A DNA stretch of 37,556 bases from positions 1-37,556 of the forward strand of contig JAZDPV010000003.1 in NCBI GenBank assembly GCA_043797265.1, given 5' to 3'. A program made the translations under genes and the position numbers. Below, one piece after another: positions 1 through 37,556 of the stretch. Below the pieces are notes generated by a model that made no database searches, had not been told where the DNA came from, and saw only the letters and a program-made list of their open reading frames with translations. Source of the DNA: an archaeon (GTDB lineage Archaea; Nanobdellota; Nanobdellia; Pacearchaeales; GW2011-AR1). The first letter of the stretch is position 1; the number at the start of each line of letters is the position of its first letter.

Positions 1-444
1 GCTTTTCGCCGGCAAATTCGCCGTCGACGTCACCGAGCCCTCTTTCTCCGCCCCGTTCTTCCCGACAAAAATCGGCGAAGCAGCGACGCTGTCCGGCACC
101 CCGTAACCCGACAAGTCAAAAGCGTAAACTTTCGTCTGCCCCGAATTCGGCGCAACCACCGTCGACGAAACCGAATTCCCGTCAATCGAAAACGAAACTT
201 TAATCCGCCCCATCACCCCCTCGTCAACCTCCCTCTTAACCTGCACCGTCGCAACCTCCCGCACCGGATCATAAACCGTGTAACCCCCCGACGACAAAAC
301 GCTCACCCGCCCATCTAAATCCTGAAAATCAAAACTTTCCCGAATCATCGGCACAATCCCAACCCAAATTATCGAAACCCCCGCGACCGTTATCAAAATT
401 ATCAACACCGTCGCGACAATCGCCGAAATCCCTTTTTTATCCAT
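1..444 (-). CDS. Archaeal type IV pilin/archaellin-like protein with class III signal peptide (3' end runs off the window)
   Basis: Manual translation from ATG at 444: MDKKG|ISAIVATVLIILITVAGVSIIWVGIVPMI..., i.e. a KKG cleavage motif followed by a hydrophobic helix. Frame is open to base 1; GGAGG upstream. Confidence 0.8.
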   Translation of the reverse strand, partial: MDKKGISAIVATVLIILITVAGVSIIWVGIVPMIRESFDFQDLDGRVSVLSSGGYTVYDPVREVATVQVKREVDEGVMGRIKVSFSIDGNSVSSTVVAPNSGQTKVYAFDLSGYGVPDSVAASPIFVGKNGAEKEGSVTSTANLPAKS

Positions 445-482
445 CTTTATTTACTCTAATCCTCCAAAAAAATCCGTGTTAG

Positions 483-705
483 TTAGCATGCCCCAACCTA
501 TTTGAACTATTAATTTGCGAGGGCACCGCGTTAGTCCGTGTGCTAATTTTCTTCCCATACAAAGTCGCCCATCACCTCGCGAAACGCATCCCCTTTTTCA
601 TAAAACCCATCAACAAACAAACTATTTAAAATTAACCAATAAAAAATTAGCATGCCCCAACCAATTTAAAATATAAATAAGTGAGGGCACCGTGTCAATC
701 CATGT
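483..705. repeat. Imperfect 59-bp direct repeat (483-541 and 647-705) upstream of the pilin gene
   Basis: ttagcatgccccaacc...gagggcaccg...tcc.tgt; 48/59 identical without gaps; internal tgccc/gggca inverted repeat. Confidence 0.8.
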
Positions 706-753
706 CCATTCACAAACCAATTATTTCCCGCCCTACCATCTACCCCCTACAAC

Positions 754-1359
754 CTAACTCCTCAACTCCACAAAAACTTTCTCGCTTCTGACATAATACT
801 CAATCAACTCGACCTTCAACGGAATTAATTTTACATAACATTTATCTTTGGAATAAACCCGAATCTCCAGCCCCGTCGCCAATTCAGTCACGACAACATC
901 ATTTTTATCTCGAACCCCCGGCGCATCAATTTCATAAACAATTCTATCAGCCAATCTCCGAACTTTCGATTCGGCCTCAATCTTTTTCAGACCCATTCTT
1001 CGTCTGCCTTCCTCATCCGAAATCCTAACAATTTCCCTTTTCTTCTTCGGCGCCTCACGAACAACCTGTCTCATCTGCGGACGCCCCCGGACAATATTAA
1101 TTCTAATCCCCTTCGGCATCCCGTCAAAATTCATGTTCCCCATTTGCTTCTCCAACTGCTTCACCAGAGAACCCATAATCTTCTCCATCCCAAATGGCAA
1201 CTTTTGTTCAATTCCCACATCGTCCCCAAAGTCATCTTCCCCCAGCATCCCAAAATCATCCTTCTCCCGTCGCGCCTTGAACGACTCCCCACAGTAAGGA
1301 CAAAAATTAAATTTCCTGTCAACCTTCCTCGCGCACGACACACATTTCCTCTTGAACAT
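754..1359 (-). CDS. N-terminal zinc-ribbon protein with C-terminal Hsp20/alpha-crystallin-like domain
   Basis: CxxC...CPYCG at the N-terminus; the C-terminal YEIDAPGV...VVVTELATGLEIRV resembles the sHSP beta-sandwich. Confidence 0.6.
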   Translation of the reverse strand: MFKRKCVSCARKVDRKFNFCPYCGESFKARREKDDFGMLGEDDFGDDVGIEQKLPFGMEKIMGSLVKQLEKQMGNMNFDGMPKGIRINIVRGRPQMRQVVREAPKKKREIVRISDEEGRRRMGLKKIEAESKVRRLADRIVYEIDAPGVRDKNDVVVTELATGLEIRVYSKDKCYVKLIPLKVELIEYYVRSEKVFVELRS

Positions 1360-1408
1360 CCCGACAAAAACAATTCCTCCTATTTAAATTTCACTATCTC
1401 TCACCATA

Positions 1409-2836
1409 TTAAACATAGTGTTCAACCTTCCCGGCCAAATGCCCAAGATAATGAACATCTCGGACAATCCCCTGCACCGGCCTAAATTCTCGAATCAAAT
1501 AGTGCGACGAAAATTTCCCAACGTGCCTGACCTCTCTCAAAAACTTCAAACCAACAATGGCAACTAACATCCGTCCGACAGCCGAAACAGCGAATATAAA
1601 CAAAATAGAATTCATAAACGAAACATTAATCCACGCCAGCAACGAACCCAAACTCGCCCCGACAAACATTCCAATCCCGACAATCAAATTCATGTAAGTC
1701 AAACCAAAACTCCTCTTCGGCCCGCTCACCGCATCATAAACATAATTATTCACAGCCAAATTATAACCAGCCCAGCCAAATCCGCCAACAATCGACGGCA
1801 CTATCAACAAATAAAATCTCATCATCAATCCATCCCCAATCAGCGTCGACATAATCCACAGCAACGGCGTTATCGCAATAGCCCAGGAGCAAATCGTCAC
1901 CAGCCGAACATTCCCAAACCTGTCAGACACTTTCCCGAGCAAAGGCAAAAAAATCAACTGAAAAATAATCGACGAAACCGTCACCAGCATAAACCAGACA
2001 TAAGAAAATCCCAAATCTCTCAACATGTAAACCGCCCAGAACGGACCGGCAATAGCGACGACAAAATTCAAAATTCCCACAAACAAACTAAACCGACCAA
2101 ACGGAGTCTCACGAGATTTTTTCAAGAATTGCCAAAACGAAAAATAATCCCGCTTCCTAATTTTAATCCTCGGCTCATATTGATTCCTCAGCAAATTCAA
2201 CGACCAAATTCTAACCAAGGCCGAAAAAACAAAAAGCAAACCGAACCCAAGCAAAGTAAACCCGGCGACATTCCCATAATTAATTCCAACACCCTTAAAC
2301 GTGTCAAGCACAATCGCCCCGACAATCATCGTCAACACGCCAAAAAATCCCGCCGCCCGATTTCTCCTCGAAAAATATTTCCCACGTCTCTCCTCGGGAA
2401 CAAGCGAACCCATCCATGAAAACCACGCCGGATGGGAAATCGCAGTCAGCACATAAAACAAACTAACAAGCCCGATAAAAACCCAAACCATATGAGAAAC
2501 ACCCAGATAAAACAAAAGCCCCGTCAGAAGAATCGGAATCCAAAGCAAAATTTTCCCAAGCACGCCGCCCAAAACCAATTTCTTCCTCGAAAATTTCTCA
2601 AGCAACTTGGCCGTCTTCAATTGCACAATGCTCGGCAACAAACTCGTGATAGCATACAAAATCCCAACCTGCGTCGACGTCGCATTCATAGCCAAGGCAA
2701 ACGGCGAAAAATAAGACAACCCGAATCCAGACGACACCGAATCCAACGACCCTTCGCGCACACTCAACTCTAAACTTTTGTCAACTTTTTTAGCGACGAT
2801 AGGATGATTAATACTAACTTCTTTCCCCTTTTTCAT
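1409..2836 (-). CDS. MFS transporter
   Basis: About 12 hydrophobic segments, MFS motif A-like GKVSDRFG, and VPEERRGKYFS. Start placed at MKKGK because a TATA-like ttttaaaa lies about 24 nt upstream (ORF track start 2857). Confidence 0.85.
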   Translation of the reverse strand: MKKGKEVSINHPIVAKKVDKSLELSVREGSLDSVSSGFGLSYFSPFALAMNATSTQVGILYAITSLLPSIVQLKTAKLLEKFSRKKLVLGGVLGKILLWIPILLTGLLFYLGVSHMVWVFIGLVSLFYVLTAISHPAWFSWMGSLVPEERRGKYFSRRNRAAGFFGVLTMIVGAIVLDTFKGVGINYGNVAGFTLLGFGLLFVFSALVRIWSLNLLRNQYEPRIKIRKRDYFSFWQFLKKSRETPFGRFSLFVGILNFVVAIAGPFWAVYMLRDLGFSYVWFMLVTVSSIIFQLIFLPLLGKVSDRFGNVRLVTICSWAIAITPLLWIMSTLIGDGLMMRFYLLIVPSIVGGFGWAGYNLAVNNYVYDAVSGPKRSFGLTYMNLIVGIGMFVGASLGSLLAWINVSFMNSILFIFAVSAVGRMLVAIVGLKFLREVRHVGKFSSHYLIREFRPVQGIVRDVHYLGHLAGKVEHYV

Positions 2837-2924
2837 CCAATCTTCAAGCCAAAACATTTTAAAAACATAACTATGTTAAAGGAAAGTTGGTAAGAAAACC
2901 TTGGTTTTCTTACAAAAACAATCA

Positions 2925-2995
2925 GCGCGAGTAGTATAGTGGCCGTATGTAAGCTTCCCAAGCTTGAGACCCGGGTTCGATTCCCGGCCCGCGCA
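2925..2995 (+). tRNA. tRNA-Gly (CCC)
   Basis: Acceptor GCGCGAG/CCCGCGC+A (one A.C mismatch), anticodon arm TAAGC-TTCCCAA-GCTTG, T-arm CCGGG-TTCGATT-CCCGG; CCA not encoded. Confidence 0.92.
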
Positions 2996-3096
2996 TAAAT
3001 CTGGAATCGAACCGTTCGATTCGAACAAAACGCTTTGAGAAAAACAAATTCTAAATATCTTTTTCGAAATGCATTTTGTGAGCAGGCCCGCGCATA
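2986..3096. repeat. 12-bp duplication of the tRNA-Gly 3' end flanking an ~87-bp palindrome-containing insert
   Basis: ggcccgcgcata at 2986-2997 and 3085-3096; gaatcgaa-ccg-ttcgattc hairpin between them. Confidence 0.65.
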
Positions 3097-3119
3097 CACT
3101 TCCTTTTATTTCTACAAAA

Positions 3120-6100
3120 TTATTTTGAAAGAACAACCTGTCCGGTAATATCACCCTTGCTTTCCCAAATCCCTTCTTCCACCCCATCATTCTCCACAAT
3201 ATTTTCTCCTTCACCAGCAGGCCCCTTATCTTCCCCTTCCCCCATCATCGAAAAAAACTTCTTAAATAATTTCTTCATATCACCCTCGGATTCAGACGGA
3301 ATAAATTTAGCAGAATTCACTATGCTTCTTATTTTGAAATACATTTTCGCCCCATTAACCATATCTTTTATTTTTTGCACTGGCTGCATTTTCCTGTCCC
3401 ACGGAGGACTCTCTATCATCTCCCCTCTCATTTCTTTTTCCTGCGAGTAAATTAACTCATAAATTTTTTCAAAATCAATTTCAGCAACCACATCTTTTTC
3501 ACCAACCTCTTCCGGAAGCATCGGCGTCATTTTTATTATATCATCCTCATTAACCTCCACATAAAGATTAAATATTATTTCATTGTTCTCTAAATTTTTA
3601 AACTGAACAACAGCATCCAAGCTCCCCCCATATTTTTTTGCTATTGTTCTTATCATCCTCATGAATTTTTCATCCTGCTTTATCATCTCCTTTTCTTCCG
3701 CCGTCATTCCCTCTTCATTCTTTCTTTCCATTTTATCCTCGGGAGAACCCGGAAACTCATGTTCCTTCATGGCTTTTTTCATTTCATATTCAATAAATTC
3801 CTTGGAAGGAAAAATCCACGTCTTCATATAAGGAGAAATAATAGTCACCTCCTCTTCCATCCCCGGCATTTTAACCACGTTCATCTCTTCCCAATATTCT
3901 AATTTCCCATATTCCGTTTCATATTTTATATTAATCAGATTTGGACTCATAACATCATTTATGTCATTTTTATCCAAGCATTTCATTCTAAATGCAAGTT
4001 CTCTTTGGCTATCAACATTTTTCCAATAAAGTTCAAAAATACCAGAAACAGCCTGCTCCCAATTTTCAGCCGAATTAGCGAGGTAATCTTCAAAAAACCA
4101 TTTTGCAAATTCCTGATTAAATCCTTTTTCAAATTCCTCCCTTTGTTTTATGAAATTTTGCAATTCAAACTTACACCAGTCAGCATTCCCACCAGAATAA
4201 TATTTATTTTTTAAAGGCTGTATTCTCTCAAAAGGATCTCCCCACCCACCAAACCAAATAAATCCTTCTGTTTTCCCCTTGGCTGTCCTGCAGTTTCCCC
4301 CCGCTTCAAATCCTCCCGCTTGTTCTTTAAACTCCTCTTTGTTTTCAAATTCTTTCCACCAGTCTTCTTCGCCCTTCATGCATTTTTCAACACAATCACT
4401 TTCCGGTTTGCAGGTTCCTTCACATTTTTTGCTTTCCTTGTCTATATCACATTCCATTTTTTCCCCACATTCCTCTCTAATACATTTTTCAACACATGGT
4501 CTATTGCAATCCTGACCACATCTTTGTTTTTGTTCCTCGTCCCTTCTCTCGTTTTCTTCTTCCCTCTCGTCGTCCCTATTATCTTCAAAATTTTCCATCG
4601 GCTGTTGATTATCTTGGGGCATTTGTTGTTCTTGTGGTTGATTTTGCCCGTCATCTTGGCTTGGTTCAGACTCGTCTGTTTCTTCCTGGCCCGTATCTTC
4701 TGATGTAGAGATTGTCTGTGTTTCTCCCTCCTCAACTTCAAAACCAGTAATGGCCGCCCCCGTAATTCTAATCCTCGACGACAATCCTCTAAAAAAAGAA
4801 AAAATAACATTTCCAGTTATGGGTTCCGAATTTTCATTTGTTGATTCAGTTTCTTGCGGAGAATTTTCTTCAGATTCAGAAGATGATTTCGAATCTTCAC
4901 CTATCGATTCTGCTTCCGGCTGAGAGCTTTCTTCTGTTTGTGTAGCCTCAGTTTCTTGGCCTGTTTGTTCTTCTTCAACTTCATTTGTATCAGACCCTTC
5001 TATAACATTTTCTTCTTCTCTAACTTCTATTCTTTCAGGAATTGTAACACATTGCCCATTACTGCAGACATCATTTTCTCCCCCGCAATCTGACAAACCA
5101 TCACACTGATTTCCAACAACCTCTTCAACGATAACTTCTTCTTCAACCCCTTCTCCTATTCCCTCTCCACTAACTCCTGCGCAAACAATCCCAGTATCCA
5201 CCCACAATCCATTTGAACACGAACTAAAAACAATACTTTCTCCCGATTCGCAATTCATAGTTTTTTGCGTTCCATCTGTGCACTCTTGTTCAGAACATTC
5301 GCTTAATTCTTTGACCTGGCATTTCCCCTCGACGCACTCTCCACTGCCACATAAAAATTTGCAATCTTCATTTACATTACAAGTTTGTTCTTCTATACAA
5401 ATTGGTTCTAGCGGGCAGTTGTTTTTATCTTTCCCCTTGAAAATAACTTTTCCAGAACATTCAATTGGCGCATGTTGAGGGCACAACGAGCAATCTTCTG
5501 CGCAAGTTTCAATTGTTTCATTCTCCTCGCAAACATGATTCCCGCATATAACTTCTTTTATTTTTATCTTCACTTCTTTTGCCTTGCACTCCCCCGCAAT
5601 GCAATAAAAATCAACTTCAACTTCTTCCGTCCCGTTCCCATCAACCACACTACTTATTCCCTTTCCGCAAATTTTCCCCCCGCACTGGTCATCATCGCAA
5701 TCTATTTTTTCATCCTGATTATCATCCTGATTATTATTGCATATCTCCTCTTCTTTCTCTCTAAATAATTCTATTAATCTTTTTTTGAATTCTACTTGCA
5801 CAAAAGAATATTCCTTTTTATCATAACCAGAAAATAAATTCAAATAGAATTGCTTTCTTTCTTCATAATTTTGTTTTCTTAATACCTTTTCCTGCTTCCT
5901 TCTTTCCTGGTCTTGCTTTATCCAATAATAAGGATCGTTCTTCTCTTCTAATTGTTTATTATTTTCTTTTATCATATTCCCCGTAATAAAACCCCCAGTT
6001 ATTACATTTTCAACTACATTATTATCGTCGGTATTTATCCCTCCATCTGTATTTTCAACAACAACATTATTTTGATTATTTTCTTTAGAAACCTTATTTT

Positions 6101-7226
6101 CAACTACTGTCCTGCCTTGAACATCACTTTGTTGCTCAATCTCTTTCCACACATCATTTGCCTTCTGATTCCAGGCTTCATTAATCGCCCAGATTTTCTG
6201 TTTTATATTATTAGCCTCTTTCCAATTTTGCTCTTCAGCGGCATTTTTATAAGAATCTAACAATCTAATAATTTCTGATTCATAGTACTCCACATCCTTA
6301 TCTTTAAACCGGTCAAAAGAAATCATTTCACCACCTTCTTCCATTTTTGGCATAGGTCCTCTCGTTTCCAACCATAAATCAAGATTAATCCAATTCCACT
6401 CACAATCGTCGCACATCTCCAATCTTGCAATCACCTCAAACTTATCTCCTTCATAAAAACTAATTTCCTGAACAATCATATTCTGATTCGGCATTTGACT
6501 TTCACTCCCAAAAACACTTGACATTAAATCCTCGCACTTGCCCTGGTTCTGTCTGAAATAACTTTCAAATGTTCTTTCTGCATTCACCGTTTCTTTAGCC
6601 AGAATCTCTGCGTTTGCCTGAGAACTATCTGAATTAAAATCTTCAGCCAAATTTTTTATCTCCTTTATTTTCCCTTCAATATCCAACTGCTCCTCAGGTT
6701 TTTTGAATTCTATCCAGAAATTAAGCCGATAAATCAAGTCCCCTTCCTCAACAGAATCCCCACCAAATTTCTCTCCCATTTCTTTATCGGTTCCATCACC
6801 AAATTGTTTCTTTGTAAAAATTGAAGGAAAAGCGTCCAAACTAATTTGTATTTTTTTTCCATCAAACACAATTTTTTTCCATACAGGGACGGAAAAATCA
6901 AGTTTTTTATCCTGTTCTTCTCCTTCTGCCCAAACCCATTTTGTTTCTTCAGTGGCTTCCCCCAAAACACTTTTAATCTGTTCCTGTTTCAAAACTCCCC
7001 CCATCTCCATTCCCGTCGCCCCTAAAATCTCATTCAAATTTTGTCTCGACGCAGAAATATAAACCAAAAGTTTTACATAATCAATATTCCCCGTCTCATA
7101 CTCTTCTGCATAATGTGTCACTTTTTTTATTTCAGATTCAGCAGAATTTGAAATCGCAAGAACATTATTCATTAAAAACAAAGATAAAACCAAACCAACC
7201 AGCACAACAAACACCACTCTCTTCAT
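3120..7226 (-). CDS. Large secreted/surface protein, acidic and Cys-rich (1368 aa)
   Basis: N-terminal signal peptide; Cys-rich modules (EICNNNQDDNQDEKIDCDDDQC, CGNHVCEENE..CAEDC); E/S/Q-rich linkers. Confidence 0.75.
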   Translation of the reverse strand: MKRVVFVVLVGLVLSLFLMNNVLAISNSAESEIKKVTHYAEEYETGNIDYVKLLVYISASRQNLNEILGATGMEMGGVLKQEQIKSVLGEATEETKWVWAEGEEQDKKLDFSVPVWKKIVFDGKKIQISLDAFPSIFTKKQFGDGTDKEMGEKFGGDSVEEGDLIYRLNFWIEFKKPEEQLDIEGKIKEIKNLAEDFNSDSSQANAEILAKETVNAERTFESYFRQNQGKCEDLMSSVFGSESQMPNQNMIVQEISFYEGDKFEVIARLEMCDDCEWNWINLDLWLETRGPMPKMEEGGEMISFDRFKDKDVEYYESEIIRLLDSYKNAAEEQNWKEANNIKQKIWAINEAWNQKANDVWKEIEQQSDVQGRTVVENKVSKENNQNNVVVENTDGGINTDDNNVVENVITGGFITGNMIKENNKQLEEKNDPYYWIKQDQERRKQEKVLRKQNYEERKQFYLNLFSGYDKKEYSFVQVEFKKRLIELFREKEEEICNNNQDDNQDEKIDCDDDQCGGKICGKGISSVVDGNGTEEVEVDFYCIAGECKAKEVKIKIKEVICGNHVCEENETIETCAEDCSLCPQHAPIECSGKVIFKGKDKNNCPLEPICIEEQTCNVNEDCKFLCGSGECVEGKCQVKELSECSEQECTDGTQKTMNCESGESIVFSSCSNGLWVDTGIVCAGVSGEGIGEGVEEEVIVEEVVGNQCDGLSDCGGENDVCSNGQCVTIPERIEVREEENVIEGSDTNEVEEEQTGQETEATQTEESSQPEAESIGEDSKSSSESEENSPQETESTNENSEPITGNVIFSFFRGLSSRIRITGAAITGFEVEEGETQTISTSEDTGQEETDESEPSQDDGQNQPQEQQMPQDNQQPMENFEDNRDDEREEENERRDEEQKQRCGQDCNRPCVEKCIREECGEKMECDIDKESKKCEGTCKPESDCVEKCMKGEEDWWKEFENKEEFKEQAGGFEAGGNCRTAKGKTEGFIWFGGWGDPFERIQPLKNKYYSGGNADWCKFELQNFIKQREEFEKGFNQEFAKWFFEDYLANSAENWEQAVSGIFELYWKNVDSQRELAFRMKCLDKNDINDVMSPNLINIKYETEYGKLEYWEEMNVVKMPGMEEEVTIISPYMKTWIFPSKEFIEYEMKKAMKEHEFPGSPEDKMERKNEEGMTAEEKEMIKQDEKFMRMIRTIAKKYGGSLDAVVQFKNLENNEIIFNLYVEVNEDDIIKMTPMLPEEVGEKDVVAEIDFEKIYELIYSQEKEMRGEMIESPPWDRKMQPVQKIKDMVNGAKMYFKIRSIVNSAKFIPSESEGDMKKLFKKFFSMMGEGEDKGPAGEGENIVENDGVEEGIWESKGDITGQVVLSK

Positions 7227-7358
7227 AAAATAAACAAATAAACAAAGTTAATAAACTTAATTATCAATTTAACACCAACGACAAATCATCACAAACCCAG
7301 AGGAATTATCCAGTTTATACATCGTTAACCTTATTAAGATATATTCTTTCTCAAAATT

Positions 7359-8759
7359 ATGAAACAAAAATTTTACGTAACAACGCCGATATATTACCCG
7401 AACGACGTCCCTCACATCGGGCACGCATACACAACCATAGCGGCAGACGTCCTCGCGCGCTGGCACAAACTCCAAGGCGACGAAGTTTTCTTTCTAACCG
7501 GAACCGACGACCACGGAAAAAAAATTGCCGAAGCCGCACAAAAAACAGGCAAGTCCCCCAAAAAATTCACCGACGACCTAATTCCAAAATTCAAAGACGC
7601 CTGGGAAAAACTAAACATCAACTACGACAGATTCATAAGAACAACCGACCCCGACCACGAAAAAATCGTTCAGGAAATCCTCCAAAAAGTTTACAACAAC
7701 GGCGACATTTACAAGGGCGAATACGAAGGATTCTATTGCACCGGTTGTGAAGCATACTACACCGAAAAAGACCTCGAAGACGGCAACTGCCCAATCCATA
7801 AAACAAAAATCGAAAAACTAAAAGAAGAAACCTACTTCTTCAAACTTTCAAAATATCAGGACAAGCTTTTAAAACTTTACGAAAAAAATCCAAAATTTAT
7901 TTTACCAAAACACCGACGTCAAGAAATTATTAACAGAGTAAAAGAAGGACTAAAAGATTTGAGCATTTCAAGAAACTCGTTCGATTGGGGAATAAAACTC
8001 CCATTCGACAAATCACACATAGCATACGTTTGGTTCGACGCGCTCTTCAATTATTATTCCGCGACAAGACAAAAAGGAAAAGAAAAATTCTGGCCCGCAG
8101 ACGTCAACCTAATCGGCAAAGACATTCTCTGGTTCCACACCGTATACTGGCCGGCATTCCTAATGTCAGCAGGAATCGAACCGCCAAAATCAGTTTACGC
8201 TCACGGATGGTGGACATTCAATAAAGAAAAAATTTCAAAGTCACGTGGAAAAGTAATCAACGTCGACGAACTAATTAAAATCGCAGGAGTCGACTCGGCA
8301 AGATATTTTCTATTTAGAGAATCATCATTTGGCGAAGACGGCGACTTCTCAGAGAAAGCATTAATTGACCGTCACAACAACGAACTCGCGAACAAGCTCG
8401 GCAATCTCATCTCGCGAACCTCGGCTCTCGTCGAGAAACATGATATCGAAAAAATCCCAAACACACTACTAAAAAAATCAGACCTAAAAAAAATAAATAC
8501 CTATATACAAAATTTTGAACTCGACAAAGCCCTCAATGAAATCTTCGCCTTCATCGACACCTGCAACGAATTTATCCAAGCCAAAAAACCATGGGAGACA
8601 AAAGACAAAAAAGTTCTCTATCAACTCGTCAATTCAATCCGCCAAATCGCAAAACTCCTCTCCCCATTCATTCCCGAGTCCGCAGAAAAAATCTCAAAAA
8701 TTTTCGAAACAGACAAAATTAAAAAAGCCCCAATACTATTCAACAAAATAATTCAGTAG
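7359..8759 (+). CDS. metG: Methionyl-tRNA synthetase (short form, no C-terminal OB domain)
   Basis: YVTTPIYYPND.PHIGHAY, GTDDHG, zinc knuckle CTGC...CPIH, YVWFDAL, KISKS (KMSKS-like). Confidence 0.96.
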   Translation: MKQKFYVTTPIYYPNDVPHIGHAYTTIAADVLARWHKLQGDEVFFLTGTDDHGKKIAEAAQKTGKSPKKFTDDLIPKFKDAWEKLNINYDRFIRTTDPDHEKIVQEILQKVYNNGDIYKGEYEGFYCTGCEAYYTEKDLEDGNCPIHKTKIEKLKEETYFFKLSKYQDKLLKLYEKNPKFILPKHRRQEIINRVKEGLKDLSISRNSFDWGIKLPFDKSHIAYVWFDALFNYYSATRQKGKEKFWPADVNLIGKDILWFHTVYWPAFLMSAGIEPPKSVYAHGWWTFNKEKISKSRGKVINVDELIKIAGVDSARYFLFRESSFGEDGDFSEKALIDRHNNELANKLGNLISRTSALVEKHDIEKIPNTLLKKSDLKKINTYIQNFELDKALNEIFAFIDTCNEFIQAKKPWETKDKKVLYQLVNSIRQIAKLLSPFIPESAEKISKIFETDKIKKAPILFNKIIQ

Positions 8760-8783
8760 TCTTTCTTAAGAAGTAACAAAATA

Positions 8784-8797
8784 GAAAAGTTTATAAA
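8784..8797 (+). promoter_or_regulatory. BRE-TATA promoter of the DGR target gene
   Basis: gaaaag-tttataaa about 22 nt upstream of ATG 8819 (leaderless archaeal geometry). Confidence 0.55.
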
Positions 8798-8818
8798 TTA
8801 AAAAATTCTAGATTTCTT

Positions 8819-9655
8819 ATGATAGAATTAGGAACAATGCCAATAATTCAAGTGCCAGAACAAAAATTCGGCTTTTGTAGTCGCCCAGACTTAGCAGGAA
8901 AAACATTCTTCGAAGCATTCAAAGAAGAACTAAAACAATACGACCCAGAAGTCCTCAAGAAGGCATTAAACGGAGAATTTCACTTCGACAGCGACGGAAC
9001 ATTAAGGGGTTCAAATTTCCCCCTCGTCGTTTTAATGAATTATAAAAATCTCTTCCCAGAAGGCGAACATCTTTTATCAATCACAGAATTCGGTCAAGCA
9101 TTTAACAAAAACCCAGAAGCTTTCAAAGGAATATATGTAGACACTGGAATTGTGGCGAGGACAGCAAACGATTATTTTTCAGAAAATATATTAAAACAAA
9201 TAAAAGCAAGAGGAAAAACACCAATCCCAGAAGAACCAATAGTAATATCCAACACAGACCTAATACCAATACAAGATAAAAAATCCCGTTGCGGATTTGT
9301 CTATAAAATAAAAGACAGAGATGGCGAAGAATTAATACTAGCCCCAGCATACGGAACAGCAGAATCCACAACAAGATTCACATTCTATGATGCAAAAGGA
9401 ATTGCAATCCCATGTGAGAATGGAAAACACATAATTTATAAAAGAAATTCCGGCGTGTCGGGGGTTTGTTCCGACGGCCAGGTCGCGTTCTCGAACTACG
9501 GGCTTTTGGCGGACTCGTGCAGCGACGGCAGGGTAGCGGTGGGGGATGCCAATGTTCCGCAAAACATTATTGAAATAAAAAAGTTAGTTAAGCAAGAAGA
9601 AGGAAGAAGAGCGGCAACAAAAAAAGATTTGGAAGAAAGAATAGCAAAATTATAA
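8819..9655 (+). CDS. DGR target (variable) protein, probable C-type-lectin-like fold, 278 aa
   Basis: Contains the VR encoding SGVSGVCSDGQVAFSNYGLLADSCSDGRVA, followed by a ~38-aa charged helical tail. The fold is inferred from other DGR targets. Confidence 0.88.
   Translation: MIELGTMPIIQVPEQKFGFCSRPDLAGKTFFEAFKEELKQYDPEVLKKALNGEFHFDSDGTLRGSNFPLVVLMNYKNLFPEGEHLLSITEFGQAFNKNPEAFKGIYVDTGIVARTANDYFSENILKQIKARGKTPIPEEPIVISNTDLIPIQDKKSRCGFVYKIKDRDGEELILAPAYGTAESTTRFTFYDAKGIAIPCENGKHIIYKRNSGVSGVCSDGQVAFSNYGLLADSCSDGRVAVGDANVPQNIIEIKKLVKQEEGRRAATKKDLEERIAKL
9451..9537 (+). repeat. DGR variable repeat (VR)
   Basis: Ungapped 87-nt match to 9800-9886; 15 differences, all opposite TR adenines. Confidence 0.95.
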
Positions 9656-9679
9656 AAATATAAAATTACTCAAAAAATT

Positions 9680-9800
9680 CCTAACCTTGGAACTGGTTAG
9701 GCTACACGTTGATTAATTCACAATTCAATCACGACAATTAGTAGTTTACACGAATATTGAAATGATGGTGATTTACTTTCAATTAATCAACTATATAGTC
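9680..9800 (+). ncRNA. Putative structured 5' segment of the DGR template RNA
   Basis: cctaacc/ggttagg hairpin (9680-9701); gttgattaatt (9708-9718) pairs with aattaatcaac (9781-9791); inner ttcaat/attgaa; TATA-like ttataaaa at 9650-9657. Confidence 0.5.
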
Positions 9801-9886
9801 GGCGTGTCGAGGGTTTATTCCAACGGCCAGGACGCGAACTCGAACAACGAGCATTTAGCGAACTCGAACAGCGACGGCAGAATAGC
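9800..9886 (+). repeat. DGR template repeat (TR)
   Basis: Non-coding copy of the VR with 25 adenines and six AAC codons in the VR frame (GVSRVYSNGQDANSNNEHLANSNSDGRIA); ends 22 nt before the RT start. Confidence 0.95.
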
Positions 9887-9908
9887 TTAATAATCCAGGG
9901 TTATATTT

Positions 9909-10928
9909 ATGAAAACTTACAAAAACATCTATTACAAAATTTACAAATGGGAAAATCTAGTTCTCGCTTTCAGAAAAGCGAGAAAAGGAAAAACAAAAAA
10001 AGATTACGTAAAAAAATTCGAGGAAAACTTAATAGAAAACCTGCAACAACTTCAATTCGAACTAATGACTCAAACCTACAAACCAAAACCACTAAAAACA
10101 TTTATACTTCGCGACCCGAAAACCCGCAAAATATCCAAATCACATTTCAGAGACAGAATTATTCATCACGCACTTTGCAACATAATAGAACCAATCTTCC
10201 AAAAAACTTTCATTCACGATTCTTGCGCAAACCAAAAAAGAAAAGGCAATATTTTCGCAATAAAAAGATTCGACAAATTTAAGAAAAAAGTTTCAAGAAA
10301 CGGGAAACAAAAGGGATGGTTCAACAAAAACCAAGTTAAGGGATATTGTCTAAAAGCAGACATAAAACATTATTTCGAAGAAGTTAACCAAGAAATATTA
10401 ATCAATATAATCAACAAAAAAATAAAAGACAAAAACACAATGTCTTTAATTACAAAAATTATAAAAAATTATAAAAATAAACAAAAAGGCATGCCCCTCG
10501 GAAATTTTACAAGTCAATTCTTCGCAAATATTTACCTCAACGAACTTGATTATTTTACAAAACAAAACCTAAAAACAAAATATTATATAAGATACGTCGA
10601 TGATTTCATAATTTTACATTCAAGTAATTCACAATTAATTATATGGAAAAGAGAAATTAAAATATTCTTAAAGAAAAATCTAAACCTTCAACTTCATCCT
10701 CAAAAATCCCGAATCATTAAATTATCTAACGGAATAGATTTTGTCGGATTTAGAATTTTTTATTATACTAAATTATTAAGAAAAAGGAATATAAGAAAAA
10801 TGCAAAACACAATAAAACAATATAAAAACGGCAAAATAACAAAAAATAAATTAAACGAAATTTATCAAGGTTGGTCAGCTTATGCAAAATGGGCAAATCC
10901 TTTTAAACTTCAAATGAATTTAATATAA
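9909..10928 (+). CDS. DGR-type reverse transcriptase
   Basis: FRDRIIHHAL, KADIKHYF, GMPLGNFTSQFFANIYLNELD (DGR-type GNxTSQ), YIRYVDDF, GIDFVGF; 339 aa with no maturase X/endonuclease extension. Confidence 0.95.
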   Translation: MKTYKNIYYKIYKWENLVLAFRKARKGKTKKDYVKKFEENLIENLQQLQFELMTQTYKPKPLKTFILRDPKTRKISKSHFRDRIIHHALCNIIEPIFQKTFIHDSCANQKRKGNIFAIKRFDKFKKKVSRNGKQKGWFNKNQVKGYCLKADIKHYFEEVNQEILINIINKKIKDKNTMSLITKIIKNYKNKQKGMPLGNFTSQFFANIYLNELDYFTKQNLKTKYYIRYVDDFIILHSSNSQLIIWKREIKIFLKKNLNLQLHPQKSRIIKLSNGIDFVGFRIFYYTKLLRKRNIRKMQNTIKQYKNGKITKNKLNEIYQGWSAYAKWANPFKLQMNLI

Positions 10929-10929
10929 G

Positions 10930-11265
10930 ATGCAACCAATTCCTTATTCCGACTTCGAAAAACTCGACCTCCGCGTCGCCGAAATTATCAAGGCAGAAGA
11001 CATCGAAAACGCAGACAAACTTTACAAACTAACAATCAGCGTCGGTGATTTAGGCGAAAAAACAATCTGTGCCGGCATAAAACAATTCTACGCAAAAGAA
11101 GAACTTCAAAACAAAAAAATAATTATCATAGCAAATCTCGAACCACGAAAACTCCGGGGCATCGAATCTCAAGGAATGCTTCTCGCCGCCGGAAATAAAG
11201 AAACAGACACGTGCATCTTGATAGTTCCAGACAAAGAAATCCCATCAGGAACAAAAATCAGCTAA
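10930..11265 (+). CDS. Stand-alone tRNA-binding OB-fold protein (MetRS C-terminal domain/Trbp111 family)
   Basis: DFEKLDLRVAEI, ADKLYKL, ANLEPRKLRGIESQGMLLAA. Confidence 0.92.
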   Translation: MQPIPYSDFEKLDLRVAEIIKAEDIENADKLYKLTISVGDLGEKTICAGIKQFYAKEELQNKKIIIIANLEPRKLRGIESQGMLLAAGNKETDTCILIVPDKEIPSGTKIS

Positions 11266-12073
11266 CAATATATTTACCGCCGATATTCCGCAACCTCTCA
11301 TGCCTCCTCTTGACCAACTCGTCCGCAGAAATCTTCTTCAACTCGTTATACACCCTAACCACTTCCTTCCCAACATTCACAAAAGTTTCATGATAATTCA
11401 AATGAGCACCTTCGCGAGGTTCCGGGATTATCCCGTCGACAACTCCCAATTCAAGACATTTTTCCGCTGTTAATTGCAAAGCCTCCGCCGCCTCTCTCGC
11501 TTTTTTGCCATCACGCCAAAGAATCCCCGCACAACCCTCAGGAGAAATAACAGAATAAATCGAATTCTCAAGCATGCACACTCTATCCCAACCCATTATC
11601 CCTAACGCCCCGCCACTCCCACCCTCGCCAATAATTACGGAAATCATCGGCACTTTCATCATAGACATCTCCATCAAATTTTTCGCGATAGCACTGGCCT
11701 GCCCTCGCTCCTCAGCGCCAATTCCCGGAAAAGCCCCCGGCGTATCAATAAAAGAAACTATCGGCCTCCCAAACTTTTCAGCCAATTTCATCTTCACAAG
11801 CGCCTTGCGATACCCCTCGGGATGAGCCTGCCCAAAATTATACAAAACTTTCCCATTCGTATCTCTCCCCTTCCTGTGTCCGACAATCATAAACTTTTCA
11901 TACCCAATAGTTCCCCACCCAGTATAAATCGTAGGGTCGTCCCGAAAACACCTGTCCCCATGCAACTCCAAAGAATTCCAAACAAGCCCGTTCAAATAAT
12001 CCTCGAGCCTCGGTCTGTCCTTGTGTCTGGCCAATTCCACAATTTCCCACGCCGACATTTTACCCTCGCCCAT
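11258..12073 (-). CDS. accA: Acetyl-CoA carboxylase carboxyltransferase alpha subunit (bacterial type, short N-terminus)
   Basis: ELHGDR, HPEGYRKAL, IDTPGAFPGIGAEERGQ, IGEGGSGGALG, YSVISPEGCAGILW. Confidence 0.93.
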   Translation of the reverse strand: MGEGKMSAWEIVELARHKDRPRLEDYLNGLVWNSLELHGDRCFRDDPTIYTGWGTIGYEKFMIVGHRKGRDTNGKVLYNFGQAHPEGYRKALVKMKLAEKFGRPIVSFIDTPGAFPGIGAEERGQASAIAKNLMEMSMMKVPMISVIIGEGGSGGALGIMGWDRVCMLENSIYSVISPEGCAGILWRDGKKAREAAEALQLTAEKCLELGVVDGIIPEPREGAHLNYHETFVNVGKEVVRVYNELKKISADELVKRRHERLRNIGGKYIVS

Positions 12074-12085
12074 TTTATCACAGAA

Positions 12086-12838
12086 TTAAATTCTCAACCA
12101 CCTATTCAAAAACCCTTTCCTCTCGACAATCCTCTCTCCCGAAATCTTGCGCGCAATCTCAAAATATTTTTTCGAAACCTTGCTCCTCGGATGAGTATGG
12201 CAAACAGCATCTCTCAAATTCAACGCTTCCTTGACCGCCTTGTCCTCCGGCACAACCCCGATAATCTGTGTCTCCAGCATCGACCTAATCGAACTCAACG
12301 GCATTTCGTAACTCGCATTATTATGCCGCGTCACAATAACACCATTAACATTCTTCCCCATTCCGCGCGCAACCTTGATGGCCTTCAACGCGTCAGTCAC
12401 CGCCGGCATTTCAGGATTTGTGACAACAATAATCTCATCGGCCGATTCAAGCGCAACAATAACCTCGTCGCCAAACCCAGCCGCCGAATCAATAATCACA
12501 TAATCACAAATTTGCCCCAGCTTCTTAATGGCATCAGGAATTCTCTTTGTATTAAATTTCGTCAACTCTTTAATAGACAAACTCGACGGAACAATCTTGG
12601 TTCCGGACGAATGCTCATAAACCGCATCCTCAATATCCGCCTTCCCCTTCAAAACATGATTCAAAGTTATCGGAACAATCGGCGCTCCCAACTGTAATCC
12701 AATATTCGGCGTGTTCAAATTAGCGTCGACAATTATAACTTCTTTCCCTAACTTATTCAAAGAAGCTCCCAAATTTATTGCAGTAGTTGTCTTGCCAACC
12801 CCACCCTTTCCCGAATTTATAGTGATTATCCTCGCCAT
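12086..12838 (-). CDS. minD: Archaeal MinD-family ATPase
   Basis: SGKGGVGKTT deviant Walker A, IIDSAAG, VVTNPEMPAVTDALK, C-terminal amphipathic KGFLNRWLRI. Confidence 0.9.
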   Translation of the reverse strand: MARIITINSGKGGVGKTTTAINLGASLNKLGKEVIIVDANLNTPNIGLQLGAPIVPITLNHVLKGKADIEDAVYEHSSGTKIVPSSLSIKELTKFNTKRIPDAIKKLGQICDYVIIDSAAGFGDEVIVALESADEIIVVTNPEMPAVTDALKAIKVARGMGKNVNGVIVTRHNNASYEMPLSSIRSMLETQIIGVVPEDKAVKEALNLRDAVCHTHPRSKVSKKYFEIARKISGERIVERKGFLNRWLRI

Positions 12839-12881
12839 TCTGAACAAACGTGTAACTACCACAAAAAATTGCTTTATAAAT

Positions 12882-13325
12882 TTATTTAGATAGAAGGCTT
12901 CTAACCTCGTTCACAAACTTGTCGACAATTTCATAATACTCTCCCAGTTTGTCCATGTTAATTTCCGTCGTCTTCGCGGCCTCAAACACTTTCAGATTAA
13001 CATTCTTCCGAAATTCCCCCTCCCTCGCTTTCTTCAAATCCGGCACCCTCTTGAAAAAAATATACAACGGAATAACTTCTTGAACAACAGAATTTTTCTT
13101 AAAATATTTTTTCATAAACTCAACCTTTTGCTTAGGATTCGTCGACATCGCAGGAATTTTCCCTTTCTCAACCAAGTTCCTCAAGAGCGCATCAAAACAC
13201 AATTCAATCAAACTTTTCCACCGCGCCAGCAAATTCAAAATAACATCACAAGTCTTGGTATACTTCAAGCTGACATACAAAAGATGGTCAGCGCTAGTTT
13301 TCTCTTTAATAATCTCTTCAATCAT
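12882..13325 (-). CDS. Hypothetical protein (helical)
   Basis: 147-aa ORF in an operon-like run; no confidently recognised motif. Confidence 0.7.
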   Translation of the reverse strand: MIEEIIKEKTSADHLLYVSLKYTKTCDVILNLLARWKSLIELCFDALLRNLVEKGKIPAMSTNPKQKVEFMKKYFKKNSVVQEVIPLYIFFKRVPDLKKAREGEFRKNVNLKVFEAAKTTEINMDKLGEYYEIVDKFVNEVRSLLSK

Positions 13326-13364
13326 AACGCCCCCTAAGCAAAAGTGACAACAGCATCCACCTTT

Positions 13365-13778
13365 TTATATCTGTCGAAAATTCCTGTCAAAAATTTTAAT
13401 CCCGTCCCCGACAGATTTCACAAATTCCCTAATTCTATCAACCGTCAAAATCCTATATTTCCCATCGACCAACAAAATAATTTTATCCCTCCGGGCATAC
13501 TCAATCGGCGAACTCCTCTGCGCCCTCTCAATTTCCAAAATCCTGAACAAATTCTCACAAGTCGCCCCATCAACATATTTCAACAAAACATTTCTCCAAT
13601 CCCCTCGAGAATTTTCTCTTTTCACAAAAGCCCCAACTAAATTCGAAGTCGCCCGAGCCGCCTCTCGAATTATCCCAATCAAAAACCGCTTGTCCCCAAC
13701 CTCGTCATAACTAGCCAACATCCGTCCCGCCACAGCCAAATGATATTTCGCATCTACAAAATCCTTTATGTAGTCCAT
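13365..13778 (-). CDS. Hypothetical protein, possibly a distant paralog of 12882-13325
   Basis: 137-aa ORF of similar size and layout to its neighbour. Confidence 0.65.
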   Translation of the reverse strand: MDYIKDFVDAKYHLAVAGRMLASYDEVGDKRFLIGIIREAARATSNLVGAFVKRENSRGDWRNVLLKYVDGATCENLFRILEIERAQRSSPIEYARRDKIILLVDGKYRILTVDRIREFVKSVGDGIKIFDRNFRQI

Positions 13779-13812
13779 AACACAAAATTCAAGAAAGAGT
13801 ATATATTAATTC

Positions 13813-14154
13813 CTATACTCCACCCAACTCAACAATTGCCTCGGCAATATCCCCGCCAACTTTCTCCAACATCTCCCTAACTTCTTCAAGTGACTTCCCC
13901 GTCTTCTCCATCACCATCTTAACATCATCTTCTGAAATCTGATTTCTGAAATCTGACTCCTCATTTCGAGTTTCTCCAGAAACTTGAAATGAAACCTGCC
14001 CCTGCATCGAAATTTTCGTAACACTCGGCTCCTCAATCACCAAATTTCCATCATCCATCTCAAACACAACTCTCTTCACCGGCAGATTAACCTGAGAAAT
14101 CCCCATCTTCTTCATCATCCCCTGCATCTTCGCCGGACTCATCCCACCAAACAT
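13813..14154 (-). CDS. nac: Nascent polypeptide-associated complex protein
   Basis: MMKKMGI, IEEPSVTKISMQGQVSFQVSG, C-terminal UBA-like ISEDDVKMV...GGDIAEAIVEL. Confidence 0.92.
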   Translation of the reverse strand: MFGGMSPAKMQGMMKKMGISQVNLPVKRVVFEMDDGNLVIEEPSVTKISMQGQVSFQVSGETRNEESDFRNQISEDDVKMVMEKTGKSLEEVREMLEKVGGDIAEAIVELGGV

Positions 14155-14184
14155 AATCCCAATAAAAATACTTAATTTATAAAG

Positions 14185-14583
14185 CTATGGACTATCTAAC
14201 ATTGTATACCCTCTTTCGTCAAGTGCCTTTACCAATTCCGAAGGCAAACCTCTCCCCGAAGGTTGTGTAGCAATTCTCAAACGTAATTGATATGCATAAT
14301 CTGACAATGGAGCACCCCCACCTCTGAAACATTGCAATATATTATCATTAACTTTCACTTCACACAAAACATCTCCACCAAAAACATCTCCACCAAAAAT
14401 AATCCCTGAACTAATACGCCCGCTCCCAAAATCATTTTTTTTTAAAAAAGAATTTTCAGCCATCCAGTCCCTAAAAGTATCCTCTTCAATAGGCCTACCT
14501 TGACCACTATATCTTTCAACATCATTTCTGTGCGGCGACTCAACTTGCAAATAAACTGGGGAAACAAATTTAAATAAATCCAT
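14185..14583 (-). CDS. Hypothetical protein
   Basis: ~132-aa ORF filling the gap, with an AT-rich promoter-like sequence upstream. Confidence 0.55.
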   Translation of the reverse strand: MDLFKFVSPVYLQVESPHRNDVERYSGQGRPIEEDTFRDWMAENSFLKKNDFGSGRISSGIIFGGDVFGGDVLCEVKVNDNILQCFRGGGAPLSDYAYQLRLRIATQPSGRGLPSELVKALDERGYTMLDSP

Positions 14584-14649
14584 AACTAAAACAAAAAACA
14601 TGTCTTTATAATAATAATTATATTCTAATATATATTTCCACCAAACATC

Positions 14650-14808
14650 TTACCCGTAAAAAATTCGCAGCCCAACGACGAGAACAATCACCGCAATAAT
14701 CATCCCAACCACTGCCCCCGGCCCGAACTTCAATTTAGAATCATACTCTTCCTTGTAACGCATCAACCCACCGAACCCCGCCGGCATCGAAACCGAATTA
14801 TCAGCCAT
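14650..14808 (-). CDS. secG: Preprotein translocase subunit Sec61-beta (52 aa, below the ORF-track cutoff)
   Basis: Manual translation MADNSVSMPAGFGGLMRYKEEYDSKLKFGPGAVVGMIIAVIVLVVGLRIFYG; GLxRY..E motif plus a single TM helix. Confidence 0.88.
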   Translation of the reverse strand: MADNSVSMPAGFGGLMRYKEEYDSKLKFGPGAVVGMIIAVIVLVVGLRIFYG

Positions 14809-14830
14809 GCATCAACATAAAACTTCTAAT

Positions 14831-15472
14831 TTATAAAAGTTTGCCAAGCACCTCATCCTCCCTCACCCGACTCCGCCCAACACTCTGCCCAAAACTAACC
14901 AAAATCCAATTAATCGAATTCCAATATTCCCTCGGAAACAACTTCTTCAAATCCTTTTCAACCCTATGCGACTCTTCCTCTTTCGTCCAACCCATCTTCC
15001 GCGAAATCCGACCAACATGCGTGTCAACTCCAATCGCCGCCGCATTTCTCGACGCAACCAAATAAACATTCGCCGTCTTCCTCCCAACTCCTGGCAACTT
15101 CATTAACTCTCTAACTATATCCTCCGTCTTCCTGATACCTGAATTCTGAAATCTGACACCTCGCGAAACAAGAATTTTCGCAGTTTCGCGAATATTCTTC
15201 GCCTTAGTTTTATAATAATTAATCGACCCAATATCTTTCTCAATCTTGCCCAAATCAGCACCAGCCAAATTTTCAACTCTCGGATATTTCTCAAACAATT
15301 TTTCGCAAACAGCGACGGTCTTACTATCTCTTGTCTGCGCCGACAAAATAATCGCAATCAAAGTTTTCCAATCCTCACCCCATCCCTCAGCCGCCAACCT
15401 CGGACTCTCCCCAAACTCCTCAACCAACCTCTCAATCGCCTTCAATTGCCGAACCGCCAATTCAGAATCCAT
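14831..15472 (-). CDS. nth: Endonuclease III (HhH-GPD glycosylase) lacking the C-terminal Fe-S motif
   Basis: LIAIILSAQTRD, HhH LMKLPGVGRKTAN, VDTHVGRIS. Confidence 0.9.
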   Translation of the reverse strand: MDSELAVRQLKAIERLVEEFGESPRLAAEGWGEDWKTLIAIILSAQTRDSKTVAVCEKLFEKYPRVENLAGADLGKIEKDIGSINYYKTKAKNIRETAKILVSRGVRFQNSGIRKTEDIVRELMKLPGVGRKTANVYLVASRNAAAIGVDTHVGRISRKMGWTKEEESHRVEKDLKKLFPREYWNSINWILVSFGQSVGRSRVREDEVLGKLL

Positions 15473-15475
15473 AAA

Positions 15476-16021
15476 TCAAGAATCAAAAAATTCTTCAACC
15501 TCATTCTTTTTTAGCCTGACAAATTTATCACAAACTTTTTTCAAATGATAAGAAAACTTATTCTCAAATCCAATATTTTCAACACGCTTCCCAATTTCCT
15601 GAACAGCATCAACCGCAGGAACAAAATCCCCATCGGAAGAAACCAAAATCGCCGTATCATAAAAATCCTTGTAAGCAAACTTAACCATATCAACAGCCAA
15701 ATGAATGTCATCTTCTTTAACTTGATAAATTATTTTCCCATCAATTTTTACTTTTTGCATTCTGCATAAAATCAATTCAAAATTTTGAATCTCTCGCAAC
15801 TTCTCAAAAAATTTTTGTTGCGAACGATACGCCATATTATTTTTATTCCTATCCAAAGGACAATTATAATAATAAACTTTCATCAAATTTCTATCCCCAA
15901 TAATTCTTTTCAAAAATTTTCTAAAATTAAATTCTATTTGTTTTTTACTCGAACACAATTTTTTAACTATATGATATAAATTACTTCCATCAATAAAAAC
16001 AACAGCCCTTTCTTTTTCCAT
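15476..16021 (-). CDS. NYN-domain (LabA/DUF88, PIN-like) nuclease
   Basis: VFIDGSNLY, KEDDIHLAVDM, AILVSSDGDFVPAV; start at MEKER. Confidence 0.9.
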   Translation of the reverse strand: MEKERAVVFIDGSNLYHIVKKLCSSKKQIEFNFRKFLKRIIGDRNLMKVYYYNCPLDRNKNNMAYRSQQKFFEKLREIQNFELILCRMQKVKIDGKIIYQVKEDDIHLAVDMVKFAYKDFYDTAILVSSDGDFVPAVDAVQEIGKRVENIGFENKFSYHLKKVCDKFVRLKKNEVEEFFDS

Positions 16022-16057
16022 AAAAGTCCACAGAAAAAAGATTAATAAATATTTAGA

Positions 16058-16135
16058 AAATAACTTGGGTTTGCAGTACAATCCCAAGGGGTATATAAAA
16101 ACCCAGGGTTGCCAAAGCAAGCCTGGGGGGTATAT
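16058..16135 (-). repeat. Two tandem ~39-nt hairpin units upstream of the NYN gene (candidate small RNA)
   Basis: On the minus strand each unit reads ATATACCCC + stem-loop (cccagg/cctggg; cttggg/cccaag) + T-rich tail; TATA-like box at 16157-16164. Confidence 0.6.
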
Positions 16136-16173
16136 GATTATTTCAGAAATTCAGAGTTTAAATAATTTTGGGT

Positions 16174-16257
16174 TCAGCGTCTCGACCACTCACCAAAATC
16201 CCCAACCAACTTCTCAATCGCCTTCAATTGCCGAACCGCCTTTTCAGAATCCATCAT
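16174..16257 (-). pseudogene. Orphan duplicated 5' fragment of nth
   Basis: 16203-16254 matches 15421-15472 at 49/52 nt; translates MMDSEKAVRQLKAIEKLVGDFGEWSRR* versus Nth MDSELAVRQLKAIERLVEEFGESPR. Confidence 0.85.
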
Positions 16258-16285
16258 AAATTACCTACCAACTAATTACTATCAA

Positions 16286-17575
16286 CTACTCACTCTTCGA
16301 CGAAATTCGTCGAAGTCCCCCCATATAACCCCACAAAACTTTCGGAATCTTAATCGACCCATCCTTCTCCTGATTATTTTCCATCAACGCAATCAAAGCC
16401 CGAGGCGACGCGACAACCGTATTATTCAAAGTATGCGCGAAATAATTTCCCTTCCCGCCATTAATTCTAATCCCAAGCCGACGCGCCTGCGCATCCGTCA
16501 AATTTGAGCAACTCCCGACCTCAAAATATTTTTTCTGCCTCGGCGACCAAGCTTCAACATCGCACGACTTCGCCTTCAAATCCGCCAAATCTCCCGAGCA
16601 ACATTCCAGTTTCCGCACCGGAATATCCAAACTCCTGAAAAACTCGACGGTAAAATTCAGCATTTTCTCATACCAATCATAACTTTCCGACGGCTCGCAA
16701 ACAACAATCATCTCTTGCTTCTCAAACTGGTGAACTCGATACAACCCGCGCTCCTCAATCCCATGCGCCCCCTTCTCTTTCCGAAAACACGGCGAATAAC
16801 TCGTCATCGCAAATGGCAAATCCCCCTTCTTCAAAACCCGCTCCTTAAACATCCCAATCATCGAATGCTCGCTCGTCCCAATCAAATACAAATCTTCGTC
16901 GGCAATTTTATACATCATTACATCCATCTCATCAAAACTCATAACTCCCGTCACAACATCGGCTTTAATCATGAACGGCGGCACAACATATTCAAAACCT
17001 TTCCCAATCATAAAATCCCGAGCGTAACTCAAAATCGCCGAATGCAACCGAGCAACATCTCCCTTCAAAAAATAAAATCCCTGCCCCGACGTCTTCCTCG
17101 AACTCTCCAAATCCAACCCACCAAATTTCTCAGCCAAATCAACGTGATTAAAAATTTCATAACTCGGAACCTTCGCCTCGCCAAATTTTTTCAACTCAAC
17201 GTTCTCAGAATCATCCTTCCCCGACGGCACCGACGCATCAATCATATTCGGAATCTTCATCATAATCTCGCGAATTTCTCTCGCCAACTTCTCAGATTTC
17301 ACCTCAACCTTTTCAATCTTCCCGGGAATTTCTTTTGCCTTCAAAATCAATTTTTTCGCATCAGCTTTCTTTCCGGCTTTCATCAACTCATTCACCGACT
17401 CAGAAATCCGATTTCTCTCGGCCCTCAAATCATCAACACCTTTCTTTTGTTTTCGCCACTTCGCATCCAAATCCAAAATCCTGTCAACCAAAATCAATTT
17501 GTCATTCTGAAATTTTTTCCGAATATTCTCCCTCACCAACTCCGGACTCTCTCTAATTAATTTAATATCTATCAT
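16286..17575 (-). CDS. serS: Seryl-tRNA synthetase
   Basis: MIDIKLIRE N-terminal coiled arm, LIGTSEH, motif 2 CFRKE..RGLYRVHQFEKQE, motif 3 HTLNNT..PRALIALMEN. Confidence 0.96.
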   Translation of the reverse strand: MIDIKLIRESPELVRENIRKKFQNDKLILVDRILDLDAKWRKQKKGVDDLRAERNRISESVNELMKAGKKADAKKLILKAKEIPGKIEKVEVKSEKLAREIREIMMKIPNMIDASVPSGKDDSENVELKKFGEAKVPSYEIFNHVDLAEKFGGLDLESSRKTSGQGFYFLKGDVARLHSAILSYARDFMIGKGFEYVVPPFMIKADVVTGVMSFDEMDVMMYKIADEDLYLIGTSEHSMIGMFKERVLKKGDLPFAMTSYSPCFRKEKGAHGIEERGLYRVHQFEKQEMIVVCEPSESYDWYEKMLNFTVEFFRSLDIPVRKLECCSGDLADLKAKSCDVEAWSPRQKKYFEVGSCSNLTDAQARRLGIRINGGKGNYFAHTLNNTVVASPRALIALMENNQEKDGSIKIPKVLWGYMGGLRRISSKSE

Positions 17576-17597
17576 CAAAACAAAAACAGCCAACAAT

Positions 17598-18059
17598 CTA
17601 TATAAATTTACCTAATCCTTGTTTGGTTAAAATACGACGAAGACAATGGATGCCCCGAATTTTAATTTGCCTCACTCCCTCTCTTGTCATGCCCATCTCT
17701 TTTCTAATTTCTTCCAACGTTCTTCCTTCATAATAAATCTCCTTTATAACTTTCACCATTCTCTCTCCGCTAGAATTAGGTTGCCCATAAACAATCTTCC
17801 CTCGATTATCATAATCGATTTCCGTAAGAATCCCCAGCGCCCACCCAAGGTCCATACACCAATCCAAATCTTCAACACTCGGTCCCCCTCGAATACACGG
17901 TCCAATATCCAAAACATCTATCGACCTTTCCATGGCCTTCTGATTCTTTCCGCCAGAATACCGACGACCATTCAATAAATCAGACACTCGTACATAATGG
18001 CCCATCCCATCATATTCCTTTCCCCTCGCCCAATCATTTTTATTTCCAGCCTGTCTCAT
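17598..18059 (-). CDS. Protein with a C-terminal sigma70 region 4-like HTH
   Basis: RTLEEIRKEMGMTREGVRQIKIRGIHCLR closely parallels the sigma70 r4.2 consensus xTLEEVGxxFxVTRERIRQIExKALxKLR. Confidence 0.7.
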   Translation of the reverse strand: MRQAGNKNDWARGKEYDGMGHYVRVSDLLNGRRYSGGKNQKAMERSIDVLDIGPCIRGGPSVEDLDWCMDLGWALGILTEIDYDNRGKIVYGQPNSSGERMVKVIKEIYYEGRTLEEIRKEMGMTREGVRQIKIRGIHCLRRILTKQGLGKFI

Positions 18060-18242
18060 ATTACTACTCTATAATTACCTTTTTTAAATCTTTTGAACAA
18101 ACCCGCCCGTCACCACTCCAAAATTTCCTGTCACTTCTCTATAATTCTGTCCCTACTAATCATGGACGAATTCTCAGAGAAAGACTTAAAAGCAAATCAT
18201 CATTCCAATATATACATCGGAACATATAGTTCCAAAAACACA

Positions 18243-18509
18243 ATGGGAGACAACTTCGATTTATTTTTCAGGAGAAAACCAGCCATGATGCTGATAGCGC
18301 TAAAAAAAGTATCCCGCGCAAAATACGGTTCCCAGCTCGCGAAAGAAGTCGATTGCACCTATTCTCACGCCGTCAAAATTCTTCAAATCCTCGAAAAACT
18401 CGGGCTCGTCAGCTTCGAGAAAAAAGGCCGAATCAAAATAATCAAACTCACAAAGCGCGGAACCGAAGTCGCCGAACACATCGAAGCAATCCGAAAAACC
18501 GTCGATTAA
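18243..18509 (+). CDS. Winged-HTH (MarR/ArsR-like) DNA-binding protein
   Basis: SQLAKEVDCTYSHAVKILQILEKLGLVSFEKKGRIKIIKLTKRG. Confidence 0.85.
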   Translation: MGDNFDLFFRRKPAMMLIALKKVSRAKYGSQLAKEVDCTYSHAVKILQILEKLGLVSFEKKGRIKIIKLTKRGTEVAEHIEAIRKTVD

Positions 18510-18530
18510 TTCTAACAATCTAAAAACAAA

Positions 18531-18605
18531 TGGCCCCGACGGGATTTGAACCCGCGACACCCGGATTAAGAGTCCGGTGCTCTAACCAGGCTGAGCTACG
18601 GAGCC
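18531..18605 (-). tRNA. tRNA-Lys (CTT)
   Basis: Reverse complement GGCTCCGTAGCTCAGCCTGGTTAGAGCA-CCGGA-CTCTTAA-TCCGG-GTGTC-GCGGG-TTCAAAT-CCCGT-CGGGGCCA. Confidence 0.95.
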
Positions 18606-18758
18606 ATATGACAAAGCTCATGGCTGGTTTCACGAAATATCTCTTATGCTACTTTAACCAGACCGAGATACAAAGCCACACAAACTCAAGAGAGAATTTA
18701 ATTTAAAAAACTATCCAATCACACAAATTTTTATATACCAAAATTGCAAAATACCAAA

Positions 18759-19064
18759 ATGAGAAACTTACCATCGCAAGACAATCTTGACAGATTCAGA
18801 AAAACATTAGAACATTATAACATTATAGATTGGGAAACATTTTTTCACTTAGACACAGACCAAAGGGCTTCAGCAGAACAAGATCTTCAAAAATGCAATA
18901 TACTCTCCCAAAACCCAGAAGGACATTATGAAGTTCTCGTCGGCATAAGAAAAATAACACCAGCATCAGTAGCACCAAAATATTTCACAGCAAAAATCAC
19001 AGCAGAAGGCTTAAAAAATTTTTATGAATCTCGAAATCAGCAAGTAACAATAATCCGATATTAA
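18759..19064 (+). CDS. Hypothetical protein
   Basis: ~101-aa ORF with a TATA-like ttttatata upstream. Confidence 0.55.
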   Translation: MRNLPSQDNLDRFRKTLEHYNIIDWETFFHLDTDQRASAEQDLQKCNILSQNPEGHYEVLVGIRKITPASVAPKYFTAKITAEGLKNFYESRNQQVTIIRY

Positions 19065-19369
19065 TTATCTACACGAATTGTATTCTTACATTTAACGCAC
19101 TGATAAAATTTCGACTCCGCCTCGTCCCCCGCCCTCATCTGCCGAATCCAAAAATATGCCCTCTTGCTCCCGCACTTACGGCAAGGCCAATCGGTAATCG
19201 GATTAACATTCCCTTCTTTCTCGTCGACAACCACAACAGGCACCGCCTCATGCACTTTCTCAACCATCTTCATGTCAACTTTCCCCTTCGCAACATAACT
19301 ACATCGAGGACAACCCGCCCGCAACTTTTTCATCACAAGAAGTGCCCCGCATCTCGGACAAAATTCCAT
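19061..19369 (-). CDS. tfs: Transcription factor S (TFS/RpoM family)
   Basis: MEFCPRCG...CPRC and C-terminal ribbon CRKC...QMRAGDEAESKFYQCVKC with the acidic DE pair. Confidence 0.9.
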   Translation of the reverse strand: MEFCPRCGALLVMKKLRAGCPRCSYVAKGKVDMKMVEKVHEAVPVVVVDEKEGNVNPITDWPCRKCGSKRAYFWIRQMRAGDEAESKFYQCVKCKNTIRVDN

Positions 19370-19507
19370 TAGCAAAAATCGAAGATTTTTGATCCCGCGT
19401 TTTTCGACAGAAAAACAAGACAATCATATCCTCTATTCTCCATTTTATTTATAGCAAAAATCGAAGATTTTTGATCCCGCGTTTTTCGACAGAAAAACAA
19501 GACAATC
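19370..19507. repeat. Exact 56-bp direct repeat (19370-19425, 19452-19507), each copy carrying two hairpins
   Basis: tagcaaaaatcgaagatttttgatcccgcgtttttcgacagaaaaacaagacaatc occurs twice. Confidence 0.92.
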
Positions 19508-19568
19508 TAAAAATCCTGTCTCCAATTTTAATTTCCATCGACTACCCAGTATCAACTTCTATTTAAAA

Positions 19569-20270
19569 TTAACTACAAAATCCCCTCGCTCGAACATCCC
19601 GCCCAAACTCAAAAAAAATCAATTTAATCCACCCGACAAACGGCACACGAAACAACGCTTTCCCAACAACCTGCTCCCCGCCAATCATTTTCTCAGAACT
19701 CAACTGATTAGAATTCGTCTTGTAATTATCTCCCTTCGTCGCATAATAATCCCCCACTTCAACAACCCGATGAATTATCGGATAAGTGCTCCCCCCATTA
19801 AAAACAATCACATCCCCAATCTCAATATCCCCAGCACCGACGACAAAAATCACATCACCCTTGTTAAACCCATCCTGAAAAATCCAATCACCACTATCAC
19901 TCAGCGAAATCCCATCGTCCGCATAAACATCACTCGCTTCAAAAATCTTTTCAAACCCATTCTCATAATGATGCATCGAACAACTCTCAACAATCACCAA
20001 CGGCAACGGCGTCCCAGTCAAAAAAGACAGCGTCGGAAAAAACAAAAATTTAATAACAATAATTGCCAAAACCAAAGTCACAAAAAGCGACGCCCAGCTA
20101 TCTTTTTTCAAAAATTTATAAATTCTTTTCCAAGTTCTTCCCACTTTCGACAAAGAAAATTTCGGAAGTGGCAACACGGGAAGTTCCAGATGCCCCTTAT
20201 TTAAATCTCTCAAACTTTTCTCAACTTCTTTCTTCGGAAAATTATATGCATCACCCAATTTATCAACCAT
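19569..20270 (-). CDS. Signal peptidase I, Sec11/S26B type
   Basis: TM helix, VESCSM (catalytic Ser box), GDVIVF, IIHRVV, TKGDN. Confidence 0.88.
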   Translation of the reverse strand: MVDKLGDAYNFPKKEVEKSLRDLNKGHLELPVLPLPKFSLSKVGRTWKRIYKFLKKDSWASLFVTLVLAIIVIKFLFFPTLSFLTGTPLPLVIVESCSMHHYENGFEKIFEASDVYADDGISLSDSGDWIFQDGFNKGDVIFVVGAGDIEIGDVIVFNGGSTYPIIHRVVEVGDYYATKGDNYKTNSNQLSSEKMIGGEQVVGKALFRVPFVGWIKLIFFEFGRDVRARGFCS

Positions 20271-20344
20271 TCACCATCCAGCCAAAAACCATTTATAATC
20301 CTTCCCACCAAAACTTTTATAAAGTATACACACACAGTATACAC

Positions 20345-20683
20345 ATGACAGATATATTCGAAAACACAATCCTCTGCAAGAACTGCAACAAAAAAATGGA
20401 ACCAGCGACGATAGACAGAAATGGATTTCATCTCCGGGCAATCAGATGCGAAAAATGCAAGAACCAAATAATTCACCCAGAAGATTTAAAAGAATTCGGA
20501 GATTTTCAAACCCTCAAGAAAAAAAATTTCAAAGTCAAGTTAAGATACATCGGAAATTCATACGCAGTTTCAATCCCTCGCGAAATCATCGACTTCATGA
20601 ACGAACAAGAAAAACAAATGAACGAAATGGTAAATATGTGTATGGAGGACGTCGGAAGACTTTCCCTTAATTTCAAATGGTAG
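20345..20683 (+). CDS. Zinc-ribbon plus AbrB/SpoVT-like DNA-binding protein
   Basis: CKNC...CEKC and KLRYIGNSYAVSIPREI; overlaps the CDC48 start. Confidence 0.75.
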   Translation: MTDIFENTILCKNCNKKMEPATIDRNGFHLRAIRCEKCKNQIIHPEDLKEFGDFQTLKKKNFKVKLRYIGNSYAVSIPREIIDFMNEQEKQMNEMVNMCMEDVGRLSLNFKW

Positions 20684-22980
20684 GCAAAAAAGAATTAAAA
20701 GAAATTGTTAAGCTCAGAGTAGTCGAAGCGCTGCAAGACGACGCCTACAAAGGAGTCGTAAGAATTGACCCAACTCTAATGCGAAAACTCAATCTCGAAA
20801 GAGGCGACATTATTTCCATCAAGGGCGACCGGGAAACACACTCAATCGTCGACGTCGCATATCCAGCCGACAGAGGCGAAGACATAATCCGGATGGACGG
20901 AATCGCACGAAAAAATTCCAAGACGGGAATTGGAGAACAAGTTGAAATTAAAAAAGATGAAATCAAAGAGGCAAAAAAAATCACAATCGCACCGGCGCAA
21001 AAAGGAATTATGGTCCAAGGCGACCCAGACAATTTCAAGCGAGGGCTCCTCGGCAAACCGGTAACAAAAGGAGACATAGTTGTAATGGGCGGAGCCCAGC
21101 AACGAAAAGATTTAATGTCAGAAGAATTCGGAGATTTATTCGGGGACTTCTTCGGACAAATGGGATTCGGCGGAATGCCGGGCGGACTAACTCAAATCAG
21201 ATTTGCAATCGTCTCGACAAATCCAAACCAGCCAGTCATAATCACAGAGAATACAGAAATAACATTATCCCCAAAAGCCGTCGAAATCTCAGAGGAATCA
21301 ATACCACAAATAACTTACGAAGACATCGGCGGACTAACAGACGAAGTCAAAAAAGTTCGGGAGATGGTAGAGCTCCCATTAAAACGTCCGGAAATTTTTT
21401 CCCGTCTTGGAATCGAGCCCCCAAAAGGAGTTCTCCTTTACGGCCCCCCGGGAACCGGCAAAACATTATTGGCAAAAGCCGTCGCCAACGAATCCGAAGC
21501 GCATTTCATTTTGTTAAACGGCCCAGAAGTCATGTCTAAATTTTACGGCGAATCAGAAAAGAAAGTAAGAGAAATTTTCGACGAAGCAGAAAAAAACGCA
21601 CCGGCAATTATTTTCATCGACGAGATAGACTCACTCGCTCCAAAACGAGAAGACATCGGCGGCGAAGTCGAACGGAGAGTTGTCTCACAGTTACTAACAA
21701 TGATGGACGGACTAAAATCTCGAGGAAAAGTTGTAGTCATCGGCGCGACAAATCGGCCAAACGCACTTGACCCAGCACTAAGACGACCAGGCAGATTCGA
21801 CCGCGAAGTCGAAATCTCCGTCCCGGACAAAGAGGGCAGACTGTCAATTTTGAAAATTCACACACGAGGAATGCCTCTGACAAAATCTGTGAAACTCGAA
21901 GAACTCGCGCGGAAAACGCACGGATTCGTCGGCGCCGACATCAACTCCCTCGCGAAAGAAGCCGCAATGACTGTCCTCCGAAGAAACATCCACAAGTTCA
22001 ATCTCGAAGAAGACAAAGAAATTCCGCAGGAAACCCTAAATGAATTAAGGGTCTCACAAAAAGATTTCGACGAAGCCCTGAAAATCGTTCGGCCTTCAGC
22101 GATGCGTGAAGTTCTCGTTGAAACACCGACGACAAGATGGAACGACATCGGCGGAATCGAAAATGTAAAACGAGATTTAAGGGAAGCAGTCGAATGGCCG
22201 CTCAAGTTCCCGGACTCATTTACACGAATGGGAATCAGGCCCCCAAAAGGAGTTCTCCTTTACGGCCCCCCGGGAACCGGCAAAACATTATTGGCAAAAG
22301 CCGTCGCCAACGAATCCGAAGCAAACTTCATCCAAATCAAGGGCCCAAGTTTGTTAAGTATGTGGGTCGGAAAATCCGAAGAAGGAGTCCGAAAAATTTT
22401 CGAACGGGCACGACAAGTTTCACCATGCATCATCTTCTTCGACGAAATAGATTCATTAGCCGGTAAGCGAGGGGAAGCATACTCAAGTGGCTCAAGAGTT
22501 ACAGAAAATGTTTTGAACCAGCTATTAGCAGAAATGGACGGAATTGAAGATTTAACAAATGTTATCGTCATCGGCGCGACAAATCGGCCAGACATTCTCG
22601 ACCCTGCCTTAATGCGACCCGGCCGATTCGACAGAATTGTCTACGTCCCCGTTCCAGACAAAGTCGGAAGATTGCAAATCATGAAAATCCATACAAAAAA
22701 TATGCCCCTCGACAAATCAGTAGACCTCAACAAACTCGCCGACGAAACCGATGGATACACCGGCGCCGACATCGAATCCCTAGCGCGTGAAGCTGCAATG
22801 CTCGCACTCCGCGAAGACATCGACACAAAAAAAGTCACGAAAAAACATTTCGAACAAGCAATGGAAAAAGTCCAACCATCGGTCACTAAAAACGACCAGC
22901 AACGATACAGGCAAGTCGAATCAAAATATCTCAAGTCAGCAAAAGCCGCACTCTCCGACGGCGCCACATACGCTAATTAA
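20677..22980 (+). CDS. cdc48: CDC48/VAT family AAA+ ATPase
   Basis: N-domain plus two AAA modules (GPPGTGKT twice, IIFIDE/IIFFDE, RPGRFDR). Confidence 0.96.
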
Positions 22981-23004
22981 TTATGCAAACAATTTTTCTA
23001 TCCC

Positions 23005-23310
23005 TCACAAAAAAACAATCTTCTTATAATCCCAAGGAAGATCTCTTTCACCAACTTTCTCATAAAAACTTAATTGCTCCAAAGAAATGCGCCTTCTATG
23101 CTCAAAACATTTCCAATCACCAAATTGTTTCTTAATCACAGCCGCTAAAAGAGAATCCCTTATCTCCTCGACATGATCCCTCACCGGTCCCTTAACATAA
23201 AGATAATGCTCAGTAGAAACTAAAATTCTATTCTCTGGATGAGAATTTTCTTTCGGACGATAATAACCAACCTTAACAGATTTCAACGCCCTCGAAAATT
23301 TCACCATCAC
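23005..23310 (-). CDS. Hypothetical protein
   Basis: 101-aa ORF whose start overlaps the map stop. Confidence 0.55.
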   Translation of the reverse strand: MMVKFSRALKSVKVGYYRPKENSHPENRILVSTEHYLYVKGPVRDHVEEIRDSLLAAVIKKQFGDWKCFEHRRRISLEQLSFYEKVGERDLPWDYKKIVFL

Positions 23311-24269
23311 TTCTCATCCCCCGTCGTGCAGACAACTTTCCCGTCGCTGACAACAAATGTATTCTCAAACTGGCTAACCGGCGCCCGGCTCTTTTCAATC
23401 AACATCGGATACTCGTGCAAAATCCCCTGCCGAACCATCATCCCCAAAATAAATTTCAACTTCGCAATACTTAAATTCTCAAAGTTCTTAACTAAGAATC
23501 GAAGACAAAATGGCCGCCCCTGATATTTTTCTCTAACAAATTTCAAAACCTCGCGCGCATCCCTATCCCGAACATTCTCATCGCTCTGCAAAACATAAAT
23601 CCCGCCGACCGGCCCCTCATAAATATCTCCAACCCCCGTCGTCACAAACGGCTCAATCGCAAACGTCATATCATCAACCACCCGCCGGCTATCATTCCTA
23701 TAATTCGAAAACGTCAACCCCGCATGAATACTATTCTTCCCCAACTCGTGCCCCGACAAGCTTTTGATAATCGAAAACTTTTTTGTCCCCCTATTTTCTA
23801 TTCCCAATTCTCTATTCTCTCGCGAAGCGTTCCATTTCTCCAAAACATCTTGCGCCGCATCCCCAACATCTTTAACCATCATCCCCGACTTAATAATTTT
23901 ACTAATCTCATAAAGAATTTTCTCATTCAGAGAAATCATTTCTGTAAACTCATTATTTTTCGTTAAGTCAACACTAAAAGCCGTGTCCGCGATAAACCCA
24001 TCAACAGCGACGCCAATATCAACCTTCAAAATCCCCTCGGCAACCTTCTCATCACCAGGTGTCGGAGTATAATGCGCCGCAATTTCATTCAAGCTCAAAT
24101 TAACCGGAAACGCCGCCTCCCCGCCAAGCTCGACAATTTTCGCATCAACAGCGTCGGCAATATCAATCAACTTCACCCCCGGCTTAATCATCCCCCGAGC
24201 AAACTCCTTGACTTCCTTCGCAATCCCCCCCGCTTTCACATAACTTTCAATCTCAGATTTTTTCATCAC
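23307..24269 (-). CDS. map: Methionine aminopeptidase type II
   Basis: AFPVNLSLNEIAAHYTP, KVDIGVAVDGFIADTA, LSGH, FAIEPF, VSQFENT. Confidence 0.93.
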   Translation of the reverse strand: MMKKSEIESYVKAGGIAKEVKEFARGMIKPGVKLIDIADAVDAKIVELGGEAAFPVNLSLNEIAAHYTPTPGDEKVAEGILKVDIGVAVDGFIADTAFSVDLTKNNEFTEMISLNEKILYEISKIIKSGMMVKDVGDAAQDVLEKWNASRENRELGIENRGTKKFSIIKSLSGHELGKNSIHAGLTFSNYRNDSRRVVDDMTFAIEPFVTTGVGDIYEGPVGGIYVLQSDENVRDRDAREVLKFVREKYQGRPFCLRFLVKNFENLSIAKLKFILGMMVRQGILHEYPMLIEKSRAPVSQFENTFVVSDGKVVCTTGDEK

Positions 24270-24958
24270 GCCAACTCAACCTCATGTTTTACCAACATAT
24301 CATAAATATATCTAACAACCCCTTCATTTCTTTTCCTAAATGCCGCGGCTTTCTTTTTTAATCTGTCTTCATCAGGCAAAAAATAAGCAACATTAATGGC
24401 ACCGGTTCTTCTGGTTCGTGGAACAAAAACTAACTCCCCACCCTCGCTCTTAATTTCAAACCCATCCCCCCAATTTAACGCAACGTTAAGCCGCCAATTT
24501 TCCCTCAAAGAATTACCAAGCAAATACCTCGAAGGAAATCTCTTCATAAATTTTTCATTAGCATAAACAACATTCCCGCCACTATAAACCATAACAGGAA
24601 CTCTCTTTGTTTTTTCCCCTTCGCAAACAGTCTCGGCAACATAACTAAAATACATTTCTCTCAATCTCTTAACTTCTTCGCCAAGTTTTTCAACATCGCA
24701 AAATCGCTCTCTTCCCACCCTAATCAAAGCCTTATTAATTCCAAGCTTCTTTAAACTTCCCGAATCCAAAGGAGAAATCCTTCCGGTAAGAATAGTTGCC
24801 AAATAATTCATCCTCATTCCATGGACTGCTTTTGCCTCTCTCACCACCCTCGCCAAATCCCTCCTCGCGTTTTCCTCCCTCGCTTCCATTTCCAAAATCT
24901 CTCGCTCCGCTCCCGAAACTCTCATAAAATAATCTCGCAACGCTTCCTTAATTTTCAT
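24266..24958 (-). CDS. Hypothetical protein (N-terminal coiled coil)
   Basis: 230-aa ORF whose stop overlaps the map start. Confidence 0.6.
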   Translation of the reverse strand: MKIKEALRDYFMRVSGAEREILEMEAREENARRDLARVVREAKAVHGMRMNYLATILTGRISPLDSGSLKKLGINKALIRVGRERFCDVEKLGEEVKRLREMYFSYVAETVCEGEKTKRVPVMVYSGGNVVYANEKFMKRFPSRYLLGNSLRENWRLNVALNWGDGFEIKSEGGELVFVPRTRRTGAINVAYFLPDEDRLKKKAAAFRKRNEGVVRYIYDMLVKHEVELA

Positions 24959-25052
24959 AAAAATTCAACAAATCCAACATTTTTATTCTTTCCTATACGA
25001 CATTATCTTCACCCGATCATTTTCTTTATTATACTTTTCATCACACACTAAT

Positions 25053-25418
25053 TCAAGTCCCATCTTTCACTCTTACCAAATATCCTTCGGAGAAGCTTTC
25101 CGCCTTTTTCTCTAAATATCCAATTGCCGCATCACGAAATTCTCTTCTTATGTCCCCATCATTAGTTTTTTTTGTGACACTCAACAATTTTCTTGTTGTC
25201 GTCGAGCTTGTCGCAGCATCACCACGACGATATTCAGTTACAGTCAAAGCTGCTCCATTATTAAGTTCAGTTACCTCATATTCGAAACAAGGACGTTCAC
25301 GAATTAATATTTTTAGAAGGTCGGGATCACTTGTTTCAACACCCGTCCAAAAACGACCATCACAACTATAAAGAACATAAAGTATATTAATAGGACCCAT
25401 AAATTTTTCCATCCTCAT
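25053..25418 (-). CDS. Hypothetical protein
   Basis: 121-aa ORF with a TATA-like sequence upstream. Confidence 0.55.
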   Translation of the reverse strand: MRMEKFMGPINILYVLYSCDGRFWTGVETSDPDLLKILIRERPCFEYEVTELNNGAALTVTEYRRGDAATSSTTTRKLLSVTKKTNDGDIRREFRDAAIGYLEKKAESFSEGYLVRVKDGT

Positions 25419-25475
25419 AGGTTTAAATAAATATATATGATTAAATGTATATTTCCCAATCTTCTTTATATTCTC

Positions 25476-27884
25476 TCAAAACAACTTCTTCTGCTCGCTC
25501 CCCTCAACAACCGCCCGAACATCAACCCCAAAAACCTCAAAAATATTCTCAACCGACGGCAAAACCTGATTATTCAAATAATAATCCACATCATACCCAA
25601 CTTTGTCCCCAGCCAAACAAACTTTATCTCCAATCTTCCCTCTGCTTCCCGACTTCTTCCCCCTACCGCCTACCCCCCCTTCCCCAATAAAATATTCAAT
25701 CAACATCCCGCTCGAAATAGAAACTCCCGCCGCCTCCATCTTCTTCGCGGCAACGACATGCGGTCCTTCGGCAACATACTCCCCCAATGGCCGTCGCAAC
25801 TGCGTCCGAATCATCAACTCATCCATCCCAACCTTCCGCCCCCTCAAATCATCCACAACTTTCTCCAAAACTTTCAATGCCCGCTTCTCGTCCCCGTCTT
25901 CCAAAATCCTCGACAAAACCTCGCTCTGCAAATTCCGAGTCAATCGGCACCAATCACGGCGCACCGTCTCAAACCCACGAATCTTTATCTTCCCCCTCTC
26001 ATCAACCAACGCATACTTTTTTTTTGCCCCGCCAACCCCACCCCGCTTCAAAACAAACAAGCCCCTCCGATAAAAGTCCTCCAAATCCAATTCCATAATC
26101 CCGGGCAAACTTTCATTAATCTCACCCAAAAATTTCAAAATATCTTTTTTGGTTTTATCGCCCTGCAAAAACGCAATCGAGTCAGTATCCGAGTATACGA
26201 TGGTATACCCAGCCTTTTTAATTTTCTCAATCGCACTCAAAATATTTTCTTTCGCCAATCGAGCAGTAGCCGCCGCCGCCTCACGACAATAATATCTCGC
26301 CCCGAAAAATCCCTGATAACCATAAGCCGCATTCGCCAGCAACTTGTAAGCATTAGACCTCGCCCTCAACATTCCCGTCGGATTCTTCGCCAATTCTTTT
26401 TTATATTTTTTTCTTCTGCTAATAATATCTTCAAGCATCTCAGCGAAAAATCCCTTTTTCTTTTCAAACTTATTACCCTCAATCAAAGTCGCCTTCGACA
26501 AATTATAAGAAACAATAACCGACGCATACATCGACGTGAAATCAAACATCACCAAATTCTCATAAAGCCCCGGCTTCGGCTCAAAAACAAACGCCCCCTC
26601 ATACTTTTCCATCGCCCGCCTCTCGCCAATTTCATCATACATCGGCCGCTTCTCCACAATCTCCCCAAATCTGTCAAGATTATGCAAAATATAATTCTCA
26701 ACATGCGTCGCCATCCGGTCCCGCGTCACATCAAACAACGGCTCCCTCATAATCCGACCAAACTCCAAAATATCAGGCCAAACTTTCTCCATCAACTTGT
26801 AAGTCACAACCGAATCCTGCAAATTATAAGAAAATAAATCATGCCAATCCGAATTCTTCATGTTGCCCAACCTGCTAAAATCAAAATCTTCTTTCTCCTC
26901 CCCGGCCAACTCTTTCGCAACTTCATTCAACGACAATGTCTCACTTTGCAAATATTGCGAAAAAACAGCGTCGACAAAACGATACAAGTCAATATGAACA
27001 ATCCCCGCAATCCTGCCGGACGGAATCCGCCCCCGACTAAACAACGGACCACGCCCGTCAACCCCCAGCCCAAACTCAACACCATTCTTGTCAGCCGCCA
27101 TCTTCAAATAAGGCAAATCAAAACCATCCGAAAAATAACCAGTCAAAATATCCGGCCCATAATTATTAACACACTCGACAAATCTCTCAATCATCTTCCC
27201 CTCGCTCTCGCAAAACTCGACATAATCAGGCGCATCCTTGCACTTCTTCCAAGTCAAAACTTTCTTAATCCCGTCGCCATAAAGCGACACCATCAAAACA
27301 TCCCCCTTCCCGATTTCCCTGTCATTCGTCTCAATATCATAAGCCAAAACCTTCGGCACAAAATCCTTCTCGTCTTTTATCGGCTCAATCTTCTCAGCCA
27401 AATAACACACAATCTTATCTGAAATCTGAAATCTGAAATCTGAAATCTGCCCCGAGACACGATAGCATCGAAGGGGCTCAACCCCGCTCTCTTTAATATA
27501 CTTCGTCACCAACGGAATATCATATTCTCTCCGTTTATCAACCCCATCCAAATCTCCAATCGCCGACGCGACATCATGCGCATCCTTATGATTCGTCACA
27601 AAAACCCGAACGGCCTTGACACTCTTCCCCAAAAATTTCTTGTCCAAAACTTCCGTCCGCAAAACCCTCGTCACCCTCCCCGCTCTCTCAACTTTGATTC
27701 CCTCAATTTTCTTAACAATCTTTTTCACATCCGCCCCCTTCTTCAACACAACATAAAAATTCGCATCGTGAAAATCAACAACACAAACCCTCTTCCCGTC
27801 GCCGTCCCGCCCAATCATCCGCACATAATTCCGCCCTTCAAAATCAAAACAATCATAATCCACCGGCACAAATTCAAACTCCAT
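25476..27884 (-). CDS. polB: Family B DNA polymerase
   Basis: Exo motifs YDIET, FDLPYL, YNLQDS; polymerase motifs DFTSMYAS, KLLANAAYGY, YSDTDS, KKKYA, RGFETVRRDW. Confidence 0.95.
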   Translation of the reverse strand: MEFEFVPVDYDCFDFEGRNYVRMIGRDGDGKRVCVVDFHDANFYVVLKKGADVKKIVKKIEGIKVERAGRVTRVLRTEVLDKKFLGKSVKAVRVFVTNHKDAHDVASAIGDLDGVDKRREYDIPLVTKYIKESGVEPLRCYRVSGQISDFRFQISDKIVCYLAEKIEPIKDEKDFVPKVLAYDIETNDREIGKGDVLMVSLYGDGIKKVLTWKKCKDAPDYVEFCESEGKMIERFVECVNNYGPDILTGYFSDGFDLPYLKMAADKNGVEFGLGVDGRGPLFSRGRIPSGRIAGIVHIDLYRFVDAVFSQYLQSETLSLNEVAKELAGEEKEDFDFSRLGNMKNSDWHDLFSYNLQDSVVTYKLMEKVWPDILEFGRIMREPLFDVTRDRMATHVENYILHNLDRFGEIVEKRPMYDEIGERRAMEKYEGAFVFEPKPGLYENLVMFDFTSMYASVIVSYNLSKATLIEGNKFEKKKGFFAEMLEDIISRRKKYKKELAKNPTGMLRARSNAYKLLANAAYGYQGFFGARYYCREAAAATARLAKENILSAIEKIKKAGYTIVYSDTDSIAFLQGDKTKKDILKFLGEINESLPGIMELDLEDFYRRGLFVLKRGGVGGAKKKYALVDERGKIKIRGFETVRRDWCRLTRNLQSEVLSRILEDGDEKRALKVLEKVVDDLRGRKVGMDELMIRTQLRRPLGEYVAEGPHVVAAKKMEAAGVSISSGMLIEYFIGEGGVGGRGKKSGSRGKIGDKVCLAGDKVGYDVDYYLNNQVLPSVENIFEVFGVDVRAVVEGSEQKKLF

Positions 27885-27933
27885 TCATAAACAAATTCAA
27901 TTAACTTTAAATATCCTATGAACACCAAAAATT

Positions 27934-28296
27934 ATGATGAAAACCCAAAGACCCTCGGTAAAAATGAAAACCTACGAACAAGCCAGCAGAGTTCTCAACG
28001 AATACGAAGAAACAAGACCGCACCTTCAATCTCTTGTGGAAAAATTTATCCCAGATGGAACTCTTAATCGTCGACATGCAGACTTCCAATATCTAAAACA
28101 TTGCGGAAGAACAATCAAAGGAGTTGCTCAAAAAATATTAGAATCCAGTAACCTAATAAAAAAAATAAAAAAACTATCTCAAATAGGCGAAACAGAAAAA
28201 GAATTATTAGAGGAGAGAATATGTATTCAAATGGACAGCTTATCGGGCAACTATCTTCTCTATTTAATAAGACAATATGAAAAAACCAAAGCCTAA
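27934..28296 (+). CDS. Hypothetical protein
   Basis: 120-aa helical ORF between polB and fen. Confidence 0.55.
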   Translation: MMKTQRPSVKMKTYEQASRVLNEYEETRPHLQSLVEKFIPDGTLNRRHADFQYLKHCGRTIKGVAQKILESSNLIKKIKKLSQIGETEKELLEERICIQMDSLSGNYLLYLIRQYEKTKA

Positions 28297-28337
28297 CCAA
28301 AAAACCTATTAACTTGTCTGCCTTTTACAAACTAATC

Positions 28338-29363
28338 ATGGGTGTCCAAATATCAGAAATCATCCCGCGAAAAGAAATCGAAATCTCAGAGCTAAAAGGA
28401 AAAACAATCGCAATCGACGCATTCAACACGCTCTACCAATTCCTCACGACAATCCGCCAACCCGACGGCACCCCACTAATGGACAAAGACAACAACATCA
28501 CGTCCCACCTCTCCGGCCTCTTCTACCGAAACATCAACCTCCTCCAAGAAGGCATAAAACCAGTTTACATTTTCGATGGAATACCTCCCGAATTAAAACA
28601 AAAAGAAATACAAGCCAGAAAAGAAGCAAAACAAATCGCCGAAGAACGGTATACCGAAGCAAAACAAAAAAAAGACATCAAAGAAATGAGAAAGTTCTCA
28701 GCAAGATTCGTGAAAATAACAGACGAAATAATCCAGCAATCAAAAGAATTACTCGAAGCATTAGGTATACCAATAATTCAAGCGCCGGCAGAAGGCGAAG
28801 CAGAAGCCGCAACACTCGCCAAAACAGGCAAGGTCTGGGCAGCAGCATCTCAGGATTACGACGCCATATTATACGGCGCCCCATATCTAATAAGAAACCT
28901 GACATCGCCACACCGGAAAAAAACACCGGCAGGTCTCTACGTCGACGTCAAACCAGAATTAATCGAATTCCAGGATGTCGTAACCAAACTCGAAATCGAC
29001 AAAGACCAATTGATATGCCTCGCAATCCTCGTCGGCACAGATTACAACCCCGGCGGAGTCAAGGGACTCGGCCAAAAAAAAGCACTGGAAATCGTCCAAA
29101 AATACAAATACCCAGTAGAAATTTTTAGGCAGGTCCAAAAAAATTTCAACTTCATTTTCGACTGGCAGGAAATTTTCAAGCAGTTCCACGAATACAAATC
29201 ATCACACACAGAAAATATCCAGTTTAAAAAAATCAACGAAAAAAAAATAAAAAAAATACTCCTCGCCCGCGATTTCTCCGAAAAACGAATCGACTCCGGA
29301 TTGCAAAAACTAAAAACATTCAACGAGTCAAAAAAACAAAAAGGCCTGAACGATTTTTTCTAA
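28338..29363 (+). CDS. fen: Flap endonuclease 1
   Basis: MGV start, IDAFNTLYQFL, TSHLSGLFYR, EGEAEAA, SQDYD, GTDYNPGG, C-terminal PIP box QKGLNDFF. Confidence 0.96.
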   Translation: MGVQISEIIPRKEIEISELKGKTIAIDAFNTLYQFLTTIRQPDGTPLMDKDNNITSHLSGLFYRNINLLQEGIKPVYIFDGIPPELKQKEIQARKEAKQIAEERYTEAKQKKDIKEMRKFSARFVKITDEIIQQSKELLEALGIPIIQAPAEGEAEAATLAKTGKVWAAASQDYDAILYGAPYLIRNLTSPHRKKTPAGLYVDVKPELIEFQDVVTKLEIDKDQLICLAILVGTDYNPGGVKGLGQKKALEIVQKYKYPVEIFRQVQKNFNFIFDWQEIFKQFHEYKSSHTENIQFKKINEKKIKKILLARDFSEKRIDSGLQKLKTFNESKKQKGLNDFF

Positions 29364-30395
29364 TTATCCTCTCACAACAACATAAGCCAAATATAAAATA
29401 TAAAACAAAACAAACACGACACCATCCTTCCGCCTCAAAGAATGATTCTTCCCGGTAAACATAAAAATAAACAGCAGCAGCAACGCGAAAAACATTATCG
29501 CGACGTCGATATAAATAAAATCAGGAATTATCATCGGCCTCACAATCGCGCTTATACCCAGAACCCCAAGCACATTAAAAACAGTACTCCCAATAACATT
29601 CCCGACGGCCATATCAACTTTCCCGCGAAGCGTCGCAAAAACCGAAACAACAAATTCCGGCAAAGTCGTCCCGAGAGAAATTATCGTCGCTGAAATCAAA
29701 AAAGAACTCAATCCAAACTGCTCGGCAATAAAAACAGCGCCGGACACAACCCATCGCCCGCCAAAATAAATAATCACAATTCCCACCACAAATTTCCCCA
29801 AAACTTTCCAGTTCAAACGACTAAACCCATCTTTCAATTTATCAACTCCTTTCTCTATTTTCATCATGGACCAAATATTAGTAATCAAATCAAAATCCAA
29901 CGAAACCCTTTTCTCTTTCTCGCGCCCGCCCATCTGCACAATAGAATACAAAAAATAAATCAGCAAAGCAACAAAAAGAAATCCCTCGACATAAGTCAGC
30001 GTCGCTCGCCCAAATCCAAATATCATTCGGCTCGAAAGCAAGAACAAAATAAAAGCAACCAAGAGCGCAAAAGGAATCTGCTTCCAGACCGTCTCGGTTT
30101 TGACATCAATCTTCCGAATCAGCGCAGTTGTCCCCAAAACCAAAAGCACGTCGGCAATATTCGCCCCGACAACATTTCCAAAAATAATTCCAGAAGTTCC
30201 CCTAATCGCAGAAAGAATCCCGACGGTAAGTTCCGGCAAACTCGTCCCAATCGCCACGACAGTCAGCCCAATTACCAAATTAGAAACACCAATTTTTCGG
30301 GCAATCGAAGAAGCACCGTCGACAATCCAATCAGCCCCCCTTATCAGAAAATAAATCCCAACGACAAACAAAACACACTCAATCACCATGACCAT
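29364..30395 (-). CDS. Ca2+/Na+ antiporter (CaCA/YrbG family)
   Basis: Two alpha repeats: GTSLPEL...GNVVGANI and GTTLPEF...GNVIGSTVFN. Confidence 0.92.
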   Translation of the reverse strand: MVMVIECVLFVVGIYFLIRGADWIVDGASSIARKIGVSNLVIGLTVVAIGTSLPELTVGILSAIRGTSGIIFGNVVGANIADVLLVLGTTALIRKIDVKTETVWKQIPFALLVAFILFLLSSRMIFGFGRATLTYVEGFLFVALLIYFLYSIVQMGGREKEKRVSLDFDLITNIWSMMKIEKGVDKLKDGFSRLNWKVLGKFVVGIVIIYFGGRWVVSGAVFIAEQFGLSSFLISATIISLGTTLPEFVVSVFATLRGKVDMAVGNVIGSTVFNVLGVLGISAIVRPMIIPDFIYIDVAIMFFALLLLFIFMFTGKNHSLRRKDGVVFVLFYILYLAYVVVRG

Positions 30396-30437
30396 CCACA
30401 ACTGCAAAATATATAAACTTAACTTCCAAATAACATA

Positions 30438-30686
30438 ATGATAATCGGCATTCTCCTCGGCATAAGCGCCTCAATCTCGCTAACATCGCTCATAATAATT
30501 ATCACAACAGCGACGGGGCTAATCAAAAAAAACCTCGCAACCGGCGCGGCCATCGGCACAACCACAACAATATCCTACGCATCAATCACCCTCATAACCT
30601 CTCTAATCGCCACCTTCCTCCTGATACTAATTCTCAAAAAATCAATCAAAGATAAATCCCATCCTCATCTCAAGCACACCATATAG
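30438..30686 (+). CDS. Small two-TM membrane protein
   Basis: 82 aa with two hydrophobic stretches. Confidence 0.5.
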   Translation: MIIGILLGISASISLTSLIIIITTATGLIKKNLATGAAIGTTTTISYASITLITSLIATFLLILILKKSIKDKSHPHLKHTI

Positions 30687-30913
30687 TGCACAATACATTT
30701 CAAATAAAAAAATTTACAAATAATAAACCTTCGCCTTCCCGCTGTCTTTGGATTTGATTTTACCGACGTCAACCAAGCAGCGAAGATAACCCAACAAAAC
30801 CGCCCGATTAATTTCCGGCAAAGCCACGGCAATCTCCTTCTGGGTGCACGGCTCTCCCTTCTTTCCCAAAAAAGAAACAATCTTCTCACATAGCATACCA
30901 TATAATGCACAAT
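30673..30913. repeat. 22-bp direct repeat flanking the small wHTH gene
   Basis: agcacaccatatagtgcacaat (30673-30694) versus agcataccatataatgcacaat (30892-30913), 20/22 identical. Confidence 0.7.
30714..30896 (-). CDS. Small winged-HTH protein (60 aa)
   Basis: TQKEIAVALPEINRAVLLGYLRCLVDVGKIKSKDSGKAKVYYL has the helix-turn-helix-wing pattern. Confidence 0.7.
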   Translation of the reverse strand: MLCEKIVSFLGKKGEPCTQKEIAVALPEINRAVLLGYLRCLVDVGKIKSKDSGKAKVYYL

Positions 30914-30945
30914 GCCCTTTAAAAATTTTACGAAAAATAAAAATG

Positions 30946-30973
30946 CCCTGGGTTTCCTTTCGAAAACCCAGGG
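30946..30973 (-). terminator. Strong hairpin followed by a T-run on the minus strand (terminator-like)
   Basis: ccctgggttt/aaacccaggg 10-bp stem; the minus strand continues cattttta. Confidence 0.5.
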
Positions 30974-30999
30974 TGGAGGAGGGTGATGAAAAGTCAGCA

Positions 31000-31385
31000 A
31001 AAAGAAAGCCCCATGAAAGAGGGAGCTACTTCGAAACTCTCCACAGGGCTTTCTTTTGGTCGTGCAGCGTCGGTTCTCCAGCAATTCCTTTTACTGATTG
31101 GTGTCTCCCACCGAGAACAAAACCGCTACACGAACCAACCCACCTTGACTAACTCACAGCGCTCCATCAACCATCTAATTTCACGAACCCGACGCTATCT
31201 TATTTCCCCGTTACATTATAATAACAAAGAAAGCCCCACGAAGGAGGTTCCATGAGGCTTTCTGGGTGTAGCACGCTGTTTCATTTCGTCAACGGATACA
31301 ATGTCTTTCGTAGATGTTCCCGCCACCGACAACAACACTGCTACACAACCAACCCTCTGTAAGTCAACTCTCACAGAGTTCGCTC
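31000..31385 (-). ncRNA. Two tandem ~160-nt structured modules (31001-31164, 31226-31385), putative ncRNA
   Basis: Shared blocks aaagaaagccccaYgaa, ggctttct, gtgYagc, caccga, gctacac-aaccaaccc, ctcacag, cgctc; same two-domain pairing pattern; G.U pairs work only on the minus strand. Confidence 0.6.
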
Positions 31386-31987
31386 GTCTATTGTCTGTCT
31401 TCTTCTTTACATTCGACGAACTTGGTCGGAACCACTTCTCCTAAACAATAGTAGGCGGACCATGGCCAACTCTCCTCATCTGAAGGTTAGTCGAATCCAC
31501 ACAGCACCTTCGCAAAAAACAGGTGCACACTTTTTCATTGCCCCGCGCTACCGAAAACACTGCGGGCGCCTTTCACCAAAGCCAACATTTCCAGACCATC
31601 CATCGTTCCAACCCAATCGCATCAATCCCTTTACCAGGTTTGGCAGGAATATAATCTTCTTCTCCTTACACGTCAATCCCCTAAGATTTAAAACGCAGGG
31701 AAGAGTCATATCATTCCTCTCGTCCGATGCCGGTCGGGTTGAATCACAGCGACGATAAACGGTCACACCAGCCATTCCCGCCACATTTTCTCATGCAGCA
31801 AAAACAGCACGACGAGAACCCAACTCTCCACCTCCTTTCACTTCCAAACATCTTCTAAACATGAACGTTCACGAATTACCGACAATACGCCTTTTCTATA
31901 CGCATCACCTCCTTTCACAAATGGGTTTGCGCGAAATAAGACGTATTCCAACCAAAAATCAAAGACACCCCCAACTAAAGAAATCAT

Positions 31988-32072
31988 TATCACAATTTCT
32001 GGAGGGTCGCTATATGTAGTCGTTAGTTCAAAGAGCAGAGCTCGATGTGATACGCCAAAGGCAGTTAATGTA
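31988..32072 (-). ncRNA. Structured 5' leader/ncRNA motif, copy A
   Basis: Homologous to 33403-33488; begins about 23 nt downstream of a TATA box (32095-32102). Confidence 0.65.
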
Positions 32073-32156
32073 TAATAAAAATAGGCGTTTCAACTTTAAA
32101 AATATTTGTATGATGACACCCTGCCCATCCAAAGATGAAAGCAGGGGCAATCGGAG

Positions 32157-32717
32157 TTACTCTTCATTACTTGCTATCGTCCCCCCGGACGGCTTCTCCT
32201 CCACGCGACGTACTTTGACCGTCACGCAATGAAAGGGCTGGTCTGTCTTGAATATCGCGTATTCCATCCCGCCCCGCTTCTCAACCCCCTCTCTCTCGAC
32301 CGGACGAACGTCGTCGAATATAATGAAGTCCTCTCCAACCTTCGCCGTCTCGAGTTTCTTGGCGCACTCTTCATTCACGTTCGTAAGGAAAAATAGAAAT
32401 TTCCCGCCCCCAATCTCGCTGTGGGTGTACACGTTCGCAAGGAATTTCCCTTCAATCCCCCTGACGACACACCCCTCAATGATGTACCTCACCTTGACGT
32501 TGACCTCAGCGACGACACCCCCTCGCCCCACACGACCAGTCGAGTTCAAAGAAGGAGCATCAGCAATAGCAAAATAAAGGGCAAGGCAAGCCATCACCAA
32601 AGAGATAACCACCAGTCCCGGAATCAGCTTCGGCATCCGCCCATCCCACCAATCTCTCCATCCCTCATCTCTCTGAACCTTTCCACTCTCACCATTACTC
32701 GTCTGTTTCTTCGCCAT
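32157..32717 (-). CDS. Single-pass membrane protein (186 aa), unknown function
   Basis: Charged N-terminus, one TM helix, beta-rich C-terminal part; GAAAGGA ribosome-binding-like site upstream. Confidence 0.65.
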   Translation of the reverse strand: MAKKQTSNGESGKVQRDEGWRDWWDGRMPKLIPGLVVISLVMACLALYFAIADAPSLNSTGRVGRGGVVAEVNVKVRYIIEGCVVRGIEGKFLANVYTHSEIGGGKFLFFLTNVNEECAKKLETAKVGEDFIIFDDVRPVEREGVEKRGGMEYAIFKTDQPFHCVTVKVRRVEEKPSGGTIASNEE

Positions 32718-32777
32718 GACAAATTTCCTTTCATAGAATACTATTCTCCGTCGACAACTCTTTGTTCTACCACAACA

Positions 32778-32948
32778 TCACCCCCCAACCGCGCTAATCA
32801 GCCAGTAAATTCCCCAGCAAATCAGCCCGACAATCACTGCGCTAATCACCCAACAAACCAGCACAAGAGCCACCGCCGAAACGGCCCAATGGGGAATCCG
32901 AATCCAATCTCGTTTCCCCACTCCACTACTACTTTCTTTCTCGCACAT
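32778..32948 (-). CDS. Small membrane protein (56 aa, below the ORF-track cutoff)
   Basis: Manual translation MCEKESSSGVGKRDWIRIPHWAVSAVALVLVCWVISAVIVGLICWGIYWLISAVGG; AAAGAAAGGA upstream. Confidence 0.6.
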   Translation of the reverse strand: MCEKESSSGVGKRDWIRIPHWAVSAVALVLVCWVISAVIVGLICWGIYWLISAVGG

Positions 32949-32985
32949 CTTACACATCCTTTCTTTATAGAATTCGTTATCTACA

Positions 32986-33261
32986 TCACTTGTTCGACTC
33001 CCTCAACTTCCTTGCCAAATCATCCCTCTCCTCACGAAGAACCGCCAGCTCCCTCTCCAACTCGGCAATCCTCGCATCCTTCGGCTCAACCCCCCCAACT
33101 CTCTCCAATCTAACCGGAGCCACTCCAAATTCCGGAAGAACCGCATTCATCACCGCCCCCGCAAACACCAACAAGAACGCCACCGCTCCAACAATGAGCA
33201 TCCAACCCAAATCCCCCAACGGCTTCTTCTCTCTCGTCCCCTCGACACTCACCTTACTCAT
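32986..33261 (-). CDS. Small membrane protein with C-terminal coiled coil (91 aa)
   Basis: TM helix WMLIVGAVAFLLVFAGAVM followed by KDARIAELERELAVLREERDDLARKL. Confidence 0.65.
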   Translation of the reverse strand: MSKVSVEGTREKKPLGDLGWMLIVGAVAFLLVFAGAVMNAVLPEFGVAPVRLERVGGVEPKDARIAELERELAVLREERDDLARKLRESNK

Positions 33262-33402
33262 CTCGCGCCTCTCTTTCTTTATCGAACTTATTCCAACCTA
33301 TTCCGCCAAAACTCACACGAGTCTCAAACACCCAACTATAAAAATCTCGAAATCCCGTCGACAAACAAGTTATTCTAACTTATTCCGGGTCCGCTTCAAC
33401 TT

Positions 33403-33488
33403 ACCGCAATCTCTGGAGTGTCAATACGAAGTCGTCAAAGTTCAAAGCAACAAAGTTGCGATGCGGTGCCAAAGGCCAAGTTAATGTA
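33403..33488 (-). ncRNA. Structured 5' leader/ncRNA motif, copy B
   Basis: Homologous to 31988-32072 with compensatory stems; BRE-TATA gaaaaggtttttata about 21 nt upstream on the minus strand. Confidence 0.65.
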
Positions 33489-33564
33489 AAACTCACAGAA
33501 AATCATACTATAAAAACCTTTTCATTGTAGTTATTATAAAGTGACAGACAACTCCGCCAAATCA

Positions 33565-33665
33565 TCTACCGAAACGCAAAGCATTTCGTTCTACCAAAAA
33601 TGCTTCGCATTTTTGTTCTCCCAGAAAATCAAAGATTTTCTGTTCTACCGACAAAGTCGTTCTAC
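33565..33665. repeat. Array of four small hairpins separated by TTCTAC/TTCTCC
   Basis: cgaaacgc-aaa-gcatttcg, caaaaatgc-ttc-gcatttttg, cagaaaatc-aaa-gattttctg, cgac-aaa-gtcg. Confidence 0.8.
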
Positions 33666-34324
33666 TTCCCAAGCGAATCCTTAATCAACTTCGCCTCGAC
33701 CGCCAAAATTTTTCTGTCTCTCGCAGTTTTGTCCGCATCAGATTTCTCCTTCGCTTTCTTCGCCATCAGCCCAACCGACTTGAAAATCAAAGAATAAATA
33801 ACTCCAACAATCACAGCAAACCCCAAAACAATAAACCCAATCCACCATTGCGTCATCAACGAATTCATCCACACAACCAAATCCTTCCCAAATCCCTGCA
33901 TCGCCAAAGTCGCTATAATCCCAGCCCCAATCAAACTCCACCAAATCCCCCAATCAAAAATCGAACTCACAGGAACAATAATAAACACAATCAGCAATAT
34001 CCAAACAATAAAAGAAAAAACAAAAACCCAACTCAACTCCAACTCAACTCCCCAAAGCACCTTCGTAACCGGCCCGACATATTTATTTATCTCCGCAATC
34101 CTCTCCTCCGCCTTCGATTTGAACGGACTATACTTGCTAAAATTAACTTTACCCGAATCATCCAACGGCGAATAATTCCCAACAAAAGCATTTACCGTAT
34201 CAACATCTCCAGAATCAGAACCACCCTCGGGCGACACCCCAACAAACGCATTTCCCCCCTCGACAAAAATCAGGCCACCAAAAATCAAACCAATCACCAA
34301 CAAAACAATCAACACTTTTTTCAT
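33662..34324 (-). CDS. Multi-pass membrane protein
   Basis: Signal/TM helix plus three further TM segments and a basic tail. Confidence 0.7.
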   Translation of the reverse strand: MKKVLIVLLVIGLIFGGLIFVEGGNAFVGVSPEGGSDSGDVDTVNAFVGNYSPLDDSGKVNFSKYSPFKSKAEERIAEINKYVGPVTKVLWGVELELSWVFVFSFIVWILLIVFIIVPVSSIFDWGIWWSLIGAGIIATLAMQGFGKDLVVWMNSLMTQWWIGFIVLGFAVIVGVIYSLIFKSVGLMAKKAKEKSDADKTARDRKILAVEAKLIKDSLGK

Positions 34325-34415
34325 TCTATCAAGAAGTATACGCAACTTTTAAATCTTGCTTTTGAAACTACAAAGTTAAAATAAAAGCTAATAAAGAAAG
34401 AAAACAAAAACCCCA

Positions 34416-34670
34416 ATGGCAAAAGAAAAAATAAATAATTATTTTGAAATTAAGTTCTGGAAAGATTGGCTTTATGCAGACTCGCTTAAGAAAAATAAAT
34501 TGGTTGAAAATTTACCTTTTATAAAATCTCTAGATAATATTAAAAAGCTACCCAAAAAAACAAGAAGAACTCTTTTGGCAATGAATCTAAATAGCCTTTT
34601 TGAAGATTTAGAACAAGCAGTTTATCAGAAAATCACCCCTGAGAATAAGAAAAATTCCCATAAAGATTAA
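34416..34670 (+). CDS. Hypothetical protein
   Basis: 84-aa AT-rich ORF. Confidence 0.45.
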   Translation: MAKEKINNYFEIKFWKDWLYADSLKKNKLVENLPFIKSLDNIKKLPKKTRRTLLAMNLNSLFEDLEQAVYQKITPENKKNSHKD

Positions 34671-34739
34671 CGACAAAACATTATTTAAACCTTCGCACAA
34701 ACCTCATCAATAAAAATAGTATAACGACTTTAAAAAAGT

Positions 34740-35459
34740 TTAGGATTCAGCCCCATAAACACCCTTAAGTTCTTTCCCCTTGAGCTCTTTTAATAACTTT
34801 CCTTGCTCAATTCCCTTCTCTCCCATTTCCCTAATCCCCTCAATTTCACCTTTAAATAATAATCTTCTAATCCCACTCATAAAAAAGAATACAAACACAC
34901 CACCAACAAATCCTGCCAAATAAGGAATTGATTCAGTAGTAATCCAACCACCATTCATAGTAATTATAGCATAAAAATACATAACCAAATAATAAGCCGC
35001 ATAAAATACCCACGTCATTCTCGCCAACAAAACACTCCGAACCCTAAGGCTAAAAATAAGAATAATAATAAACGGAATCATCACCAAAATCGCCGCACCC
35101 ATCGCCCCATATGAAGTCCTAACTGCTTCTAAAAAATTAGAAGGCAACCCCAAAAGTGCTAAGGCTGTAATTACAAAAGATATTATCCACTGTATGGTTT
35201 TACTACTTCCCTTAAACATCACACTAATAACGGAATAAATAATCATCCCCAATAAAAGCGCAAAAAATACTCGGGACAACATTTCTGTTTCTCCAAACAA
35301 CGGAGAAAGAATAGTCCCAAAAAACCCACTCGCAAAAGTAACAGAAGATTCAGCTGCTGCAATTGCATCATCAGTCAAATCCGCCCCCCAAACCCCAACC
35401 ATAGAAGATAAAAACATCGCAAACAAAACAAAAACAAAAACCTTCCTCTTATCAACCAT
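34740..35459 (-). CDS. Multi-pass membrane protein, paralog of 36437-37234
   Basis: Shared IY.VIS..MF...K.IQWIIS..I..LA...LP..F..A....YGA pattern. Confidence 0.75.
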   Translation of the reverse strand: MVDKRKVFVFVLFAMFLSSMVGVWGADLTDDAIAAAESSVTFASGFFGTILSPLFGETEMLSRVFFALLLGMIIYSVISVMFKGSSKTIQWIISFVITALALLGLPSNFLEAVRTSYGAMGAAILVMIPFIIILIFSLRVRSVLLARMTWVFYAAYYLVMYFYAIITMNGGWITTESIPYLAGFVGGVFVFFFMSGIRRLLFKGEIEGIREMGEKGIEQGKLLKELKGKELKGVYGAES

Positions 35460-35583
35460 TAGAAAAAACCTTCAGGTTTTTGACAAGCAAGGACTTCGTC
35501 ATTGCAATATCTAAAACACCTGCCCCCGGCATTTTATTCATCATCTCAAACCCACAGTTTAATTCTTTATAAATATTTCTACT

Positions 35584-35997
35584 TTATTTTTCAAACTCTT
35601 TAATAACTTTCTTAAAATCCTCAATCCCTTCTTTTATCATTTCAAACGCTTGTTTATCGTCGACCTCGCCATATCGATGAACCAAAATATTTCTAAACCC
35701 TCTCATCTTCCTCACTAACTCCGCACTCTCCCCAGACAACTTCCCATTCTCCTCCAAATTATCTATTGAGTTCCCCTCGTCCTCTGGAATCCCAAAACCA
35801 AAATCTGAATTAACTATATTACAAATATCCAAAATCAATTCTATCGACGACTCAATCCGTTTGTATATCCCGTCCTTCTTCAATCCCATCTTCTTAAATT
35901 CTCCAAAACTTTTCGGCAAACCCTCTCGCAAAATTTCCAAATTATCAACTATCCCGACAATTTTCTTATCAATCAAATCTTTCCTCAACCCAGACAT
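35584..35997 (-). CDS. hepT: HepT-like HEPN ribonuclease toxin (DUF86)
   Basis: RX4HXY motif GFRNILVHRYGEVD. Confidence 0.9.
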   Translation of the reverse strand: MSGLRKDLIDKKIVGIVDNLEILREGLPKSFGEFKKMGLKKDGIYKRIESSIELILDICNIVNSDFGFGIPEDEGNSIDNLEENGKLSGESAELVRKMRGFRNILVHRYGEVDDKQAFEMIKEGIEDFKKVIKEFEK

Positions 35998-36362
35998 ACT
36001 TCCTTCCTCCTCTCGACGTAATCATCAACATACTTCTTGAAATCTCCAAATCTTCTCAGCGTCTCGCAAGCAACATCATAAACAAACGTCCCTTCAGAAA
36101 AATACAAAAGCTTCCCTTTCAAAACATCCGCTCTCAAATACAACGGCAAGTCCTGAAAAATTTTCACATCATATTTGTCCCCCAACTTCCCCATCACCTT
36201 AACTCTAAAATCAAATCGTTCTTTCTCGCTCCCATCATAATAAACAGCCAAATCCACGTCGGAAAATTTATTGTTTTTCTCCGTCGCCATACTCCCAAAT
36301 AAAAAAACAAACTTCACTCTACCCCCGCCAATCTTCTTAATTTTCTCAATAACTTCTTCCAT
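35985..36362 (-). CDS. mntA: MntA-like minimal nucleotidyltransferase antitoxin
   Basis: FLFGSMA...SDVDLAV (GSX10DXD); overlaps the downstream HEPN gene. Confidence 0.9.
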   Translation of the reverse strand: MEEVIEKIKKIGGGRVKFVFLFGSMATEKNNKFSDVDLAVYYDGSEKERFDFRVKVMGKLGDKYDVKIFQDLPLYLRADVLKGKLLYFSEGTFVYDVACETLRRFGDFKKYVDDYVERRKEVCLG

Positions 36363-36436
36363 AAACACCACAACCAAGCGCAAATTATAAACTTTTCCAT
36401 CAACAATTTTATAAACATCAAATTTCTAATCCTTGA

Positions 36437-37234
36437 ATGAAAAAGAACTTTCCATTTTCCCACTACCCACTACGCACTACCCACTACCTACTATTCGCTA
36501 CCTACTACCTACTACCGCTCGCAAGAGCGGGACCTGTCGAGGGCGTCTACCAACTCACCGACGGACTTCAGCAAATAATCCGCATCCTAATCCAATTCAT
36601 CAGCGAAACAATTTTCCAAATCAACTCCTTCGACGAATTCCTCTTCGCCAAAATTTTACTCTTCTCAATAATTTTACTAATTGTTTACACGGTCATAAGT
36701 CAGAACTCAATGTTTGGAGGTACCGGAAAAAATAAAGCAATCCAATGGATAATCTCATCCGCGATTTCAATTCTCGCAATTAGATATTTGCCAAATGAAT
36801 TTGTTCAGGCAATTCTTCTTCAATATGGAGCGTTCGCCGTCGCCATCACTGTTTTCCTTCCTTTAATGATATATTTCTTTTTCATTCATCAATCAGGCGT
36901 CGGTCCATTTGGCAGAAAAATAGCGTGGATAGTTTACATTACCGGGTTCTTCGCTCTTTGGTCAATGAGATACCAAGACCTCGGTGAAGCAAATTGGATT
37001 TACTGGATAGCGATAGGTTTCATAATCATCTGTCTAATATTTGACAAAAAAATCCACGAATATTTCGGTTGGTCTTCAATTAGAAAAGCAAGACGTGCGG
37101 GAAAACTCGAAAGAAGAATACAAGCGCAAGAGGATTTAGACGAGCTCGAAAGAAGAAAAGAATATCTTTCAGACAAAGAATATAGAACACTCGAAGAACG
37201 TTACAAAAAAAGAATTAAAGATAATATGAACTAA
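36437..37234 (+). CDS. Multi-pass membrane protein, paralog of 34740-35459
   Basis: About five TM segments and a charged C-terminal helix; the N-terminus is encoded by a heptamer repeat. Confidence 0.75.
   Translation: MKKNFPFSHYPLRTTHYLLFATYYLLPLARAGPVEGVYQLTDGLQQIIRILIQFISETIFQINSFDEFLFAKILLFSIILLIVYTVISQNSMFGGTGKNKAIQWIISSAISILAIRYLPNEFVQAILLQYGAFAVAITVFLPLMIYFFFIHQSGVGPFGRKIAWIVYITGFFALWSMRYQDLGEANWIYWIAIGFIIICLIFDKKIHEYFGWSSIRKARRAGKLERRIQAQEDLDELERRKEYLSDKEYRTLEERYKKRIKDNMN
36459..36514 (+). repeat. Heptamer tandem repeat (CCCACTA/CCTACTA x8) in the 5' coding region
   Basis: cccacta cccacta cgcacta cccacta cctacta ttcgcta cctacta cctacta. Confidence 0.85.
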
Positions 37235-37488
37235 TCTCTCCTATACCCAACAATTCGTCTCTTCTTTCCAACACCTTCGTAAATCGGAACTTCCTCACTC
37301 ACTCTCTTGGAATGATTTTTCTTTCCACTCATCAAAACCATCACAACCCCGACGACAACCAACGCAACTCCAGCCCCACTAACATACAGCGAATCAATCC
37401 CGTAAAAATTAACCTCACCAAAAAATCCAAAACCCAAAGCCATCACGACAATCCCGACGACAGACGCAACATATCCAACCACCTTCAT
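37231..37488 (-). CDS. Small two-TM membrane protein
   Basis: 85 aa, two TM helices, tail EEVPIYEG..RRIVGYRR. Confidence 0.65.
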   Translation of the reverse strand: MKVVGYVASVVGIVVMALGFGFFGEVNFYGIDSLYVSGAGVALVVVGVVMVLMSGKKNHSKRVSEEVPIYEGVGKKRRIVGYRRD

Positions 37489-37556
37489 AACAATTACAAC
37501 AATATAATCTTTATAAAATTATCTCAACATCCCTAACTCTAACCAACCCAAACGGA

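Follow-up and report, generated by a model that had tools for sequence, protein, structure and literature searches.

The closest described counterparts of the locus analyzed here are the cuckoo, CcsR1-4 and alpha-r14 small RNAs of Alphaproteobacteria, which, in the parts of the two sources drawn on here, comprise two to four adjacent short hairpin modules with variable stems and a CCUCCUCCC anti-Shine-Dalgarno (anti-SD) motif in each loop (PMC4615179, PMC8034643). Among archaea, sRNA162 of Methanosarcina mazei is described, in the portion of the source used, as a trans-acting small RNA (PMC3510493). We compared these RNAs with an array of three hairpin units on the minus strand of an archaeal contig, within a window (the whole stretch of DNA analyzed) of 37,556 nt. 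Intrinsic terminators and type I toxin-antitoxin mRNAs also combine a GC-rich hairpin and U-run with anti-SD segments near the 3' end, and the array shares these features with them. Unlike type I systems, it has no conserved toxin ORF or antisense gene that we could find; an antitoxin-like role had been suggested by a first-pass annotation made from the sequence alone. Many terminators share the AAGCC...GGCTT hairpin base, which is weak evidence of kinship for modules 1 and 2.

The array resembles the cuckoo/CcsR RNAs, as far as the cited parts of their descriptions go, in its tandem modules, variable stems, conserved anti-SD CU motif, varying module number and putative processing from one precursor. 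It differs in the motif itself, which is not CCUCCUCCC (the loop of module 1 reads ACCUCC, module 2 has CUCCCUCUUUC and the tract of unit 3 lies outside the loop), and in the motif's position 5' of or within a terminator-like hairpin instead of in each loop of two to four short hairpins. No DUF1127 gene was found adjoining the array, there is no Rfam match and the host is an archaeon. The layout of three tandem units is comparable, but here it includes extra domains of 80-90 nt and spacers. Because the motif and Rfam comparisons failed, we do not count the array as a member of the cuckoo family; it is an uncatalogued array, a variant of anti-SD modular small RNAs, and its folds and tracts are real. 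RNAs of the sRNA162 type set a precedent, in what we drew from their description, for small RNAs directed at ribosome-binding sites (RBSs) and for processed forms in archaea, but they are single native genes with defined targets, whereas the present units form tandem arrays on a bacterial scaffold. The study of sRNA162 reportedly deals with RBS masking.

The window (contig C3) belongs to a 625-kb genome, probably of a Woesearchaeota- or Pacearchaeota-like DPANN archaeon, that encodes archaeal FEN1 and a type II methionine aminopeptidase (both above profile cut-offs), PolB, CDC48 and Lsm. The array sits in a variable island bordered by a gene for a 227-aa membrane protein and a Na/Ca exchanger. 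Read along the minus strand, a TATA box is followed by leader A, ~630 nt of non-coding tract, modules 1 and 2, unit 3, a further TATA box and the gene for a 60-aa winged-helix (wHTH) protein, the three hairpin units forming the 3' end of a non-coding tract of about 1.1-1.25 kb (Table 1). Tandem attenuators had been offered as one reading of the units; no gene directly downstream is under attenuator control, and the wHTH gene has its own TATA box. Leader copies follow TATA boxes twice in the window (31985-32070 and 33400-33490), and relatives have further copies; a hairpin and the TTTGAAC behind it are reminiscent of bacterial boxA. A near-palindromic site at 30900-30913 and 30680-30693, on either side of the wHTH gene and kept in relatives, is likely an operator. 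Matches to a sigma-70-like promoter number 12 in the archaeal island between 30600 and 33700 (2.4 expected), and a hairpin-rich 130-nt segment at 33534-33663 has a copy at 75% identity on contig C7. Elsewhere in the window are a HepT-like ribonuclease and nucleotidyltransferase gene pair, likely a toxin-antitoxin module (35584-36383), and a locus resembling a diversity-generating retroelement (8819-10928), with a reverse transcriptase, an 87-nt repeat pair (9451-9537 and 9800-9886, 83%) and an RT-16 RNA match.

Table 1 Features of the array and its surroundings, in order of transcription on the minus strand
Feature	Positions	Strand	Basis or interpretation
TATA-like box (32102-32094) and leader copy A	31985-32102	-	Putative start of the non-coding transcript
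Non-coding tract of low conservation; contains two GAAAGGAGG motifs (31916, 31839) and, at 31544-31530, a short block that is conserved	31359-31984	-	Comparison with relatives
Module 1, 5' domain: one long hairpin with interruptions; closing stem GTGTAGCA (31346-31339) / TGCTACAC (31273-31266)	31264-31350	-	Predicted fold
Module 1, terminator-like hairpin: 15 pairs, 6-nt loop ACCUCC (ACCUCCUU at 31248-31241, anti-SD core), then U-rich run	31228-31263	-	
GTTATTAT after the module 1 U-run	31218-31225	-	Putative unit junction or processing site
Module 2, 5' domain: 31136-31124 / 31069-31058 close a predicted three-way junction	31058-31136	-	
Module 2, terminator-like hairpin: CU tract (CUCCCUCUUUC) at 31025-31015, U-run	31003-31054	-	
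Unit 3, CU tract: 19 nt, unpaired, anti-SD plus anti-AUG	30975-30993	-	Matches the invariant tract of the Phycisphaerae/phage element exactly
Third hairpin (12 pairs) and U-run	30935-30973	-	Keeps the structure of the Phycisphaerae hairpin in an unrelated sequence
Downstream boundary: leaderless winged-helix gene (60 aa) with a TATA-like box and a near-palindromic operator-like site	30714-30925	-	Gene marks the locus in relatives

Module 1 (31350-31228, ~123 nt) and module 2 (31136-31003, ~134 nt) lie 215 nt apart from start to start and are thus shorter than the ~160 nt initially assigned to them. That they are a tandem pair of diverged copies is borne out by a 34-nt 5' arm at 88% identity (E 0.001 within the genome), although with a 1-nt indel between the two arms, and by 84 identical columns in an alignment of 160. 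Both closing stems, both AGAAAGCC...GGCTTTCT hairpins with their T-runs and the third hairpin at 30946-30973 lie where the first-pass annotation had placed them. Its contrast between conserved closing stems and variable interiors was right about the stems; the conserved block is wider, taking in the full 34-nt 5' arm and the hairpin base. The branched domain it had described in each copy is predicted for the lower-coordinate one (module 2), and module 1 forms one long interrupted hairpin.

Folding and aligning both units, which had been proposed as a check, supports structured RNA on the minus strand: region 30930-31420 folds with a z-score of -7.4 (0 of 100 shuffles equally good), and modules 1 and 2 individually give -4.0 and -5.2 on the minus strand against -2.2 and -4.0 on the plus strand. 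These scores, the T-runs and the orientation of the third unit in the 121 homologues listed favor the strand that had earlier been deduced from G.U pairs; taken by themselves, G.U counts carry little weight, since G and T are abundant along the entire minus strand (most of the window has a GC skew of about -0.3 to -0.5). Terminator-like hairpins of the module type are not unique in the genome, since a genome-wide scan gave 46 hairpins, with the modules ranking 4 and 13 (unit 3 failed the scan's filter). The modules themselves occur in two copies only, which speaks against the decayed IS or MITE ends that the annotation had weighed against its own reading. Each of the three units contains a CU-rich anti-SD tract, a feature that had escaped the annotation, as had the identity of unit 3. 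The GTTATTAT motif recurs behind hairpins of related archaeal arrays and stands directly 5' of the CU tract in 28 of the 121 genome matches listed (2.5 expected).

The tract of unit 3 links the array to an element of planctomycetes and their phages. Searching genomes with it returned at least 121 matches; among those listed, 113 are titled Planctomycetota, and the rest Woesearchaeota (two, one duplicating a counted locus), Nealsonbacteria (two), Saccharibacteria (two), Aegiribacteria (one) or without taxon (one). The same hairpin base is present in 117 of the 121 matches listed, and a promoter-like TAAAG-N17/18-CGAT motif, presumably sigma-28-like, lies upstream of 93 of 119 genome copies listed (0.6 expected). 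In Phycisphaerae the element is usually divergent from panB, has this motif ~58 nt upstream, contains no ORF and is present in one to three copies per genome in five genomes. Its hairpin covaries, with 36 double changes in 24 non-archaeal copies (0 of 500 shuffles). An own promoter-like motif and the lack of an ORF, in a position divergent from panB, fit a stand-alone RNA, and the Phycisphaerae element looks like a stand-alone RNA gene, a predicted small RNA. We found no description of it, or of such archaeal arrays, in listings of the open-access literature.

Among phages, an 18-mer of the tract is present in 54 loci representing 48 distinct contexts, where conservation extends beyond the query: position -1 is G in 42, and the following positions are C, G, A and A in 46, 38, 40 and 41. 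By inspection, all but two phage copies have a hairpin and U-run, and the promoter-like motif is rare (1 of 48, with a 13-17 spacer test). In the phage loci (L047-L100) the tract precedes hairpins of unrelated sequence, often right behind a stop codon, and one contig has two copies.

Unit 3 as a whole (30993-30935) has the invariant 19-nt tract of this element and, directly 3' of it, a hairpin with U-run. It differs from the Phycisphaerae element in its hairpin sequence, in the two extra modules ahead of it and in its archaeal TATA box; four related archaeal loci keep the hairpin sequence as well. Under a model built from 24 phage and planctomycete copies, with archaeal copies left out, the window unit scores 43 bits and 4 of 49 genomes of the genus have a strong match, noise reaching at most 21 bits in 149 other genomes of the class. 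The tract part of this match is partly circular, because the training copies were found with that tract; independent of the query are the hairpin sequence kept in four relatives (G023, G061, L035 and L281) and a consensus G restored in a close relative. A longer unit-3 pattern had no match in 401 genomes of a phylum draw, and six one-mismatch tract matches in the genus were dropped because they lacked a hairpin with U-run or resembled ordinary gene starts. The upstream TAAAG-N17/18-CGAT motif is absent from all six archaeal tracts checked, and the window copy also lacks the panB context. As judged from sequence and predicted fold, unit 3 belongs to the Phycisphaerae element; modules 1 and 2 match neither its tract nor the unit-3 model.

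The wHTH gene that marks the locus is present in 7 of the 49 genus genomes and in 16 metagenome loci, several of which duplicate those genomes; none was found in viral contigs. The leader-led tracts before it barely align between species and end in hairpins with U-runs: all eight tracts examined finish with one to four of them, and in all eight at least one hairpin contains a CU-rich stretch or has one on its 5' side. The number of units in relatives ranges from one to three (two each in L035 and G044). Against this background the 19-mer is exact in G023, G061, G044, L035 and L281, although the remaining tract barely aligns and the flanking genes of species with the exact 19-mer are only 72-83% identical. 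Promoter and leader aside, the 19-nt tract before hairpin 3 is the longest exact block common to the window's tract and those of G023, G061, L035 and L281. The Phycisphaerae-type hairpin of these four is replaced by unrelated hairpins in the window and G044, with the tract retained. Unit 3, the comparison indicates, has been retained across archaeal species while the surrounding sequence turned over.

The largest array lies in L281 (G1041:C38, about 2900-7000), a non-coding island of ~4 kb in which 22 overlapping hairpin calls (~19 distinct) fall on one strand and 3 on the other; many of its hairpins have the Phycisphaerae-type stem, and three have the tract or part of it. The contig carries archaeal GatE, and its genome is outside the 49 genus genomes. 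This is the constant-scaffold array that the first-pass annotation had guessed when it proposed small RNAs with a constant scaffold and guide-like interiors downstream of a leader. The scaffold half of that proposal stands, on the arrays of relatives and the ~19 hairpins of L281; the guide-like interior found no support in the genomes and collections searched. Very short Lys-rich ORFs lie near the arrays of relatives (L017 1475-1520, L030 2260-2300, L035 290-320 and L281 near 3350-3460), with no clear counterpart in the window.

Planctomycete-like genes accompany the tract in some relatives. A 400-aa gene in the island of G023 and G061 has 193 homologues; among the 120 listed, the six that have taxon names all belong to Planctomycetota or Sedimentisphaerales (39-47% identity), and the gene is also present in two of five Phycisphaerae genomes, with similar SD-bearing spacers. 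The 404-aa island protein of G056 has two homologues, and for the 186-aa island protein of the window itself there is a single database homologue and no usable match in Atlas. A two-gene block encoding secreted-looking proteins, the first with planctomycete homologues, occupies the same island in L016 (6378-8340), L017 (2445-4450) and L036 (1787-3853). Four CPR-titled loci are among the matches listed, and CPR-titled contigs with the element include L282 (1782-2940), L283 (6658-7813) and L176; on one such contig, for which mis-binning is possible, a lipoprotein near the tract shares 62-64% identity with proteins of two Phycisphaerae genomes. The CU tract is the sole planctomycete link found in the window's own genome. 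Comparing its ORFs with 545 kb of planctomycete DNA gave 16 matches, and since none exceeds 46% identity, no wider gene transfer is shown.

Modules 1 and 2 have a much narrower distribution. A model of both found one homologue, at the syntenic place in the sister species G056 (E 9e-4 in 124 kb), and no match in the 48 other genomes of the genus under stricter filters, in four Phycisphaerae genomes or in G1041. Such a search across archaeal genomes had been recommended in the annotation. BLAST with the modules against 41 relatives and 49 genus genomes matched only the unit 3 tract, leader, wHTH and island genes, and 13 weak matches in 201 genomes of the Phycisphaerae order were judged to be chance (scattered, mostly in coding frames; 12 of 13 re-aligned). 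In five Phycisphaerae genomes a loop-display pattern did not exceed controls, the viral collection did not contain it, and module patterns had no match in viral contigs. Rfam gave no match for the array at gathering score or below E 0.7, and nothing relevant on the window, the region or 36 homologous loci.

A close relative was seen at a depth of about 3 in run X4. Its module 1 keeps the CU tract with a wobble-compatible change, and its module 2 hairpin loop holds CCUCCUUCG, as in module 1, which gives both module loops a CU tract. The module 2 closing stem has a C-G to U.G change that keeps pairing and one other change that breaks an inner pair; hairpin 3 has a compensatory C-G to U-A double change, and the family-consensus G follows the unit 3 tract.

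The array's complements were sought at gene starts. Within SD windows, for which start sites were called crudely, enrichment of the module 1 loop complement is 3.4-fold for a sample of a Phycisphaerae genome (22 genes of 293, p 3e-5) and 1.8-fold for the own genome (29 genes of 501, p 7e-3); the values are 1.9 and 1.1 (that is, none in the own genome) for module 2 and 1.8 and 1.6 for unit 3, and complements of arms and interiors mostly show no such enrichment. Under a stricter energy test with a -12 kcal/mol cut-off, for which only fractions and motif counts were used in the Phycisphaerae sample, unit 3 has an RBS preference in Phycisphaerae only and the module loops have none in either genome. 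The Phycisphaerae sample has a clear enrichment of SD words and the archaeon, which seldom uses SD sequences (GGAGG before 28 of 556 genes), a weak one. For a specific target, the best duplexes with start regions of the own genome were not clearly above shuffled seeds. The annotation had also called for complements of the module interiors, and searches of the own genome, of 201 genomes of the Phycisphaerae order, and of phage and plasmid collections gave neither a complementary target nor a homologue. An RNA library contains two exact contigs in 5.4 kb, both in the tract, at 31210-31376 (over module 1) and 31598-31741; because they are shallow (depth 2.7-3.8), unstranded, possibly DNA, and from a run selected because it contains this stretch, they hint only weakly at transcription, and missing cover on flanking genes is not counted as evidence.

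With moderate confidence, we propose that the units form a cuckoo-like array of small RNAs directed against RBSs and acquired in part from Phycisphaerae, in which the constant CU tract and not the interior is likely the functional part. Transcription would start at the TATA box of leader A, and the units would be released by termination or by cleavage at the U-runs, then, like cuckoo RNAs, base-pair with RBSs and prevent translation. Unit 3 may have come from Phycisphaerae or their phages, and modules 1 and 2 may have arisen by local duplication, with the tract moving into the hairpin. The RNAs could target mRNAs of a bacterial partner or SD-led genes in the archaeon's own island.

Alternatively, the units could be stacked terminators or 3'-protective stems that end and stabilize the island transcript and insulate the wHTH promoter, the CU tract being a protein-binding or termination signal. 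The many phage copies with the tract just past a stop codon, before a terminator and between co-oriented genes, the U-run hairpins closing all eight archaeal tracts, the invariance of the tract whatever the neighboring genes and the empty target searches would all fit. We nevertheless consider this unlikely: the Phycisphaerae element has its own upstream promoter-like motif, no ORF and a position divergent from panB, the ~19 hairpins of L281 are more than termination needs, and the 80-90-nt folded domains of modules 1 and 2 are not explained by it.

That the array is decaying, functionless DNA from Phycisphaerae or phages, with modules 1 and 2 a chance duplication of a captured terminator region, would account for its patchy presence (strong in 4 of 49 genus genomes, the longer pattern in none of the phylum draw) at a hypervariable locus with foreign-looking genes. 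Decay is a distinctly improbable explanation of a 19-mer that stays exact between species with such divergent flanking genes, of unrelated hairpins swapped in around a retained tract in the window and G044, of the compensatory change in X4 and of amplification in L035 and L281.

More doubtful still is a type I toxin-antitoxin-like or fold-back mRNA, in which anti-SD tracts pair in cis with the SDs of short ORFs or an opposite-strand mini-ORF is active. For the two GAAAGGAGG motifs upstream in the tract, predicted duplexes have energies of -14 to -20 kcal/mol, an SD and an ATG can be read on the opposite strand at both unit 3 and module 1, and short Lys-rich ORFs recur in relatives; yet the cis duplexes were no better than shuffled seeds in the five tracts tested, the opposite-strand ORF varies from 3 to 150 codons among phage copies (90 in the window), no conserved hydrophobic peptide or sequestered-SD ORF was found and the 5' arms differ by a 1-nt indel. 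We regard as highly improbable that the modules are DNA-level elements (MITE/IS ends or attC-like cassette sites) or guide RNAs with variable spacers, despite gene content that differs between species at the locus, given two undispersed copies in 625 kb, no transposase or nuclease family among adjacent ORFs, folding that favors one strand with G.U pairs, ends that by inspection lack the AAC...GTT arrangement (which we take to be the attC motif), interiors unmatched in the own genome, the 201 genomes of one bacterial order and two record collections, and no effector gene nearby.

The distribution of the element bears on the partners of these archaea. Hosts are unknown for most Woesearchaeota- and Pacearchaeota-like archaea, and, in the portions of the two sources cited, bacterial prey or hosts are suggested from gene content and co-occurrence, some DPANN are suggested to attack bacteria (PMC9723730, PMC12352652), and Planctomycetes are among the correlated taxa (PMC9723730). 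A planctomycete-specific element, letter-perfect in several small archaea, CPR-titled contigs and phages, and near planctomycete-like genes, offers a concrete candidate partner, and the array may point to a Phycisphaerae bacterium in that role. Quite speculatively, these archaea could live on Phycisphaerae and have captured, amplified and diversified a host small-RNA scaffold into anti-RBS arrays that act on host translation; such a cross-domain RNA effector would be shared, by convergence, with phages of Phycisphaerae and some CPR bacteria. The array presents a bacterial small-RNA scaffold that is apparently under selection and amplified in archaea.

Follow-up and report, generated by a model that had tools for sequence, protein, structure and literature searches.

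Two motif copies and their genomic setting

The window analysed here, a 37,556-nt stretch of archaeal DNA, carries two copies of a compact motif on its minus strand, copy A at 33400-33487 and copy B at 31986-32071. Read from the sequence in the direction of that strand, copy A begins with an AU-rich 5′ end that includes ACATTAACT (33487-33479), followed by the hairpin GCC-TTT-GGC (P1, 33476-33468), the closing stem ACCGCA/TGCGGT (P2, 33467-33462 with 33408-33403), TC and the hairpin GCAAC-TTT-GTTGC (P3, 33459-33447). A conserved loop then comprises TTTGAACT (33446-33439), ACGACT and GAC-A-CTCCAGA-G-ATTG, in which CTCCAGA occupies 33418-33412. Copy B is built in the same way, with ACATTAACT at 32071-32063, P1 (GCC-TTT-GGC) at 32062-32054, P2 as TATCACA/TGTGATA at 32052-32046 with 31994-31988, P3 as GAGC-TCT-GCTC at 32043-32033, TTTGAACT at 32032-32025 and CTCCAGA at 32004-31998. 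Written as RNA, the loop boxes are UUUGAACU, GACGAC and UUGACACUCCAGAGAU in copy A, and UUUGAACU, GACUAC and GACCCUCCAGAAAU in copy B. Every shared motif listed in the original prediction is thus present on the minus strand and both copies are real, although their 5′ coordinates had been placed one base off, a trivial difference.

The window contains the combination TTTGAACT..ACGACT..GACNCTCCAGA exactly two times, none of 100 shuffles contains it, and the entire 625-kb genome likewise has two instances. Relative to copy A, copy B has two of six closing-stem pairs changed on both sides (C-G to U-A and G-C to A-U) and an inner hairpin made of other bases. Single-sequence folding yields the proposed stems in both copies with ordinary folding energies (z = -0.67 and -0.61). 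In copy A, the 5′ end also pairs with the 3′ flank in an outer helix, which was rejected, being unconserved by eye in copy B and in the orthologues.

Each copy lies just downstream of a TATA box on the minus strand, at the 21-23 nt originally noted: 21 nt separate copy A from TTTTTATA (33509-33516) and 23 nt separate copy B from TTTTTAAA (32095-32102). Transcription is predicted to start at ~33487 for copy A and ~32071 for copy B, and the hexamer-to-start spacing of 27 nt at copy A is the same as the distance from TATA box to ATG seen across the genome in leaderless genes. Orthologous versions of the copy A promoter are conserved in the related genomes G068, G031 and G033; the copy B box is conserved in G023 and G031 and reads TTTTTAAGG in G068. 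Across 309 crude ORFs, TATA-like hexamers cluster at 30-26 nt before the ATG (122 start in that bin, versus 10-20 in each of the other bins upstream of -20), which bears out the claim in that the genome looks largely leaderless; many genes do so, and long leaders are the exception. Shine-Dalgarno-like motifs precede 42 of these 309 ORFs. Of four sequencing runs in which this DNA makes up a low share, the one RNA library had no contig over copy A or copy B, and such contigs cannot show transcript starts, ends or strand. One DNA contig from a relative covers 33455-33574.

Beyond copy A, the leader continues on the minus strand into a part conserved in G068 and G031 (33331-33399). Here, RNAalifold on three A-type orthologues predicts an extra hairpin, GAAUAAGUUA-GAA-UAACUUGUUU (33385-33363), with all 10 pairs kept, and a U-run/TATA-like box, GAUUUUUAUAGUUGGG (33346-33331), may serve as a second promoter or as a terminator of the U-run kind. 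Two GGAAUA repeats (33289-33304) stand directly upstream of the first ORF of the unit, and a third lies at 33386-33381. Three minus-strand ORFs follow, encoding 91 (32986-33261), 59 (32778-32957) and 186 amino acids (32157-32717); each translation contains a hydrophobic segment, and none of the three gave a Pfam family above cut-off.

Copy B is followed on the minus strand by the boxes GAUUUCUUUAGUUGGGGG (31985-31968) and GGAAUA (31949-31944). The weaker downstream similarity between the two copies that had been reported was located after both, as GATTT.T.TAGTTGGG at 33346-33331 and 31985-31970 together with GGTTGGAATA. From here extends an ORF-poor stretch of ~1 kb (30933-31985, minus strand) in which the ORF lists hold no conserved ORF and which ends in a hairpin (30973-30946) and a U-run (30945-30933). 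Comparison with G023, G031 and G068 revealed no protein-level conservation in this stretch. Two RNA-library contigs map inside it at 100% identity (31210-31376 and 31598-31741), weak evidence of transcription. Descent of the stretch from a decayed paralogue of a 121-aa gene was considered and rejected, as the search turned up only short matches (E values of 0.02-0.2, the search space being tiny) and the remainder of the genome gave no match. The next gene, which has its own promoter, encodes a 60-aa winged-helix protein (30714-30896, minus strand; Pfam TBPIP winged helix, E 4.7e-5) and lies beside the B unit, in conserved synteny, in G023, G031 and G068.

Family distribution, covariation and known RNA classes

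A covariance-model search recovered homologues that retain the stems, for a family of 15 copies (14 distinct) in a single genus of DPANN-type archaea, where five of 49 species carry it; relatives are labelled Candidatus Woesearchaeota. Copies A and B score 72.5-73.9 and 65.7-67.9 bits, respectively. The same type of search found no copy in 150 other genera of the family. Pattern scans of metagenomes and species genomes returned the same organisms only, with five of 15 loci fitting the covariance model, and a viral collection gave 15 pattern matches of which none fitted. A descriptor scan of the genome produced 13 matches versus 16 in a reversed control; of these, only A, B and D hold up as genuine copies, and a match at 25304-25390 lies within the 121-aa ORF. 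Several weak matches were likewise set aside: a pattern match in G025 falls inside a coding region without the stems and is attributable to chance; model matches in G071, G018, G022, G029 and G013 are coding or AT-rich DNA with the boxes missing; those in G015 and G062 and a second one in G018 were unconvincing from their alignment rows; and three family-level matches scoring 22.5-24.7 bits failed on inspection. Further weak matches, left out of the family count, came from G070 (16.1 bits), G024 (15.1 bits) and G119 (24.6 bits).

The core of the family spans ~70 nt and consists of a closing stem of 5-7 bp (P2), an optional hairpin (P3) and a loop of ~40 nt with the conserved boxes UUGAAC, GACGAC and UGAC-CUCCAGA-AU. 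Three elements of the architecture first described are not universal. The P1 hairpin GCC-TTT-GGC is found in three of 14 distinct copies, a fourth having the weaker form CC-TTTT-GG; P3 is absent from three distinct copies (the A-type copy of G068, G033:C124 and G033:C5); and CTCCAGA is altered in six of the 14, the variants between types being CCCAAAU, CUCUAAA and UUUGGAA. The non-coding flanks have diverged past recognition, with the motif kept.

All 15 copies are oriented with the downstream gene, and most lie 12-20 nt after the predicted transcription start. A TATA-like box stands 35-50 nt before P2 in 13 of the 15; for D-type copies, the best TATA box is ~100 nt away. What follows is either a lineage-specific gene for a secreted or membrane protein or ORF-poor DNA. 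The downstream ORFs encode proteins with a hydrophobic or signal-like segment at the N terminus and are preceded, by eye, by purine-rich Shine-Dalgarno-like sites. Their products are mutually unrelated except for two matching D-type orthologues, and one protein of 384 aa has three matches among 5.8 billion sequences, one of which is itself. Behind B-type copies lie 0.5-1 kb without a conserved ORF, leaving nothing obvious to regulate. The hexamer GGAATA occurs 15 times in the 140 nt downstream of 11 copies, a ~25-fold enrichment over the genome-wide 0.38 per kb, and at least one is present after eight of these 11 copies compared with 5.7% of control windows. GGAATA clusters are not exclusive to leaders, with 14 clusters of two or more genome-wide.

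The claim that the stems differ in sequence yet keep pairing extends from the two-sided changes between A and B to the homologues. Seven P2 core helices are found and all are complementary: ACCGC/GCGGU, ACCAC/GUGGU, AUCAC/GUGAU, AUCGC/GCGAU, ACUAC/GUAGU, ACUGC/GCAGU and, in G033, GCCAU/AUGGC, in which the whole helix is replaced. The loop boxes stay constant while the stems are rebuilt. Paired cells amount to 85.9% versus 67.4% in shuffles (reached by 0 of 500), all 11 modelled pairs show double-sided change (1 of 500 shuffles) and the covariation score is 0.472 versus 0.220 (0 of 500); the alignments counted were fitted to the model and the shuffles ignore phylogeny, so these controls overstate significance for sequences as closely related as a family confined to five of 49 species of one genus. 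RNAalifold also recovers P2 and P3 from unfitted MAFFT alignments, among them that of four B-type orthologues, and P2 lies within the minimum-energy fold of all 14 trimmed copies.

Consistent with the original statement that this is no recognised family, Rfam 15 at gathering thresholds returned only RT-16 and two tRNAs from the entire window, all elsewhere, and permissive scans of 31700-33800 and 30500-32200 gave nothing over either copy, the best E values of 0.7-2.7 belonging to unrelated families. Guide RNAs carry consensus boxes, RUGAUGA and CUGA for the C/D class and ACA 3′ of a stem for H/ACA, and a look through the alignment of the 14 copies showed no such box to be conserved. ARAGORN placed tRNAs only at 2925-2995 and 18530-18606, the same two places as the Rfam tRNA matches. 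Using RF01857 and RF00373 to look for SRP or RNase P RNA, we found no SRP RNA in the genome, nor in 30500-32200 at E values up to 10; RNase P RNA sits on another contig (83.1 bits) and not in the ORF-poor kilobase.

A candidate leader RNA domain and competing explanations

With confidence a little short of even, we favour a new, lineage-specific and narrowly distributed leader RNA domain that would act in cis and be recognised by a putative factor. Such a domain would be transcribed as part of several transcription units, in which it sits either at the 5′ end or 12-20 nt further on. P2, often together with P3, would keep ~40 nt in a loop and so expose the unpaired boxes UUGAAC, GACGAC and UGAC-CUCCAGA-AU as a recognition surface. 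Both this domain and the GGAAUA repeats that follow may be bound by a factor that acts in trans and is most likely a protein. This factor could determine how stable the unusual leadered mRNAs for secreted and membrane proteins are, or govern their translation from Shine-Dalgarno sites.

The same observations might instead reflect a stand-alone small non-coding RNA of ~90-150 nt, a reading that we consider less likely but take seriously. Each copy would then be transcribed from a promoter of its own and terminate at the first U-run, with the downstream genes relying on separate promoters, and the exposed C-rich box would have its targets in trans, such as G-rich Shine-Dalgarno regions in other mRNAs. 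A-type leaders offer a candidate end ~140 nt past the predicted start, where GATTTTTATAG (33346-33336), which joins a perfect TATA-like sequence to a T5 run, is kept in G068 and less well in G031 and could combine a terminator with a second promoter. U-runs also come close after P2 in G000 B, G068 B and G031 C30, and the lack of a conserved ORF behind B-type copies fits an RNA that acts alone. Shine-Dalgarno-like motifs do occur in this genome, and CCUCC has the same sense as the 16S anti-Shine-Dalgarno sequence commonly does. However, the position of the U-run differs between types, the conserved GGAAUA repeats extend up to the ORFs, and the RNA-library contigs far downstream of copy B lie where continued transcription would place them. 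Nor did the analysis identify a target. Complementary C-rich and G-rich boxes are visible by eye in most copies, some with compensatory changes, but pairing of CCUCCAG with a downstream YUGGRGG, as a pseudoknot or long-range contact, was no better than with 400 random G-rich genome windows; in RNAduplex comparisons of the C-rich box with the 140 nt downstream, 15-99% of random G-rich controls were at least as good.

It seems improbable that the motif works at the DNA level without an RNA function, as an operator array (e.g. for the neighbouring winged-helix protein) or as a portable promoter cassette spread by recombination. The motif does always adjoin a promoter, is multi-copy and limited to a small clade, and contains repeated short words (TTGAC-like, GGAATA) that could be protein sites on DNA, and the winged-helix gene is a syntenic neighbour of the B unit. 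Operator sites conserve sequence, whereas here two nested helices show compensatory changes across seven versions, and orientation to transcription is fixed in 15 of 15 copies. Furthermore, G-U pairs occur in P2 and P3 columns and in the A-type extra hairpin (ACGACC/GGUUGU in G068 and G031); on the opposite strand they become A-C mismatches, and they therefore fit RNA of this strand only.

Marginally more doubtful is a metabolite- or ion-sensing riboswitch, with the conserved loop as a ligand pocket shut by P2. The original description of a riboswitch-like leader stands insofar as a conserved structure follows the predicted promoters: the build is aptamer-like, with variable covarying helices around conserved unpaired nucleotides, the copies occupy a predicted 5′ position after TATA boxes and before ORFs (B-type copies without a conserved one), and several occur per genome before different genes. 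Where the description falters is the ligand, since the downstream genes encode lineage-specific secreted or membrane proteins, where there is a gene at all, and share no common function, Pfam family, or transporter or enzyme theme that would point to one. The distribution is very narrow, unlike that of most riboswitch classes, the loop boxes differ between types, and no expression platform was found.

Least probable of all is a motif with no function, in which recent duplication and shared ancestry would simulate covariation through relatedness and a fitted alignment; its carriers are indeed five closely related species, its thermodynamic z-scores are ordinary and the shuffles disregard phylogeny, but A and B differ by double compensatory changes within one genome with their loop boxes kept, G033 exchanges a full helix, sliding the pairing partners, a control that keeps relatedness, lowers the covariation score from 0.472 to 0.039-0.103, and the motif was retained as the flanking non-coding DNA diverged.

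The cis-acting, factor-bound leader could also be drawn more boldly, in a form we regard as unlikely: the first cis-regulatory RNA regulon of DPANN archaea. A clade-specific sensor leader would then bind a protein or small molecule and co-switch fast-evolving secreted and surface proteins from rare leadered mRNAs, with the GGAAUA repeats as a second platform and CCUCCAG as an anti-Shine-Dalgarno mimic. If so, the regulated proteins would be of the kind expected to mediate host-cell contact in organisms with reduced genomes. These archaea combine tiny genomes with few recognisable regulators, and their mRNAs are mostly leaderless; a conserved structured leader ahead of lineage-specific genes for secreted and membrane proteins would therefore give a concrete handle on control of the cell surface. 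Literature searches (full text for Woesearchaeota with riboswitch; titles for DPANN structured RNA or covariation and for leaderless transcripts or transcription start sites) found no work on regulatory RNAs in DPANN archaea. The narrow distribution restricts general importance; the element is small, with clearly covarying helices and invariant boxes, and is amenable to direct in vitro work.

Comparison with known systems

In its length of ~70 nt and its own promoter, the motif resembles C/D-box, H/ACA and tRNA-like RNAs, and its order of closing helix, 2 nt and hairpin recalls the start of a tRNA; it differs from these classes in that it lacks conserved guide-RNA boxes (C, D and ACA), an ARAGORN tRNA and any Rfam match to those clans. 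In bacteria, 5′-terminal stem-loops in the leaders of ompA and S-layer genes stabilise highly expressed mRNAs for envelope proteins. The long structured leader before secreted or surface genes, with a 5′-proximal hairpin in some copies, is similar, although P1 is confined to three of 14 distinct copies and a simple stabiliser would not need conserved loop boxes.

Bacterial regulatory RNAs with C-rich boxes pair with Shine-Dalgarno regions, and other leaders sequester such sites with anti-Shine-Dalgarno sequences. The exposed CCUCCAG in a C-poor transcript, with YUGGRGG and Shine-Dalgarno-like sites downstream, mirrors this arrangement, but duplex energies fall within the range of random G-rich sequence, the box varies between copies and the organisms are archaeal. 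Comparative-genomics screens have yielded a class of orphan riboswitch candidates and leader motifs, collected in Rfam. The present motif departs from that class in its lack of an Rfam match, its restriction to five species of DPANN-type archaea and its downstream genes without a common annotated function; it shares with the class a short 5′ element upstream of genes, covarying stems around conserved unpaired nucleotides and the lack of a known ligand.

Copies A and B in the window

Two copies of a structured RNA motif lie on the minus strand of the window, copy A at 33487-33403 and copy B at 32071-31988. Both contain, in order, ACATTAACT, a GCC-TTT-GGC hairpin (P1), the 5′ strand of a closing stem (P2), TC, a small inner hairpin (P3), a loop of ~40 nt and the 3′ strand of P2, which closes the loop. 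The loop of each copy carries TTTGAACT, ACGACT and GAC-N-CTCCAGA-N-ATTG, and direct reading of the minus strand located every feature originally predicted for the two stretches. P2 pairs ACCGCA (33467-33462) with TGCGGT (33408-33403) in copy A and TATCACA (32052-32046) with TGTGATA (31994-31988) in copy B, both on the minus strand. As predicted, the stems differ in sequence while remaining paired, with 2 of 6 P2 pairs changed on both sides and P3 rebuilt from different bases. P1, P2 and P3 are all present in the minimum-energy fold of each copy, and the folding energies are ordinary (z = −0.67 for A and −0.61 for B). Two occurrences of the composite pattern were found in the window, versus none in 100 shuffles, and the whole genome has no others.

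The source organism is a DPANN-type archaeon. Its 625-kb assembly is rated 83% complete, and protein genes in the window include NAC, TFS, family-B DNA polymerase, CDC48, FEN1 and several tRNA synthetases. The anticipated TATA boxes precede both copies on the minus strand: TTTTTATA and TTTTTAAA end 21 and 23 nt ahead of copies A and B, respectively. A crude promoter survey of 309 genomic ORFs of at least 150 aa agrees with the earlier view of a mostly leaderless genome: a TATA-like hexamer starts 30-26 nt before the ATG in 122 cases, versus 10-20 per other bin upstream of −20, and Shine-Dalgarno-like words precede 42 of the ORFs. This genome-wide TATA-to-ATG spacing places the predicted start of both RNAs at the A of ACATTAACT.

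Four short hairpins stand in tandem (33555-33664, minus strand) in the interval from the stop codon of a 227-aa membrane protein gene to the copy A promoter; the 8-mer GGTAGAAC separates them and GGTAGATGA ends the array. Related arrays occur in the same genome on contig 7 (~9690-9800, plus strand) and contig 18 (~17991-18050, plus strand), and also at loci L011, L015 and others, several relatives having similar ones; the contig 3 and contig 7 hairpins differ in sequence and keep their pairing. Such an array might act as a terminator or insulator, or form a structured 3′ element. Elsewhere in the window (35584-36383, minus strand), HepT-like ribonuclease and nucleotidyltransferase genes overlap by a few bases, an arrangement typical of a toxin-antitoxin pair.

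Copy B is followed by ~1 kb devoid of a convincing ORF (30960-31987, minus strand), with an internal 22-nt repeat (31001-31022 and 31226-31247) and, near its end, a C-rich 19-mer identical in the sister species G023 and G031. No ORF is conserved at the protein level in the 0.5-1.1 kb after the B-type copies; this stretch finishes in a terminal hairpin and U-run, followed by the promoter of a conserved gene for a 60-aa winged-helix protein. The stretch could represent a long non-coding RNA or decayed genes. One environmental RNA library contains two contigs 100% identical to 31210-31376 and 31598-31741, which are no proof of transcription, and no contig over the motif. A 32-nt direct repeat (81% identical; 30673-30704 and 30892-30923) flanks the winged-helix gene. 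Just ahead of a start codon, each repeat copy contains a partly palindromic stretch together with a TATA-like box, and the repeat may serve this gene and the next as a shared autoregulatory operator.

Distribution and covariation of the motif family

A DNA search of 49 species of the genus revealed syntenic loci in three of them (G068, G023 and G031). A covariance model was built from seven aligned copies with P2 and P3 as structure (R1) and rebuilt as R2 and R3 after new matches. Model scans and inspection, as the original prediction had proposed, yielded 15 copies (14 distinct) from 5 of the 49 species; the remaining weak matches were either rejected or left out of this count. A-type copies occur in the window's genome (G000), G068, G031 and G033, B-type copies in G000, G023, G068 and G031, and D-type copies on contig 18 of G000 and in G068. 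The others lie on contig 30 of G031, downstream of the winged-helix gene in G023, and on contigs 124, 5 and 87 of G033, the latter two nearly identical. Scans with R2 of another 150 genomes from the order, and with R3 of another 150 genera of the family, each represented by one genome, produced nothing convincing; exact-pattern scans of metagenome and species-genome collections returned the same organisms only, and a viral collection contained nothing fitting the model. The family is real, but its range is narrow and takes in only five sister species.

Among the 14 distinct copies, the P2 core comprises seven different helices, always complementary: ACCGC/GCGGU, ACCAC/GUGGU, AUCAC/GUGAU, AUCGC/GCGAU, ACUAC/GUAGU, ACUGC/GCAGU and GCCAU/AUGGC. 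In alignments of these sequences, which were fitted to the model and derive from close relatives, so that counts call for caution, standard pairs fill 85.9% of cells versus 67.4 ± 2.3% in shuffles (0/500 as high), all 11 modelled pairs change on both sides (equalled in 1/500 shuffles), and the covariation score is 0.472 versus 0.220 (0/500 as high). Sliding the partners by 1-3 columns, with relatedness kept, reduced the score to 0.039-0.103, and smaller sequence sets gave the same picture. On plain MAFFT alignments, RNAalifold recovered P2 and P3 from four B-type orthologues, and P2 plus a further downstream 10-bp hairpin from three A-type orthologues. P2 belongs to the minimum-energy fold of all 14 trimmed copies. 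P1 and the inner hairpin, present in both A and B of the window, are not family-wide: apart from a weaker form in one further copy, P1 is confined to 3 of the 14 distinct copies, and P3 is missing from 3. Some A- and D-type copies possess an extra hairpin (P4) with its own compensatory change, GGAA/UUUC versus AGAA/UUCU. While the stems vary, the loop boxes are kept (UUGAAC-like, GAC(G/U)AC and (U)UGAC-N-CUCCAGA-R-AU), the last being degenerate in six copies.

Downstream genes and possible function

Every copy is oriented like the next gene. A TATA-like box lies 35-50 nt before P2 in 13 copies; for the two D-type copies the best box is ~100 nt upstream. The A-type copies precede three small ORFs with hydrophobic segments in G000, a 39-aa hydrophobic peptide and then a >319-aa protein with a hydrophobic N-terminus in G068, and a 48-aa lipoprotein-like ORF in G031. 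The D-type copies precede a 384/383-aa signal-peptide protein with no Pfam family and only 3 matches, itself included, in a large protein database; the extra G023 copy precedes a small basic ORF, partly masked, and then a signal-peptide protein of >380 aa. Except for the D orthologues, these proteins are mutually unrelated. The 140 nt after P2 contain 15 GGAATA occurrences across 11 copies (9.7 per kb versus 0.38 per kb per strand genome-wide), with at least one in 8/11 copies versus 5.7% of control windows and at least two in 5/11 versus 0.06%. In G033, a repeated hairpin element, GUAAGAAACC..GGUUUCUUAC then CAACUUCC, lies just after motif copies at loci L090 and L099 (contigs 128 and 124), once after one copy and twice after another.

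Most economically, the motif can be read as a cis-acting leader. The conserved loop boxes would then be displayed by P2 and P3 to a trans-acting partner, for which the GGAAUA repeats might offer further contacts, and this would influence how stable these atypical leadered mRNAs are or their Shine-Dalgarno-dependent translation. Strand asymmetry in the window is very strong: plus-strand GC skew is about −0.2 to −0.67 almost throughout and nears 0 only at plus-strand genes. Transcripts are therefore G-rich and C-poor, which makes the motif's C-rich box, CCUCCAG, conspicuous. In sense, this box corresponds to the usual 16S anti-Shine-Dalgarno sequence. Conjecturally, a conserved box further downstream, UUUUAG-YUGGRGG, might be its pairing partner; inspection by eye shows that 5-7 pairs are possible in most copies, with some compensatory changes. 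Computed duplex energies for the cognate 140-nt downstream stretches did not surpass those for 400 random G-rich genome windows, 0.15-0.99 of which did at least as well.

Alternatively, the motif could belong to a separate small RNA of ~140 nt ending at the downstream box, with a second promoter there for the genes; a perfect TATA-like sequence and a T5 run coincide in the A-type box. That the motif is a metabolite riboswitch is less likely, given its very narrow distribution and the lack of a common theme among the genes that follow. Nested compensated helices, G-U pairs and fixed orientation make a purely DNA-level operator unlikely.

Comparison with known RNAs

At Rfam gathering thresholds, the whole window contained only an RT-16 RNA and two tRNAs, none over the motif, and permissive scans of 31700-33800 and 30500-32200 gave no match over it, in keeping with the original view that neither copy represents a recognised family. 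The RT-16 RNA (RF03019, 79.3 bits; 9680-9799, plus strand) immediately precedes a 339-aa reverse transcriptase gene (9909-10928, plus strand); on one side of the pair is a methionyl-tRNA synthetase gene (7359-8759), on the other a separate tRNA-binding-domain gene (10930-11265). Archaeal SRP RNA and 16S rRNA were not found in the 83%-complete assembly; its RNase P RNA is on contig 7 (2318-2615; 83.1 bits, just below the family cut-off of 84). Literature on regulatory RNAs of these archaea, judged partly from titles, yielded none. The motif stands as a genuine structured RNA candidate that earlier catalogues lack, and two of its helices have good comparative support. Its stems vary with compensation while unpaired nucleotides between them are conserved, a pattern typical of an RNA with a recognised loop.
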